Positions 1 through 64,000 of a stretch of 64,000 nt of DNA are shown piece after piece. Origin of the DNA: Desulfatiglandales bacterium (GTDB taxonomy: Bacteria; Desulfobacterota; DSM-4660; Desulfatiglandales; Desulfatiglandaceae); the NCBI GenBank assembly GCA_963666345.1, contig OY762721.1, positions 1,568,001-1,632,000 on the forward strand, read 5' to 3'. Position numbers and translations under genes: made by a program. Below the pieces are notes generated by a model that was not told where the DNA came from, did no database searches, and saw only the letters and a program-made list of their open reading frames with translations. Every line of letters begins with the position of its first letter. Within the stretch, counting starts at the first letter, position 1.

Positions 1-136
1 AAAAGATCAGCAGGGCTGCCTGTCCGCAAGCCGTCTATTCATATCTCCGCAATTACGGTTAAAAAAGAAGGATTCGAGGAGTCAGGGTTTCGCAGGTTCG
101 AGCAAAACGCTTAAAAAGTTATAAAGAGGTGTCGTA

Positions 137-928
137 TTGGAAAACAGGGACGCGATAAAGAGGCTGTGGTTCAAGGCATTGCTGGAAGCAAACAAAGAAA
201 CCAGGCCCATGGACTCCCTTTCTTCCGCCTTCGGAGATCTCACCATGGAAGAGGCCTACGAAGTCCAGGACATGTCGGTTAAGGAGAGGCTAAAGAAGGG
301 CGAACGCGTGATCGGCTGGAAAGTCGGTGCAACCAGTCGGGCCGTCATGGACCAGCTTAAGATAAATGAGCCGATCCTCGGCTGCATGACCAGCCGATCG
401 GAGTATTCTTTTCTAAACGAGGTCAAGGCCTCTCATTTTTGCAGTCCTGCCGTGGAGGGCGAAATCGCCTTTGTCATGGGGAAACCGCTGAAAGGCCCGG
501 GGATCACGAGAAAGGACGTGATTCGAGCTGCCGAAGGCATCATGGGGGCCGTGGAACTTGTTGACTGCAGGGTCACGGACTGGCAGTCGACAACCACGGA
601 AGCCATTGCAGACAACGCCCTGCATGGCGGGATCATGCTGGGGCCTTTTATGAGGCCCATCTCCGGCCTGGATCTGATCCATGAAGGGGTTGTGATGCAT
701 CGAAACGGTCATCTGCTGGCGAGCGCCTGCGGTGTCGAGGCCCTCGGGGATCCCTTGAACGTCGTGGTGTGGCTCGCCAATAAGCTCGGGGAATCGGGAA
801 AGGAACTGGATGCCGGGGCAGTCGTTTCCACCGGCTCACTCACCAGATTCTTCTTTGTCAATCCTGGTGACGTGATCGATGTATGCTTCACCAACCTGGG
901 GCGAATCCACTTCTCAATAGGGGAATAG
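137..928 (+). CDS. 2-keto-4-pentenoate hydratase / fumarylacetoacetate-hydrolase family protein
   Basis: GWKVGATS, EGEIAF, ELVDCR, IADNA, STGSLT motifs typical of MhpD/HpcG; SD AAGAGG before the TTG start. Confidence 0.85.
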   Translation: MENRDAIKRLWFKALLEANKETRPMDSLSSAFGDLTMEEAYEVQDMSVKERLKKGERVIGWKVGATSRAVMDQLKINEPILGCMTSRSEYSFLNEVKASHFCSPAVEGEIAFVMGKPLKGPGITRKDVIRAAEGIMGAVELVDCRVTDWQSTTTEAIADNALHGGIMLGPFMRPISGLDLIHEGVVMHRNGHLLASACGVEALGDPLNVVVWLANKLGESGKELDAGAVVSTGSLTRFFFVNPGDVIDVCFTNLGRIHFSIGE

Positions 929-1261
929 TAGAGTGGGACAAGGAGAGCGCCGATGATTTTATGCCCCTCTTCTGAAGGAAACAAGAAACCATCATGATAT
1001 TGAAGGGCCGCTTTTCCTAGAGTCCACCTAAACAGATCTTTTCAGCTATTATTTGAAATCCGATATTGTCTCAGAAGGACATGGCGGTTCAGGCTGTTCA
1101 AGACTATTTTTCATTACGCTGAATAAAAGTCGCCCTTTAACGAGAACTATACGAGAATGGAACAGATCCTGATTTACAAATTTCAGCCTGTAGAGGTGTC
1201 TTTTACCCGGATATACGATAATGTTTAAGAAAAACTGATGCAAAAAATAAAGGAGTGATTA

Positions 1262-1732
1262 ATGGCGATACAGGAAGGAAAGGCTTCACCCGCGTTCACC
1301 CTGCCTGATCAGGACGGAAACATGGTGAGCCTTAAGGACTTCAGAGGTAAAAACCTGATCCTCTACTTCTATCCCAAAGACAACACATCCGGGTGAACCA
1401 AGGAGGCCCGGGGATTCCGTGAACTTTTGGGCGAATTCCAGAAAAAAGATATTGCAATCGTAGGCGTTTCACCTGACAGCCGGGCGTCGCATCAGGGATT
1501 CATAGAAAAAAACGACCTGCCATTCACGCTTCTAAGCGACCCGGACAAAAAGGTAATGGCAAAATACGGTGCCTTTGGTGAGAAAAAGATGTACGGCAAA
1601 ATCGTTCAGGGTGTGATCCGCTCCACCGTGTGGATCGGGCCTGACGGAAAGGTTAAAAAGCACTGGCCTAAAGTGGCCAAAGCGGCCGATCACCCGCAAA
1701 AGGTTCTTGAGGCGGTACAAACCGGAGGTTGA
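1262..1732 (+). CDS. bcp: BCP/PrxQ peroxiredoxin with selenocysteine (UGA at 1394-1396), 156 aa
   Basis: SD AAGGAG then ATG 1262; reads MAIQEGKASPAFTLPDQDG...YFYPKDNTSG-UGA-TKEA and continues in frame into ORF 1427-1732 (GVSPD, LLSD, RSTVWI); the UGA sits exactly at the peroxidatic Cys of PxxxTxxC. Confidence 0.88.
1406..1432 (+). promoter_or_regulatory. Candidate bacterial SECIS hairpin
   Basis: GCCCGGGG-A-TTC-CGT-GAA-C-TTTTGGGC can fold with G-U pairs; G-containing apical loop about 21 nt after the UGA; folded by eye only. Confidence 0.55.
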
Positions 1733-1847
1733 AGCAGGTCTCACAGAGACCGCTGAGCACGCAGAGATAATTTTGTGAAGAGTGAGTTAGCAGAACGATT
1801 TGACTATTCCACCATCAGGCGAATTACAATACAAAAGGAGGTAAGAT

Positions 1848-2384
1848 ATGCTGCGAACGATCAAGGCTTTCTTTCTCATTGGTGCTCTTATAACCTTTTC
1901 CCTGAGCCCCGCTCTTGCAGGGAGCAGTGAAGACCTGAAAAAGGCGGACAAGCTCAGATGCGAGGGTGATCACAAGGAGGCGATCGAGCTCTGTACAAAG
2001 ATAATAAAGACGGAAAAGGAAGATAAAATGGTCCTTCGAAAGGCCTATATGCAGAGGGCCTTTAATTACGGACGGCTCAAAAAATATGACAAGGCGATAG
2101 CCGACATGGACATGGTGGTTGAGTTGAAGCCTGACCGATCGTCGAGCTATTCGGCGCGCGCTCGCACCTACAGGCAGTCGGGTGATATAGACAGGGCCAT
2201 AGAAGATTTTGACCGCTCCCTTGAACTCAGGGAAAAGGCAGGGGTATTCGAGGATCGGGGGGACTGCCACGCGCAGAAGGGGGACAGGAAAAAGGCCATA
2301 TCCGACTATGAAAGGGCCCGTGAGCTGACTGTCCTTAAAAGCTCCAAGGAAAGAATGCAGGAAAAGATCGACGCTCTGAGATAA
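1848..2384 (+). CDS. Secreted tetratricopeptide-repeat protein
   Basis: Signal peptide ending ALA; AYxxRA...KAIAD TPR repeats; SD AGGAGG. Confidence 0.85.
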   Translation: MLRTIKAFFLIGALITFSLSPALAGSSEDLKKADKLRCEGDHKEAIELCTKIIKTEKEDKMVLRKAYMQRAFNYGRLKKYDKAIADMDMVVELKPDRSSSYSARARTYRQSGDIDRAIEDFDRSLELREKAGVFEDRGDCHAQKGDRKKAISDYERARELTVLKSSKERMQEKIDALR

Positions 2385-2563
2385 AACCGGGTCCTTTTTT
2401 CCTTGTTCAAGTTTTCAGACAAGGGTTATAGTTGTGTAAAAAGGGTTCAGGGATTCCAGTTATCTATGGTTCAAACAGTTGATGTTTAATGATGTTTTCC
2501 TGAAAGCTGACGGCGTGAGTCCAAATATTGATATGGACTAATACTAAATTAGAGGGGTCGAAC

Positions 2564-2884
2564 ATGAGAAAGCTTGAGAGTTTTCAGAAGAAACATCTGA
2601 GAGGGATTGCCCACGGCATTAAACCGCTGGTATTTATCGGCCAGAAGGGCCTGACACCTGAAGTCCTGTCTTCTGCGGAAAATGCCATTGAAAGCCATGA
2701 ACTCATCAAAGTAAAATTCAATGATTTCAAGGAAAAGGAAGAAAAAGAGGAGATTGCCGCCCGCATTGAAAAGGAGACAGGCGCCGAGAATGTGGGAATG
2801 ATCGGACACACGGTCATCTTCTACAGGCAGCAGGAAGACCCGGAAAAACGCAGGATCGCCCTGCCTGAGCGGAATAAGGGGTGA
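2564..2884 (+). CDS. yhbY: YhbY (CRM domain) RNA-binding protein
   Basis: QKKHLRGIAH, IGQKG, HELIKVK, IGHTVIFYR; ATG 2564 follows GAGGGG. Confidence 0.9.
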   Translation: MRKLESFQKKHLRGIAHGIKPLVFIGQKGLTPEVLSSAENAIESHELIKVKFNDFKEKEEKEEIAARIEKETGAENVGMIGHTVIFYRQQEDPEKRRIALPERNKG

Positions 2885-2912
2885 GACCCGGAAAGATCAA
2901 AGGAGGAAAATC

Positions 2913-4112
2913 ATGGCACGAAAGGCACACCCTGATGGAAGACCGCTTCTGTGTTACTCGCGCCCCTCTTGTTCAACCGGCGGCAGGCAAAAGGCCCCTA
3001 AGGTTTCATGTTTTTCTGGTTTTTTCGTCCCTGTTTTCTTTCTCTTTTTTTCATACACATTCTGCCCGCAGGCATCTGCAGATGATCAGGCGCGCGTCAT
3101 GCCCGATTACCTTTCCCCTCAGGATATCATGGGCGCCTCGGTCTATAAAAAGGCCGTGTCCTCAGTGGTGACTATATTCACCTCACATGACGTAATGAAT
3201 GAGGGAGTGAGCGCAAAAAAAAGCGGTATCGGAAGCGGAGTAATTATTTCACCTGAGTGCCACGTGCTTACGGCCGCCCATGTGGTCAGGGGCGCAGGCG
3301 AGATAACCGTAAAGACGCAGGACGGCAGGATGCGATCGGCGGAACTGCTTTTCAGCGAAACAGGCGCCGACATCGCCCTTATAAAACTCATCACGCCGGA
3401 GCCGGGACTGTCTCATGCCGAGCTGGGAGATTCCGACAATCTTGTAGTGGGCCAGTCCGTCTATGCCATAGGAAGCCCGTATGGACTTGAAAACTCCTTT
3501 TCAGTGGGAAATATCAGCGCGTTTCGCACCTTTGAGCGCTATTACGACGGCGCGATTCAGGCAAAGTTCATCCAGACAGATGCCGCGATCAACATGGGAA
3601 ACAGCGGCGGTCCCCTTTTGAACTCAAAGGCACAGGTCATCGGTATAGCCTCCCAGATCATAAGTGTTTCAGGTGGTTTCCAGGGGATCGGATTTGTTGT
3701 GCCGATAAACACTGCCAGGGAGCTACTGTCTCTCAAGGACCGGGTCTGGCTTGGCATCGAAGGCATCTATCTAAACCGGGAGGGGATCGCCAATCTGATG
3801 AACCGGAATCTTAAAGGCGGACTTCTAATCGAACGGGTTGCAAAGGGGAGTCCAGCGGACAAGGCGGGCCTAAAGGGCGGTTCTGTCCCGTCACGGATGC
3901 TGGGCCGGGATTTTGTGCTGGGAGGAGACCTGATTCTTGAGTTCGGCACCAGGGACGCCTGCTCCAGCGAGTGCCTGGCGGATCCCGACAAGCTGTTTTC
4001 CGAAACAGACAAGTTTCCGGTGAAATTCCTGCGCGCAGGCAGGATCATGGAGGCAACCATCGATCTTTCAGGCAGCAGACAGAATTTTCTTGAGGGAATC
4101 GGTAGTCAGTAA
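2913..4112 (+). CDS. HtrA/DegP-like trypsin serine protease with PDZ domain
   Basis: LTAAHV, ADIAL, IQTDAAINMGNSGGPL catalytic motifs; GSPADKAGL PDZ; start uncertain. Confidence 0.9.
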   Translation: MARKAHPDGRPLLCYSRPSCSTGGRQKAPKVSCFSGFFVPVFFLFFSYTFCPQASADDQARVMPDYLSPQDIMGASVYKKAVSSVVTIFTSHDVMNEGVSAKKSGIGSGVIISPECHVLTAAHVVRGAGEITVKTQDGRMRSAELLFSETGADIALIKLITPEPGLSHAELGDSDNLVVGQSVYAIGSPYGLENSFSVGNISAFRTFERYYDGAIQAKFIQTDAAINMGNSGGPLLNSKAQVIGIASQIISVSGGFQGIGFVVPINTARELLSLKDRVWLGIEGIYLNREGIANLMNRNLKGGLLIERVAKGSPADKAGLKGGSVPSRMLGRDFVLGGDLILEFGTRDACSSECLADPDKLFSETDKFPVKFLRAGRIMEATIDLSGSRQNFLEGIGSQ

Positions 4113-4781
4113 AAAGGCCTGACCCTCAGGGCCAAAGAGGGCCTGTTGGGATTTCACCATCCTGTGTCTTTTAAGTGCCCCACCATCTCCGAAAACGAAC
4201 ACCAGGATGACTGTTTCCCCCTGCCGCGCCCTGAATACCGTCATCGCACGGGCCCGGGGAGCGATCAGGCGACGCCAGCCTGAAAATTAGCCGACTGCCA
4301 TTTCTGCTCCTCCTTTTCCTTCAAACCGATCAGCTTCGCATATTAAGAACCGGCACGTCCGGCAGGGTTTATTCAAACAGGAAGAGGTTTGAGAGACAAC
4401 AGGCGCTTTTCCATCCGGAGATCGAGGAACAGCCCTGTTTTTCATTAGAGGACTCGACTTAAAACGGAATGGGGATCTTACTGATCAACAGGTTTGCTCT
4501 TTATTTTTCTTTGTATTCTATCAAAATCTCGATTAAAAAACTACTTGAGGCCCCGGGGTCTTGATTTGTTAATTTAGGTACAAGATGATTTAAATCGATT
4601 TTGACGCATACCGGACTCTCCCGCCCTTAAAACAGGGTACCCCCGGGCATGGACGTAAACAGAAGCAGGTGCGGCAACCTGTCGATAAGCAGGCTGCAGA
4701 GCGCCTTTGACAGACAAACGGAACCTCAGTCGGGGAACCTATACTCAGGCCCTGCCTGATCTTTCCAAGGCAAGGAAAGAC

Positions 4782-6065
4782 ATGGAATCAAACCGGAAAC
4801 CGCAACTGCGAACGGCCTGGTTTATATGGGGGCTGGGAGCGTTGTTCTACCTGATAGGCTTTTTTCAGCGGGTGGCCCCCGCGGTTATCACCGATGAACT
4901 GATGAGGGACCTGAACCTGAACGCCACGGCCCTTGGGAACCTCTCAGCATTCTATTTCTACAGCTACGTCGCCATGCAGATCCCCACTGGCCTCATGGCC
5001 GATGCCTTCGGGCCGCGTCGCCTTCTCACAGGCGGATCATTTCTTGCAGCCGCAGGAGCGGTCATTTTTGCACTCTCACCCGGTATCCTGCTGGCAGGCC
5101 TCGGACGGCTGCTTATTGGAGGCTCTGTTGCAGTGGCATTTGTTGGCCTTCTAAAGATATCCAACAACTGGTTTCCTCCCAGGTACTTCGGCGCTTTGAC
5201 CGGAATGGCACTTTTTTTCGGGATCGTGGGAGCGGTCTGTGCAGGCCCTCCCTTAAGGGCCATGGCGGACCTTTGCAGCTGGCGCATAGTCATCCTCGTA
5301 ACGGCTGCCGTCACCTTTATCCTGTGCGCATGCATATGGATATTTGTAAGGGACGATCCGCGCGAAAAGGAACACAGTGAGCCCTCAGGCCCGAAAGAGG
5401 CAGTTTCGGAAAAAAGGTGCGTGAAGATGCTCTCAGGTGTGCTCGAGGTGTTAAGGTATCGAAACACGATCCTGCTTTTCCTTATTCCGGGAGGCATTGT
5501 AGGCTGTGTGCTCACATTTTCCGGGCTCTGGGGAGTGCCCTTTCTTACGACCCACTACGGGCTTTCCACTGCCAGGGCATCTGCCATGAACACTTCTCTT
5601 CTTGTTGCCTGGGCCCTGGGAGGGCCGATCTTTGGGTGGCTTTCCGACCGCACAGGCCGGCGTAAAGTGATCTACATATTCGGATTCGGCATAGCGCTCA
5701 TCTGCTGGTTTATCATCCTCTTCTCGGCAAGGCTCCCCCTGCCCCTTCTCACGATCATAATGTTGACCGGAGGCTTTTTCTCAGGATGCATGATCATAAG
5801 TTTCGCCTATGCAAAGGAGTCGGTGCCGCTTCACCTGGCAGGCACTGTTTCAGGGGTTATCAACATGGGTATCATGATGGGGCCGATGGTGCTTCAGCCA
5901 GCAGTCGGATGGGTCCTGGACCGGAACTGGTCGGGGCAGATTGATCAGGGGATACGCAGCTACAGCCTCTCCGCATACCAGTCCGGTTTCATGCTTATGA
6001 TCGGATGGGCCGCTATTTCATTCCTTCTCCTGTTTTTTACAAGGGATACCAGGGCGCGGCAGTAG
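4782..6065 (+). CDS. MFS transporter
   Basis: About 12 hydrophobic helices, motif A (GLMADAFGPRR; GWLSDRTGRR); ATG 4782 after AAGGAAAG. Confidence 0.9.
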   Translation: MESNRKPQLRTAWFIWGLGALFYLIGFFQRVAPAVITDELMRDLNLNATALGNLSAFYFYSYVAMQIPTGLMADAFGPRRLLTGGSFLAAAGAVIFALSPGILLAGLGRLLIGGSVAVAFVGLLKISNNWFPPRYFGALTGMALFFGIVGAVCAGPPLRAMADLCSWRIVILVTAAVTFILCACIWIFVRDDPREKEHSEPSGPKEAVSEKRCVKMLSGVLEVLRYRNTILLFLIPGGIVGCVLTFSGLWGVPFLTTHYGLSTARASAMNTSLLVAWALGGPIFGWLSDRTGRRKVIYIFGFGIALICWFIILFSARLPLPLLTIIMLTGGFFSGCMIISFAYAKESVPLHLAGTVSGVINMGIMMGPMVLQPAVGWVLDRNWSGQIDQGIRSYSLSAYQSGFMLMIGWAAISFLLLFFTRDTRARQ

Positions 6066-6243
6066 TCTCCCCTCTTTGCTGTTAGGCCCGACATCGGGCA
6101 GCCCCATCTTTTATCCCCCCGGGGTGACAAAGCGGGATAAAATGTTTATTATTAATGACATGTAACGATAATCCAGCCTGATCTACAGTTCATCCACGGT
6201 ATTGTTTTTTTTCAGGACCAAAGCAAACAGGGAGAATTACATT

Positions 6244-6591
6244 ATGAAAAAAGTAAAGAGCAAGGGAGCCGTGCCGGCTGCCCTCCTTTCAGTGGTTATT
6301 ATGGCAATCTTCTTTTTCATTTTAAGTGCAGGGAATTCTTCGGCAAGGCCGTTTCGCATGGGTAAGATCCCTGACCCAAAGCTTGGATGCGGTGTGTGTC
6401 ACCTGAACCCTGGCGGTGGAGGCTCACGTAATGACTTCGGAAAGGATTACGCCAAAATAGGCATAAAGGCAGGGGAAAGATACACCGATGAACTGGCCGC
6501 AAAAGACTCGGACGGGGACGGATACACAAACGCGCAGGAATTTGAGGCAGGCACAAATCCGGGAGACAAAAATTCAAAGCCTGCCCAATAA
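6244..6591 (+). CDS. Small exported monoheme c-type cytochrome with a Ca-binding DxDxDG repeat
   Basis: Signal peptide, CGVCH heme motif, DSDGDGYTNAQEFEAGTNP (bacterial TSP3-like). Confidence 0.75.
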   Translation: MKKVKSKGAVPAALLSVVIMAIFFFILSAGNSSARPFRMGKIPDPKLGCGVCHLNPGGGGSRNDFGKDYAKIGIKAGERYTDELAAKDSDGDGYTNAQEFEAGTNPGDKNSKPAQ

Positions 6592-6598
6592 GCGCCCC

Positions 6599-7879
6599 AT
6601 GAAAAGGACCCTCATCCTTGTCCTTATGGCACTATGCGTGGGTACTGCAGCCGCCTTCTGGCTTAAAACCCAGGCAGGCGGCCTGCCCTGGCAGGTCTAT
6701 ATTCATGAGACAGGACGGTTTCTTGCCCTTTCAGGCTTCGTCCTCCTTTTGTTTCAGTATATTTTTTCATCAAGGCTCAAATTCATTGAAAGAGGAACAG
6801 GGCTCGACTGGATGCTTGGCATCCACAAACCGCTTGGGTTAATAACACTTTCCGCTGTGACCCTCCACCCCCTGCTTATTTTCATCTCTGAAAGGCTTCA
6901 GGGCTATTCCACTCCTTTCGGGTTCTTGAAGCTCGTGGGACTGACCTCTCTCCTTTTACTCTGGGTGACCGCCGGCTCGGCCATGCTCTTTTCCAGGGTC
7001 AGGATGCGTTACGAATCCTGGCTCGGAATTCACCGGATAGGCTATCTCATCCTGCCACTTGCTTTCTTTCACAGCTTCTTTATGGGAACTGCGCTTAGGC
7101 AAGGTTTTCTAAGGGCTTTTTGGCTGACTCTGTTCCTTTGCTTTGCAGCCATCCTTGCAGCCAGGATCAAAAGGCACTACTTCTTAAAAAGAAACCCCCT
7201 CAAGGTAAGCGCAATCAGGCAGGTAACGCATGACTCATGGTCCATTGATCTTAAAGGGGATCACGCAGGCTACCTTCCGGGGCAATTCATGTTTTTGAAA
7301 CTCAAGACAAAAGGCCTTTTATCTGATTCTCACCCTTTTACAATTTCATCAAGCCCCACAAATAAAGATCTTTCAATCTTGGCAAAATCAGTTGGAGATT
7401 TTACATCAACGCTCTCCCAAACCGAGCCGTCCGATCAGGCCTATGCTGATATGCCTTACGGCTTATTCAGCTTCCTGAACCATGATGCGGATCGTTATGT
7501 CTTTATCGCAGGCGGTATCGGCATCACCCCGTTTCTAAGCATGCTCAGGTTCATGAGAGACAAAAAGATCCGCAAGGAGGTCATCCTGCTATGGGCAAAC
7601 AGGCATGAAAGGGATATTGCCTTCAGGCCGGAACTTGAAAAGATGACCTCTGAAATCTCCTCTTTTAAACCAGTGTATGTCCTTTCAAGACAGGCTGACT
7701 GGGCCGGAGAAAAGGGCCGCTTAGATATGGAAAAGCTCATGAGGCATGTGGGAGATTTTAAAGAAGGTGAGTTTTTTATCTGTGGTCCTCCGAAGATGAT
7801 GAGCGATCTTGAAAGGCTTCTTCGAACCCTGGGTGTCACAAAAGGGCGCATCCATACTGAGCGCTTTAATCTCCGTTAA
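6599..7879 (+). CDS. Ferric reductase-like transmembrane flavocytochrome (prokaryotic NOX/FRE-like)
   Basis: TM domain with two His pairs (IHKP...LHP; IHRI...FHS), HPFTIS FAD motif, AGGIGITPF and CGP NAD(P)H motifs. Confidence 0.88.
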   Translation: MKRTLILVLMALCVGTAAAFWLKTQAGGLPWQVYIHETGRFLALSGFVLLLFQYIFSSRLKFIERGTGLDWMLGIHKPLGLITLSAVTLHPLLIFISERLQGYSTPFGFLKLVGLTSLLLLWVTAGSAMLFSRVRMRYESWLGIHRIGYLILPLAFFHSFFMGTALRQGFLRAFWLTLFLCFAAILAARIKRHYFLKRNPLKVSAIRQVTHDSWSIDLKGDHAGYLPGQFMFLKLKTKGLLSDSHPFTISSSPTNKDLSILAKSVGDFTSTLSQTEPSDQAYADMPYGLFSFLNHDADRYVFIAGGIGITPFLSMLRFMRDKKIRKEVILLWANRHERDIAFRPELEKMTSEISSFKPVYVLSRQADWAGEKGRLDMEKLMRHVGDFKEGEFFICGPPKMMSDLERLLRTLGVTKGRIHTERFNLR

Positions 7880-7903
7880 AAAGCGGCATTAAACGCTGCT
7901 TTT
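7879..7903 (+). terminator. Rho-independent terminator
   Basis: AAAAGCGGC-loop-GCTGCTTTT directly after the stop codon. Confidence 0.6.
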
Positions 7904-8117
7904 GAGACTTTCATTTTGTCTTTACCAAGCTGTGTTTGCGCAAAATCCCGTATTCTCCGAAAACCAGAACCGGGACGGCTGTTACATGATGAAACGCCCT
8001 GAAACCTGCCTCAGGATGGATCAAGGATCTGCCTCTTTTCCAGTTGATCGAAATGTTTCCTTATACTTTCACTGTTATTATATCAAATTGTTGCAGAAAA
8101 GACTTTTCATGACGGTA

Positions 8118-8360
8118 TCAGGTCTTTTCCCGCTTCTTTACTGCAGGCCCTCTCTTGGGGATCATAAAGGTCATGGCCGCGCCGATCAGTCCGGTCAGGC
8201 CTATGATGAGGTATACAGGCGGGTATCCGCCTGTCAGGTCGTGCAGGGCACCCGCTACATATGGGCTGACAGCTCCGAACATGAGCCCCAGGGTCATAAG
8301 GACTCCGAAAAGCCTGTTCTCCTCAAATCCGGGGCACGACAAAAAGAGGTCGATATTCAC
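8118..8360 (-). pseudogene. C-terminal fragment of an MFS transporter
   Basis: GAVSPYVAGALHDLTGGY plus a last TM helix resemble MFS TM11-12; no N-terminal part. Confidence 0.6.
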
Positions 8361-8595
8361 CCGCTTTCTGGTTGGTACTCATACATGGAAACAGATGCCG
8401 CCTGCAGCAGATATCAATTCGTCTTTCCGCTCCTGTTTGATCTGATGTTGCAACGAATGAACATGAAAAGATGACCTTGACCCTCCTGCTGGATTTCATT
8501 AAATTGATGGGCAGCCTTTACGAGGCTGTTTACCGACAAAATTTCTTACGCCTTTGTTCCGGCAAATTTATTATAAGCATCCTACAGGGAAAAAT

Positions 8596-11376
8596 ATGAA
8601 CGATAAAAAATACTATCAGATGAAGGTAAGGGAGGTCCTGGACAACCTCAAGACCACGGCGGACGGACTTGATCCGGCAGAGGCCGCACGAAGGCTTGAT
8701 CAATACGGGGAAAACGCACTCACCGCCAGGATCGAGACCCCGCGCTGGCTGCTCCTTGTCTCGCAGTTCAAGGACCTGCTGGTGATTACCCTTATGGTCG
8801 CGGCGGCCATATCGATTATCATAGGCAGCACCAGGGATGCGGTTGTCATGATAATCATAGTCCTGATAAACGCCTTTATAGGTTTCATGCAGGAATACAG
8901 GGTGAGCCGGATACTTGAAAGCCTCAAGAATCTGATCAAGTCACCGGCCCGTGTGGTAAGGGCGGGTGAGCTCACGGAAGTCCCTCAGGACCGGCTCGTG
9001 CCGGGTGACATCGTCCGGCTTGAACCTGGGGACAAGGTACCGGCAGACATACGGGTCATGGAATCCTTTGACCTCAGGACCGAAGACTTCGCACTCACAG
9101 GCGAGTCCATGCCCCAGAGCAAGAACAGCCGCGCCATAAAAGAAGACTGCGTGCTGGGAGACAGGGACAACATGGTATTCATGGGAACCGCCGTTACCTC
9201 CGGCAGCGCCACAGGGGTCGTCACAGGCACCGGGATGAATGCCGAGATGGGCAGGATCGCCGGCATGACCCAGGAGACAGGCAAGGTGACCTCTCCGCTT
9301 GAGCGCGAACTGGGAGCCCTTGCCCGCTGGCTCACGATAACCGTGGTAATCATCGGGGCCGTCCTTTTCGCGGTATCTCTCTGGCAGGGGTTCACCCTTT
9401 TTACAAGCATGGTGTTTGCGCTAGGCATTGCCGTGGCCCTGGTGCCGCAGGCCCTTCCGGCTCAGGTGACCGTGGCCCTGTCCGCGACGAGCAAGAGGCT
9501 GGCCGAACTGAACGCAGTGGTCAGAAGCCTTCCCTCGGTGGAAACCCTCGGATCGACCAGTGTCATCAGTACCGATAAGACCGGAACACTCACCAGAAAC
9601 GAGATGACCGTTACCTCTGTCTGGTTCAACAACAGGCACTACTTTATGACCGGCACCGGGTATGAACCGGAAGGCGGCATACTGGGCCGGGACGGGGAAC
9701 CTCTCGATCAAAAAGACATAGATGAGATCGAGATAATGATGGACGCGGCCACCATGGCCTCAAACGCCGAGATACATGCCCCTGATGAAGAACATGACCT
9801 CTGGTACCCGGTAGGGGACCCCACGGAGGCGGCCCTTGTGACCATGTCCACGAAAATCGGCACCCGTTCCCCAAAAGAAGATGAGGAAAATCCCGAGCTC
9901 AAGGAATTTCCGTTCGACTCCGAACGCAAGCTCATGAGTTCGGTGAGACGGTTCGGCGACCGGGACCAGCTCGCCATGAAGGGGGCCACGGCAAGTGTTC
10001 TTTCCGTGAGCAGGCATATATACCGTGACGGCAGGACGGAACCTATCACGGAAGAGGATAAAGACGCAATCACGGCAATTAATGAGGAGTTCTCGAAAAA
10101 GGCCCTGCGTGTGCTGGCCATAGCGTACCGGCCGCTTGATCAGGGCGGGAAGGATTACACGCTGGAGGAAGCGGAAAAAGACGTGACCTTCCTCGGACTG
10201 GTGGGGATGACCGATCCGCCGAGAGAAGGCGTGGCAGAGGCGATGTCCGAGTGTCACGGTGCCGGTATCCGGACCTTCATCATGACGGGAGACCACCAGA
10301 TTACCGCCCAGGCGATCGGAATGGAGATCGGGCTTTCCGAATCGGATCATCCGTCACCTGTTATTACCGGATATGAACTGAAGGCCATGGATGACTCGAC
10401 CCTGTCAGGTGTCATGTCAAAGGAGCAATCCCTCATATTCTCGCGTGTGGACCCGGAAGATAAGCTGCGGATCGTGGAGCTTCTCGAGAAAAGCGGTGAG
10501 GTAGTCGCAGTTACGGGTGACGGTGTAAACGACGCCCCTGCCCTTCGCAAGGCGGATATCGGAGTCGCCATGGGAAAGATCGGAACCGATGTGGCAAAGG
10601 AGGCCTCCGAACTCGTCCTTCTGGACGACTCCTTTCCCACGCTCGTGAAGGCTGTAAGGGAGGGGCGCACGATCTACGCCAATCTGAGAAAAACCGTTCT
10701 CGCCTCCATGACCACCAACGCGGCCGAGCTCTTCGTGGTCCTTCTGGGGCTGGCCGCCGTGACGATCAAGGACTGGGCCATACCGATCCTTGCCATACAG
10801 ATCCTGGCGATAGATCTCCTTGCCGAGATAATGCCGCTTACCTGCCTGACCTTTGATCCCGGCTTCGAAGGGATAATGAAGCGGCCTCCAAGAGACCTCA
10901 AAGAGCATATCCTGAACAGGATCACATCCATGGAGGTGATCGGCCTTGGCCTTTTAATCGGAGTGCTCGCATTTTCCAATTACGCACTTTTCATGAACCG
11001 GCACGGGATAACCTTTACCATCGGCAGTGCCGACACCCTCCTTTACGCCAGGGCAACCACGATCACATATCTGACCATAGCCTTCTGCCAGTTTGCAAAC
11101 ATCCTGTCACACCGCTTCGAACGCACATCCATATTCAGGGGGGATTTCTTCTCAAACCCCTTGCTTCTCCTGTCCATAGGAGGGTCCATAATCCTTATAC
11201 TGATTGTGGTTCACACGCCCGGTGTAAGGGATTTTCTCCGCTTCGCCCCCATTTCCCTGATCGACTGGACCCATGTACTGGGAGCGGCGGCCCTGTATCT
11301 TGCGGCCTTTGAGCTGCTCAAGATGTTCAGGCGGATCAGGAACCCTCTAACAGACAAGAAAGCCCTCGGCCGGTAA
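8596..11376 (+). CDS. Cation-transporting P-type ATPase (P2-like)
   Basis: TGES, DKTGTLT, MTGD, GDGVND motifs; about 10 TM helices. Confidence 0.95.
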   Translation: MNDKKYYQMKVREVLDNLKTTADGLDPAEAARRLDQYGENALTARIETPRWLLLVSQFKDLLVITLMVAAAISIIIGSTRDAVVMIIIVLINAFIGFMQEYRVSRILESLKNLIKSPARVVRAGELTEVPQDRLVPGDIVRLEPGDKVPADIRVMESFDLRTEDFALTGESMPQSKNSRAIKEDCVLGDRDNMVFMGTAVTSGSATGVVTGTGMNAEMGRIAGMTQETGKVTSPLERELGALARWLTITVVIIGAVLFAVSLWQGFTLFTSMVFALGIAVALVPQALPAQVTVALSATSKRLAELNAVVRSLPSVETLGSTSVISTDKTGTLTRNEMTVTSVWFNNRHYFMTGTGYEPEGGILGRDGEPLDQKDIDEIEIMMDAATMASNAEIHAPDEEHDLWYPVGDPTEAALVTMSTKIGTRSPKEDEENPELKEFPFDSERKLMSSVRRFGDRDQLAMKGATASVLSVSRHIYRDGRTEPITEEDKDAITAINEEFSKKALRVLAIAYRPLDQGGKDYTLEEAEKDVTFLGLVGMTDPPREGVAEAMSECHGAGIRTFIMTGDHQITAQAIGMEIGLSESDHPSPVITGYELKAMDDSTLSGVMSKEQSLIFSRVDPEDKLRIVELLEKSGEVVAVTGDGVNDAPALRKADIGVAMGKIGTDVAKEASELVLLDDSFPTLVKAVREGRTIYANLRKTVLASMTTNAAELFVVLLGLAAVTIKDWAIPILAIQILAIDLLAEIMPLTCLTFDPGFEGIMKRPPRDLKEHILNRITSMEVIGLGLLIGVLAFSNYALFMNRHGITFTIGSADTLLYARATTITYLTIAFCQFANILSHRFERTSIFRGDFFSNPLLLLSIGGSIILILIVVHTPGVRDFLRFAPISLIDWTHVLGAAALYLAAFELLKMFRRIRNPLTDKKALGR

Positions 11377-11455
11377 AAAACAGGACCTGGAAAAGGGATT
11401 GTCCGCCGCACCCAGCGCTGCTGATCCTTTAATTCAAACATGGGGGAGCAAAGAA

Positions 11456-12268
11456 ATGGAAGATCTGAGCGCCCGGCAGATGAGAAAATTCATGGAGAAC
11501 CGCAATGAAGCCGACTACCTTCTCATAGACGTGCGTCAGCCTCATGAATACGAACAGGGGCACATCCCGGGTGCCAGGCTCTTCCCCCTTCCTCAGCTTG
11601 AGCCTGGCCTTTTTGATCTGCCCGATGACAGGGATCTTCTCTTTTACTGCAGGACCGGTTCAAGGTCCAGGACCGCTGCCATGCTGGCGGAGGAGGCGGA
11701 GGTGACAGAGGGGAAAGTCTATAACCTGGTCGGCGGGATCATGAGGTGGCAGGGAAACACCCTTTCCGATTTCCCATCCGTCCAGGTCTTCGACGGGTCC
11801 GAAACAGGTACGGACCTGCTGATAAAGGCAATTGATCTTGAAAAAGGGGCGTGGCGCTTCTACAAAGAGGTAGTAAAAAGATATGAAGACAACCAGGCCG
11901 CCTCAACCATCAAGGGGCTTTTAAAGGCTGAAAAAGCCCACGCAGAGATGATCTACGCCTTTCTTGACAGGGAAGACATAAAAGAGACATTTGAACAGAT
12001 CTGGAAAGGCCTTAAAGGAGATATACTTGAGGGAGGCGGAAGTCTCGAGGAGATGATCTCCTGCCTTGAAGACATTGAAGGGAACCTCTGTCTCAACATT
12101 GTGGGGCTGTCCCTTGACATCGAGTATTCCGCTTTCGACCTATACCGCACCATGGCGGAAAGACACCAGGAAAGCAGGGCGGCAGAGACCTTTCTTTCAA
12201 TAGCCCAAGCTGAAAAGGGCCATATGAGGCTGCTTACCAGGGCGATAGACAGGTGCGATGAAGGTTGA
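11456..12268 (+). CDS. Rhodanese domain fused to a rubrerythrin/ferritin-like domain
   Basis: LIDVRQPHEYEQGHIPGA, active loop CRTGSRS; paired E...ExxH motifs (EKAH, EKGH). Confidence 0.85.
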   Translation: MEDLSARQMRKFMENRNEADYLLIDVRQPHEYEQGHIPGARLFPLPQLEPGLFDLPDDRDLLFYCRTGSRSRTAAMLAEEAEVTEGKVYNLVGGIMRWQGNTLSDFPSVQVFDGSETGTDLLIKAIDLEKGAWRFYKEVVKRYEDNQAASTIKGLLKAEKAHAEMIYAFLDREDIKETFEQIWKGLKGDILEGGGSLEEMISCLEDIEGNLCLNIVGLSLDIEYSAFDLYRTMAERHQESRAAETFLSIAQAEKGHMRLLTRAIDRCDEG

Positions 12269-12372
12269 GGCCTGCTCGCGACATCCGACTACCGCACCAT
12301 GGGCAGGTGGATCGGCCGGGCTGCCGCACGTAACAAGGGGGGCTGCTACTGCATGCCTGAGGGAGGATACAA

Positions 12373-13716
12373 TCACTCGGTGCCGGGTGAAAACGCGCAG
12401 ACCTTTCTTGAGGGGCTTACATTATGAGCGGAAGCAGGCATTTTAAGCCGGCCTGATGGGTTCTCCCTACGTAGCATGAAACCCGCAGCCCCTGCCAGGC
12501 AGCATGACACGAAATAGAGGAGGAACAGGGCTGAGAAATCCCCGCTGCTAAGGCCGCTTTCCAGGTTCCCGCAACGGTCCAGGATGGCCCCTGCCAGAGG
12601 CTGGAACATGGCGCTTCCGGCCATGGGAAATACATAGATGAGGCCTGTAACGGTCCCTGCGATCTGAACCGGAAAACGCTCTTTTGCGCCAGCGAAGCAC
12701 ACCCCTGCCGGGCCCGCCCCCACAAGCCCGAAAAGGAGATTGTATGCATATATCTCAGGCAGGCACATGGAACCGTTTCGCACAAGCAGCCAGAGGGTTA
12801 AAGCAGCCAGGGCCGACATGCTCAAGCCCAGTATCCGCCCGTGTGAATTAAATCTCGTAGCGAGCCATCCGAAAAGGATCGGCCCGAACACCCAGCCTAA
12901 GGAAAACAGGTTGATGACGCTCCCTGCGGATGTCTTGCTCATACCGTAGACCTGAATGAAGTAAGGCCCCGCCCACAGCCCCACAAAGCTGAACATGACC
13001 CCTCCGTTAAGGAAAAACCAGACCGCCAGGAGCCGGAAATCACGATTTGCCAGGATCATGCCGATGGTCTTTCCCGCGGCAGGCCTCTGCAGTGGAAGGC
13101 CCGGTTCTTTCAGCTCAGGCTCTGCCGGCGACAGGCCGAAATCCTGCGGTTTATTTCGAACAAAAAGCCAGACCAGCAGGCCGTTCAGAAATGTCAGCCC
13201 TGCAAGGACCTGGAAACTTGATCTCCACCCGATCCATTCACTGATCCACGCAAGAGGTGAACCGGCCACCACCCCTCCCAGCCCGGCTATCGAAAGGACC
13301 AGGGATGCGGCCATGACATACTGTCTGGATGGAAACCATGCGGTTAAGGCCTTATAGGTCGGTACAAGAACCGCTGATACCCCCAACCCCACAAGCACCC
13401 GGGAAAAAAAGGCGGTTGTAACACTGTCCGCCATTGAAAAAAGCAGGGACCCCACGGCCGCCATGCACATGCATATGGTGACAAGGAGACGCGCCCCGAG
13501 CTTGTCCGCAATGATCCCCACCGGCACCTGCATAAGGGCATAGGGGTAAAAGTATGCCGAGGCCATAAGTCCTGCAACCGCCCCTGACGCATTAAAGGAT
13601 CTGATAAGATCACCCACAAGAACCGCCGGACACATGCGGTGTACGTAGACCAGAAGGTAGGATAAGGAAAGAAGTGAAACTATTACCCACCGATACGAAG
13701 ATACACGGTAATTCAT
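12373..13716 (-). CDS. MFS transporter, same subfamily as 4782-6065
   Basis: SAYFYPYALMQVPVGIIADKLG; about 12 TM helices. Confidence 0.9.
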   Translation of the reverse strand: MNYRVSSYRWVIVSLLSLSYLLVYVHRMCPAVLVGDLIRSFNASGAVAGLMASAYFYPYALMQVPVGIIADKLGARLLVTICMCMAAVGSLLFSMADSVTTAFFSRVLVGLGVSAVLVPTYKALTAWFPSRQYVMAASLVLSIAGLGGVVAGSPLAWISEWIGWRSSFQVLAGLTFLNGLLVWLFVRNKPQDFGLSPAEPELKEPGLPLQRPAAGKTIGMILANRDFRLLAVWFFLNGGVMFSFVGLWAGPYFIQVYGMSKTSAGSVINLFSLGWVFGPILFGWLATRFNSHGRILGLSMSALAALTLWLLVRNGSMCLPEIYAYNLLFGLVGAGPAGVCFAGAKERFPVQIAGTVTGLIYVFPMAGSAMFQPLAGAILDRCGNLESGLSSGDFSALFLLYFVSCCLAGAAGFMLRRENPSGRLKMPASAHNVSPSRKVCAFSPGTE

Positions 13717-13904
13717 AAAAATCCAGTATCAGAAAAAAGGCTTTTCCTGCCTGATTTTGTTAAAGACAAGGCCTCCCGAAATATTTCCCACAGCCAGCGG
13801 CCTGAGTGGAGTAATTGTATGTTTCAGGGGCCATCTGCAACCGGTCCAGCTAAAGGCATGAGCAGGCGGAAAAATCCCCCCGTTCATGCCTTTAAATCCC
13901 GGAT

Positions 13905-15803
13905 CTACCCCATGAGGGAAGGGAGCCACAGGGTGATCGCCGGCACAAAGAACGTGATGGTGATACGTACCACATCAGTGGCGATGAACGGAACTATCCC
14001 CTTGAAGATGGTGGAAAGAGACACATCTTTTGCCACACCCGCCAGGACAAACACGTTGATGCCCACTGGAGGGGTTATCTGTCCCATCTCGGCCATTGTC
14101 ACAACTAGCACCCCGAACCAGATCGGGTCATAACCGAGCCCGGTTACGATGGGGAAAAATATCGGCACTGTCAGGATGATGGCCGGGATGATGGGCATGA
14201 CGCATCCCAGGATAACGTAAACTCCAAGGATGGCCCATATGGTGACCGCGCTCGGAACGTCCATGCCCACCACGAACTCCGCGAGCCGGAACGGGATCTG
14301 TGACCTGGTCAGGAAATAACCGAAGATCTCCGCTCCGATGAGCATGAGCATGAGCATGGAGGTATTTTTTCCCGCCTCCGACAGTGCGGCCCAGATCTTC
14401 GGCATGCTCAGCTTCCGCTTGAACACCCCGATGACAAAGGCACCGAAACACCCCACTCCAGCCGCCTCGGTGGGGGTGAAAACCCCCGCATAGATGCCGC
14501 CGATGACTAGGGAGAACAGGACCAGTATCCCCCATGTACCCTTGAGGGAAACGATTTTATCCCTGAGTGAGGAGGAGGGTCCCGGCGGGCCAAGCTCCGG
14601 TTTCAGCCTGCACATAAGGTAGATGGCAAGCATGTAGAAGAGTGCCTGCATAAGCCCGGGAATAACCCCGGCGATAAAGAGCTTTCCGATCGACTCCTCG
14701 GTGAGGCTCGCGTAGATGATAAAAGCAAAGCTGGGAGGAATCAGGATTCCGATGGTGCCTCCGGAGGCTATCGCCCCGCACGCGAGGCTGTCCGCATACC
14801 TGTAGCGTTTCATCTCAGGCAGGGCGATGGTTCCCATGGTAACGGCCGTGGCAAGGCTGGACCCGCTCACCGCGGCGAACCCGGCGCATCCTCCAACGGT
14901 CGACATGGCGAGCCCCCCCGGGAGTCTCCCGAGCCAGTGTCGGAGGGTCTTGTAGATGTCGGTGCTTACCTCCGAATAAAAACAGAGAAGCCCCATAAGC
15001 ATAAACAGCGGGATGGTTGTCATTGCCTGATTCGACGAAGCGGTGTAAGGAGAGGTGCCGAGCACCGCCAGACTCGCCTCCGGGTTCACCAGATAGGAAA
15101 AGCCCAGAAAGCCGATCAGCGCCATGACCGGACCGATGGCCATGCCGGTAAAGAGCAGCACGATAAGCATTGCGATACCGAGAAGGCCGGCATCAATACG
15201 GGTCACATTCCACGGCGCCCATTCAAGCAGCAGGGGAAGGCACGCAATAACCGCAATGATAGCCGCCCCAATGCAGAACCATATCCCGGGGTTCCTGCAT
15301 TTCGCCCTGACTCCATCCACCGCGCGAATCGCATCTATCAGGAATTGAAGAGTAAGAAGGATCGAGCCTGCCGCCACAACCCACATGAACGGATAGTGGG
15401 GGATGGAAAGGACTCCGGAACATGTGCCTGCGACATACACCGATCCGGCCTGAACAATTCCCCGCCAAGACACAAGCGCCAGGACCCCGAAGCAGAGAAC
15501 CCCGGTTATGAAGTAAAGCACCGCATTGGTCCCCGGGGACAACTTCTCCGTGAGAAGGCTCACCGCCACGTGACTCTTCTTCAACTGGGTGAAGGCAAGC
15601 CCGGAGAAGACCAGGAACACCATCATAAATTCAACAAGTTCATAGCTTCCCTTGATCGGACTGTTGAAGAAGTAGCGAAGCACCACATCCGTGGTGATAA
15701 GCAGCACCATAAGAAGGAGCACCATGCGTCCCGCCTGTTCCATAAGCCGGATAACCGGGCCGGTGCACCTGTCCATTGCCAGCGCTGAATGTTCAAGACT
15801 CAT
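13905..15803 (-). CDS. TRAP transporter fused small and large permease (DctQM)
   Basis: N-terminal DctQ (DVVLRYFFNSPI, HVAV) then DctM (SGSSLAT, GILIPPS, TPTEAA, ITPPVG). Confidence 0.92.
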   Translation of the reverse strand: MSLEHSALAMDRCTGPVIRLMEQAGRMVLLLMVLLITTDVVLRYFFNSPIKGSYELVEFMMVFLVFSGLAFTQLKKSHVAVSLLTEKLSPGTNAVLYFITGVLCFGVLALVSWRGIVQAGSVYVAGTCSGVLSIPHYPFMWVVAAGSILLTLQFLIDAIRAVDGVRAKCRNPGIWFCIGAAIIAVIACLPLLLEWAPWNVTRIDAGLLGIAMLIVLLFTGMAIGPVMALIGFLGFSYLVNPEASLAVLGTSPYTASSNQAMTTIPLFMLMGLLCFYSEVSTDIYKTLRHWLGRLPGGLAMSTVGGCAGFAAVSGSSLATAVTMGTIALPEMKRYRYADSLACGAIASGGTIGILIPPSFAFIIYASLTEESIGKLFIAGVIPGLMQALFYMLAIYLMCRLKPELGPPGPSSSLRDKIVSLKGTWGILVLFSLVIGGIYAGVFTPTEAAGVGCFGAFVIGVFKRKLSMPKIWAALSEAGKNTSMLMLMLIGAEIFGYFLTRSQIPFRLAEFVVGMDVPSAVTIWAILGVYVILGCVMPIIPAIILTVPIFFPIVTGLGYDPIWFGVLVVTMAEMGQITPPVGINVFVLAGVAKDVSLSTIFKGIVPFIATDVVRITITFFVPAITLWLPSLMG

Positions 15804-15821
15804 TTGATAATCCTCCCGGTG

Positions 15822-16883
15822 CTATTTTCCCATGTATTGGGGAGAATATTTCTCCACCAGACGCACTGCCTCGTCCAGCACTGCCTGGCCGGGAAGACCC
15901 TTGGCCTCCATGTCTTTTACCCATTTCTCCCACGCCGGCTTGGCTGTCTCACGCCACCTGGCGATCTCATCGCCGGAAAGATCGATTACCTCATCACCCC
16001 TTTTTGTAACCCTCTCTATGCCCTTCTGCATCTCCCCGCTCACAGCGGTGCAGATGGCGTCCGGAAGCATCTCGGCGGACACATCGGTAAAGACCTTCCG
16101 GATATCCTCCGGAAGTGATTCCCATGTCTTCTTGTTCATGGCGGTCCAGTAGCAGACACCGCCCAGATGCGCGTTGGTATGATACCTGGTGACCTCATAG
16201 AGCTTCCATGTGTTGAACGCACCCCACGCAAGTGCGCTTCCGTCGGTGACCCCCTTTTCCACGGACTGATAGATCTTGGGGGTACCCATGGTAACCGGCA
16301 CCGCTCCCATACCCTCCAGGGCGGCCCTGGCCGCGGACTGGGTGGCGATCTTGAGACCCTTTACGTCTTCGAGTCTCTTGACGGATGTATCCACCATATG
16401 AAGTTCGTATGGCAGGGTTACCCACAGGTTGAGGATATGCACATCCTTGTGTTCCGCCCGTATCTCAGGGAACTTGGCGTAGAGATCGGTCAGGGCATGA
16501 GCACCCACGAAGGTATTGGGGCTCATGAAGGGCAGTTCCATGACACTGGTCAGCGGAAAGCGTCCCGGGGTAAGACTGTGGGATGCCCATGAGATGTCGG
16601 CGATCCCGTTTACCACCGCATCGTAGGAATCCCGCGCCTTCACCATGGTCTGGGACATATAGAAGGTGATCTTGACCCTGCCGTTGGTGCGCTTTTCCAC
16701 CTCTTTTGCCCACGGCAGCATTGCCCCCCTGTAGGGTGACGACTTCGGAGGGATATACATGGCGAAACTAAGCTCGATCTGCTTTTTCGCATAGCTCACA
16801 CCGGGCGTAAGGATAAACCCCAGTGACAGAACAGCTGTCAGCATTAAACACAACACTCCACGGTAGATTGTTCTTTTCTCCAT
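15822..16883 (-). CDS. dctP: TRAP transporter substrate-binding protein
   Basis: Signal peptide, VEKRTNGRVKI, DVKGLKI, MNKKTWESLPED; SD AAGGAG. Confidence 0.92.
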   Translation of the reverse strand: MEKRTIYRGVLCLMLTAVLSLGFILTPGVSYAKKQIELSFAMYIPPKSSPYRGAMLPWAKEVEKRTNGRVKITFYMSQTMVKARDSYDAVVNGIADISWASHSLTPGRFPLTSVMELPFMSPNTFVGAHALTDLYAKFPEIRAEHKDVHILNLWVTLPYELHMVDTSVKRLEDVKGLKIATQSAARAALEGMGAVPVTMGTPKIYQSVEKGVTDGSALAWGAFNTWKLYEVTRYHTNAHLGGVCYWTAMNKKTWESLPEDIRKVFTDVSAEMLPDAICTAVSGEMQKGIERVTKRGDEVIDLSGDEIARWRETAKPAWEKWVKDMEAKGLPGQAVLDEAVRLVEKYSPQYMGK

Positions 16884-17112
16884 TCTTTTACTTTCTCCTT
16901 TCAGATTACCTGTTTTATTGTGCACGGTCTTCGGCTCAGCCCTGGCAAATCCCGGCATGAGCTAATTCTGGCCATTTTGTAACCATAAGTTCACATCGCG
17001 TGCACAATATAGAAGACTCCTTTAATGGTCAAGGGAAAAATACCTATTTATTTTTTTAATCAAATAGCTTAATATATTTAGCAATATGCCTTACAGATGC
17101 CATGCAATTTGC

Positions 17113-17154
17113 TTGACATGTTCACTATATAGACATATGGTCACTATATAGTCA
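17113..17154 (+). promoter_or_regulatory. Sigma70 promoter overlapped by two 18-bp direct repeats (candidate IclR operators)
   Basis: TTGACA(17113)-N17-TATGGT; ATGTTCACTATATAGACA (17118) and ATGGTCACTATATAGTCA (17137). Confidence 0.6.
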
Positions 17155-17234
17155 CATGCAATAGAATCCTGCTCTGCTCTTTTCACTGCAGCGCGGCAGG
17201 CATCAAATCAATTATTACATGGAGGAAATCAGTT

Positions 17235-18455
17235 ATGGCGTGGCCTTACAGGTACGAGACAGGAGTCGCTCATTATGACAGAGACAGGGCATTTACCGGA
17301 TATACCCTTGTAACACCTTTTCCGGGACGTTCGGCATCGGCCCCTAATGAAGAAAAAGGCGAGGTGTTTCTTATTGATATGACCGGGCAGGTTGTCCACT
17401 CATGGAAGGCCCCCTTTCCGGTATGGTATGCCAGGCTGATGCCTGACGGCCACCTTGTGACGGCCCTGCGGCGCTCGACCCCGGAGCACCCCGACCGCCC
17501 GGGTTTTGATGCCTATCATATGGGAGGTGCCCACGGCCAGCTCATGGAACTGGACTGGGACAGCACAATCCTGTTTGAGCACTTTGACCCTAATATGCAT
17601 CACGACTTCCGCAGACTTGAAAACGGCAACTATATATATGTGGGATGGGAAAAGGTTCCGGACGATCTTGCAAAGCAGATCAGGGGCGGCCAGAAGGGCA
17701 CGGAACACAAGGACGGAACCATGTTCGGAGACTATTTCCGAGAGATAAACCCCGCAGGCCAGACCGTGTGGGAGTGGCACGGCATAGAGCATTTCGACCC
17801 GGATATCGACATCATAGGTGCAATCCACCCCAGGGAGGAATGGACCCATATAAACGACGTGGACGTGATGCCTGACGGCAACATCCTTTCAGACAGCCGC
17901 CATACTGACGGGGCATTCATAATAGAGCGCTCCTCAGGAGAAATCATATGGCGGTGGGGAAATGTGGCCTACCTGGATAAGGAAACAGGCCTTGTTGAGC
18001 ACAGGGACGTGCGGGACGCCACCAACATGGGCGGACCCCATGACGGGCATCTAATAGGCCCCGGGCTCCCGGGGGAAGGCAACATGCTCATCTATGACAA
18101 CGGCATGTACAACTACGTGTCAAGGGCGCTTGAGGTGAGTATCGAGACAGGCGAGGTGGTCTGGCAGAGCGAAGGCACCTTCGGCCTTGAAGGCTACGTC
18201 AAAGGCAGGGTCCACTTCTCCCCCTTCATAAGCGGAGCCGACAGGCTCCCCAACGGCAACACCATGATATGCTCGGGAGGAAACGGCGTAATCTTTGAGG
18301 TGACAAATAAAAAGGAGATAGTCTGGCACTATGTCAGGCCCGCGCCAAACATCCGCTCAGAAGTCCGGTACGGCATCTTTCGTGCCCACAGATACGCTCC
18401 TGACTACTGCCCTCAGTTCGAAAAAATCACTCCTGCAGGCGGTCAGCTGGTATAA
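17235..18455 (+). CDS. Arylsulfotransferase (ASST) family beta-propeller, no signal peptide
   Basis: GYTL, LIDMTGQVVHSW, MHHDF, WTHIND, GPHD, YDNG, ISGADRLPNGNTMI motifs. Confidence 0.85.
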   Translation: MAWPYRYETGVAHYDRDRAFTGYTLVTPFPGRSASAPNEEKGEVFLIDMTGQVVHSWKAPFPVWYARLMPDGHLVTALRRSTPEHPDRPGFDAYHMGGAHGQLMELDWDSTILFEHFDPNMHHDFRRLENGNYIYVGWEKVPDDLAKQIRGGQKGTEHKDGTMFGDYFREINPAGQTVWEWHGIEHFDPDIDIIGAIHPREEWTHINDVDVMPDGNILSDSRHTDGAFIIERSSGEIIWRWGNVAYLDKETGLVEHRDVRDATNMGGPHDGHLIGPGLPGEGNMLIYDNGMYNYVSRALEVSIETGEVVWQSEGTFGLEGYVKGRVHFSPFISGADRLPNGNTMICSGGNGVIFEVTNKKEIVWHYVRPAPNIRSEVRYGIFRAHRYAPDYCPQFEKITPAGGQLV

Positions 18456-18461
18456 GCTTTA

Positions 18462-18494
18462 CCGGGGAGGCCCGCCTCAAGCCGGCCTCCCCGG
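18462..18494 (+). terminator. Strong hairpin after the sulfotransferase gene
   Basis: CCGGGGAGGCC / GGCCTCCCCGG 11-bp stem; lacks a U-tract. Confidence 0.5.
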
Positions 18495-18597
18495 ACAAAA
18501 AAAGAGGCGTTCTTGACATGGAGCGGACAATACTTGATACTGCCTGAGCAGGCACTCGACTGTTCAACCCCTTGAGATCCTATGACGGGTAACAATC

Positions 18598-19392
18598 ATG
18601 AAACCAACCGACAGTGACCGAAAGCAGCCCTATTTTGTTCAGTCTCTGGACCGCGCCATGAACGTACTGGAGTGCTTCAACTACAATAACAGGGAGCTTG
18701 ATCTGGCCTCCATCACAAAGAAGACGGAACTCAACAGGACCACAGCCAGACGCCTGATAAACCATCTTCTCTCAAGAGACTATCTTGCATACGATCAGGA
18801 GACCAGGCGCTACAGGCTCGGGCTCAAGCTTTTCGAGCTCGGCGGAGTGGTCATGTCTTCCATTTCGCTTCGCAAGGTGGCGGCCCCGCATCTGACAGAG
18901 CTTCGAAACAGTACCGGTTACACGGTCTTTCTCGGCACAGGCCACGATGAAAGGCTCCTTTATCTTGACATGCGCGCGGCAAAGGGGCCCTTTCGGTTTT
19001 CATCCAACATCGGGACAATACGTCCCCTTCACTACGGTATGCTCGGAATAGTTATCATGGCCTATCTGCCCCGGAGCGAACAGGAAAAGATACTGGATGA
19101 GCAGCCCCTTGTACACCACGTTCCCAACTCCATAACAGACCGGGATCAGTTCAGTCTCATACTTGCAAAAACAAAGGAAAAAGGCTATCTCGTCGAAAAG
19201 GAGCTCGTGGTGGAAGGGTTCGCAGGCATAGCAGCACCTGTCAGAGATCACACAAGGCGGGTCGTAGCAGCCCTCGGTCTGGCCGTTCCGATAGTGGTGC
19301 TGGACGATCCGGTCAGAAGAAAGTCCCTCATAAAGGATGTCACTGCCACGGCAAACAGTATCTCCCACGACCTCGGTTATCTCAGCATTTAG
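18598..19392 (+). CDS. IclR family transcriptional regulator
   Basis: VQSLDRAM HTH, YRLGLKLFELG, GIAAPVRD. Confidence 0.92.
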   Translation: MKPTDSDRKQPYFVQSLDRAMNVLECFNYNNRELDLASITKKTELNRTTARRLINHLLSRDYLAYDQETRRYRLGLKLFELGGVVMSSISLRKVAAPHLTELRNSTGYTVFLGTGHDERLLYLDMRAAKGPFRFSSNIGTIRPLHYGMLGIVIMAYLPRSEQEKILDEQPLVHHVPNSITDRDQFSLILAKTKEKGYLVEKELVVEGFAGIAAPVRDHTRRVVAALGLAVPIVVLDDPVRRKSLIKDVTATANSISHDLGYLSI

Positions 19393-19451
19393 AATTTCGG
19401 GCTCTTTATCTTATATATCTATGATCTAACAAGCGATCCGGATTTTTAATA

Positions 19452-19494
19452 AGCAAAAGGCCCCCTGCAGCTGAGCTGCAAGAAGCCTTTTGTT
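19452..19494. terminator. Probable bidirectional terminator
   Basis: GCAAAAGGC..TGCAGC-TGA-GCTGCA..GCCTTTTGT between convergent genes. Confidence 0.6.
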
Positions 19495-19510
19495 AAAGGG
19501 TTTGTCAACC

Positions 19511-21127
19511 CTAACGGACCTGATAGGGCATCCTGACTTCAAGTGCCTGGTAGGGGCACTCGATCTCGCAGGGCAGGCAGTACCAGCATGTCATGTTTGA
19601 TTCAAATGACCTGCCGCAACTAAGACACCGTTCAGCTTCCCTTTTCGCCTGCTCAGGGTCGAGCACCAGTTCGGTCTCAGCATCAAGACCCCGTTTTTCA
19701 ACAGGCAGGCACGGGCTCTCCCCCCTGGCGCCTCCTGCGGCCCTTTCCGCTATGACTTCGTATCGTCTTGACAGGCCTCCTGCCTCGTACCTGTCCCGTT
19801 CGTACCAGAGCCCTTCACCTGAAAGATACCGGCCTGCGCTTATTCCCGCCTCCTTTCCGGAGGCAAAGGCCTCCACCACGGAGGAGGGCCCGCTTGCGCA
19901 GTCTCCGGCGATAAACACCTTTTCATTTTCAGGGGCCTGCCTTGTCACCGGATCGCATGAGAAACGCCCGGCTTGCATGTCGAAGAGATATTCCGGAAGC
20001 CCGCACACATCAGGGCTATGACCTATGGCAACGGCCGCGAGGTCCGTTTCCAGGCTGTGAAGACCGCAGGTTTCATCGATCTGAGGCGCGAAGTTACCCT
20101 CAGGATCAAACACGGTCAGGCACCGGTTAAACGACAGCCTGACGCTTCCCGCATCCGTTTTTTCAATGCCCCCCACGCCCCAGCAGTTTTCCACTCTGAC
20201 CCCCAGCTCGCGGGCTTCTCTAAGTTCCTGTTCAAAGGCAGGCATCTCATTGGGGTTTTCAAGGCACACCATGACAACTTCGCGCGCGCCAGCGTGAACG
20301 CACGTTATTGCGGTATCAACGGCTGAATTGCCACCCCCTATGACCGCCACCCTCTTATAGGTAAAATCCTCGAGCCCGCCTGAAGCGGCCTTTGCCAGTA
20401 TATCAAGCCCTGAAACGACCTGTTCCAGGTCCGCGCCCGGCACGTTCAGCCTCATTGAAGGGCCCGCCCCTGTCGCGATAACGATTGCGCCGTGCTCTTT
20501 TTCGAGTTGGGCCAATTCCATGTCCCTGCCTATGGCGCATTCCGTAACAAACTCCACACCCATATCCCTTAAAAGGTCCACAGCCTCCTCCACCTCGCGA
20601 ACAGGAAGCCTGAAGCGGGGAAGGCCGTGCCGCAAGAGCCCGCCAGGCTTATCGGATGAGTCGTAAACGGTTACCTTGTGGCCCATTGAGCGCAGTTCAT
20701 ACGCAGCCATGAGACCGGCCGGGCCCGAGCCTATGACAGCGGCTGAAAGGCCTGTCTCAGCCATGATTTCCGGTCTTCTTCCTGTTACATCAGGATACCT
20801 CTCATCAAGATACCTCTTTAGCGCCCTTACCTGCACGGGCCCGTCGCCGATCGTCTTGCCCCTCTCGCATGCCGCCTCGCAGGGCCTCGAGCAGATCCTG
20901 CCCAGGATCTGCGAAAAGGGGGTGTGTTTTCTCAGTTCTTCCGCGGCCTCCTCTTCCTTTCCCATCGCGATAAGCCGGACATAGCCCTGACAGTTGATAT
21001 CAAGAGGACAGGCCTGACGGCAGGGCGCTACGGACAGGCGCAGGTTGTCCATGATGCAGCGGTCGACGCAGGTTCCGCAGGCAATACATGAATTACGGTC
21101 GATTCTTATATTTATATCGCTAATCAT
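19511..21127 (-). CDS. Fe-S/FAD NAD(P)H oxidoreductase (GltD/NfnB-like) inserted between two halves of a ferredoxin
   Basis: N-terminal CIACGTCVDRC; APCRQACP, GRICSRPCEAAC; GSGPAG and GGGNSA Rossmann motifs; RCLSCG; C-terminal CWYCLPCEIECP. Confidence 0.88.
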   Translation of the reverse strand: MISDINIRIDRNSCIACGTCVDRCIMDNLRLSVAPCRQACPLDINCQGYVRLIAMGKEEEAAEELRKHTPFSQILGRICSRPCEAACERGKTIGDGPVQVRALKRYLDERYPDVTGRRPEIMAETGLSAAVIGSGPAGLMAAYELRSMGHKVTVYDSSDKPGGLLRHGLPRFRLPVREVEEAVDLLRDMGVEFVTECAIGRDMELAQLEKEHGAIVIATGAGPSMRLNVPGADLEQVVSGLDILAKAASGGLEDFTYKRVAVIGGGNSAVDTAITCVHAGAREVVMVCLENPNEMPAFEQELREARELGVRVENCWGVGGIEKTDAGSVRLSFNRCLTVFDPEGNFAPQIDETCGLHSLETDLAAVAIGHSPDVCGLPEYLFDMQAGRFSCDPVTRQAPENEKVFIAGDCASGPSSVVEAFASGKEAGISAGRYLSGEGLWYERDRYEAGGLSRRYEVIAERAAGGARGESPCLPVEKRGLDAETELVLDPEQAKREAERCLSCGRSFESNMTCWYCLPCEIECPYQALEVRMPYQVR

Positions 21128-21128
21128 C

Positions 21129-22823
21129 TTATTTCCCATCCTTTGCTTCATTTGCGAGCTTTTCAAGCGGCGCTCTGGTGCAGTTGATCTCCCCCGGGTC
21201 TTCCCCCCTCTTAAGCAGCATATGGCACAAGTAGTCCCGGTCGTTTTTTTCCGGGTAATCGGATCGTCTGTGGGACGTGCCCCAGCGGCTCTCCTTACGC
21301 TCAAACGAGGCCGCGGCTGAAAGAGAGGCGCATTCTATAATGTTTTCGATCTCGTAGATCTTGCTCAGTTCGTGACCGTTTGCGGCGGAGGTTGTTTCAA
21401 GAAGTTCTTTTTTCAATTTCCCGGCCCACTCAAACCACCGCTTGAGTTTGTATTCATTCTTGATCCCGACCACATAGTCGCCGATCAGCCTGCGCACCTT
21501 GAATTCGATATCCCTGACGTTCAGTTCGCGGCCCGGGTCGGACCGGCTGTTTCTATTATTCACGGCCTCCTTGACCTTTGCGTCGTTTAACCCGGTCTGT
21601 TCCGGGTGGGCGGATATGAAACTTACAGCCTCTTCCGCTGCCACTTCACCGAATACCAGGGCGCCTGAGAGGTGCTGCTTCGGGACACAGGCCACGTCCC
21701 CTGCCGCGAAGAGTCCAGGCACGCCGGTCTGCGCCTTTTCGTTCACCCTCACTCCGCTCATACCGTGCCCCCCGCAGATCTGATGTTCGGTGGGCCACAG
21801 TTCGATATCCTTTTTCCTGAAATCTATGCCGCGGCCCTTGAAAAAGCGCTCCTGAACCGGCCGCTCCGTGGTAAAGAGGATACCCTCTATCTCCCGGATG
21901 ACACTTTCATCCAGATGGCTCAGTTTCACGCGCACAGGCCCGCGTCCCTGCTCATGTGCCTCGTTCATGAGGCTCATGTTGTTTACCTCGTTTTCCATAA
22001 TCACCCTGTTAAAGACATCCAGAACCTGCCCTCCTCGCGTCACGGTTATGGCAAGAAGCGGCATGTTGGCGTCCTTTATCAGCACCGGGCTCTGGGTGGA
22101 CTCCATCCCGATGAGACCCGCCCCGGCCTTGTAGCACATCAGGAAACCGTCCCCGGTGTTTCCGGGAAAGTCAAAGACACCGTACAGGTAGCCCGAGTTT
22201 GGAAGGGTCAGACGTGCCTGTCCGCCTGAGGCCATGATCACGGCCTTTGCCCTGCACACCACTAACTCGCCCGTGCGCACGTTGAGACCGACCGCACCTG
22301 CGACCCTGCCGCCGTCCATGAGAAGATCAATTCCCATGACCCTGTTTACGGCCTTTGTTCCGGATTTAAAGACCCGTTCGGCCATCATGGTCTTGAGGTC
22401 GGGCTCCTGCATGGCGGTCTGGAAATTTCCCTTTACATGATATTTGAGGGTCCTGTAATTACCCGATGCGTCAAGGGGGAAGTAGACCCCCCACGATTCA
22501 AGCTTTTTGAGCAGTTCGTATGACCTTGCGGCCATTGTGTAGCTTGCAGGTTCGTCAAATACCCCCTGACATCCCAGGCCCACTGATTGTATATAGAGTT
22601 CGGGGGACGTGAGGTTGGGTATGGCGACTATGTTGAGGGCATCCATTCCGCGCGCAATGGAGCCGGAATACTTTATGTCTCCCTTGTCAAAGACAAGGAC
22701 TTCCAGCTCAGGATTGAGCTCTTTGGCCCTGATCGCGGCCATGCACCCTGCGCTTCCTCCGCCGATTATCAACAGATCGGTCTGTCTGTAAAAAACTTTG
22801 TCCAAGGTCTCAGTCTTGTTCAT
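21129..22823 (-). CDS. Fumarate reductase/APS reductase alpha-family flavoprotein (AsfA-like)
   Basis: IIGGGSAG, SGSIARGMDALN, NTGDG, GHGMSG, GLFAAGD, RKESRWG. Confidence 0.85.
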   Translation of the reverse strand: MNKTETLDKVFYRQTDLLIIGGGSAGCMAAIRAKELNPELEVLVFDKGDIKYSGSIARGMDALNIVAIPNLTSPELYIQSVGLGCQGVFDEPASYTMAARSYELLKKLESWGVYFPLDASGNYRTLKYHVKGNFQTAMQEPDLKTMMAERVFKSGTKAVNRVMGIDLLMDGGRVAGAVGLNVRTGELVVCRAKAVIMASGGQARLTLPNSGYLYGVFDFPGNTGDGFLMCYKAGAGLIGMESTQSPVLIKDANMPLLAITVTRGGQVLDVFNRVIMENEVNNMSLMNEAHEQGRGPVRVKLSHLDESVIREIEGILFTTERPVQERFFKGRGIDFRKKDIELWPTEHQICGGHGMSGVRVNEKAQTGVPGLFAAGDVACVPKQHLSGALVFGEVAAEEAVSFISAHPEQTGLNDAKVKEAVNNRNSRSDPGRELNVRDIEFKVRRLIGDYVVGIKNEYKLKRWFEWAGKLKKELLETTSAANGHELSKIYEIENIIECASLSAAASFERKESRWGTSHRRSDYPEKNDRDYLCHMLLKRGEDPGEINCTRAPLEKLANEAKDGK

Positions 22824-22881
22824 TATCACCTCTCTACTTCCTTTTTATCTTTGGCCCACTTATTTTTAGGCACAAAAAACC

Positions 22882-23655
22882 TCATACCATGAGGTTCATC
22901 CACATGTTTTTTTCATACGGCCTGTAATCAAACTTCACTTCCAGATAACGTGCCATGAAAACCACCAGCCCTACGCTGACAACTAAGTCCTGATCGTTAA
23001 AATACACGGCCTTTCTTACCAGGATCGGAGCTTCAACGGCCGTTTCAAGGATTGCCGCCTCATCCTCCGAAAGCCTGCGGCTCGTAATTGAGTAGGTAAC
23101 CTGTTTGGTCCTGGTGGTGCGGTTTGCGTCCAGCACTTCGGTAAGCATTTTTTCCGTCAGTGCCCTTTCAGTAAAAAGCCATGCTGAAGAAGGATCGACC
23201 GCCCTGTATTCGATGGCGAATTTCAGATCCTTGATTTTCTTGAGCCTGCTGACCAGATGAATTTTTTGGGCGGGCGCAAATTCCCCGGCCCATTCGGGCG
23301 GTTCACACTCCGACCTTGAAATAAGCTCATTTGAGATCTTTATGCCTTTTCCCCCAAGGGCGGGCTCCATGCCTCTGAAGGTCTCAACCACCCCGTTATT
23401 TACCGGCCGGCAGGTGAATGTGCCTTTTCCGTGGATCTTCTGCACGAGCCCGGCATGTTCCAGGTTTTCCACCGCCTTTCTTATTGTGGTGCGGCTTACC
23501 CCGAAATGCTCAATAAATTCCGGCTCACTCGGAAGACGCGTGCCTGGCACAATCTTTCTTTTTCTTATGAAATCCGCTATTGCCCTTTCCACCTGCCCGT
23601 AGATGGGGCTTTTGTCCCCGGCTGCAAGTCCCGGCATTGAATCCCATACTCTCAT
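22882..23655 (-). CDS. GntR/HutC family regulator with UTRA domain
   Basis: LPSEPE...FGVSRTTIRKA...GKGTF; SD GGGAGG. Confidence 0.9.
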   Translation of the reverse strand: MRVWDSMPGLAAGDKSPIYGQVERAIADFIRKRKIVPGTRLPSEPEFIEHFGVSRTTIRKAVENLEHAGLVQKIHGKGTFTCRPVNNGVVETFRGMEPALGGKGIKISNELISRSECEPPEWAGEFAPAQKIHLVSRLKKIKDLKFAIEYRAVDPSSAWLFTERALTEKMLTEVLDANRTTRTKQVTYSITSRRLSEDEAAILETAVEAPILVRKAVYFNDQDLVVSVGLVVFMARYLEVKFDYRPYEKNMWMNLMV

Positions 23656-23695
23656 GATCCCCCCTCCCGAAAAAAGACAATCGCATAAATTCATG

Positions 23696-23740
23696 ATGAC
23701 GTCATGACGACATTATGTATTCGCACCCAGGTGGTGTCAA
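23696..23740 (-). promoter_or_regulatory. Sigma70 promoter of the gntR operon with a palindromic operator
   Basis: Minus strand TTGACA(23740-23735)-N17-CATAAT(23717-23712); overlapping palindromes ATGACGTCAT and CGTCATGACG at 23696-23709. Confidence 0.65.
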
Positions 23741-23869
23741 GGCAAATCCTGACATTTTTCCATTGGAGGGGAAAAAGCGTGAGGTGGGTTCTTTTCAAAA
23801 GGAAGCCTTTCGCGCGGGTTGAAAGGCCTTTAAAAAGCCTGAAAGGCGCTTTTGACCTGAACAGGTCGG

Positions 23870-24099
23870 GATGAACTCCAGTATGATCTTGATCAATGGT
23901 TGGGAAAATACAATCAGCGCCGGCCACATCAAGGCAAACGATGTCAGGGCAAAACTCCAATGGAGACTTTCATGGAAAATTTGCCCTTGGCAAAAGAGAA
24001 AATATTGGATAATAGAGTTGATGCCTGTCTGACACCTGCAGCTTAGTCGGACAACAGCCTCAGAAAGGGTATGTGTCAGATTACATCCTGGCTACTACA
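23870..24099 (+). mobile_element. IS481-family remnant: transposase C-terminus and right end
   Basis: Frame from 23870 reads DELQYDLDQWLGKYNQRRPHQGKRCQGKTPMETF...TPAA* (stop 24044-24046); terminus ...TGTCAGAT...CTACTACA gives the 5'-TGT end typical of IS481. Confidence 0.8.
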
Positions 24100-24109
24100 C
24101 TTAAATGTT

Positions 24110-25279
24110 TCAGCAGGCGTCATCTTTTTTGTCATTGAAGAAAAACAGATAACCAAGCAAGGCCACCAGGCCCATACCGGCTATGGAAATATAGACCCAT
24201 TTCAGGCTTGAAAAGGCAACAACGGAGGTTGCTATCATAGGTCCCAGTGCATTTCCCGCAAATCTGCTTGAATTCAAAAATCCCAATACCCGTCCGTCCG
24301 ATTCCGAGGCAAAAGATGAAAAAACCAACGGCACAACAGCCGCTATCGCAGCCGTTTGAAGCATACGAAGGGTAACAAAACTTGTGAGCCCTAAACTCAA
24401 TGACAGCAATGATTGGAAGATCGCCCCCAGGATACCCGCTATAAAAATAAGCCTGTAAACCGGTATTTTTGAAGACAATCTGCACAGCAAGAAAGTGCCT
24501 GCAACAGCCGTTGCCGTATACAGCATCACAATCAGACCGGCTGAATTTACCGCCGCACCCTGTTCCATATGGAATCCCTTGAAAACATCCGGAAGGATGC
24601 TGGGCAGAAACATTAACTGGACCGTTGCGGTAAAACAAAGCCCCCATCCGATGAGAGTCTTTTTGTCCATTACACGTTTTTTAACTGCAGAGGCCTTACT
24701 TGATTCATCCGTAGCTTCCTTTACATAGAAAAAACAGAAGACCAGAGTCACAAATACCAGACCGGAGGCGCTGATAAACGCGCCTTCGTAACCCAGCATG
24801 GTGGCAGCCAATGCGCCTATCGGAGGACCGATCAACTGTCCCAGTGTCAGGGAATTTTGATACAGGCCTATATCTCTTGACACCCACTGTCTGGATGACG
24901 ACGAAGAGACAATAATCAGGCCGATGGTAGAAATACCGCCCAATATCCCCTGCATGATTCGAAGCACAAGAAGAACCGGAAGACTTGATACAAACCCCAT
25001 CAACAGAATTATAACGGCATGGGAAAGCAGGCCCGCCATAAAAAGGCCTTTGGGACTGAGACCGGAGGCTAACGACCCCCAAAAGGTGGACGCAATAGCC
25101 GCGGCAAAGCCCGGTGCCCCCATGATAACTCCCGTCCATATAAGCGTTTCCGCAGATGAGCAGGGGCTGATATCGTGAATGAAAAAGGGGAGGAAAACCA
25201 TAACGAAATTGAAAGAAAAGGCTATGCCGAACTGGGAGAGACAAATGAAGAGAACGTTTCGATAGTTTCTTTGATTCAT
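24110..25279 (-). CDS. MFS transporter (DHA1/MdtG-like)
   Basis: FLPFFI, WTGVI, LRIMQG, GQLIGPPIG; about 12 TM helices; start could be 25312. Confidence 0.85.
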   Translation of the reverse strand: MNQRNYRNVLFICLSQFGIAFSFNFVMVFLPFFIHDISPCSSAETLIWTGVIMGAPGFAAAIASTFWGSLASGLSPKGLFMAGLLSHAVIILLMGFVSSLPVLLVLRIMQGILGGISTIGLIIVSSSSSRQWVSRDIGLYQNSLTLGQLIGPPIGALAATMLGYEGAFISASGLVFVTLVFCFFYVKEATDESSKASAVKKRVMDKKTLIGWGLCFTATVQLMFLPSILPDVFKGFHMEQGAAVNSAGLIVMLYTATAVAGTFLLCRLSSKIPVYRLIFIAGILGAIFQSLLSLSLGLTSFVTLRMLQTAAIAAVVPLVFSSFASESDGRVLGFLNSSRFAGNALGPMIATSVVAFSSLKWVYISIAGMGLVALLGYLFFFNDKKDDAC

Positions 25280-26333
25280 ATCATTACATGACAGGTTTGC
25301 AGATGGTTTCATGGATGCCGAGTGAGCCTAACTTAGTAGAGGGGGCACCAGTGACAACTCAAGCCTTATGCGCCCCGGAGATTTCCCCCGTCGCAGGCCG
25401 TTAAAATAATCACCGGACAAACCATTGTTTTCTGCCCAAAGGTTCGAAAAGAGACAAGCCACGGCCCGGGAACTTTTGTGCCGTAAGGCTCTATTGTATC
25501 AGATAAAATCTTCAATATAAATTTCCTAGTGCAGGCCTGCCGGCATATTCAAACCCCATACCAGGCGGGCTGCGGTGCAATTTCTGATTGAGCTGTCTTT
25601 TGTTCATATCAGATTTTTATGAGAAAAGAAAATTCGTATATTAATTGCCCAATTTTATTTTTGCTCCTATTGCTCAATCTGTCATTCATAGAGTTCAAAC
25701 AGAAACGGATGGGATTCGGAAAGGCATCTGGAGAAAAAAGATCCGATGAGTTAATTCGGTTTCGGAAGAGGGCCCGAGATCTCAAAAAGGAGTCTTTGGC
25801 CAAGTGGTTTGGTTTTCCAGATGAAACTGAAATTCGGAGAGCCTGGTTGCGATCAAACAGTCTTGAATTATTCCGGAATCTCGGCAAATTCAAAAATAGC
25901 GGAAACAGATTTAATTTCAGCTATTATGGTTCGACCGAATACAACGGGACACAGATTGCTTGCCAACAAAGGCATTCCAGGTGTTTTTAAAACCTGTTAT
26001 TAGGTCTTCCAATGAGTCCTGTGCCCGCTTAAAATGGGTAAACACCTTTCCATAGCATTTATCACAACGTTGGCAACAGCTGTGATATCCAGCAACAACC
26101 ACCTGTTTTCCCTCCATCAGTAGGCCAAAAGATGAAGTCGTGCCTTCTGTGATAAGCTTAATTATTGTTGACGTTTTATTGACGAGAAAAAACCAGGGTT
26201 GGTGCTTGATCTTTACATATATAAGGGTTAACCAAACCTGTGACAAGAAAGTACTATTGAAGTATCCTTCTGAAAACTAAGTTTCTAGACAAAGGGGAGT
26301 CGGGTCGCCTCTTCCTTATAGTGCATGAATTGA

Positions 26334-26939
26334 CTACGGCGATTGCCTGCCGATATCACTTCCGTTATTTTTTTGGTCTCTCTCGTAAACCCTAGCTCTT
26401 TCATCGCTGCGGTTTCTCTGTACATCCCTGCCAGTATCATTTACTTCTTTTTTTTGAACCTTTTTCCTATCATCACTGCGTTTCCCTTGTGCATTCCTAA
26501 CGGTATTATTCACTTCTTTTCTTTGAATACGACCTTTATAACCTTTTTGCTCTGTTTCATTAATCCTGCCCCTATTATTTCTCCTCTGTATTTCCTGTGT
26601 CTTATTTCTTTTATCTTTCTGATCTCTTACGTTAATCCTACTTCTGTTTTCTTCCTGGACTCTTACATTTCTCTTGCTTTTAAACTTCAATCCCTTTGGA
26701 TAATGATTTCTTGGAAGATCTATCCAGCGTCCGCTCTTTGACCTTGAGTAGTACCATCGGTCACCATGGTAATAATAGTAAAACCCTCCATATGTGTAAT
26801 AGGAGTATGGGTCTACCGATTCAACAGTTACCGGAAGAGGTGGTGCAATGGCTACATAGGAACCACGATGCCCTACTGTCGTAACGCATGATACACTCAT
26901 AAAGGCCATGACAATGATAATAAGAAATCGCTTTTTCAT
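26334..26939 (-). CDS. Putative lipoprotein with a Tyr-rich segment and a charged repetitive tail
   Basis: MKKRFLIII...SVSC lipobox; YYTYGGFYYYYHGDRWYY; two imperfect QxKEVNxTxR...RSD repeats. Confidence 0.7.
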   Translation of the reverse strand: MKKRFLIIIVMAFMSVSCVTTVGHRGSYVAIAPPLPVTVESVDPYSYYTYGGFYYYYHGDRWYYSRSKSGRWIDLPRNHYPKGLKFKSKRNVRVQEENRSRINVRDQKDKRNKTQEIQRRNNRGRINETEQKGYKGRIQRKEVNNTVRNAQGKRSDDRKKVQKKEVNDTGRDVQRNRSDERARVYERDQKNNGSDIGRQSP

Positions 26940-27016
26940 GTTATCCCTCATTTGTATGATCTAATCATGTGGCTATGGTGATGTTTTCTGTGCCCTGCTA
27001 TACCATTTATTTTAAA

Positions 27017-27033
27017 AGCAAGACATATGCCGA
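27017..27033 (-). promoter_or_regulatory. Sigma54 (-24/-12) promoter upstream of the lipoprotein gene
   Basis: TCGGCATATGTCTTGCT = GG-N10-GC; palindrome TGTCGAA-N11-TTCGACA at 27132-27156 is a candidate enhancer site. Confidence 0.55.
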
Positions 27034-27268
27034 ATTGTCTTAATTAGAGGGTAACAGTCTGAATTATCTATAAATCCTATGACAATCTATCAAATGAAAT
27101 ATTCATCAGAAGCTGAGAGATCGGCAAGAAATGTCGAATCAAAGATTTTTTCGACAGGGTGACAGCGATTCTGTTTAACAAAAATTTTATTGAAGGAAGT
27201 GCTCAGTTGAGATATTATTTTTACTCATCCTGAGAGGAACTGACTGACATTATGTTGTTGAGATTTAT

Positions 27269-27375
27269 TGTAGTAGCTAAGATATGATCTGACACATACC
27301 CTTTCTGAGGCTGTTATCCGACTAGGCCGCAAGCGCCAGACGGTCTTCACCTTTCACATCCACATTTTTTACTAT
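27269..27375 (-). mobile_element. Second IS481-family right-end remnant, inverted
   Basis: 27269-27341 matches 24027-24099 in reverse complement at 63/73 nt, including the same TAG stop (...RLALAA*) and a TGTAGTAG terminus. Confidence 0.75.
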
Positions 27376-27420
27376 CCCGCAAAAAATCTTTCCACAGAAT
27401 GCTTAGATCTATATTTTATC

Positions 27421-27636
27421 CTAAATGAAGTTGTCTTCCTTATGTTTACTTGAAATAGCACCAGCAAGATCATCTAGGGCTTTAAAATCATTTTCTGAGG
27501 GAACGCCCCTGCACAAAACAGGCTTCAGCACCTCAGCTTTCAAATCAGGGGTCATTCCGGCAAGAGTCTCTACCGTTTTTCCACCCCATCCATATGAGCT
27601 TATAATAGATAGAAACTTTGTCCTAGGTCTTATCTG
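27421..27636 (-). pseudogene. C-terminal flavodoxin fragment of a flavodiiron (FprA-like) protein
   Basis: SSYGWGGKTVE...LKAEVL.PV...G.P motif; truncated by the adjacent duplication. Confidence 0.7.
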
Positions 27637-28878
27637 TATCACTGTTTGAGGAACACATCTCGATCAGCAATGCGGCCACCGCCGGATAAAGGCCCTGGCA
27701 GTGCCTGCTCATAAAGATGGTTTTCCGTCTCCGGCAATACAGCGACTTCGGGAGATGGTTGGAGAGGAGAATCAGGCTCCGGTTGCGGCGCAGGGAAAGA
27801 AGGGCCGGTGTTTGATGGACTTTCTCCGTGAACAGCCGGATCGCACGTGAACTGAGGATCAAGGACAAGCGCCCTCTCTTGCCAGGCGGGAAATTCAGCG
27901 GTCCGGGGATGGGCCAGGTCCTTGCGATATAGAAAGGCCCCGGGAAAATGGACGGTTACAAAAGGCGGAAAAAATTCATTCGAGACCTCGCAGGGGCTCA
28001 CGATCAGCCATCCTCAGTCCACGAGTGCGTCATAGAGTTTTCTTATCACCGAACGGGCGCGCCCGGCTTCAAAATACATGATAACGTTGCGGCAGAAAAT
28101 GAGATCCATGGCATTTGTGTTGCCGGCAAGCGAGGGGTATGAATCTTCCGCCAGGTTCAGATACGAGAAGTCGACCATCTTCTTGATTAAAGGGACGATC
28201 CTGTTCAGCGAGTCTTTGTCTTTAATAAAGTAACTCCTGATCCACATCGGGGCCTCCCGGAACGACCATTAGCTGTAAACGCCGTTTTCGGCCCTTTTCA
28301 AAAAATCCGGGTTGATATCGGTGGCGAGGATGGTAATGTTCCAGTCTTCGAGGTCGGAAATCAGTTTATGGAGCAGGATGGCGATAGAGTAAGCTTCCTC
28401 GCCGGAAGCGCAGCCTGCGCTCCATAACCGCAAATGCCTGGAGGCGCGACGTTTGCTGACCAGCCCGGAAATGATTTCTTCTTCCATGACTTTAAACAAG
28501 GTTGCTGTCCCGGAAAAAGCAGGTCTCTCCGACCGTGAGGTGACTCGCCAAAACCTCGATCTGGCGCCGGGACAAAGATGAGGAGAGAAGCCAGGTTAAA
28601 CACGCCTCCGTGTCCGTGAAATCAAACTCCCGCGCCGTTAAACCAAAACGCGCACGCATGTTGACAACCGGAACAACCCGGCCCTGCCAATTCACGACTC
28701 CCACTACGATCTCCGGCGCTTTGGGCAACAAAGTGATTTCCGCCGCTCGCACGACTTTCTCCACCACGGACAGATAGCATAGCCTTGAGCATCAAGCCTG
28801 AACACCATAAGCTGGTTTTTATTTATTATAGTTATGACGATTTTCCTCCATCTATCAAAAAAGATGCCTTCATTCAGT
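27637..28878 (-). pseudogene. Degenerate duplicate of cheW-cheR (copy of about 49101-50749)
   Basis: Near-identical DNA to the intact genes but broken into several ORFs by stops/frameshifts and a 391-bp internal deletion. Confidence 0.92.
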
Positions 28879-28885
28879 CCTGGGC

Positions 28886-29032
28886 TTAACGGGTGCCGTG
28901 AAGCAAGGGGTGAACCGCATGTATCAGAGGTTCCATTTCAATTGGTTTTGCAACAAGTGCGATGGGGCCGTAAAGCATGGCCTCTATCGTAAGGTCGCTG
29001 TCCGGACAGCCGGTGATTACAGTGACCGGCAA
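28886..29032 (-). pseudogene. C-terminal half of a receiver domain
   Basis: LPVTVITGCPDSDLTIEAMLYGPIALVAKP resembles REC beta4-alpha4-beta5-KP; lies in frame right after the kinase stop. Confidence 0.6.
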
Positions 29033-31135
29033 TCACTCTTTCTCATCCTCGATCACCTCATGTAACACCTTGCTCAATGACAGGGATTCAAATGGTTTGG
29101 GCATCATACCCTTAAAGCCGTATTCCTGAAAATTGGCCAGGACCGGGTCATCTGAATAACCGCTGGAGACGATGGCCTTTACTTCAGGATCTATCTCTAT
29201 CAATTTATTAATGGCTACCTTTCCCCCCATCCCGCCGGGTATGGTCAGGTCCAGGATAACTGCATCATAGGGCATTCCGGATTCCATGGCCGCCTTATAC
29301 ATCTCAATCGCTTCAATGCCGTCCCTTGCAAATTCCGATTCATAGCCAAGGTTGTTCAACATCCTCCCGACCAATTTTCTTATTGACTCTTCATCATCCA
29401 TCACAAGGATCCTGCCATGGCCGGTTATCAGAAGGTCTTCTTCTTTTTCAGGGACTATTTTGTCGCAAGCAGGCAAATAGATGTGAAATGTCGTACCCGC
29501 CCCCGGCCGGGATTCCACCGAGATGTACCCGTCGTGCTTCTTGATGATGGAATAGGTCGTGGCAAGCCCGAGACCGCTGCCCCCATACTTTGTCTTTAAA
29601 TAAGGGTCAAATATCCTTACAAGATGCTTTTCAGGTATACCTGCTCCCTGATCTTTAATGGATATCCTGATGTATCTGCCCGGCTTGAGGGGCAGCCCGT
29701 GTCCATCATCTATTATTAGATTTTCCGCCGCGACCCGAATGATTCCCCCTTCCGGCATCGACTGGTTTGCGTTGATAACAATATTATTGATGCCCTGGCT
29801 GATCTGTCCCAAGTCGACCTCAGCCGGCCAGAGGTCTTCTGCTATCGAATACTCGCACCTGGATTTTGAACCTCTTAAAACAAGGAGAGATGATTCCTTG
29901 ATAACGTCTTTAATCGAGACAGTTTCCTTTAGCGGCGCTCCTCCTTTGGCAAAGGTCAATAACTGCCCGGTCAGTTTCTGCGCACTTGTTGAAGCCGCCT
30001 CTGCATCATTTAACAGATCAAATATATCATCTTCAGGTGTTACCTGATTCTTGGCTAAGGAAATATTGCCGAGAATCGCTGTTAGAATGTTGTTGAAATC
30101 ATGGGCGATACCCCCTGCAAGCATCCCAATGGATTCAAGCTTTTGGGCCTTTAAAAGATCCTCTTCCATCCTCTTGCGCTCTGTTATGTCGCTATAAGCT
30201 ATTATCACCCCATAGCCTTCCAGCGGAATGGGAACAGCGGTTACATTGATCCAGATGACATCCGCTTCTCCCTTGACAATACCCATTTCGACATTCTCAA
30301 TCAGGTGATTTTCCTTCAGTGCCCTGACACTGGCGTACTCGTATGCCGGCATGGGAGAGCCGTCGGGCCGGATGATGCGCCACTCCAGGCCGTCAATCTT
30401 TCTTTTGCCATATTCTTGCCGCGGCAGTTCCAACAGCCGCCCTCCCTCTTTATTCATTTCCAAAATGTTCCCAGCCTTATCCGATACGGTAATTCCTATA
30501 GGTAATGATTCGAATAGCGTTTGATATTTTATCAGGTTGACCTTGAGCACCTCCTCCGCCCGCTTGAGATTGGAGATATCGCTGACCGCCGCTCTGATCT
30601 GCCTTAAATCGTCACCCTCGTTTTTTATGACGGTGCATTCCATACGGGCATAAAACTCACGGCCGTCATTTCTCACAAGCCGCAGCTCACAGGACCGGGA
30701 TGTCTCCGTTTCCAGAAGGCGCTGCCGATACTTATAGAAAATGTCCTTGTCTTCTCTCAGAACAAAGCGAGAGAAAGGCTTTCCAATCAAGGCACTCCGC
30801 TCTATCCCCGTCATGGAGGCACCGGTCAGATTGACCTCCTCGATGATCTCCTTTTCACTCACTGTAAAATAGCCGACCGGCGCAAAGTCATACAGATGAG
30901 AATACTTGTCCCGTGTTCGTTCAAGTTCACCCTGGATGCGGCGGAGTTCATCGTTCTGCATTTCTAACTCGATCTGATGAACCTGAAGCTCGTGGATGAG
31001 GGTTGTCATCTTTTCGGGTGACACTCCGGAGAAATCCTCGCTGCCGCCGAGCGCTTCTTTCAGCTTTTCCTCGGCTCGTTGCCTGAACTCAAGATCTCCC
31101 TGATTTTCCTTCGCTTTTAATTTCTTCGTATCCAT
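29033..31135 (-). CDS. PAS-PAS hybrid sensor histidine kinase (HisKA-HATPase-REC)
   Basis: HELQVHQIELEMQN coil, PAS domains, GIAHDFNN H-box, GLGL, LDLTIPG receiver. Confidence 0.93.
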   Translation of the reverse strand: MDTKKLKAKENQGDLEFRQRAEEKLKEALGGSEDFSGVSPEKMTTLIHELQVHQIELEMQNDELRRIQGELERTRDKYSHLYDFAPVGYFTVSEKEIIEEVNLTGASMTGIERSALIGKPFSRFVLREDKDIFYKYRQRLLETETSRSCELRLVRNDGREFYARMECTVIKNEGDDLRQIRAAVSDISNLKRAEEVLKVNLIKYQTLFESLPIGITVSDKAGNILEMNKEGGRLLELPRQEYGKRKIDGLEWRIIRPDGSPMPAYEYASVRALKENHLIENVEMGIVKGEADVIWINVTAVPIPLEGYGVIIAYSDITERKRMEEDLLKAQKLESIGMLAGGIAHDFNNILTAILGNISLAKNQVTPEDDIFDLLNDAEAASTSAQKLTGQLLTFAKGGAPLKETVSIKDVIKESSLLVLRGSKSRCEYSIAEDLWPAEVDLGQISQGINNIVINANQSMPEGGIIRVAAENLIIDDGHGLPLKPGRYIRISIKDQGAGIPEKHLVRIFDPYLKTKYGGSGLGLATTYSIIKKHDGYISVESRPGAGTTFHIYLPACDKIVPEKEEDLLITGHGRILVMDDEESIRKLVGRMLNNLGYESEFARDGIEAIEMYKAAMESGMPYDAVILDLTIPGGMGGKVAINKLIEIDPEVKAIVSSGYSDDPVLANFQEYGFKGMMPKPFESLSLSKVLHEVIEDEKE

Positions 31136-31159
31136 CTCCCTCTTCTCCCAATCGACAAT

Positions 31160-34099
31160 TCACGCAAGATCCCGTTCCGTGGTCGCAATTTCAATGGGCC
31201 GACCGCTCTCATCCGTTAAAACAGTACCGGTCAACCATACATCCAGTATTTCCCCGGCCTTTGTCTTTCGCCGGGTCTTAAATGACTTTATGGGTTCACC
31301 CCTCGTCAGTTTTTCAACGGCCGATTTAAACTCGCTCTGCTTATCCTCCGGGACAAGTTCGCTGATGTTCATCTTGAGGGCCTCGGCTTCGGTCCAGCCA
31401 TACATGTGCTGCGCACCCCTGTTCCAGGCCAGAATCTTGCCCTCAAAATCCAGTACTATAACGGCATCATTGGAATCCTCCAAAACAGTGGCCAATCTTC
31501 TGATTTTATCCGCCTGCTTGATCTTGTGCACATCAACAAAGGTCATCACCACTCCTTCAATGACATTTTCGGAGGTCCGGTACGGCATGACCCTCATGGC
31601 ATACCAGATAAGATCCTTTGTCAGGACGTCCATCTCCAGGGTATTGAGGTCTTTGAGGACCTTTCCGGCCAGGTCGATAAGATCGACATCCGGAAAGCTT
31701 GTTTTAAGGTCACTGAGAGGCCTGCCGATATCGGTCTGAATCAAACTGATTATATTTGCTGCGGCAGGGGTGTAACGTTTGATATAGAGGTCGGTATCCA
31801 GGAATATAGACGCAATTTCAGTTGCGGCCAACAGGTTGTTCATGTCGTCATTAGCCCTGGAAAATTCATCCACCTTGTTTTCAAGTTCCGCATTCACTGT
31901 GGCCAATTCCTCATTGGTGGATTGAAGCTCTTCCTTGGAGGTCTCCAGCTCTTCGTTGGTGCTTTGAAGTTCCTCGTTGACCGATTGCAGCTCTTCATTT
32001 GCTGATTTAAGCTCCTCATTGGAGGTTTCCATCTCCTCGATGGTTGCCTGAAGATATTCCCGGGTCGATTGTAGTTCCTGCTCAAGGCTTTGCAGGGCAG
32101 TATCCTGTTTGTTAAGTTTTAACGTGCCGGTCTTTTTTCCACCCGCTGCCTTTACCGGTGTTTTATCATCAAACATGACGAGCATAAATCCCGGGGGCAA
32201 ACCTTTATCTGTCATCTGTTTAACGGATATGTCGACAATACAGAACGCACCGTCATAGTTGACGCGAACGCCCTTGCAGAAAGCGTTCGTTTTTTTCCGG
32301 ACCGCTTTGTGAAGCGCTGTGGTCAGCGGATGTTTAAGGTCCGCGCGCGCCATGCTCAGGATATTAAAGCTGGGTTTGCCCGTGGGCGGGATCAAGTACC
32401 TGTCCGTCTTACCCACAAAATGCAGAATTTCATATTTATCATCGATCAGAACACCGGCGAGCGCATATTGATCGAAGATTGCCCTTTCGACCATTGCCTG
32501 GACGGTACTGGTTGCCGGTAGCTTATCTTTTACATCGGATTCGACTTTTTGCTGAACGCTGTAATTGATTTCAGCGGGATGAGAAACGCCAGTTCCCGCA
32601 AAGCCTTTTTTTCGTTCAAATAGTTTCCATCTAGAATTTAATGGCTGAAAAAGGTCCGTATGTTCACCGATGCTTTCTGATGTTCCCAGAAACAGAATCC
32701 CGCCGGGGTTCAGGGTATAATGAAACAGGGGGATGATCTTTTTCTGCAGGACACCGTCCATATAGATCATCAGATTGCGGCAGCTCACCAGGTCCAGCCT
32801 GGAAAAGGGTGGATCCTTAACGATATTTTGAAGCGAAAAGACGACCATGTCGCGGAGCTCTTTTTTGACCTTTAAAACACCCGGCTCTTTTATGAAAAAG
32901 CGGTTTAATCGCTCCTGGGAAACATCCGCGCCGATACTCTCAGGATAGATCCCCTTGCGGGCAGTGTCCAGGGCATCCGTATCGATATCCGTGGCAAAGA
33001 TTTGAACATTGAAATGTTTTTTGACCTTATCCATAGCTTCGCAAAGGATCACGCCTAACGAGTAGGCCTCTTCACCGGTAGAGCAACCCGTAACCCAGAA
33101 ACGGATCGCCGTATCAGGCTCTTTCGCGCTCAATAACTCCGGCAGCACCTTTTGCGCAAGCATGTCATAAGCTTCCGGGTCCCTGAAGAAGCTGGTTACC
33201 CCGATGACCAGATTTTTAAAGAGCACGTCTATTTCCGCACGATTTTTCTGGAGATAAAGGATGTAATCTGACAGCGTTGTTATCTGGTGGACCGCCAGGC
33301 GGCGTTCAATCCGCCGTGCAATGGTGTTAGCCTTGTAATGGGAAAAGTCGTGGCCGGTTGCGCTGCGGATAAGCGCAAAAATCTTCTGTATCTGGTTTTT
33401 AACCGGCGGTTCCGCTAATTTGATCTTATCCAGTGACTCAAGAAAAGGGTGCTTGGCGTAATGGATCAGCGTTTCCGGCATCTTTTCGACCGGAAGAATG
33501 AAATCGACCAGTCCGGTCTCAATGGCGCTTCTGGGCATGCCGTCATATTTTGCCGTATCCGGCCGCTGGACCATAACCATGCCGCCTTCACCCTTGATCG
33601 CCTTGATCCCCAGGGTTCCGTCCGAGGCAGTTCCCGACATAATGATGCCGATAGCCTTTTCACCCCGGTCTTCCGAAAGCGACCTGAAAAAGAAATCAAC
33701 CGGCATGTTGATCGCACTGGTTTTTACCGGTTCCATCAGATGAAGACGGAGGTTAAAAACGGCCACGTTCTTGCCCGGCGGATTCAGATAGACATGGTTG
33801 GGTTCAAGCTTTGCGCCGTTTTCAATCTGCTCGACCGTCATCCGGGTATGTTTATCCACGAGCGATGCCATAATGCTTTTGTGTTTCGGGCTCAAATGCT
33901 GGATGACCACAAATGCCATGTTGCTGTCCGGCGGCATGATGGAAAAGAACGCATTGAGGGTCTCCAGTCCACCGGCTGAGGCGCCGATACCGACGATCGG
34001 GAAGCTGATGCCTTGTTCCGGTTTTTTCTTCTGTTTAGTCTTTTTCAAAGAATTCTCTCTGGCGGGCGGCGCTTTTTTCTTTTTTGTCGGCATGGTCAT
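31160..34099 (-). CDS. CheB-CheR fusion with coiled coil and PAS domains
   Basis: GASAGG/QHL/SDG methylesterase, GCSTGEEAYS/CRNL methyltransferase, NEELQS heptads. Confidence 0.93.
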   Translation of the reverse strand: MTMPTKKKKAPPARENSLKKTKQKKKPEQGISFPIVGIGASAGGLETLNAFFSIMPPDSNMAFVVIQHLSPKHKSIMASLVDKHTRMTVEQIENGAKLEPNHVYLNPPGKNVAVFNLRLHLMEPVKTSAINMPVDFFFRSLSEDRGEKAIGIIMSGTASDGTLGIKAIKGEGGMVMVQRPDTAKYDGMPRSAIETGLVDFILPVEKMPETLIHYAKHPFLESLDKIKLAEPPVKNQIQKIFALIRSATGHDFSHYKANTIARRIERRLAVHQITTLSDYILYLQKNRAEIDVLFKNLVIGVTSFFRDPEAYDMLAQKVLPELLSAKEPDTAIRFWVTGCSTGEEAYSLGVILCEAMDKVKKHFNVQIFATDIDTDALDTARKGIYPESIGADVSQERLNRFFIKEPGVLKVKKELRDMVVFSLQNIVKDPPFSRLDLVSCRNLMIYMDGVLQKKIIPLFHYTLNPGGILFLGTSESIGEHTDLFQPLNSRWKLFERKKGFAGTGVSHPAEINYSVQQKVESDVKDKLPATSTVQAMVERAIFDQYALAGVLIDDKYEILHFVGKTDRYLIPPTGKPSFNILSMARADLKHPLTTALHKAVRKKTNAFCKGVRVNYDGAFCIVDISVKQMTDKGLPPGFMLVMFDDKTPVKAAGGKKTGTLKLNKQDTALQSLEQELQSTREYLQATIEEMETSNEELKSANEELQSVNEELQSTNEELETSKEELQSTNEELATVNAELENKVDEFSRANDDMNNLLAATEIASIFLDTDLYIKRYTPAAANIISLIQTDIGRPLSDLKTSFPDVDLIDLAGKVLKDLNTLEMDVLTKDLIWYAMRVMPYRTSENVIEGVVMTFVDVHKIKQADKIRRLATVLEDSNDAVIVLDFEGKILAWNRGAQHMYGWTEAEALKMNISELVPEDKQSEFKSAVEKLTRGEPIKSFKTRRKTKAGEILDVWLTGTVLTDESGRPIEIATTERDLA

Positions 34100-34307
34100 T
34101 GCCTTTATATTTGAATGGATATGGATGAGAAAGAATCAGAATATGGACTTAAATATGGCTTCTAAAACTCACGCTTGCTTGCATAGACAGAAAGTATTTT
34201 CTGTCAGATTTATTCTTGCTTATATTTTTAGTATCCATAACAATAGCCGATCCGACCTGCGGACGTAAAAACATTTGATAAACCTTAAACAAAATGGAGG
34301 TTCCATC

Positions 34308-35120
34308 ATAAAAATTGCCCAAAGTGTCACACATTTTTTCAATTACCAAAGGCTGAATGTTAAAAAAAAATACGTTGAGGAATTATGAATTTATCCTCAG
34401 CAATTTCCAAAACCACTTTGACGATATAGAGCTTTCATCCATCACATCCGAAGACATCCTGGATTTCATGTCTATGGTGTCCGATGGAACCAAACAGAAC
34501 ACCAAGAAATTAAGATTTACGCTCCTGCCTGTCTTTTTCAATTTTGTCAAAAATTCGCTTGATCCTGATTTCCAAAACCCTTGTGACAACCCAGCGTTAC
34601 ATAAATTGTTCAGGGCCGGGAAATCAATCCAGCTTAATATCCTGGAAAAGGACGTGATCGATGAAATCATTTTCAGAACACAAAATCCCAGGAACCCTCT
34701 TTTGCTCGAACTCATGGCCCGTGGTTGTATGAGGATCGGCGAGGTCCTGAACCTTACCCCGATGAATATCGAAGACCGAAAAGCCATTATCCAAGACCCT
34801 AAAAGCGGCACAAAGGCCGAGGCGGCTTTCCTGCCACAGAAAGTGGTAGACCGGCTTAAAAAATACGTCCGCGAAAATGAGATTAAACCGAATGCCAGGA
34901 TTTTTCCGATAACATACGCTGCAGCCAGACTTGTCGTGCAGACTTGTCGTGAAAAAGGCCTGCAATCTGGTTTGCATCCACCTCAAACCGCATGATCTGC
35001 GCAGGCACGCTGCCACGTATGCATCACGATCCGGTACGCCACTTGAAATCGTTTCAAAGGTGTTGCTGCGTCATTCGAACTTCTCAACAACCCAGGCTTA
35101 TCTGGAAAAAGTCAGCGATA
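34308..35120 (+). pseudogene. Tyrosine recombinase/integrase pseudogene
   Basis: MRIGEV, PKSG, PHDLRR, LRH..., TTQAY motifs spread over three frames; ATA in place of a start after GGAGG, an A9 tract and a 13-bp tandem duplication. Confidence 0.85.
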
Positions 35121-35157
35121 TTTTTTCCAAATTTTATATCCGTCGGGACTTTTGCCG

Positions 35158-36219
35158 TCATGCCTGCTTCTCAAAATTAAAATTTTTATCCTGTACGACT
35201 GTTTTACAGGCGTTCACCACGGCCGGATCGTAAAACCGTCCGCGGTTCTTCAGTATTTCACCCATGGCCGCATCCATCCCCAGTGCGGGCCTGTACGGCC
35301 TGTGGGATGACATGGCCTCCACCACATCGGCAACCGCCAGCACTTTGGCTTCAATCAGAATCTCCTCGGCGTCAAGCTTGAGGGGGTAGCCGGAGCCGTC
35401 TTCCCGTTCATGATGCTGGTATACCATTTGGGCGATGGGCCAGGGAAAGTCAATCGTTTTCACCAGATCATAACCGACCTGCGGATGCATTTTTATCAGG
35501 CCGAATTCAAATTCATTGATGCGGCCGGGTTTGCTCAAGATTTCAGCCGGCACCGCAATCTTGCCGATATCATGAATAACGCCCCCCATTGCGATCCCTT
35601 TTATCTCGCTTGCCGACAGTCCCATTTCTGTGGCTATTTCACAGGCCAGCATGGCCACCCGGCGCTGGTGCCCGGCAGTATAGGGATCCCGTATTTCTAC
35701 CGCCGCCCCGATGACCTGAATCGTCGCATCCATGTTTTTGCGCAAATTATCCATGGTTAACTGAAGTGCTTCCGTTCTCTCTTTAACCTGATTTTCAAGA
35801 TCCTCCTGCCGGCTGCGGTTTTGTATTTCAAGTTTTCGGCGGCGCAGCGCGCTGGAAATGTTAATCATCAACTCAGACGCGTTGACCGGCTTGATCATAT
35901 AACCGTAAGCGCCAATTTCCAGAGCAGAGGTAACGATATCCGGATTATCAGTTCCGCTTATCATGATCAGTGCTGTATCAGGATATTCAGCGACGATATG
36001 TCTCGCCAGCCCGATACCGGATTCGCCTGGCATGTTGACATCGCTGATGACCACATCGAACGGATGTTCCGTCAGGATTTTGCGTGCCTCAACTGCATCA
36101 GCCGCCTCGCTGCATTTATAACCCTTTGAGGTCGCCACTATACGGCAGAGCAACTTTCGCACTTGGGCATCATCATCGATTACTAAAATACCTGTTTTTT
36201 CAGGAACTTTGGCGCTCAA
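35158..36219 (-). CDS. Response regulator with HD-GYP phosphodiesterase domain
   Basis: REC (DDD, SDVNMP, KP); HDIGK, HHEREDGSGYP, HRPYR; SD AGGAGG before TTG. Confidence 0.93.
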   Translation of the reverse strand: MSAKVPEKTGILVIDDDAQVRKLLCRIVATSKGYKCSEAADAVEARKILTEHPFDVVISDVNMPGESGIGLARHIVAEYPDTALIMISGTDNPDIVTSALEIGAYGYMIKPVNASELMINISSALRRRKLEIQNRSRQEDLENQVKERTEALQLTMDNLRKNMDATIQVIGAAVEIRDPYTAGHQRRVAMLACEIATEMGLSASEIKGIAMGGVIHDIGKIAVPAEILSKPGRINEFEFGLIKMHPQVGYDLVKTIDFPWPIAQMVYQHHEREDGSGYPLKLDAEEILIEAKVLAVADVVEAMSSHRPYRPALGMDAAMGEILKNRGRFYDPAVVNACKTVVQDKNFNFEKQA

Positions 36220-36293
36220 TTTTAAAAGCCTCCTTTTAAATTAATAGTGGATATACCAAACCCGTACTTTCACATTCTTGCAGTCATAACAAA

Positions 36294-36406
36294 ATTGAAA
36301 ATTTTCCCATCTTTTCGCTTTTTCAATTCTCCAGGATTCAATTCTTATCACCCTTCAATCACCCCCAGTTGAATATTCTAAAGATTCAACCGGGCAGGCA
36401 ATCAAT
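36294..36406. repeat. Composite dispersed intergenic repeat
   Basis: 36294-36355 matches 58972-59033 (55/62); 36349-36406 resembles 50751-50812 (GTTGAAT...ATTCAAC hairpin). Confidence 0.8.
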
Positions 36407-36407
36407 C

Positions 36408-39155
36408 CTACTTTTTCCCCTCAATCACCTCATGTAACACCTTGCTCAATGACAGGGATTCAAATGGTTTGGGCATCATACCCTTAAAGCCGTATTCCTG
36501 AAAATTGGCCAGGACCGGATCATCTGAGTAACCGCTGGAGACAATAGCTTTTACTTCAGGATCTATCTCCAGCAATTTGTTAATCGCTTCTTTGCCGCCC
36601 ATTCCGCCGGGGATGGTCAGATCCAGGATAAGGGCATCATAGGGCTTTTCAGATTTCTTGGCTGCTTTGTACATCTCAATCGCTTCAGCACCGTCCTTTG
36701 CAAATTCTGATTCATAACCCAGGTTTTTCAACATTCTTCCAAGCATTTTCCTTAACGATGCTTCATCATCCATTACCAAAATCCTGCCTTGTCCTTTTAT
36801 CAGCTTAACTTCCTCTTTTTCAGGGGTTGCTTTGTCGGAAGCAGGCAGGTAGATGTGAAATGTCGTACCCACCCCCAACCTGGAGTCCACCGTAATATGT
36901 CCATCATGTTTTTTAATGATGGAATAGGTCGTGGCAAGTCCAAGGCCACTCCCTTCATGCTTTGTTGTAAAATAAGGATCAAATATATTTAAAAGGTGAT
37001 CTTTGGCTATGCCCACACCTTGATCTTTGATGGATATCCTGATGTATCTGCCTGGTTTAATCGGTAGGCCATGCATATCCTCTATTATTAGATTCTCTGC
37101 AGCAACCTGAATAGTCCCCCCTTTCGGCATGGCCTGGTTGGCATTGATAACAATATTATTGATGACCTGGCTGATCTGACCTACATCAACCTCAGCCGGC
37201 CAGAGGTCTTGTCTCAGCGAAAACTCGCAGCCGGAATTTGAGCCTCGCAGCACAAAGGAAAACGATTCTTTGAGGATATCTTTGATTGAAGTGGTCTTTT
37301 TTAACGGCGCACCCCCTTTGGCAAAGGTCAACAACTGCTTGGTTAGTGTCTGAGCCCTAAGGGAAGCCATCTCGGCTTCACTTAACATTTCAAATAGTTC
37401 ATCCTCCGATGTCACCTGCGTCTTGGCCATGGAAATATTGCCGAGAATCGTTGTCAGAATATTATTGAAATCATGGGCGATACCACCGGCAAGCACTCCC
37501 ACGGATTCAAGTTTCTGAGCCCTTAAAAGTTCATCCTCCAGTGTTATCCGTTCCGTGACATCCCGCGCCACCATAACCACGAGCTTCTCCCCGCCTTCAG
37601 TCGATCGCACTGGGGAAATTTTCCCTTCGAACCATCTCTCTCCGGCAGGTACGGCCAGTTGATATTTAATCATCTGGGTTTCTCCGGTTTTCAGAGCTTG
37701 GCGTATGGTCGCCAAACCGGCGTCAGCAATATCTTTGGGCATGACATCGCTCAAAAACCGTCCGATAATTTTTTGCTCTTCCTTGTAAAGAAGTTCTTCC
37801 TGCCCGGAAAGGAACTCCACATAGCGCCCTTCCTCATCCAGTGTCATTATTACGTCGGTTATGGATCTACGAATAGCGGCCATCCGTTCCTGGCTTTTCC
37901 TCAGCGCCTTCTCAGCCTGTATGCGTTCTGTGATGTCTGTAAAAGTCCCTACAACTCCCTTTAGGAGAACGCCCTCTTCAATTATTGGATTAGCATTTAC
38001 ACTGATCCACGATATAGATCCGTCAGGGTGTTTCGTGCCCATTACCATGTCTCTAACCGGATGTCTTTCCTTCATCGCAAGGGGACCAGCCATCTCCTCC
38101 AAAGGCATAGGGCTTCCATCAGAACGGATGATCTCCCAATCTGGACTGATATAATTACGACCTTCAATTTCAAAACGCTTAAGCCCCAAGATATGCTCTG
38201 CTGCGGGGTTGGCATGGACAATCTGTCCATTTCGTTCGATCAAGACCACACCTTCGGCCATTGTATCTACAAGATTCCGATAGAGTTTTTCACTCTCAAA
38301 TAGCGCTTCTTCAGCCCGCTTGTGCTCGGTAATGTCATGTAATAAACCAAATAGGCGAACAGGCTTTCCGTTTGATCCCCTTTCCGCAAATCCGCTCGCA
38401 TGACATACCCGGATTTCACCATCTTTCCGCATGGAGCGGAGTTCCATTTTATAGGGCGTTCCATTGGTTACTGCATTTTCTACGGCCTTACGCAAAGTCT
38501 CAAAGTCTTCAAGGTGATACAATTTAGGATGCTCGGCCCAACTTGGCGCTCCGTCATCAGGGTCAAGTTGAAAAATACGGAATAGCTCCTCTGACCAAGT
38601 CACCGTGTCAGTAGCAATTTCCCATTCCCAACTGCCTATATGTGCGAGGCTTTCAGTCCGTGCCAACATCTTCTGGCTCTTGCGTAGCGCATCCTCCGCC
38701 AGCTTGCGCGTGGTGATGTCGGTAGCAATCCCCTCGATTATGATTCCCCCGGTATCAAGCGTTCTGCCTATAGATCTGTCCAAAAACCAAAGCCAATTGC
38801 CGTTTGCGTCTCTGATTCGATATTCAAGCTTAAAAGGTTTTCCGTCTTTAAATTCCTTTATGGCGGTGTCTACTTGATTCAAATCTTCAGGATGAATTGA
38901 ATCATGCCATAATTTTGGGTTTTGAAGGAGATAAGATGAGGAGTAACCAAGAACAGATTGGACCTGGGAACTATAAAATATCCCTCCTCTAAGCGGTGAA
39001 TATGAATAGATTATATCAGGAATGCCTTCAATTAACTTTTGATACTTTTTTTCACCTTGTTTTAATATTTCTTCTGTCCGCTTGCGCTCAGATTCAGCTT
39101 TCTCTAAAGCCTGAATTCGTTGCTCCAATTCTTCATAGGTCGGTTTTTCAGACAT
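36408..39155 (-). CDS. Multi-PAS hybrid histidine kinase
   Basis: SEKPTYEELEQR N-terminus, four PAS/PAC (DIT) units, GIAHDFNN, C-terminal REC. Confidence 0.93.
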   Translation of the reverse strand: MSEKPTYEELEQRIQALEKAESERKRTEEILKQGEKKYQKLIEGIPDIIYSYSPLRGGIFYSSQVQSVLGYSSSYLLQNPKLWHDSIHPEDLNQVDTAIKEFKDGKPFKLEYRIRDANGNWLWFLDRSIGRTLDTGGIIIEGIATDITTRKLAEDALRKSQKMLARTESLAHIGSWEWEIATDTVTWSEELFRIFQLDPDDGAPSWAEHPKLYHLEDFETLRKAVENAVTNGTPYKMELRSMRKDGEIRVCHASGFAERGSNGKPVRLFGLLHDITEHKRAEEALFESEKLYRNLVDTMAEGVVLIERNGQIVHANPAAEHILGLKRFEIEGRNYISPDWEIIRSDGSPMPLEEMAGPLAMKERHPVRDMVMGTKHPDGSISWISVNANPIIEEGVLLKGVVGTFTDITERIQAEKALRKSQERMAAIRRSITDVIMTLDEEGRYVEFLSGQEELLYKEEQKIIGRFLSDVMPKDIADAGLATIRQALKTGETQMIKYQLAVPAGERWFEGKISPVRSTEGGEKLVVMVARDVTERITLEDELLRAQKLESVGVLAGGIAHDFNNILTTILGNISMAKTQVTSEDELFEMLSEAEMASLRAQTLTKQLLTFAKGGAPLKKTTSIKDILKESFSFVLRGSNSGCEFSLRQDLWPAEVDVGQISQVINNIVINANQAMPKGGTIQVAAENLIIEDMHGLPIKPGRYIRISIKDQGVGIAKDHLLNIFDPYFTTKHEGSGLGLATTYSIIKKHDGHITVDSRLGVGTTFHIYLPASDKATPEKEEVKLIKGQGRILVMDDEASLRKMLGRMLKNLGYESEFAKDGAEAIEMYKAAKKSEKPYDALILDLTIPGGMGGKEAINKLLEIDPEVKAIVSSGYSDDPVLANFQEYGFKGMMPKPFESLSLSKVLHEVIEGKK

Positions 39156-39446
39156 GGACACCACCTGCTTTTTTACGATCTATTCGAGTTGCGATAACTT
39201 GCATCAGTCATAACCGGCTGACCGTCAAAAGATAGTTACGAATAATATTGGTATCATTACCTTTTTGCGATGCAAAAATCTTTCCCATAGGTCGATAATT
39301 ATTGTTGAATTCCGGAAAACACGTGGTTTCTTGGTCCTCGTTGCTTTTTTCAATCTTCAGTCCCTGGCCCAGACCTGGCTTTGAAAGAGTGGGTTTATAT
39401 GTATGGATACCTTAATCTTTACAAAGCATGATAATGTTCCTGTGTC

Positions 39447-39611
39447 GTCGCGCCTCCCAATCCCGTCCCGGTCTCGGGACGGGGAGGGCAGGCTGACCTC
39501 CTCAGGTCCTTCGGTGATATGCCGGACATTGGGCAACAAAAGGACTACGAGCAGCTCACATTATGTCGCACCTCCCGATCCCGTTCCGGTCTCGGGACGG
39601 GGAGGGCGGGC
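39447..39611. repeat. Two direct copies of a 47-bp GC-rich palindromic (REP-like) unit
   Basis: 39447-39493 and 39565-39611, 43/47 identical; stem TCCCGTCCCG-GTCT-CGGGACGGGG. Confidence 0.85.
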
Positions 39612-39631
39612 AACAATAGTCAATCGTCAAT

Positions 39632-42625
39632 TTATTTGTCCAGCACCTCTCTTACTTTACGAGCCAATCCTTTCGGCGTAAAAGGTTTTTCGATGAAGTT
39701 CACCCCTTGTTCCAAAACCCCATGATGGGCAATAGCGTCGTCCGTGTATCCCGACATATAAATCACTTTTACCTCCGGCAGTAGTGATTGAAGGCGTTCC
39801 GCCAGCTCCCGACCATTCATCCCGGGCATCACCACATCCGTCACCAACAGGTGAATCGGGCCTTCATGTTCCTCGATAATCCTTAATGCTTGTTCACCGT
39901 CTTCCGCATCCAGGACATTGTATCCATTAGTCTGGAGAATCTTCCGCGCCAATTTTCGAAGGGAACTGTGGTCTTCCACAATCAAAACCGTCTCAGAGCC
40001 CGTTAGTTTGTCCGTTGAAATCTTTTTTTCTTCAACCGATACCGCATCTTTATCCACACTTGGCAGGTAAACCTTAAATGTTGTGCCTTGCCCAGGTTCG
40101 CTATAGGCCCAGATGTAACCATGGCTTTGTTTGACAATCCCATACACAGTGGATAGGCCCAAACCCGTACCGCAGCCTATCCCTTTGGTGGTGAAGAAAG
40201 GATCAAATATGTGGGATTGTATCTCTTTGTCCATACCAATACCAGCATCGCTTATAGCCATCATCACATAAGGGCCTGGCGGATTCTCCACACCATGATC
40301 TTGAAAATAGTCCCCATCCAGATCTACATTTGTTGTCTTAATGGTGATGTTTCCCCCCTTGGGCATCGCGTCCCTTGCGTTGACAACCAGGTTCATGATC
40401 ACTTGCTCCATATGCCCGGTGTCAATTTTCACATTCCATAGTGCAGGATTCAGAATCGTTTCGAGAGTGATGTCCTCTCCAATCAAGCGGCGAAGCATCT
40501 TCTCTAAATCCGGTAATATTTCATTGAGATTAAAGACTATTGGCTGAGTTACCTGCTTACGACTAAAGGCAAGAAGCTGGCGGGTTAAAGATGCTGCACG
40601 CTGCGCAGCCTGTTTAATTTCCTCTGTGTATTCGCGTTTTGGATCATCCTCACTAATTTCCGTCAACAGCATATCGTTATTGCCGATTATGGCGGTCAGC
40701 AAGTTGTTAAAGTCATGGGCAATGCCTCCAGTTAATCTCCCGATGGCTTCCATCTTCTGGGCTTGATGGAATTGCTCTTCGGTCTTCCTGCGCGCGGTGA
40801 CATCGGTGAAGAAACCTACATTGCACTCACGGCCGTTGATGACGGCCGTGGTCGTTTGGACGTCTGCATAGATGATGCTGCCATCTTTCCGGAGGCAGGG
40901 AAGGCCCGGAGCGAGAAGCTTGTCACCACGCTCCTGAGCCTCAAACTCGGCTTGGATATGATCGAGCGACTCCTTAGGGTGGATATCCGTAACACCCAGC
41001 CCCATGAGCACTTCTTTGCTATACCCCAACATCTCACATATGGCTGGATTGCAGTAGCTGAATCTCCGGGTCTCTATGTCTGCCACCAGTATACCCTCAC
41101 TAGCGCCTTCGAAGATTGCCCTGTATCGAACTTCCGCTTCCTTCAGCGCTTCCTCTTTTTCGATCGATGATAGTGCGAATGCAATGTCGCCCGCAATCTC
41201 CTCAAACAACGAAGCCTCTTCCTTGTCGTCGGCGAATTGAATTGGAACGGCAATCCCCATGCAACCGTATCTGCGGTTGCCATGCTTGAGCTCGATGGTG
41301 GTCGCGCAGCGTCCTCCATAAGTGTCCGCCAGAGGGCAATTCCTGCATACGGTAGCAGTATCTTCCATCACGTTCACACCCGATTCGGTTTGGCCATGGC
41401 GAAAACATGGCGGCGTCTCCCCCCGCTTAAACAGGTTCAGCAGTTCGGAGAAGTTGGTGTCGTTATAGCCGGATTGCGCACCCTCGACACGACCGGGCAG
41501 CCCGTCGGTGAGGACGATCCATGCGCCCTGCAGGCTGCGGCGGGTACGCACCAGATTTTCACAGGCCATCCGGATGAGCGGCTTGCGCCGCTTCTCGTGC
41601 ACAATCAGCTGGTTGACGTCTCGGATGGATTTCAACACGCCGTTGATGTGAACAAGGCGGGCCTGAGCACTTTCGCGCTGGATCATGACGCCGAGCTGCC
41701 TCGCGATGTCGTTCACCAGGTCTCTTTCCTCCTTGAAAAACGGTCCCTCGTCCAGCGCAGGCCTTTCCTCTAAGTAGCAGACATCCACCGTCCCGACGGT
41801 CTCCCCCGAGATCACTATGTCGGCGGACTGCTTCCACGGCGTCTCGCTGAAACCCTCGGTCGCGAACTCCCTGCCCTCGAAAACGATCCGGGCGCGAGTT
41901 ATCTCCGGATACTGCAATCCCGGCGGAATCAGGTCCACGGCGACCTTCAGACTCTCGTCGATTGTCTTGCGCGGTTGCGCTACAAGGTCTGAAACGGCAT
42001 AAAGACACTTGATCTCCTTGACGCGCTCCCCCAGCTCGTAGGTTCGCTCTTGAACACGGCTTTCAAGCTCATCTCTCGCTTGTTGCAGCTTCTCGTTCGC
42101 AATTTGGAAATCAAGGTTTCTCTGGAGGGCGGCTTCATAGGTAGAGAGCAGGAGGTCAATCATCTGTACGCGTTCGGAGGTCAAGAAATACTTTTTATCC
42201 CGGAAAATGATTTCAATGCCCATCTGCGAAGAGGCGGTTTTTCTGATTTCCATGTTGGCAAGAATATACCTGATTCGGGAGATGAGAAAATTTTCGTCGT
42301 AAGGCTTAACGATGAAGTTATTGGCCCCGCTAACAAGGCCGTTAATAACGTCCTCGGGGTCGGACAGCGAGGTTAACAGAATCACCGGGATGTCTTTGAG
42401 ATTAACGCTTTCTTTGACGGCCTTGCATAACTCATAGCCGTTCATTTCGGGCATGACAATATCGGAGATAATGATGGTAGGCGTAATTTTTTTCAACACC
42501 TCCAAAGCCTGTTTGCCGTCATTGGCTATAGTCACCTGAAAATGGTTTTTTTCGAGCAGGTATTGGATCTCGACCGCCTGGGTAGGACTGTCCTCGACGA
42601 CCAGGATGTGAATATTATTTTCCAT
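39632..42625 (-). CDS. REC-GAF-PAS hybrid histidine kinase, output of the chemosensory operon
   Basis: N-terminal REC, GAF-like units, GIAHDFNN, GTGLGLS, C-terminal REC; overlaps the end of cheB. Confidence 0.92.
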   Translation of the reverse strand: MENNIHILVVEDSPTQAVEIQYLLEKNHFQVTIANDGKQALEVLKKITPTIIISDIVMPEMNGYELCKAVKESVNLKDIPVILLTSLSDPEDVINGLVSGANNFIVKPYDENFLISRIRYILANMEIRKTASSQMGIEIIFRDKKYFLTSERVQMIDLLLSTYEAALQRNLDFQIANEKLQQARDELESRVQERTYELGERVKEIKCLYAVSDLVAQPRKTIDESLKVAVDLIPPGLQYPEITRARIVFEGREFATEGFSETPWKQSADIVISGETVGTVDVCYLEERPALDEGPFFKEERDLVNDIARQLGVMIQRESAQARLVHINGVLKSIRDVNQLIVHEKRRKPLIRMACENLVRTRRSLQGAWIVLTDGLPGRVEGAQSGYNDTNFSELLNLFKRGETPPCFRHGQTESGVNVMEDTATVCRNCPLADTYGGRCATTIELKHGNRRYGCMGIAVPIQFADDKEEASLFEEIAGDIAFALSSIEKEEALKEAEVRYRAIFEGASEGILVADIETRRFSYCNPAICEMLGYSKEVLMGLGVTDIHPKESLDHIQAEFEAQERGDKLLAPGLPCLRKDGSIIYADVQTTTAVINGRECNVGFFTDVTARRKTEEQFHQAQKMEAIGRLTGGIAHDFNNLLTAIIGNNDMLLTEISEDDPKREYTEEIKQAAQRAASLTRQLLAFSRKQVTQPIVFNLNEILPDLEKMLRRLIGEDITLETILNPALWNVKIDTGHMEQVIMNLVVNARDAMPKGGNITIKTTNVDLDGDYFQDHGVENPPGPYVMMAISDAGIGMDKEIQSHIFDPFFTTKGIGCGTGLGLSTVYGIVKQSHGYIWAYSEPGQGTTFKVYLPSVDKDAVSVEEKKISTDKLTGSETVLIVEDHSSLRKLARKILQTNGYNVLDAEDGEQALRIIEEHEGPIHLLVTDVVMPGMNGRELAERLQSLLPEVKVIYMSGYTDDAIAHHGVLEQGVNFIEKPFTPKGLARKVREVLDK

Positions 42626-43724
42626 GATGCATACCTCCAGATATTTGCCGGATGTTTATCCAGCTTTCCCCTTTATTTACCAGCCCGAGCAGAGCGGGAG
42701 CGATGTTGTCGTAGTGAAGTTCATACATTGCCCCATTGAGTTTGATTGCCTCTCCCCCCATGCCATGGACCAGGGAACTTGCCTGGTCCTGCACGATGGT
42801 AATGGCCCCCCGGTCTCTCATGAGTTTCAAGCCGTCGGCCCCGTCCCGGCCCATGCCGGTAAGCAAAACGCCGACGGCATTGGCGCCATAGACCTCCGCC
42901 ACGCTCCGGAACAGAAACGATATGGAGGGGCAGGAACCGTTTTCCGGCCCGCCCTTGGAAAGAACGATCCGGCCCGAGTTCCTGACCCCCATGTGATAAT
43001 TGTCCGGTGCAAAGTATATGTGTCCCGGAAGCAGCGTCTCTTCATGAGTGGCCAGGTGAATCGGGCAGTCCGCAGTCTGACTGAGCCATTCGATCAAACC
43101 CTCCATAAAGCCGCAGGCAATGTGCTGAACAATCAAAAGGGGAGCGGGGAATGTTCTACCGATTCGGGAAAGTATCGCCTGGAGCACGGGAGGCCCTCCC
43201 GCCGATGCGCCCATGGCGACCACTCTGATTGCCGCGGGACTGACCGTCGGTTTTACGAATAGTGATTCCGGCCTTGGCTCACGTTCCTCAGGTTTTCGTT
43301 TCACAATGGGACGGCGCCGGATGACCTTGATTTCCGACATTAATTTCACGGTTTGAACTAATTCTTTGGCCGAAGATTCATGGTCCGGGTGGTCGAGTCC
43401 CCTGGGTTTATTGGCGAGCGCAACCGCTCCCGCTTCCATGGCGCGGAAGATCACATCAGTGTCTTTGACATTGTGAGACGCGCTCATAATAACGATGGGA
43501 GCGGGATTTCTTTCCATGATGATCCGGGTGGCTTCGAACCCGTCCATTTGCGGCATGTGGATGTCCATCAAAATGACGTCAGGCGGTTTGCGTTGAGATA
43601 ATTCCACCGCCTCTTTGCCGTTATCGGCAATCCCCGTGATCACAATCTCCTTGTCCAAAGACAGCAGATATTTGAGATAGTCCAGAGTGGTTTGGGAATC
43701 GTCAACAATCAATACCTTTATCAT
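42615..43724 (-). CDS. cheB: Chemotaxis methylesterase REC-CheB (WspF-like)
   Basis: REC plus GASAGG, VQHI, TGMGRDG. Confidence 0.93.
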   Translation of the reverse strand: MIKVLIVDDSQTTLDYLKYLLSLDKEIVITGIADNGKEAVELSQRKPPDVILMDIHMPQMDGFEATRIIMERNPAPIVIMSASHNVKDTDVIFRAMEAGAVALANKPRGLDHPDHESSAKELVQTVKLMSEIKVIRRRPIVKRKPEEREPRPESLFVKPTVSPAAIRVVAMGASAGGPPVLQAILSRIGRTFPAPLLIVQHIACGFMEGLIEWLSQTADCPIHLATHEETLLPGHIYFAPDNYHMGVRNSGRIVLSKGGPENGSCPSISFLFRSVAEVYGANAVGVLLTGMGRDGADGLKLMRDRGAITIVQDQASSLVHGMGGEAIKLNGAMYELHYDNIAPALLGLVNKGESWINIRQISGGMHHGK

Positions 43725-43742
43725 CGCGATTTTTCCCCTTCG

Positions 43743-46052
43743 TTATATGAGTTTTTTAATCACATCCAGCAAGTTGCTTTGATCAAAGCTGCTCTTGATA
43801 ATGTAAGCATTGGCGCCTGCATCAATGCCCCGCTCGCGGTCCTCACGGGACTGCAGCGCAGTGACCAGTACCACGGGCAGGTCGGCGAGCTTCTTTTCAG
43901 CCCGGATATTGGAGGTGAGGACAAAGCCGTTCATTCGCGGCATATCCACATCCGAGACCAGCAGGTTGTAATTTTCCTGTTTCAGTTCGGTGAGGGCTTC
44001 GAGGCCGTCCGTCACGGTCTTGACGACGTAGCCGGCGGATTCAAGTATGTTCTTTAAGAGCATTCTCGATGTGATGGAATCCTCGGCCACAAGAATGTTG
44101 ATTTTCTCTCCGGCGGACGCTGACGGTTCGACCCGGGCCTGAAGGGAAGGCGCAACGGCCGCGGACTTGATCAGGTCCGCGACATTAAGGACCGCAACCA
44201 CCTTGCCCGAGCCCAGAATCGCGGCGCCGTAAACGTTTCTGACCCGGGAGAGCTGATTGCCGAGCGGCTTTAAAAGCACTTCCTCCTCGTTGATGACCTC
44301 GTCCACGCCAAAGGCCAGTCGTTTTCCAACGGCCGAAAGGATAATGACCGTGATGAACGAGGCACTGTCATTGTTATTTTCGGTGCGCGGCAGTTCCAGA
44401 ACATCGGCCAGCCGGGCAAAGGACAGGGTACGGCCGTTCAGGGATATGGTTTCTCGGTTTTCCACGGTCCTGACCTTATTGAACCTGATCCGCGCCGCCT
44501 GTTCCACGTTGACGGTGGGAACAATAAACCATTGATCTTCCACCCTGAGCAGCAGACCCCGGAAAGTGGCCAGCGTGATCGGGATGATGATCCTAAACTC
44601 CACGCCCCGGCCGGGTTGGCTTTGGGTGAAATTTTTCCCGCCCAGCTTATCCACCTTCTCCCGCACGATGGCCAGGCCCAGACCGCGGCCCGAAATATCG
44701 GTTACGATCGGGCTGGTGGAAATTTCGGATTCGAAAATCAGGGACATGGCCGCTTCATCATCCATGGCTTGCGCCTGGTCCCCGGAGATGAAGCCCCGTT
44801 TAACCGCGGCTTTTTTGACCTTCTCCAGGTCCACCCCGGCCCCGTCGTCCGCGACCGCAATCTCCACCTTGTTGCCGTTCACCTGTTTGATGGAGACCTT
44901 GATCGTTCCGGTCCCGGGCTTATTCTGTGCAATCCTGGTCTCCGGTTTTTCAATGCCGTGGTCCACGCTGTTTCTTAGAATATGGATGAGCGGGTCCCGC
45001 ATCTCCTCGAGGACGCGCCGGTCGATTTCCACTTCGCTCCCCTCCATGACCAGGCTAACATCTTTTCCCTGATCGCGGGAAAGATCACGGACCAGTTTGG
45101 GGACAGCCTCTAAAAAGGAGGAAAAGGGAAGCATGAGCACTTCTTTCATGTCCTGAACAATCGTATCCACCATGACCCCGACGGATCTTTGGGCCTGCCC
45201 GGATGATTTCACCAGGGTTTGCAGTTTGCCTTCCATGAGCCGCATATGGTTTTGGGCTGAATCAAGGGTGTCAAAGAGGTTCAGGATATATTGCTGCCCG
45301 GTTCTTCCGGAGAAGACCTGCCCATCCTGTTTATCCAGCGCCCGCCGAAGCGCCTGCGTTTCCGGAACGAGCCTGGCCCATTGATTCATAACCTGATCGA
45401 GCATGGATAAAAGTTCCTGAAAATCCTGTCCGGTCTGGCTCGTGATCTGCTTGAGCATGACCATTTCCTGGGCCTCCCGCATGAGGGAGTCAAGCTTATC
45501 AACAGAAATCCTGACAGACCCGGGAAGTGCGTGTCGTTCCATGTCGCTGCCGGATTCAGGACCTGGATGTTCGACAGGCGTTTCTTTTCCGGGCAAGGGC
45601 GAAGCGGCAAGGACCGGGGGCGTTTGATCTGCCGGTAAATTCTCTTCAGCCAGCCCGGCCAGTTGCTTTTTCAGTTCAAAAATCCTGGCGCTGATCTCAC
45701 CGGAACGTTCTTCTTCGGGGAGGGAAAGAAAACCATTGATGGTATCCACGGCCTTATGCAGGAAGTCGAAATTTTCGGGGGTGAGCTCGATTTTCCTGCG
45801 CTTCAAGGCCGCGAAAACACTTTCAAGGCTCTGGAAGATCTTATCGATTTCTCCCATGCCGGCGGAGCGGGCCGCACCTTTGAGGCTGTGGGCTTCGCGG
45901 AAGACCGTTTCCGCGATTTCCAGGTATGCCTCGGGGGATGGCGATTTTTCCAGCTCGATGAGGCGCGCGCTCATGGAGCTTAGGCGCTCCTCGGCTTCAA
46001 GCCGGAAGGCCGCCCGGAGCCTTTTCAGGATATCGTTGTCTTTTTTGTCCAT
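43743..46052 (-). CDS. cheA: CheA-REC hybrid kinase (WspE-like)
   Basis: HPt [28 protein letters not shown], CheW domain, REC. Confidence 0.93.
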   Translation of the reverse strand: MDKKDNDILKRLRAAFRLEAEERLSSMSARLIELEKSPSPEAYLEIAETVFREAHSLKGAARSAGMGEIDKIFQSLESVFAALKRRKIELTPENFDFLHKAVDTINGFLSLPEEERSGEISARIFELKKQLAGLAEENLPADQTPPVLAASPLPGKETPVEHPGPESGSDMERHALPGSVRISVDKLDSLMREAQEMVMLKQITSQTGQDFQELLSMLDQVMNQWARLVPETQALRRALDKQDGQVFSGRTGQQYILNLFDTLDSAQNHMRLMEGKLQTLVKSSGQAQRSVGVMVDTIVQDMKEVLMLPFSSFLEAVPKLVRDLSRDQGKDVSLVMEGSEVEIDRRVLEEMRDPLIHILRNSVDHGIEKPETRIAQNKPGTGTIKVSIKQVNGNKVEIAVADDGAGVDLEKVKKAAVKRGFISGDQAQAMDDEAAMSLIFESEISTSPIVTDISGRGLGLAIVREKVDKLGGKNFTQSQPGRGVEFRIIIPITLATFRGLLLRVEDQWFIVPTVNVEQAARIRFNKVRTVENRETISLNGRTLSFARLADVLELPRTENNNDSASFITVIILSAVGKRLAFGVDEVINEEEVLLKPLGNQLSRVRNVYGAAILGSGKVVAVLNVADLIKSAAVAPSLQARVEPSASAGEKINILVAEDSITSRMLLKNILESAGYVVKTVTDGLEALTELKQENYNLLVSDVDMPRMNGFVLTSNIRAEKKLADLPVVLVTALQSREDRERGIDAGANAYIIKSSFDQSNLLDVIKKLI

Positions 46053-46064
46053 GGCACTTTCCGA

Positions 46065-48023
46065 TCAAGCCGTGATCCGATACCACGACACCAGCTCTTT
46101 TAACTTGCTTCCCAGTTCGGAGATATTATGGGTCGCTGTTTCCATTTGCTTTGCCGCCTCGGCGTTCTGAGCGCTGGCGGTCTTGACGTTTTCCATGGCC
46201 ATCGCCACCTGGTCCATACCCGCTAACTGTTGCTGGCTGGAGGCCGCGATCTGGTTGGCGGCCTGGGCGGCCTCGGTGATGGCGTCAGCCAGGGCCTGGA
46301 TGTTCTCTCCCGACTGGACCGAGAGCTTTGCCCCCGCGTCCACGGTCTTGCTCCCCTCTTCGGTGGCCATCACTGCCTTGCCGGTGGCTTTCTGGATGTC
46401 GTTTAAAATGGCCCGCACCCGCCTGGTGGCCTGCTTGGACTGGTCGGCCAGGGCCTTGATCTCCTGGGCCACCACGGAAAAGCCTTTGCCCTGCTCGCCT
46501 GCCTTCACCGCCTCGATGGAAGCGTTGACCGCCAGGAGGTTGGTCTGCTCGGCCAGGTCGTCCACCGCGGCAATGATCTCGCCGATGGCCTGGCTCTGCT
46601 CGGAAAGCGTAACAATGCTCTCGGCAACCGACTCCATTTTCTGCTTGATGCTGTTCATGCCTTCTATGGTGTCTTCGACGGCCTTCTTGCCTGCCTTGCC
46701 TATCTGTGCAGCCTTTTGCGCGCTCTCGGAAACATATTTGGCCTTTTGGCTGGAGACATTGGTCGTCTGCCGCACTTCCTCGACCGTAGTGGTGGTCTCA
46801 TTGGCGGACACGGCCGTTTCCGAGGCGTTGGAGGCAAGCTGGGTGGTGGTGGCGACGATCTCGGAGGAGGAGACGCTTAACACTTTCACGGCCTCGGTCA
46901 AACCTGTCGCCTGCTTTTTCAGGTTGGCCGCCATCTGGCTCATCGACTCCATCAACTGTCCGATCTCATCATCGCTTTTAATTGCATTGAACTCCCCGCT
47001 CAAATCGCCCGAGGCGATCCGGGTTACCGCCTCCAGGGCCTGGTTCACCGGCCCGGTGATTTGCCGGCTGATCACCAAGGCGAGAACCACGGCGATGACT
47101 ACACTGATAATGGAAAAAATAATGAGGAAAAAAATGGCTCTCGCATTGTTGCTGCTCACCCGGAGGCCGAGCTCTTCCCCATCCTTCACGGCCGATGCCC
47201 TGATGGCTTCCGCCGTGTCGGTGATATTTTCTCCGGCCTTAAACAGCCGGTTCTCGATAGTGTCTTCCCCTTGCTTAATGGCCTTTACTATATCGTCTCT
47301 GGCGGCGAGAAATTTCTTTTTAGTGTCCACGAACGCCTGCAGCGGGGCCTTGTCGCTTTCACCGGTCAGGACCTTCTCCAGGGCCGCGACATTGTCATCC
47401 ATGGCTTTGCCGAATTCTTCGTTGGACCGGGCAAGCGCCGCCTCATCGAGCGTGTCCAGATACTTATAGAGGTATATACGGCCGAGCAGAATATGCATAT
47501 TGATATGGCCGGCAAAATGCGCGGATTTCAGATCCTGCTTATGATATGCCGAATCCATGATGGCGAGGAGGGCCAGGCGCATCTTTACCCCGTTCGGTTC
47601 CAGGGTGTTGGCTCTGATGTCATCGCGGGATTTGGTCAGCCTGGCGATTTCATCGAAGGCATTATGATAGTCATCAAGCAAGGCCTTAATAAATTTCAGT
47701 TTTTCCATTCGTTCGGGATCTTTGATCTCGGTTTCTCCCTTTTTGTATGTTTTCATCAGGTTTTGGAACCCCTGCTCGAAGACCTTGAGATCCTTTTCGC
47801 TGCCGGAGATGACGAAATCCTTGACGCAGATCCTGGTTTGGAGCAGTTCCGCCTCAAGATCACCGGAAAAGCGGGTGATGAGGGCAAAGTTCTGATATTG
47901 ATTGTACCCCTTGCTGGCGCTTTTCAGGCCCCAATAACTGATAACCGAGATCAGGAGCAAAATACAGATCACCACCCCGAACCCGATCATAATTTTTGTT
48001 CCCACCCTGAAATTTTTAAACAT
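46065..48023 (-). CDS. Methyl-accepting chemotaxis protein (WspA-like)
   Basis: Two TM helices, periplasmic helical sensor, [17 protein letters not shown]...GKGFSVVA hairpin. Confidence 0.95.
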
Positions 48024-48068
48024 ATTGTTTCCCCCTGTATTTTTTTATTGTCCCGGCAGAATCCTGCC

Positions 48069-48707
48069 TCATGTTTTTACATGTTCGTTCACCACAATAT
48101 TGTTGTCGGACAGGATCGCTGCGGCCTCCAGAATCACCGTGCCCTCCCGGGTGAGGCCTTTTAAATATTTTTCCCTGACCCCGGTCAGGGTCGGGAGGGA
48201 CGATTGCAGGTCGTTTTCGTTCAGGGAAAAGGCGCCGATGATGGAATCGGCGAGGACCCCGAACTCAATATTCTCCCCTTGCAGAATGAGGACCCTGTTC
48301 AAGTCGGCCAGACCTTTTTCCGGAAGATCGAAAAACCGCTTTAAGTCAACGATGGAAATAATCTGCCCCCTCACGTTCATAATTCCGAGCACGAAGGGCG
48401 GCGTGCAGGGCAACGGCGTGAAATTTTTCAGCGGATGGATTTCGCGGACAAAGGAGGACTCGAAGGCATACCTTTCGTAGGCCAGGTCGAACTCGATAAC
48501 TTCGATCATCCTGGCATCCTGATCCCTGCGCTCCGGTTCCCTGGCGAGCTTTCCGGCCCTTTCGCGGAGTGTCCTTCGCCGGTCATCGTCGGTGGGTACA
48601 AAACCCCCCTCCACCACGCGCTGGAACTCTTCCTGTCGCAGGCGAACCGTTTCCCAATCCAGGGCCTTTCGGGGGCCTGGTCCGGAGTCTTTTTTCCCTT
48701 CACCCAT
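48069..48707 (-). CDS. cheW: CheW (WspD-like)
   Basis: LRERA..LA N-terminal extension, TPLPCTPPFVLGIMNVRG. Confidence 0.9.
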   Translation of the reverse strand: MGEGKKDSGPGPRKALDWETVRLRQEEFQRVVEGGFVPTDDDRRRTLRERAGKLAREPERRDQDARMIEVIEFDLAYERYAFESSFVREIHPLKNFTPLPCTPPFVLGIMNVRGQIISIVDLKRFFDLPEKGLADLNRVLILQGENIEFGVLADSIIGAFSLNENDLQSSLPTLTGVREKYLKGLTREGTVILEAAAILSDNNIVVNEHVKT

Positions 48708-50232
48708 TTCCGTTCTCCCGATAGGTTGAGTTGATGATCTCCTTGAGCCTGCCTGCGGTGATGCCTTCCGATTCCGGAAGGACCTGGTCCGGCGCCATCG
48801 CATCCAAAAGCGCAAGGGCGTTCTTATAATTTTTATTCGATTCCTTGAAGCGTTCGGCACTCCGGTTGATATTGGCCAGGGTGAAATGAGCGAGGATAAA
48901 GTCCTGGTCGAGGTAAAGCGACCGCTTCAGGGAGGCCATGGCCGCATCAAGCCGGCCGAGTTCATAGAAGATAATGCCCATCAGGTAATGGAGACCGGGA
49001 TTAAGTTTATCCAGAATCACGGCTTTCTCGCACCATTGTCCGGCTTCGGCCAGCTTTCCCTGGTTGGCCAGAGCCCGGGCCAAGAGGGTTATGGCGTTTA
49101 TATCACTGTTTGAGGAACACAGTTCGATCAGCAGTGCGGCTGCTGCCGGATAAAGGCCCTGGTTATAAAAATCCAGGGCCTGTTCATAAGGATGGTTTTC
49201 CGGCGCCGACAATATAGCGACTTCGGGAGATGGTTGGAGAGGAAAATCAGGCTCAGGTTGCGGCGCAGGGAAAGTAAAGTCGATGTCTAATGGACTTTCT
49301 CCGTGAGTAGCCGGAGCGCACGTGAACTGCGGCTCCGGGACATGCGCTATCTCTTGCCAGGCGGGATATTCAGCGGCCCGCGGACGGGCAAGGTCCTTGC
49401 GATAAAGAACGGCTCCGGGAAAATGGACGGTTACAAAAGGCGGAAAAAATTCATGCGAGACCTCGCAGGGGCTCACGATCAGCCATCCTCCGTCCACGAG
49501 TGCGTCATAGAGCTTCCCGATCACCGAACGGGCGCGCCCGGCTTCAAAATACATGAGAACGTTGCGACAGAAAATAACATCCATGGCATTTGTGTTGCCG
49601 GTAAGCGAGGGGTATGAATCTTCCGCCAGGTTCAGATACGAGAAGTTGACCATCTTCTTGATTAAATGGACAATCCTGTTCCGCGAGTCTTTGTCTTTAA
49701 TAAAGTAATTTTCCCTGATCCACATCGGGGCCTCCCGGAACGACCATTCGCTGTAAACGCCGTTTTCGGCCCTTTTCAAGAAATCCGGGTTGATATCGGT
49801 GCCGAGGATGGTAATGTTCCAGTCTTCGAGGTCGGGAATCAGTTTATGGAGCAGGATGGCGATAGAGTAAGCTTCCTCGCCGGAAGCGCAGCCTGCGCTC
49901 CATAACCGCAAATGCCTGGAGGCGCGACGTTTGCTGACCAGCCCGGGAATGATTTCTTCTTCCATGACTTTAAAGAGGTTGCTGTCCCGGAAGAAGTAGG
50001 TCTCTCCAACCGTGAGGTGACTCGCCAAAACCTCGATCTGGCGCCGGGACAAAGATGAGGAGAGAAGCCAGGTGATACATGCCTCCGCGTCCGCAAAATC
50101 AAACTCCCGGGCCGCGGATATCAGACCGCGTTTGAGGTCGGCAAAGCGTTCCCTCGGAAACGATAAGCCCAGTTGATCGGTGACAAACCGGCTTAGCCTG
50201 GAGAGGTTCTCCTCTGAGATGTTATTGCTCAT
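48700..50232 (-). CDS. cheR: CheR methyltransferase with TPR domain (WspC-like)
   Basis: ETYFFRD, WSAGCASGEEAYS, IFCRNVLMYF; C-terminal TPRs. Confidence 0.93.
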   Translation of the reverse strand: MSNNISEENLSRLSRFVTDQLGLSFPRERFADLKRGLISAAREFDFADAEACITWLLSSSLSRRQIEVLASHLTVGETYFFRDSNLFKVMEEEIIPGLVSKRRASRHLRLWSAGCASGEEAYSIAILLHKLIPDLEDWNITILGTDINPDFLKRAENGVYSEWSFREAPMWIRENYFIKDKDSRNRIVHLIKKMVNFSYLNLAEDSYPSLTGNTNAMDVIFCRNVLMYFEAGRARSVIGKLYDALVDGGWLIVSPCEVSHEFFPPFVTVHFPGAVLYRKDLARPRAAEYPAWQEIAHVPEPQFTCAPATHGESPLDIDFTFPAPQPEPDFPLQPSPEVAILSAPENHPYEQALDFYNQGLYPAAAALLIELCSSNSDINAITLLARALANQGKLAEAGQWCEKAVILDKLNPGLHYLMGIIFYELGRLDAAMASLKRSLYLDQDFILAHFTLANINRSAERFKESNKNYKNALALLDAMAPDQVLPESEGITAGRLKEIINSTYRENGNG

Positions 50233-50680
50233 GTAGTGACTCCGGAGCGCTTTTCAATGCCCTGTTCAGCCCGTTTTCTTCTTCCAGACTGAGAAATTTA
50301 TCCAGATCGTGGATGAGCAAAAGGCCGTCTTCAAGCTTGGCCACGCCATCGATGTATTCAATTCCGGAGACTATATGCTCCGGGGAAATAATATCTTCCC
50401 GGGAATGAAATATCACACCGTCCACGGAATCAGCGATAAGGGCCACGACCCTTTTCCTGGTCCGGGCAAATATGAACCGGTCGGCCAGGTCAATTTCCCG
50501 CGCCGTTAAACCAAAACGCGCGCGTATGTTGACAACCGGAACAACCCGGCCCTGCCAATTCACGACTCCCACCACGATCTCCGGCGCTTTGGGCAACGGG
50601 GTGATTTCTACGGCCCGGACGACTTTCTCCACCACAGACAGATAGAGAGCATAGCCTTGAGCGTCAAGCCTGAACACCAT
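50222..50680 (-). CDS. cheW: CheW (WspB-like)
   Basis: ITPLPKAPEIVVGVVNWQGRVVPVV; start uncertain. Confidence 0.9.
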   Translation of the reverse strand: MVFRLDAQGYALYLSVVEKVVRAVEITPLPKAPEIVVGVVNWQGRVVPVVNIRARFGLTAREIDLADRFIFARTRKRVVALIADSVDGVIFHSREDIISPEHIVSGIEYIDGVAKLEDGLLLIHDLDKFLSLEEENGLNRALKSAPESLHEQ

Positions 50681-50943
50681 AAGCTGGTTTTTATTTATTA
50701 TAGTTATGACGATTTTCCTCCATCTATCAAAAAGATGCCTTCATTCAGTTCACCCTTCAATCAACCCCGGTTGAATATGCTTCGCATTCAACGGGGCAGA
50801 CAATCACCAATCAACAATCCCTGGCCCAGACCCGGCTTTAATGAACGTGACTTCCAGCACTCCAATACTCCATTACTCCGTGAATATTCCCGATTAGCGA
50901 CCCTGAATGGGATTTCCAATACCCAGTACCCAGTACCTAATAC

Positions 50944-53640
50944 CTACCCTTTCCCCTTGATCGCCTCATGTAACACCTTGCTCAATGATTGGAATTCAAA
51001 TGGTTTGGGTATCATACCCTTAAAGCCATATTCCCTAAAATTTGCCAAGACCGGGTCGTCGGAATAGCCACTGGATACAATGGCCTTAACTTCAGGATCT
51101 ATCTCCAGCAATTTGTTAATCGCTTCTTTGCCGCCCATTCCGCCGGGGATGGTCAGATCCATGATGACGGCATCATAAGGCTTTTCAGATTTCTTGGCCG
51201 CCTTGTACATCTCAATCGCCTCGGCCCCATCCTTTGCAAATTTCGACTCATAACCCAGGTTTTTCAACATTCTTCCAAGCATTTTCCTTAACGATGCTTC
51301 ATCATCCATTACCAAAATTCTGCCTTGGCCTTTTATTAGTTGAACTTCCTCTTTTTCAGGGATCATTTTGTCGGAGGCGGGCAGGTAGATGTGCAATGTC
51401 GTGCCCACCCCTATCAGGGATTCCACGGTGATATGTCCTTCATGCTTCTCGATAATGGAATGGGCTGTGGCAAGCCCGAGGCCACTCCCGTCATGCTTGG
51501 TTGTAAAATAAGGATCAAATATGTTTGCAAGATGTTTTTCCGCTATACCCACTCCTTGATCTTTAATGGATATCCTGATGTATCTGCCAGGCTTGAGGGG
51601 CAGACCATGCCCATCGTCTATTGTCAGATTCTCGGCCTCGACCCGAATGGTCCCACCCTCCGGCATGGCCTGGTTTGCATTGATCACAATATTATTGATG
51701 GCCTGGCTGATCTGTCCGACATCAACCTCAGCCGGCCAGAGATCTTCTGCTATCGAAAGCTCGCATCGGGATTTTGAGCCTCGCAGCACAAAGGAAGGCG
51801 ATTCTTTGAGGATATCTTTGATTGAGGCGGTCTCTTTTATCGGCGCTCCTCCTTTGGCAAAGGTCAATAACTGTTTTGTCAGTGTCTGCGCCCTTATTGA
51901 AGCCTTTTCGGCTTCGCTTAACATTTCAAATGTTTCCCCATCAGGTGTCATCTGCATTTTGCCCAAGGAAACATTGCCGAGAATCGTGGTCAGGATGTTG
52001 TTAAAATCGTGGGCGATGCCGCCCGCAAGCAACCCCACGGATTCAAGTTTTTCAGCCCTTAAAAGCTCCTCTTCCAATCTCTTGCGCTCGGTAATGTCCA
52101 ATACAATACCCTGGTAATGTGTAATATCTCCTTTTTCATTTCTTCTTATGAATGTCCTATCATCAACCCATTTTGTTTCTCCATCTTTAGTGAAAATTCT
52201 ATATGGCTTGTGAACAAAATTCTCTATTCCTTTTTCGCTATTTTTTACCACTTCTTGTGCGACTCTCTCCAAGTCATCGGGATGCAACATTTTGGTATAA
52301 GAAATTTTTCCGGAGGCAAGTTCTTCCGCTGTGTAGCCTAATAGCTCTTTTATATTATCGGATACAAATTGAACCGGCCATCCCTCAGCATTTTTCCACA
52401 GAAAAACGACTGCGGGGCTTCTGTTTATTATTGTGTAAGATTCACGCAACGTTTCTTCTACCTGCATACGATCAGTGATGTCGTCGAAAACCGCAACAAT
52501 CTCTTCGGAAGGCAGACGGTACACAAAATTCTCATACCACTTCTGCAGACGATCGTCCTTGTATTCCTTGGCGGGAAAATGCTCTGATACCCCTGTTTTA
52601 AATACCCGCCGGAAGACATCCAGCAGCCCGAATTCTTTGATGCTTGAACGAACCTCATAAATCGATTTGCCAATAAGGCTTTCCTTTTGATTACCATCTA
52701 AGCGTTCACCCGCCTTATTGAGGTCCTTGAAGATAAAATCGTTTCCATTGTCACGTACTTCATATATCGCTACGCCGCTGCTGATATTGTCAAATAGCTC
52801 ACGGTATCGAGTCTCGCTCAGCCTATATTTTTCTTCACTTTTCTTTAATCTTCTATATAGAAGGGTATGAGGTTTTATCAAACCCGTCTCAACTATAGCT
52901 TTGTAGACGAAAAAAAAGGAAATAATCTTAAAATAGTGTCCAACCAGATTTGAGAAGCCATAGACATTAATATAAAATGTAAAGGCTAATTCTGCAGCCA
53001 TAGATATTATGATAGCTGCAATCAGTAATCGGTATACATCATTTTCAAATTCTTTTTGTTTTAGATATAAAAGAGCGATAGATCCTATGTAAATAATACA
53101 AATGACATACTCGCTGATTTTTTTGAACGGAGTTAGTCCGGTCCCTTCAACAAAACATACCGGAAAAATATTCCATAAAAAAACAGACAAGAAAATAAGG
53201 CAAGTGACAGAAGAGTATACGATAAACAATATGTTCAGTTTAAGCCTGCGGCCAAAGAATAAAGGCGCTAAAAAAAGAGAAAAACTTTCCATATATCGGG
53301 CTGCTATCCATAATTGAGTCGGTAAATCAGCGCCGTATCCCTTAAAGATACCCATACCAGCGTAGCCTAATGTGTGTATCAATTCTAAAATAGCGATGAA
53401 TAGATATGCAACACCGATGAAAAGAAGATAATTATTGTCCAGAAATCTTCGTGAATTCCAGGCTAATATAAAAATTCCGCAGGCTACGACAATAATGAAT
53501 ACTTCAGCGATACTGTGAAAAAGGAGATAACTGTGAAGAGTGGTGAGGTATAGCCCGACTAAAATAAAAATACCGGATATAATGATAACCCATTTGCGAG
53601 AGCCGGACGATTCTATTTCCATGATATAAACCCTTGCCAA
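50944..53640 (-). CDS. MASE3-PAS hybrid histidine kinase
   Basis: YLLFHSIAE, HTLGYAGM, TQLWIAARY, NLVGHYFK membrane sensor; PAS; GIAHDFNN; REC; start may be 53622. Confidence 0.92.
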   Translation of the reverse strand: MARVYIMEIESSGSRKWVIIISGIFILVGLYLTTLHSYLLFHSIAEVFIIVVACGIFILAWNSRRFLDNNYLLFIGVAYLFIAILELIHTLGYAGMGIFKGYGADLPTQLWIAARYMESFSLFLAPLFFGRRLKLNILFIVYSSVTCLIFLSVFLWNIFPVCFVEGTGLTPFKKISEYVICIIYIGSIALLYLKQKEFENDVYRLLIAAIIISMAAELAFTFYINVYGFSNLVGHYFKIISFFFVYKAIVETGLIKPHTLLYRRLKKSEEKYRLSETRYRELFDNISSGVAIYEVRDNGNDFIFKDLNKAGERLDGNQKESLIGKSIYEVRSSIKEFGLLDVFRRVFKTGVSEHFPAKEYKDDRLQKWYENFVYRLPSEEIVAVFDDITDRMQVEETLRESYTIINRSPAVVFLWKNAEGWPVQFVSDNIKELLGYTAEELASGKISYTKMLHPDDLERVAQEVVKNSEKGIENFVHKPYRIFTKDGETKWVDDRTFIRRNEKGDITHYQGIVLDITERKRLEEELLRAEKLESVGLLAGGIAHDFNNILTTILGNVSLGKMQMTPDGETFEMLSEAEKASIRAQTLTKQLLTFAKGGAPIKETASIKDILKESPSFVLRGSKSRCELSIAEDLWPAEVDVGQISQAINNIVINANQAMPEGGTIRVEAENLTIDDGHGLPLKPGRYIRISIKDQGVGIAEKHLANIFDPYFTTKHDGSGLGLATAHSIIEKHEGHITVESLIGVGTTLHIYLPASDKMIPEKEEVQLIKGQGRILVMDDEASLRKMLGRMLKNLGYESKFAKDGAEAIEMYKAAKKSEKPYDAVIMDLTIPGGMGGKEAINKLLEIDPEVKAIVSSGYSDDPVLANFREYGFKGMIPKPFEFQSLSKVLHEAIKGKG

Positions 53641-54014
53641 AGTGAATCTAAATCAAATCGGATTATGTTAATCTTGATACCCATGGTCTGTTGTATTTTT
53701 TCAAACATAAGTTGCATTATCTGATCGTGCCCATTACCACAATTTCATTGATGCTTAACATCCAGTATCTTTGAGTTTCTAGGGCGATCAGATTCTCAAC
53801 CATTCGATAATTATTCATCAATCCCAACATGTTCAAATAACGTTTTGTAATCGTTTAACCCATGGCGCTCAATAATCCAGATATGAAAGCACACTTGTCA
53901 TTTGAATACGCTATCGTCGTCCAGTAATTGAACATTCGGTTTGGTGGTAAATGCTATGATGCGCTTGAATTGCACACACAATTTCGCCCCTCAAGGCTCA
54001 AGCGCGGCCGCTCT

Positions 54015-54914
54015 TCATTTGTCATCCGCCACGCACACCCTGTTCCTGCCCTCTTCTTTTGCCCTGTAAAGGGCGTCATCCGCTTTCTTGATCAACAAAT
54101 CAACATTTCCCCCAGGCTCAATAGAGCAGGAAGCCGTACCAAAGCTTGCAGTAATCCGAATCGATCGTGCGTCGTCCGGCAGCATGATTTCCATATCTTC
54201 TATTTGTCCGCGCATTCTTTCGGCAACTGAAGCGGCTTGCAATCCGTCAGCTCTCGGCAAACAAACCAAAAACTCCTCCCCTCCGTATCTCCCCAGAAAA
54301 TCATAGGGCCTTGCTGAAGTTTTTAATTGGTCTGTAAACCGTTGAAGCACAAGATCTCCGACTTGGTGGCCGTATGTATCATTGACTCTTTTGAAATGAT
54401 CGATATCTGCAAAAATAAGGGAAAGGGGTTTCTTTTCCCGTTGTGCCCGGGACATCTCTTGCTCCATTCTTTCCATAAAGGCTCTACGATTCAGCAAACC
54501 GGTCAAGGTGTCTGTGTTGGCCAATTGCAGTATGCGGCGCTCTAAATTGATGATCCTTTCACCTATCCGGGTTCGATACTTCAGTTCTTCCTGGTTAAAA
54601 GGCTTGGTCAAGAAATCATCCGCTCCCGCCTCCAACCCCTTGATGATATCTTTTTTCTCTCCCTTTGCCGTTAGGATTATAAAGTAAATATAATCGGATT
54701 TCTCCATATTGCGTATTTTCCGGCAAAGCGCCAATCCATCCATCCGGGGCATCATCCAGTCCGAAATAATGAGACTCGGTGATTCAGGTTGTTGAATGAT
54801 CTCCCAGGCCTCACCGCCATCAGAAGCAACCGTCACCTTATAGCCCCATTCAAGTAAATTTGCTTCCAGTACGCGTCTGGATATGGGGTCATCTTCAGCG
54901 ATCAGAATTTTCAT
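54015..54914 (-). CDS. Response regulator diguanylate cyclase (REC-GGDEF)
   Basis: SDWMMP REC; DIDHFK, RPYD I-site, RYGGEEF. Confidence 0.95.
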
Positions 54915-57910
54915 TTTTTCATTTCCTGCAAAACGATGTTCATTTCAGATACGAATTCGTTGAGAACTCTTTCAAGATCTGATAGTCCCGCCGCTGCCGT
55001 TGCCATTTCCCCTTCGTTTCCCAGTTTCTCAAGGTGATAGGATGCCTCGTATGCTTCCTTAGCTCCGAAATTACCTACAGCACCTTTCAGACTGTGGGCT
55101 TCTCTCTCAAGGATACCGGCATCGTTTCCTGTAATTCCTTCCTTGATCCTGGCTATATAATCAGAACAGCTTTCCATGAACATACCGGCGATTTCCCGGA
55201 AAAGGTCTTTATTGCCTAAAACTGTCTCCATGGCAACGGACAGGTCAAAAGTCTTTGGAGAAAAGGCTTTTGTGCTTTGTGGGGGCTGTGGTCGTTTTTG
55301 CTCTTTTTCACTGTGCGATTTACGGGCAACTTTATTGATGGCACTAAAAAGCACTTCCGGCTTGATCGGTTTGGACACATAGTCATCCATGCCCGCTTCG
55401 ATGCACTTTTCCCGGTCCCCCGTCATGGCATGAGCCGTCATGGCAACGATCGGAATCCTTTCGATTGACGATTGACGATTGACGATTGACGATTGGTTAG
55501 CGGTTGGTGTTTGTTTTGCCTGATCTCCGTCTTCCGTCTTCCGCGTTCCGCATTCCAAATTCCGAATTGCTTTTGTGGCTTCAAATCCATCCATTTCCGG
55601 CATCTGGATATCCATGAGAATCAGATCGAAATCCCCCTTTTTAAATGCCTCAACAGCCTCTATCCCGTTCGATGCCAGGGTAACCCGGTGCCCCCTTGTC
55701 TCCAAAAGCTTTATGGCCAGGGTCTGGTTTATCAGGTTGTCTTCAGCCAACAGAATATTGAAACTTTTCCGTTTTTCATAAATTTTATGGCGAGTGATGA
55801 CCGCAGGCATTTCTCCTGAGGAAAGCCCCATGGTCATCATGATGGCATCAAGTAGTTCCGATTGCTTTATAGGTTTGGGCAGATACCCTGAGATGCCGAT
55901 CTCTTTGCAACGATCGGAGTCACCCCTTTGCCCCATGGAAGAAAGCACGATAATTTTTACATCTTTTCCCGAAGGAGCGTCCTTGATTATTCTGGCTACA
56001 TCAAAGCCGTCTAATTCCGGCATCTGCATATCCAGTAAAATCAATCGATACGGCGTTCCGGAACCAAACGCCTCGTTGAAACGATCAATCGCTTCTTTAC
56101 CATTGGCCGTAATAGTTGGAACAAGGCCCCAGGATTTTATCATTTCCTGGAGCAGGATACGGTTGGTGTAATTATCGTCCACAATGAGAACCGGCATTCC
56201 CGAAAGATCCTGCGGTTTGGGACGCGGGTCTCTGATATCTTTCGAGCGGCTTAGTTCAAAGGAAACAGTGAAATGGAAAATGCTGCCCGGACCTCCAATA
56301 GGGAGTTCCCGGTTCCGGGTGTTGGAATCCTCCTCCAACCGAAACCTGTTCGGGCTCTCCACCTTGATCTCTCCACCCATCATCTCAACAAACTGTCTGG
56401 TTATGGATAGCCCCAGACCCGTGCCGCCGTACTTTCTTGTGTTGGAACCATCCACCTGCTCGAAACTGTTGAAAATTGAATCCAGCTTGTCCTGGGGAAT
56501 CCCGATGCCGGTGTCCGATACCATGAAATGGAGTTTCACCGAATCATCCGTCTCGGATTCCATTTCAACCCGGATCACGATTTCACCTTCTTCGGTAAAT
56601 TTAAGCGAATTCCCCGCTATGTTGACGATAATCTGGCGCAGCCTGCCCGGGTCCCCGATTAAAGCCGTGGGCACATCCGGCCGGATGTGGCAGGTCAACT
56701 CCAGACCCTTTTCGTGGGCCTTCAAGGCCAGGGTGTCGACAGCATTTTCAAGAGTGACCCGCAGGTTAAAATCGATGGCTTCCAGCTCCATTTTCCCGGC
56801 TTCGATTTTGGAAAAATCCAGGATGTCGTTGATCAGTGCCAGGAGCGAATCTGCCGACATCTTCGCCATTTCCAGATATTTCCGCTGCTCTTCGCCCAGG
56901 TCGGTGCCCAGGACCAGTTCGGTCATGCCGATGATCCCGTTCATGGGCGTGCGAATCTCGTGGCTCATGTTGGCCAGAAACCCACTTTTGGCACGATTGG
57001 CTGCTTCGGCCTCTTTCCTGGACTTCAAGGCTTCCCGGTTCGCTTCGGCCAGTTCCGCCGTACGCTGCTGAACCAGTTCTTCGAGATGCTCCTTATGGAC
57101 CTTGAGTTCGTCCCGGGCAAGGTCTCGTGAATATATAATCCCGGCTATCTGACGCATGGCGCGCGCCATGACCAGCAGGCAGATGGCAAGCGTCAGAAAA
57201 GTAATGGTCCATCGCGCGACGTTCAGTTTTGAGAGGGCGTCGTGACGTTGCCTGGCCATTATTTGCAATCTCTGGTTCGCTTCCTGAAGTCCCTTTGTGG
57301 CATCCTCACTCGAACGAACCAGATAGGGCAGCGTCGTTTTCATCTCGATTCGCGTCTCGCGGTGCAATTGCTCTATTTGGTCTGGATCGTTAGCCTCAAG
57401 CCGGCGTCGAGTCAAATCGGCGATGCGGTTAACGGCGTCTCGGATGTCGGGAATTCGAGGCGTCAGGTCGATCAGCACAAGCACGTAGCCTTCATCCGGG
57501 TCGGGAGTGTAAGCGATGGTTTCGCGGATGATTTCCGCGCCGGTCATGTTCGTGGCGATGATGTTGTGGTATTGGCCGCCCTTGCGAAAGACATTCAGGA
57601 TCTTTTTGATTTCGACAAGCGCCCCTTTAATACGTCCCTGCACGACAGTCAAATCCCTTAAATCATCGAGTTCGGTCAGTTTATAGACCTCCAGCTCGAG
57701 GTGAGTCAGCTCCTGATAGATAACGCGATCGAGCATTCGTCGCGCATGAAGACCGGCTATTTTTCTGTTATATGTCTCGTCGTGATGATGAAAGTATTTC
57801 TCCATCGCCACAATGACCGCAAGCCCTACGATGGCTACAAGCACGAGTACCATCAACTTCCGCTGTATCGGTTCTTTCATAAAATTGAATTTCATAATGT
57901 CGTCCCTCAA
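54911..57910 (-). CDS. Membrane hybrid histidine kinase (HisKA-HATPase-REC-REC-HPt)
   Basis: Two TM helices, [19 protein letters not shown], two REC domains, AHSLKG HPt. Confidence 0.93.
55463..55566. repeat. Two heptamer arrays inside a receiver-domain loop
   Basis: (GATTGAC)x4.7 at 55463-55495 and six YTCCRNN units at 55525-55566. Confidence 0.9.
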
Positions 57911-57922
57911 CGGGTCCTAAGT

Positions 57923-58843
57923 TTACTTTGCATCGTGCAGTCCGTACTTGCTGAATATCGCTTTTCCTTGTTCCGAGATAGCGTAGTTCATGAATTTCTT
58001 CGCGATTTCAGGATATCTCGACGTAGTCAACAAACCGAGGACTAATTTTCTAGGCTTAGCGTACTGCGGATCGATCTTCAGAACGTCCACGTAGGGCCTG
58101 TTTTCCTCCCACACAGCAGTGGCATACCAGTTAATAGCAAGGTCAGCCTGTTTATTGCGAAGCAGTTGGATCAATCGCTTGGAATCGGTCGTGAATTCAC
58201 GCGCGTTTTCTCTGACCTCCTCAAATAAACCCGCTCGCTGCAGCATATTAGCCGTCTCGCGACCGATGCTTCCTGTTTTCGGATTGCATATAACGACATA
58301 ATAGTCCTTGCTGGCCAGGTTTGACAGATCAGGCGAAATATTTTTCGGGTTTCCCTTCTGAACCAGCAGTGCGGCCCGGTTATAACCCACATGAACCGAT
58401 TCAGTGACAAGTCCTTCGTCCCGACATGTCTGGACGTATTTCTCCGAGCCCGGCAGATACAGATCGCCCGACTTGTTTTCCTTCAAGGCCTTCAAAAGGT
58501 TGCCGGAGCCGCCGGTTGCCATCAGAATTTCGCAGTTCTCTTCGCGTTCGATGATCGCCTTGATTTCCGCCATTGGCTTGGCCATGGTAATGCCGCAATA
58601 AATGAGCAATTGCCTGCGACCTTCGCGATTCGGCTCTTCGCCGCAACCTCCGCATACCCATGCGATAAATCCCATGAGAGTCAAAAACCGGGCTATTCGG
58701 ACAATATGCAATAAACGCCTCTGCCCATGCAGCCTTGCAAGAGGTGTCAGGATCGGGACACGGTCATAGTGTCTCCATATAATCTTTTCCTCAAAAAACC
58801 GACGACATGTGAAGGCTTTGAATCCCTCAGTAACATCCTGCAT
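57923..58843 (-). CDS. ModA-like periplasmic substrate-binding (lipo)protein
   Basis: YCGITM, GGSGNL, GDLYLPGS, VQKGNPKNI, GSIG; the true start is probably nearer the GGC lipobox-like segment (about 58710). Confidence 0.8.
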   Translation of the reverse strand: MQDVTEGFKAFTCRRFFEEKIIWRHYDRVPILTPLARLHGQRRLLHIVRIARFLTLMGFIAWVCGGCGEEPNREGRRQLLIYCGITMAKPMAEIKAIIEREENCEILMATGGSGNLLKALKENKSGDLYLPGSEKYVQTCRDEGLVTESVHVGYNRAALLVQKGNPKNISPDLSNLASKDYYVVICNPKTGSIGRETANMLQRAGLFEEVRENAREFTTDSKRLIQLLRNKQADLAINWYATAVWEENRPYVDVLKIDPQYAKPRKLVLGLLTTSRYPEIAKKFMNYAISEQGKAIFSKYGLHDAK

Positions 58844-59106
58844 TCCAATTATTCCTTTCTTTTACTGCATATTCACCAGTGTTTTACTGAAGTATAGTTC
58901 CGGCATCTTTGATAAAACCGGTCCAAGAATATTCCAGTTCCGGATAATTATCCTTAAATTGAAAATGGACTATTGAACATTTTTCCATCTTTTCGCTCTT
59001 TCAACTCTCCAGGATCCAATTCTTCTAACCCTTTACCCGTAACCAGATTGGTTGATAACCGTTCCCGTCGTGCGTATCATGGGAAAATCCCTAAAGGAGT
59101 TTTGTT

Positions 59107-59364
59107 ATGCCCAAGACGCGTATCAATGTAAGCCTGGATCAGGACTTAGCCGATTTCGCCAAGGTTTTTGCGGCTGAAAACCGCACATCGGTTGCCGAAA
59201 TGTTCACCCAATACCTGCTGGCCCTGAAGCGGCGAGCCGAGAGCAAGCATATGGAAACGATTCTGGAAAATCCGGCTTTTCAACAGGCGATGGAAGATGT
59301 TCAGGACAAATTGCGAGCCGGGACAGCAGAGTGGCACTCATATGATGAGGTTTTCGGGGATTGA
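59107..59364 (+). CDS. Ribbon-helix-helix type antitoxin
   Basis: KTRINVSLD N-terminus, acidic C-terminus WHSYDEVF, SD AAGGAG, TGATG overlap with the toxin. Confidence 0.75.
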   Translation: MPKTRINVSLDQDLADFAKVFAAENRTSVAEMFTQYLLALKRRAESKHMETILENPAFQQAMEDVQDKLRAGTAEWHSYDEVFGD

Positions 59365-59675
59365 TGGAAGCCATATTCGAGACCGATTTCCTGAAGGCCT
59401 TCAAAAAGCACGCTTCGATCAGGAATCTTGTCAGGAAAAAGGTTGACATGATCATGGAAAACCCCGTTGCCTTTGGCGAACCCTTGAAAGGTAACTGGCA
59501 AGGATTCTATTCATGTCCCGTGAAGCGCAATTTCATCATCATATACCTGTATTGCGAAGCCTGTCGAAAAAAAGGTGATGATGCTGTCGTAGCCTGCTCG
59601 GATTGCCGGGAAACACCAAATCAGACCATCAAGTTCGTACTGCCCGGTCCTCACGATGATGCCTACGGCGCATAA
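59364..59675 (+). CDS. RelE/YafQ-like toxin with a four-Cys insertion
   Basis: FLKAFKK, ENP..GEPLKG.W.G.YS, GPHDDAY; CEAC-x10-CSDC. Confidence 0.75.
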   Translation: MEAIFETDFLKAFKKHASIRNLVRKKVDMIMENPVAFGEPLKGNWQGFYSCPVKRNFIIIYLYCEACRKKGDDAVVACSDCRETPNQTIKFVLPGPHDDAYGA

Positions 59676-59685
59676 CTTACTTCTT

Positions 59686-59718
59686 GAATGCGGAAAGCGG
59701 AGCCCGGAGCGCGGAAGT
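59686..59718. repeat. Heptamer array downstream of the four-helix-bundle gene
   Basis: GAATGCG GAAAGCG GAGCCCG GAGCGCG GAAGT. Confidence 0.8.
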
Positions 59719-60117
59719 TCATTTCCGTTTTTTTGCCGTCCTGATGGAGGCCACTACCATAGACAGGATCTCATCGGCCTCTTTGTACAGATCTGAAATC
59801 CTATTCTCATCCATCAGGCCGGATTCTTCGATCAGCTCCATCCAGTACATTGATTCATCCGTCTCTTCTTCCACGATCCCCATCTTGCTGATGGAATCAG
59901 CCATTGACCTCACCCGTTTGGCTGCCCGGTAGTTGGCTCCGACACTGGTGCCGCTTCGTAGCAATTGTCTCTGGATCACTCTTCCTTCGGGCGATTTAGG
60001 CAATGCATTAGCCAGCCTGATCACCCTCAACCCAAACTGTTTGGTTCGTCCTTTCAGTTCCTCCCCAGGCATTTCCCTGCCCCTCAGCTTCCGCGTTCGT
60101 TCATCCTCCGACTTCAT
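59719..60117 (-). CDS. Four helix bundle protein (TIGR02436 / 23S rRNA-IVP family)
   Basis: RTKQF.LRVI, QLLRSGTSVGANYRAA, EEETDESMYWMEL; ATGA overlap with the upstream kinase. Confidence 0.9.
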   Translation of the reverse strand: MKSEDERTRKLRGREMPGEELKGRTKQFGLRVIRLANALPKSPEGRVIQRQLLRSGTSVGANYRAAKRVRSMADSISKMGIVEEETDESMYWMELIEESGLMDENRISDLYKEADEILSMVVASIRTAKKRK

Positions 60118-63062
60118 TTATCATTACGTGTTCCGTCTTCCGCGCTCCGCGTTCCCAAAACCTCACGCACCTTGCGGGCCAAACCTTCCGGTGAAAACGG
60201 CTTTTCGAGAAAATTAAGTCCCGGGGCCATAACACCGTGATGAACAATAGCGTCGTCCGTATATCCGGACATGAAAAGCACCTTCATCTCCGGTTGCAGC
60301 TTTTCCAGACTCTTTGCCAGTTCTCTCCCGTTCATCCCGGGCATGACCATGTCGGTCAGCATCAGGTGAACCGGCCCCTTGTGTTCCCCGAACACACCGA
60401 GGGCCTCCCGGCCGTCCCCGGCGCACAGGACCTTATACCCTTGCTGCTTCAAAGCCTTGAGGGCCAGGTTCCTGACCATGTCGTCGTCTTCAACTACCAG
60501 GACGGTTTCCGAACCCCTCAGGGATTCTCCCTTTTCCTCATCTTTTTCCCTGATACCGACCGTCCCTTCCACCCTGGGGAAATAAATCTTGAAGGTGCTC
60601 CCTTTGCCAGGCTCACTGTAGACCCAGATGTTGCCTTTACTCTGCTTGACAATCCCGTACACGGTGGAAAGCCCGAGGCCGGTCCCCTTGCCCTTCTCCT
60701 TGGTGGTGAAAAAGGGCTCAAAGAACCGCTCCTGTACTTCCTTCGTCATTCCGGTGCCCGTGTCGCTCACTGCTAACATCACATAAGGGCCCGGTATCAC
60801 GGCAATGTGTTCCCGGGCATAACCTTCATCCAGTTCCACGTTGCGTGTCTCAAAAGTCAGAGTTCCTCCCCCGGGCATGGCATCCCGGGCATTGACCGCC
60901 AGGTTCATGAGGATCTGCTCCATCTGCCCGACATCCGCCTCTACCAGGCCAAGATCAGGGCTCAAGAGCGTTTCCACTTCGATATCCTCCCGGATGACAC
61001 GCCGCAGCATCCTGTCCATATTACCCAGTACCTGATTGAGGTCCAACACTTCGAGCTGAAGGACCTGCTTCCGGCTGAAGGCCAGGAGCTGCCTGGTGAG
61101 CACTGCCGCCCTTTTTCCGGCCTCCTTGATCTCTTTCAGGAACTCATAGATAGGCGAATCCTTCACAGCATCTGCAATCGCCAGTTCGACATTTCCGATG
61201 ATGGTGGTCAAGAGGTTGTTGAAGTCATGCGCAATCCCCCCTGTCAGAGTGCCTATGGCCTCCAGCTTCAGTGATTGGACCAGTTGCTTCTGTAATTTTT
61301 CATGCTCGTCTTCAGCCCGCTTCAACTCGGTGATGTCTTCAACGATACCCTTGTAATGCGTAATACGTCCGTCATGATCTCGAACGATACAAGTCCAGTC
61401 ACTGACTGTCTTCTCCGAACCGTCCTTTGTTAGGATGCGATACGGTTCGTGGGCAAACCCGGTCGTTTCTTCCTTGCTGCCGCCTTCAGCAAAGTCTTTG
61501 GCCACTCGTTTGAGATCTTCGTGATGAACGCAATCAACATAATTCACTTCTCCCGTCATGAATTCTTCCGCCGTATATCCAAAGAGTTTCTCAACATTTT
61601 CAGAAACAAACTCCACCGGCCATCCTTCCCGGTTCTTCCAGGTGAAGGCCACTGATGAACTCCTGTTGATGATGTCATACGCTTCCTTTAATGCCTTCTC
61701 CGCTTCCATGCGCTCTACGGCCTGCCCCAACATGTGTGCAATGCCCCTTATGAGTTCCTGCTCCTCCTTGATAAACGGCCCTTGGTCCGCCGCCGGTCGC
61801 TCCTCCATATAGAAGACCTCGACAGTGCCGCGAGTTTGCCCTCGAACGACCATATCGGCAGCCAGGCGCCATCGGTTTTCACGGAAAGGTTCCGAGGTAA
61901 CCGTGCAGTCACCCAGGCGCAGCCGGGCGCAAGCAATATCGGAACATTTCCAGCCTGATGGGATGAGGTTCACGATCAGACGCAGCGCGTCATCGACCGT
62001 CTTATTAGGTTCGGCTAAAACTTTTGAAATAGCATACAAACAGGTCTGTTCCTGGACGCGCTCCCGGACGAGATCCTCGAGTTTATCACGATGTCTTGCC
62101 AACTCCTCTTCGGCCCGCTTGCGCTCCGTAATGTCACGAATTATTCCTACCGTTCCAAGGAACACTGTCTTGTTGCCGTCAGGAGTGCCGGCGTAAATGC
62201 CCGAGCTGTTAATCTCGACAGTGATAACGTCCGGCCCTCCGCTGTGGAGCTCGGCCGGGACGGTCCAGTCTCCTCTCCGCGGCACAAGGCGCACCTCTAA
62301 TCCCATGGTCTTTCTCTTCCCGGTTCGTCTCTCGTCAAACACCCTGGGAGCACCTTTGGTGCCCGTGCTCTTATTCTTGTACTTAGGCAGAACGGATTCG
62401 CGGCTTACGTTCTCCACATCCTCGGGAACCATGATTTTGGAGAAGTGGGACCCTAAGAGTTCTACAGTGGCGTAACCCAGCGCTTTGACGGCGTCGTTCA
62501 GGTACGTGAATCGACCGTCCGTGTCGAGCCGGTAGACAATATCAGGGATGGTCGTGACCAGGCTTCTGTACCGCTCCTCAGAGGCGGTCAGGGCCACGAT
62601 CTTTTCGGCCAGCTCCGCGTGAGCCCGGTCCAGATCCAGGAAGACCCGTACCTTTGAAAGGAGAACGTTGGCATTGAACGGCTTGACGATGTAGTCCACT
62701 GCGCCGGCTTCGTACCCCTTGAAGACGAGCTCCTCGCCGGAGGAGAAGGCCGTGAGGAAGATAATCGGGAGGCGCCGGGTCTTGGCATCGCCCCTGAGGT
62801 GCCCGGCCAGTTCGTAGCCGTCCATCCCCGGCATCATGACGTCCAGGATCGCCACCGCGAAACCGTCATCAAGGGTTGCCGCCAGGGCTTCGTTGCCGCT
62901 GGTCGCCTCAATGATCTCAACATCCAGGTCGGCCAGGACCTTGCGCAGGGCGAGCAGATTCTCCTTCTTATCATCCACAATAAGTATCTTCTGCCTTCCG
63001 AGCGCGGAACCATTCGAACTCAAAGAGCTGTCCGGCTTCTGCTTCTTATCTTTTTCTGTCAT
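60114..63062 (-). CDS. REC-PAS-GAF-PAS hybrid histidine kinase
   Basis: N-terminal REC (LDVMMP), PAS, GIAHDFNN, GKGTGLGLS, C-terminal REC. Confidence 0.93.
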   Translation of the reverse strand: MTEKDKKQKPDSSLSSNGSALGRQKILIVDDKKENLLALRKVLADLDVEIIEATSGNEALAATLDDGFAVAILDVMMPGMDGYELAGHLRGDAKTRRLPIIFLTAFSSGEELVFKGYEAGAVDYIVKPFNANVLLSKVRVFLDLDRAHAELAEKIVALTASEERYRSLVTTIPDIVYRLDTDGRFTYLNDAVKALGYATVELLGSHFSKIMVPEDVENVSRESVLPKYKNKSTGTKGAPRVFDERRTGKRKTMGLEVRLVPRRGDWTVPAELHSGGPDVITVEINSSGIYAGTPDGNKTVFLGTVGIIRDITERKRAEEELARHRDKLEDLVRERVQEQTCLYAISKVLAEPNKTVDDALRLIVNLIPSGWKCSDIACARLRLGDCTVTSEPFRENRWRLAADMVVRGQTRGTVEVFYMEERPAADQGPFIKEEQELIRGIAHMLGQAVERMEAEKALKEAYDIINRSSSVAFTWKNREGWPVEFVSENVEKLFGYTAEEFMTGEVNYVDCVHHEDLKRVAKDFAEGGSKEETTGFAHEPYRILTKDGSEKTVSDWTCIVRDHDGRITHYKGIVEDITELKRAEDEHEKLQKQLVQSLKLEAIGTLTGGIAHDFNNLLTTIIGNVELAIADAVKDSPIYEFLKEIKEAGKRAAVLTRQLLAFSRKQVLQLEVLDLNQVLGNMDRMLRRVIREDIEVETLLSPDLGLVEADVGQMEQILMNLAVNARDAMPGGGTLTFETRNVELDEGYAREHIAVIPGPYVMLAVSDTGTGMTKEVQERFFEPFFTTKEKGKGTGLGLSTVYGIVKQSKGNIWVYSEPGKGSTFKIYFPRVEGTVGIREKDEEKGESLRGSETVLVVEDDDMVRNLALKALKQQGYKVLCAGDGREALGVFGEHKGPVHLMLTDMVMPGMNGRELAKSLEKLQPEMKVLFMSGYTDDAIVHHGVMAPGLNFLEKPFSPEGLARKVREVLGTRSAEDGTRNDK
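60124..60158. repeat. Heptamer array upstream of the four-helix-bundle gene, encoding the kinase C-terminus
   Basis: TTACGTG TTCCGTC TTCCGCG CTCCGCG TTCCCAA. Confidence 0.8.
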
Positions 63063-63080
63063 GTTCAGATCTCCTGTCTT

Positions 63081-63175
63081 TGAACTCAGAACTCGGAGCG
63101 CAGAACTCCTCTTGTCAGTCTTCCGCGTTCCGACTTCCGCTTTCTGCTTTCCGAATTCCGAGTTCCGAGTTCGAC
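63081..63175. repeat. Pair of mutually inverted heptamer arrays at the cheB 3' end
   Basis: TGAACTC AGAACTC GGAGCGC AGAACTC (63081-63108) and seven TTCYGNN units (63121-63169). Confidence 0.88.
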
Positions 63176-63772
63176 AAGCCGCTGCCCAATCTGCTCTAAC
63201 CCCAACACCTCGTCCACCACTCCCGCGTCGATTGCCGCCTGGGGCATAACCGGGTTTTGGGCGCTTGCCGGGTCCTGGGCGATGGTCATGCCCCCTGCCT
63301 TCTTGACCTCGCCCATGCCCTTGGCGCCGTCGGCGTTCGCCCCTGAAAGGAGAATTGCGATTACCCCTTCTCCCCAGGCCCCGGCACCGCTCTCGAAAAG
63401 AACATCAATAGACGGCCTCGACCAGTTGACCCGCTCGTCAATGGAAAGGGCAATGGTGGAACCGTCCCGTTCCACGAGCATGTGGTAGTTGGCGGGTGCG
63501 GCGTACAAGCGCCCTCGCTCGATTGGTTCCTTGTCGCAGGGCTCGATTACCGGAAGCCGTGTAGCGCGCGCCAGGTGCCGGGCAAACGATCCGTCGTCGC
63601 ACGGGTGCAGGTGCTGGACAACGAGGACCGGCAGCAGGAAATCCCCGGGAAGCTCCGACAGGATCGCCGTAAGCGCTTCGAACCCGCCGGCGGACCCGCC
63701 GATAACGATAGCGCGGAACTCGGAACGCGGAACGCAGAACTCGGAATGCGGAGTGTCAGAATCAGAGGTCAT
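63086..63772 (-). CDS. cheB: Stand-alone CheB methylesterase (no receiver domain)
   Basis: GGSAGG, VQHL, SRPSIDVLFES, SGANADG. Confidence 0.9.
   Translation of the reverse strand: MTSDSDTPHSEFCVPRSEFRAIVIGGSAGGFEALTAILSELPGDFLLPVLVVQHLHPCDDGSFARHLARATRLPVIEPCDKEPIERGRLYAAPANYHMLVERDGSTIALSIDERVNWSRPSIDVLFESGAGAWGEGVIAILLSGANADGAKGMGEVKKAGGMTIAQDPASAQNPVMPQAAIDAGVVDEVLGLEQIGQRLVELGTRNSESRKRKSERGRLTRGVLRSEF
63713..63754. repeat. Heptamer array downstream of the second four-helix-bundle gene, encoding the CheB N-terminus
   Basis: GCGGAAC TCGGAAC GCGGAAC GCAGAAC TCGGAAT GCGGAGT. Confidence 0.88.
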
Positions 63773-64000
63773 TTGCGTTTCCTCGCGGTCTTAATGGAAG
63801 CAACGACCATGGAAAGGATTTCGTCTGCCTCACGATAGAGGTCTGACACAAGCTCTTCTTTCATCAACCCAGCCTCGACAATCAACTCCATCCAATACAT
63901 GGACTCGTCGGCTTCCTCTTCAACGGTGCCCATCTTGCTGATGAAATCAGCCGTTGATTTAGCCCGTTTGGCCGCCCGATAGTTTGCGCCAACGCTTGTT
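63769..64000 (-). CDS. Second four helix bundle protein, 5' end outside the window
   Basis: Reads TSVGANYRAAKRAKSTADFISKMGTVEEEADESMYWMEL...RKRK*; close paralogue of 59719-60117; ATGA overlap with cheB. Confidence 0.9.
   Translation of the reverse strand, partial: TSVGANYRAAKRAKSTADFISKMGTVEEEADESMYWMELIVEAGLMKEELVSDLYREADEILSMVVASIKTARKRK

Follow-up and report, generated by a model that had tools for sequence, protein, structure and literature searches.

Candidate mobile cassettes with a four-helix-bundle gene between complementary heptamer arrays in a cheR–cheB–kinase operon of a Desulfatiglandales bacterium

Described systems and their likeness to the locus

Intervening sequences (IVS) of 23S rRNA in Coxiella burnetii and Leptospira carry an open reading frame of the PF05635 ('S23p') family in the loop of a long stem of terminal inverted repeats, measure about 430-480 nt and are transcribed within the host RNA, features shared by the cassettes described here. 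RNase III cleaves the Coxiella IVS, which has 428 nt and carries the S23p ORF in the loop of a 28-bp terminal stem (PMC4990558, in excerpt). Terminal inverted repeats closing a stem around an S23p ORF are recovered in our cassettes in predicted folds and in the co-variation of the arms. In contrast to IVS, the cassettes occupy junctions of cheR, cheB and kinase genes, outside 23S rRNA, and the single 23S gene of the genome (606500-609522) contains no PF05635 match. Their arms consist of tandem heptamers and are translated as tails of host proteins, their edges are ATGA overlaps, and a putative excision by RNase III would sever reading frames of the host.

Tandem 7-base units in intergenic or intercistronic position, as found here, are likewise known from the STRR hairpins of cyanobacteria (hupS-hupL) and as GGGAATC in Xanthomonas, GGGGATT in Nostoc and TAACTGA in Beggiatoaceae. 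According to excerpts of the respective papers, the name STRR was coined for cyanobacteria and a role in transcript stability or translational coupling proposed (PMC2670836), some heptamer repeats form inverted pairs foldable into hairpins and vary in length among close relatives (PMC2670836; PMC4692102; PMC4679880), and slippage is proposed as the source of their over-representation in bacteria (PMC4692102). STRR are non-coding and lie between genes, whereas the arrays of the present locus, although tandem heptamers too, are mostly translated as protein tails or loops, are tied to the four-helix-bundle (4HB) family and are confined to two operons. The terms S23, four-helix and intervening sequence do not occur in the accessible parts of PMC4679880 and PMC4692102; PMC2670836 was searched for repeat and hairpin terms only.

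PF05635 is the commonest domain linked to diversity-generating retroelements (DGRs; PMC10053308, in excerpt). The DGR accessory protein Avd is pentameric and holds an RNA stem-loop through contacts of all five protomers, and in the DGR RNA the two flanks of the template are base-paired (bioRxiv 10.1101/2023.10.23.563531, in excerpt). A DGR reading of our locus was rejected, since no reverse transcriptase (RT) adjoins the cassettes; template and variable repeats are likewise absent from them. The genome has only two RVT_1 matches (2892162 and 3778801), both at a distance of over 1.2 Mb; the first has a group II intron maturase domain.

The cassettes also resemble REP/RAYT systems (REPINs), in which a gene lies between inverted short repeats and the repeats occur gene-less as well, often between the genes of an operon. 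RAYT, however, is a catalytic tyrosine transposase found in one copy with hundreds of REPs, whereas copies of the 4HB gene are many and its arrays local. We know of no catalytic motif in the 4HB protein, and the cassette lacks genes for a transposase, integrase or RT. In eight loci (27,108 bases) no Rfam family was matched at E<=1 apart from a chance-level hit to ASdes (23.1 bits against a gathering threshold of 40, E 0.35). No paper describing the cassette or linking the 4HB family to heptamer arrays was found in a search of freely accessible main texts.

Anatomy of the cheR–cheB–kinase locus

The window, i.e. the whole stretch of DNA analysed, comprises 64,000 nt of a Desulfatiglandales bacterium (GCA_963666345.1, contig OY762721.1, positions 1,568,001-1,632,000, forward strand). 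A chemotaxis-type cheR–cheB–hybrid-kinase operon on the minus strand contains two intact PF05635/TIGR02436 genes, 4HB#1 and 4HB#2, each with a CGGAA-type array upstream and a TTCCG-type array downstream (array types are given as on the mRNA; all features below lie on the minus strand). Besides these, the operon has one pair of such arms forming a hairpin with no gene inside, a third cassette that has decayed, and orphan arrays within coding loops. Host genes are a REC-PAS-PAS-HisKA-HATPase-REC hybrid histidine kinase (60114..63062, from ORF and Pfam) and a stand-alone CheB methylesterase (63086..63772), whose Pfam match (CheB_methylest, E 8.3e-57) begins at residue 22, the 21 N-terminal residues being translated array. 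The order of 4HB genes, arrays, cheB and kinase on the mRNA is that given in a preliminary description of this DNA, as are the ATGA overlaps that join both 4HB genes to a neighbour and the translation of arrays as tails of unrelated proteins, three peptides of which had been quoted.

In cassette 1, 4HB#1 (59719..60117) encodes 132 aa from an ATG that overlaps the kinase stop (ATGA), while the start homologous to those of relatives is, from the alignment of starts, an internal ATG at 60072. The product matches PF05635 (E 3e-16), TIGR02436 (E 2e-23) and PDB 2rld (E 3.8e-17). The CGGAA-type 5' arm (60122..60155) is translated as the kinase C-terminal tail GTRSAEDGTRN, and the TTCCG-type 3' arm (59686..59717) has about 4.5 units; both are delimited by sequence, inverted repeat and fold. 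The arms are complementary over 19 nt at 89% (59699-59717 versus 60137-60155, inverted repeat I12), a stretch enclosing the perfect 13-bp inverted match noted earlier (59705-59717 versus 60137-60149).

Cassette 2 is cut by the window end: 4HB#2 occupies 63769..64000 and continues to window-equivalent 64122, the whole gene encoding 117 aa. Its TTCCG-type 3' arm (63712..63752, 5.9 units in Tandem Repeats Finder) is translated as PHSEFCVPRSEF. The CGGAA-type array that had been predicted upstream of 4HB#2 is present just beyond the window end (window-equivalent 64127-64157), where it forms the C-terminal tail of cheR and pairs in the fold with the 3' arm. The 4HB#2 stop overlaps the cheB ATG (ATGA), and cheR is joined to 4HB#2 by an ATGA overlap too. 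Folding of the two cassettes predicts that the arms pair into a stem of 19-29 bp enclosing the gene, a prediction shared by the MFE and the centroid structures (z -2.5 and -3.3).

At the cheB/kinase junction the two array types stand back to back with no gene between them, as previously described. The 5' arm (63121..63172, CGGAA-type, 7.4 units) is translated as the CheB C-terminal tail GTRNSESRKRKSER, the 3' arm (63082..63108) includes the cheB stop codon, and 12 nt (63109-63120) separate them; both were detected by Tandem Repeats Finder and as inverted repeats (I14 and I19 for the 3' arm). The hairpin folds with an MFE of -47.4 kcal/mol (z -4.0, 0/200 shuffles as good). Its derivation by deletion from a 4HB#2-like cassette was considered and rejected, the loop and the cassette ends sharing only a 6-mer and a 10-mer, which is insufficient. 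An array remnant lies in the N-terminal tail of the kinase (62990..63025), where a near relative has a longer TTCCG array at the same place. Orphan arrays, CGGAA-type followed by CAATCGT-type on the mRNA, are inserted in frame into the alpha3-beta4 loop of a REC domain of the next hybrid kinase (54911-57910), at 55462..55568, as seen by Tandem Repeats Finder and translation.

Both 4HB proteins score above the family cut-offs. PF05635 is matched with 60 bits by 4HB#1 and 39.5 bits by the window part of 4HB#2 (cut-off 33.8), TIGR02436 with 82.7 and 87.8 bits (cut-off 24), respectively. The AlphaFold model of 4HB#2 is an up-and-down bundle of four helices (pLDDT 95.9, pTM 0.87). Its best PDB matches in Foldseek are 2rld (BT_0352, TM 0.86-0.93) and 2gsc (Xcc0516, 0.83-0.86), both with five chains (A-E), followed by Avd (4dwl, TM 0.78/0.85, 13% identity in the structural alignment); the DGR RNP entries 8ub7 and 8ubb were matched as well.

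Distribution of arrays within the genome and across phyla

Strict arrays (three period-7 TTCCG or CGGAA units, <=1 mismatch) occur eight times in the 4.16-Mb genome (4,162,108 bases), all at positions 1623525-1634803, i.e. within 11 kb; the same test at periods 5, 6, 8, 9, 10 and 11 yields 0-3 matches each. The genome has 36 PF05635 matches, and TTCCG arrays were dismissed as a genome-wide partner of all of them, this type being confined to the cheR–cheB–kinase locus. Other copies have other heptamers or an octamer, most of them forming a second class with period-8 arrays. Only 4 of the 30 period-7 arrays in the genome lie <=300 nt from a PF05635 match, and 19 of the 30 lie within 12 kb of heptamer-flanked 4HB genes. 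Two operons have arrays at nearly every junction, the cheR–cheB–kinase locus and a gas-vesicle cluster (L094); both heptamer type and 4HB genes are particular to the operon in either case.

For comparison, 80 related loci from many phyla were fetched, 79 of which could be scored (one flank was too short), with a period-7 score >=14/21 taken as an array. Arrays were found in 57 of 79 upstream and 54 of 79 downstream flanks, on both sides in 39 loci, against 13 of 480 background windows (2.7%); other periods reach at most 4 of 79 loci. A clear array is absent from 22 upstream and 25 downstream flanks. A second, independent sample of 28 TIGR02436 loci from relatives has arrays in 19 upstream and 14 downstream flanks. 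Neighbouring genes mostly share the strand of the 4HB gene (upstream 61/76 loci, downstream 57/77), and the downstream ORF begins at an ATG overlapping the 4HB stop in 17 of 57 cases.

The arms co-vary. In 26 of the 39 two-sided loci, representing 25 unit types, the upstream unit is the reverse complement of the downstream unit with <=1 mismatch, a complementarity reached by 201 of 1482 mismatched arm pairs; 13 of the 39 pairs are non-complementary at this level. In 34 of 39 loci the upstream arm is the one rich in purines. Arm duplexes are more stable in true than in mismatched pairs (median -49.3 versus -36.9, 17/79 below the 5th percentile), although the control is a weak one, the CGGAA unit being common to many loci. 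Unit type goes with protein identity (Spearman -0.40), in keeping with joint inheritance of gene and arms. CGGAA arms are shared by proteins of 67-78% identity in records labelled Bipolaricaulota, Thermotogae, Brocadiaceae and Verrucomicrobia. 4HB proteins 71-79% identical can also carry different units. Among 31 relatives, counts of a GGA-period-7 pattern correlate with TIGR02436 copies (Spearman 0.62), with the reservation that arrays are picked up by the control pattern too and that the genomes are related and unequal in size.

Cassettes and arrays turn over between relatives. In the near relative L015/G031, cheR, cheB and the kinases show 88-94% identity to those described here, but a different cassette with GGATTTT/AAAATCC arms occupies the kinase-to-cheR slot; the swap starts and ends inside arrays, and homology resumes exactly at conserved cheR codons. 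In the same comparison a mini-hairpin in the HATPase loop is replaced by one of another heptamer type, and the REC-loop array has changed in concert in all its units. Unit number differs between near relatives. The family-level relative G013 has the order cheR, empty hairpin, cheB, 4HB cassette, kinase, so that filled and empty junctions are swapped with respect to the window. No gain or loss of cassettes was seen in three near-identical marine-sediment metagenome populations and a fourth run (9.5 kb compared), in which contigs bridge both cassettes and the structure is the same as in the window. A close orthologous locus was not found among 30 relative genomes searched, the best CheB match being 42% identical.

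Proposed mobile cassettes and alternative readings

With moderate confidence we read the region as IVS-type mobile gene cassettes that ride host operons by ATGA-coupled translation. The module consists of a purine-rich heptamer array, the four-helix-bundle gene and a complementary pyrimidine-rich array, and sits at junctions of the cheR-cheB-kinase operon. As the cassettes point the same way as the operon, they would ride on its transcript. At the cassette edges the upstream host gene ends, and the downstream one starts, within the cassette; by virtue of these ATGA stop/start overlaps the arrays would be translated as harmless tails and polarity avoided. On the transcript the two arms could close their stem around the gene, a layout like that of ORF-bearing 23S IVS. 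The arrays would change fast by slippage and concerted evolution and recombine, which would account for cassette swaps, for hairpins that lack the gene ('empty sites'), for copies that are nested or decayed, and for the local spread of arrays into tolerant protein loops. Weighing against this reading are the lack of a transposase, integrase or RT gene in the cassette, the unchanged structure in the near-identical metagenomic populations, the flanks with no clear array and the 13 non-complementary arm pairs. The preliminary description had proposed a small operon-invading element or an RNA-level system with paired heptamer stems; recurrence, arm co-variation, swaps and predicted stems support the invading element with paired stems. 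Randomly oriented arrays equally frequent at junctions without 4HB genes, a missing array upstream of 4HB#2 and a lack of filled/empty polymorphism, which it had named as evidence to the contrary, were not encountered.

Three puzzles have long stood apart: ORF-bearing 23S IVS, a four-helix-bundle family with many paralogues and no known function, and the excess of heptamers (STRR and others). The locus and the cross-phylum comparison tie them into one testable object, a gene-plus-arms cassette inside operons, and this operon is an unusually rich example with filled, empty, decayed, nested and in-frame forms. The cassettes alter host proteins through tails and loop insertions, which is relevant to annotation and protein evolution.

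It is rather unlikely that the hairpins instead act as regulatory punctuation of the host, i.e. as intercistronic RNA elements like STRR that set mRNA stability or translational coupling, with the 4HB protein as a trans-acting pentameric RNA-binding regulator that recognises its own heptamer at one protomer per unit. Two operons in which almost all junctions bear arrays, with heptamer and 4HB genes particular to the operon, would fit such a role, as would the purine-rich arm coming first in the direction of transcription in 5/5 gene-less hairpins examined and the typical array length of 4-5 units (medians 4.3 and 4.1, 22 loci), which may be set beside the five chains of 2rld and 2gsc, the five RNA-contacting protomers of Avd (bioRxiv 10.1101/2023.10.23.563531, in excerpt) and the function proposed for STRR (PMC2670836, in excerpt). 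However, many copies are decayed or frameshifted while their arrays persist (some 25 class-A copies and the third cassette of this operon), closely similar proteins (71-79% identity) have different units, near relatives swap cassettes with host genes unchanged, and a mobile element better accounts for the occurrence in different phyla of proteins up to 78% identical.

Less probable still is a passive origin, in which replication errors and local gene conversion create and propagate slippage-prone repeats, the 4HB genes are passengers trapped in such recombinogenic DNA, and stem and protein have no role. Concerted change of units and variable unit number agree with it; two REC-loop arrays start at natural Ile-Arg codons already holding the unit core, gene-less heptamer hairpins of other types were found far from any 4HB gene, and slippage has been proposed to underlie bacterial heptamer over-representation (PMC4692102, in excerpt). 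Such an origin leaves unexplained, however, the arm complementarity across 25 unit types, the purine-rich upstream arm in 34 of 39 loci, the presence of one small protein family between the arms in unrelated phyla, and the paucity of period-7 GGA/AGG pattern matches (0-4 each) in the 7 of 31 relatives without TIGR02436.

A non-autonomous retroelement, whose Avd-like 4HB pentamer would bind the stem of the gene's flanks and recruit an RT in trans, with cDNA replacing or seeding arrays by homology, is very improbable: the fold match to Avd and the DGR RNP entries, the paired template flanks and gripped stem-loop of DGR RNA (bioRxiv 10.1101/2023.10.23.563531, in excerpt), the group II intron RT in the genome and a cassette swap beginning and ending within arrays, as homology-guided replacement would, speak for it, but no RT adjoins any cassette, the two RT matches are distant, the first being part of a group II intron, and no template/variable repeat pair was seen.

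To return to IVS-type cassettes, a bolder and rather unlikely extension of this reading, by analogy with Avd, would make TIGR02436 proteins the dedicated partner of bacterial heptamer repeats, with a pentamer that might bind about five units at one protomer per unit. Gene and arms might then be self-propagating, inserting copies of the arrays, alone or together with the gene, into transcribed DNA close by, perhaps via an RT in trans; such a package may explain ORF-bearing rRNA IVS, STRR-type hairpins and the bacterial excess of 7-base repeats. In the main reading, too, the 4HB protein would be an Avd-like pentamer gripping the stem of its own cassette. If it does bind its own arms, it would represent a new class of repeat-specific nucleic-acid binder and point to where the DGR accessory protein may have come from.

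The stem presumably forms in vivo, and its arms may be cut by RNase III as in the Coxiella IVS; the genome has an rnc gene (1913111-1913761). With the cheR stop and the cheB start both located inside the loop of cassette 2, an IVS-like cut in its arms would deprive cheR of its stop codon and separate cheB from its start codon, and cleavage, if any, would come at the host's expense. Among the 79 scored loci, sense-strand duplexes are but slightly more stable than antisense ones (48 versus 31, Wilcoxon p 0.018, the loci being non-independent).

Cassettes and arrays of the che/kinase operon

The studied stretch (59686-64000) lies on the minus strand of a cheR-cheB-hybrid-kinase operon. In 5' to 3' order of the mRNA it contains 4HB#2, one of two four-helix-bundle (4HB) genes matching PF05635/TIGR02436 (63769 to past the window end), a TTCCG-type heptamer array (63712-63752) between this gene and the cheB body, cheB (63086-63772), a CGGAA-type array (63121-63172) separated by 12 bases from a complementary array (63082-63108) at the cheB/kinase junction, a REC-PAS-HisKA-HATPase-REC kinase (60114-63062), a further CGGAA-type array (60122-60155), 4HB#1 (59719-60117, PF05635/TIGR02436) and a downstream TTCCG-type array (59686-59717). 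Sequence, gene calls, repeat finding and family matches confirm this order, which the preliminary description had claimed. The complementary arms of 4HB#1 match at 89% across 19 nt, inclusive of the perfect 13-mer reported earlier; both proposed ATGA overlaps, kinase/4HB#1 and 4HB#2/cheB, are present, and the peptide tails quoted before are indeed the arrays in translation. We term a 4HB gene with its upstream arm and complementary downstream arm a cassette, and two arms back to back without such a gene a gene-less hairpin, or empty junction.

The array predicted upstream of 4HB#2 is found just beyond base 64000 (window-equivalent 64127-64157), where it is translated as the C-terminal tail of cheR; the cheR stop and the 4HB#2 start form another ATGA overlap. 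Further upstream follow a third 4HB gene, frameshifted and flanked by GATTG-type and CAATC-type arrays, and the 3'-end fragment of a fourth, fused to the cheR start. Directly before the GATTG array stand a CGGAA array and then the first 12 bases of a 4HB#2-like gene. A hybrid kinase in this upstream region carries additional CGGAA/TTCCG arrays in a domain linker, a HATPase loop and the alpha3-beta4 loop of a REC domain, and an in-frame pair within a REC loop inside the window (55462-55568) resembles these arrays of the kinase outside it. The locus adds a case in which several slots of a single operon are found filled, empty, decayed, nested or in frame.

In predicted RNA folds the arms form a closing stem of ~29 bp in the 4HB#2 cassette (z -3.3) and of ~19 bp in the 4HB#1 cassette (z -2.5), and the gene-less hairpin reaches -47.4 kcal/mol (z -4.0).

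Two small overlapping ORFs on the plus strand (59107-59675) converge with the operon end, one a DUF6364 gene (85 aa), the other a 104-aa ORF without Pfam match; this layout looks like a toxin-antitoxin pair. Further period-7 arrays (ACAATCA, CCAATAC) and the period-8 ACTCCAAT occupy the gap (50800-50944) downstream of an 898-aa gene (50944-53640).

Turnover between relatives and recurrence across phyla

In L015, a locus titled Bipolaricaulota in its record, cheR, 4HB#2, cheB and both kinases are 88-94% identical to the window locus. In its kinase-to-cheR slot lies a 4HB cassette unlike that of the window locus, whose arms are GGATTTT/AAAATCC and whose gene is split by a GIY-YIG-like insert; similarity between the two loci ends after the first few units of the upstream array and resumes exactly at conserved cheR codons. 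This cassette swap between near relatives is contributed by the che/kinase locus. The translated insert (L015:330-440) appears to resemble a GIY-YIG nuclease domain of small size. The two loci have unequal numbers of units in the arms of the gene-less hairpin, the HATPase-loop mini-hairpin is replaced in L015 by another heptamer type, and the REC-loop array is of equal length with every unit altered alike between nearly identical flanks. Comparison of cheB-kinase loci, as the preliminary description had suggested, gives for a relative's genome of the same family (G013, CheB 42% identical) the order cheR, gene-less hairpin, cheB, 4HB cassette and PAS kinase, with filled and empty junctions reversed relative to the window. 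Three near-identical metagenomic populations show no structural difference at the locus.

Alignment of 4HB#1, 4HB#2 and a relative's copy yielded 324 encoding places; the analysis retained 80 loci, which span many phyla, and 79 of them had usable flanks. With 100 nt per flank and a period-7 score of at least 14/21, arrays are called upstream in 57 and downstream in 54 of the 79 loci, each against 13 of 480 background windows taken from these loci, and on both flanks in 39; any other period from 5 to 10 is scored in at most 4 of 79. The upstream unit is the reverse complement of the downstream one, with at most one mismatch, in 26 of the 39 two-sided loci (25 unit types; mismatched pairs 201/1482), and is purine-rich in 34. 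Unit type follows protein identity (Spearman -0.40): 91% of protein pairs at least 80% identical share a unit, 7% of those 40-50% identical do, and some proteins that are 71-79% identical depart from this in carrying different units. In 28 further TIGR02436 loci of relatives, sampled independently and mostly of another protein class, arrays lie upstream in 19 and downstream in 14. Among 31 related genomes the count of GGA-every-7 patterns increases with that of TIGR02436 matches (Spearman 0.62, a value weakened by kinship, genome size and a control pattern that picks up arrays too); the 7 genomes without TIGR02436 match have 0-4 such patterns each. Predicted viral contigs contribute six loci (four distinct), three of them with arrays.

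Of the 4HB genes, 61 of 76 are co-oriented with the neighbour upstream and 57 of 77 with the one downstream; in 1 of 73 loci both neighbours are antisense. The downstream same-strand ORF begins at an ATG overlapping the 4HB stop in 17 of 57 cases, the upstream ORF terminates at an overlap with the 4HB start in 5 of 61, and an A precedes the 4HB stop, giving ATGA, in 35 of 79. The che/kinase locus adds ATGA coupling at both cassette edges. The sense duplex is slightly more often the more stable one (48 vs 31 of 79).

In three loci from Desulfobacteraceae or Deltaproteobacteria (L013, L019, L022) the 4HB ORF is extended N-terminally by a stretch that contains a TTCCG-type array, with a CGGAA array farther upstream of it, within 100 nt 5' of the 4HB domain; the layout amounts to an empty hairpin immediately before the gene.

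Period-7 and period-8 arrays in the genome

Strict TTCCG/CGGAA arrays (three units at period 7, at most one mismatch) number 8 in the whole 4.16 Mb, every one within 1623525-1634803 of the contig, and 0-3 matches are obtained at other periods; this one heptamer type is restricted to one locus. The window spans 1568001-1632000 of this contig, G000:C1. A general array scan detects 30 arrays at period 7, 32 at period 8, 18 at period 9 and 1, 3, 1 and 3 at periods 5, 6, 10 and 11. The period-7 arrays are concentrated at the che/kinase locus and in a gas-vesicle gene cluster (2.954-2.966 Mb; L094, G000:C1:2953001-2967000), 19 of the 30 lying at most 12 kb from a heptamer-flanked 4HB gene. Two additional 4HB genes lie in the cluster, and nearly all of its gene junctions carry GATTG/CAATC arrays, several of these being open/close pairs with loops of 48-76 nt.

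The genes of L094 comprise gvpF/L, a gvpN-like AAA gene, gvpG, gvpK, gvpA/J, an ArsA-like ATPase, a PAS kinase and a REC protein; four open/close pairs have short loops, each starting with a conserved AAGGAA, and one of the two 4HB genes has GGTGACC/GATCACC arms. Elsewhere in G000:C1, GTTACTG/GTTATTG arrays (1650590, 1696527, 1761219, 1913966), one of them ~200 nt upstream of the RNase III gene, all precede copies of one conserved ~100-nt stretch, perhaps a repeated element or a small RNA. A third type of gene-less inverted heptamers (TCAGC first, GCTGA second) occurs at 750256, 1548738 and 1762831, far from every PF05635 match.

The genome has 36 PF05635 matches, 24 exceeding the cut-off. Their majority forms a second class, in which 2-3 copies are intact and about 25 decayed; one type of period-8 array flanks these copies in inverted orientation (NTTCAAGG upstream, CCTTGAAN downstream). 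Eighteen of the 32 period-8 arrays lie at most 300 nt from a PF05635 match; at period 9 none of the 18 does. The class occupies ~30 places in G000:C1 (e.g. 3089145, 2066743, 3246372), none inside the window, and its elements terminate in a conserved small hairpin; the class seems to stem from a burst of a related element. At L135:6560-9235 (G000:C1:2890560-2893235) a group II intron RT (RVT_1 and GIIM), followed by a Tn5-type transposase gene, begins ~800 nt downstream of a decayed class-A element and its terminal hairpin.

Relation to intervening sequences and other known systems

The 4HB gene with its arms is most likely a mobile cassette of the 23S rRNA intervening sequence (IVS) type. The Coxiella IVS shares size and layout with these cassettes and is cleaved mid-stem by RNase III (PMC4990558); an rnc gene is present in the genome. 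The host RNA of the window cassettes is the operon transcript, whereas that of an IVS is 23S rRNA. Host genes can end and restart across the cassette through the ATGA overlaps and in-frame arms. If cleavage falls in the arms, as we infer, cheR would lose its stop codon and the cheB start codon would be detached, so that either translation holds the stem open, or cutting acts as a cost or a switch.

The structure model of 4HB#2 is a four-helix bundle (pLDDT 95.9), closest to 2rld and 2gsc (chains A-E each), followed by Avd, the accessory protein of diversity-generating retroelements (DGR), free and within the DGR ribonucleoprotein. According to bioRxiv 10.1101/2023.10.23.563531, all five protomers of pentameric Avd grip an RNA stem-loop, and sequences flanking the template of the DGR RNA base-pair together; by this precedent the 4HB protein may act in a similar way. 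No RT is found near the cassettes, the two RTs of the genome being more than 1.2 Mb distant and one of them belonging to a group II intron.

Intergenic heptamer arrays and their hairpins, of unknown function, are described in three papers: short tandemly repeated repetitive (STRR) arrays (PMC2670836), GGGAATC and GGGGATT repeats (PMC4692102) and TAACTGA repeats (PMC4679880). A term search of the text of the latter two gives no occurrence of the 4HB gene family, and a literature search outside subscription journals and supplements found no paper linking this family to heptamer arrays or such operon cassettes. No Rfam family matches. A figure legend in a large CRISPR survey (PMC10910872) names '23S rRNA IVP' among CRISPR-array-linked proteins; tandem arrays flanking such genes may have been scored there as CRISPR-like repeats.
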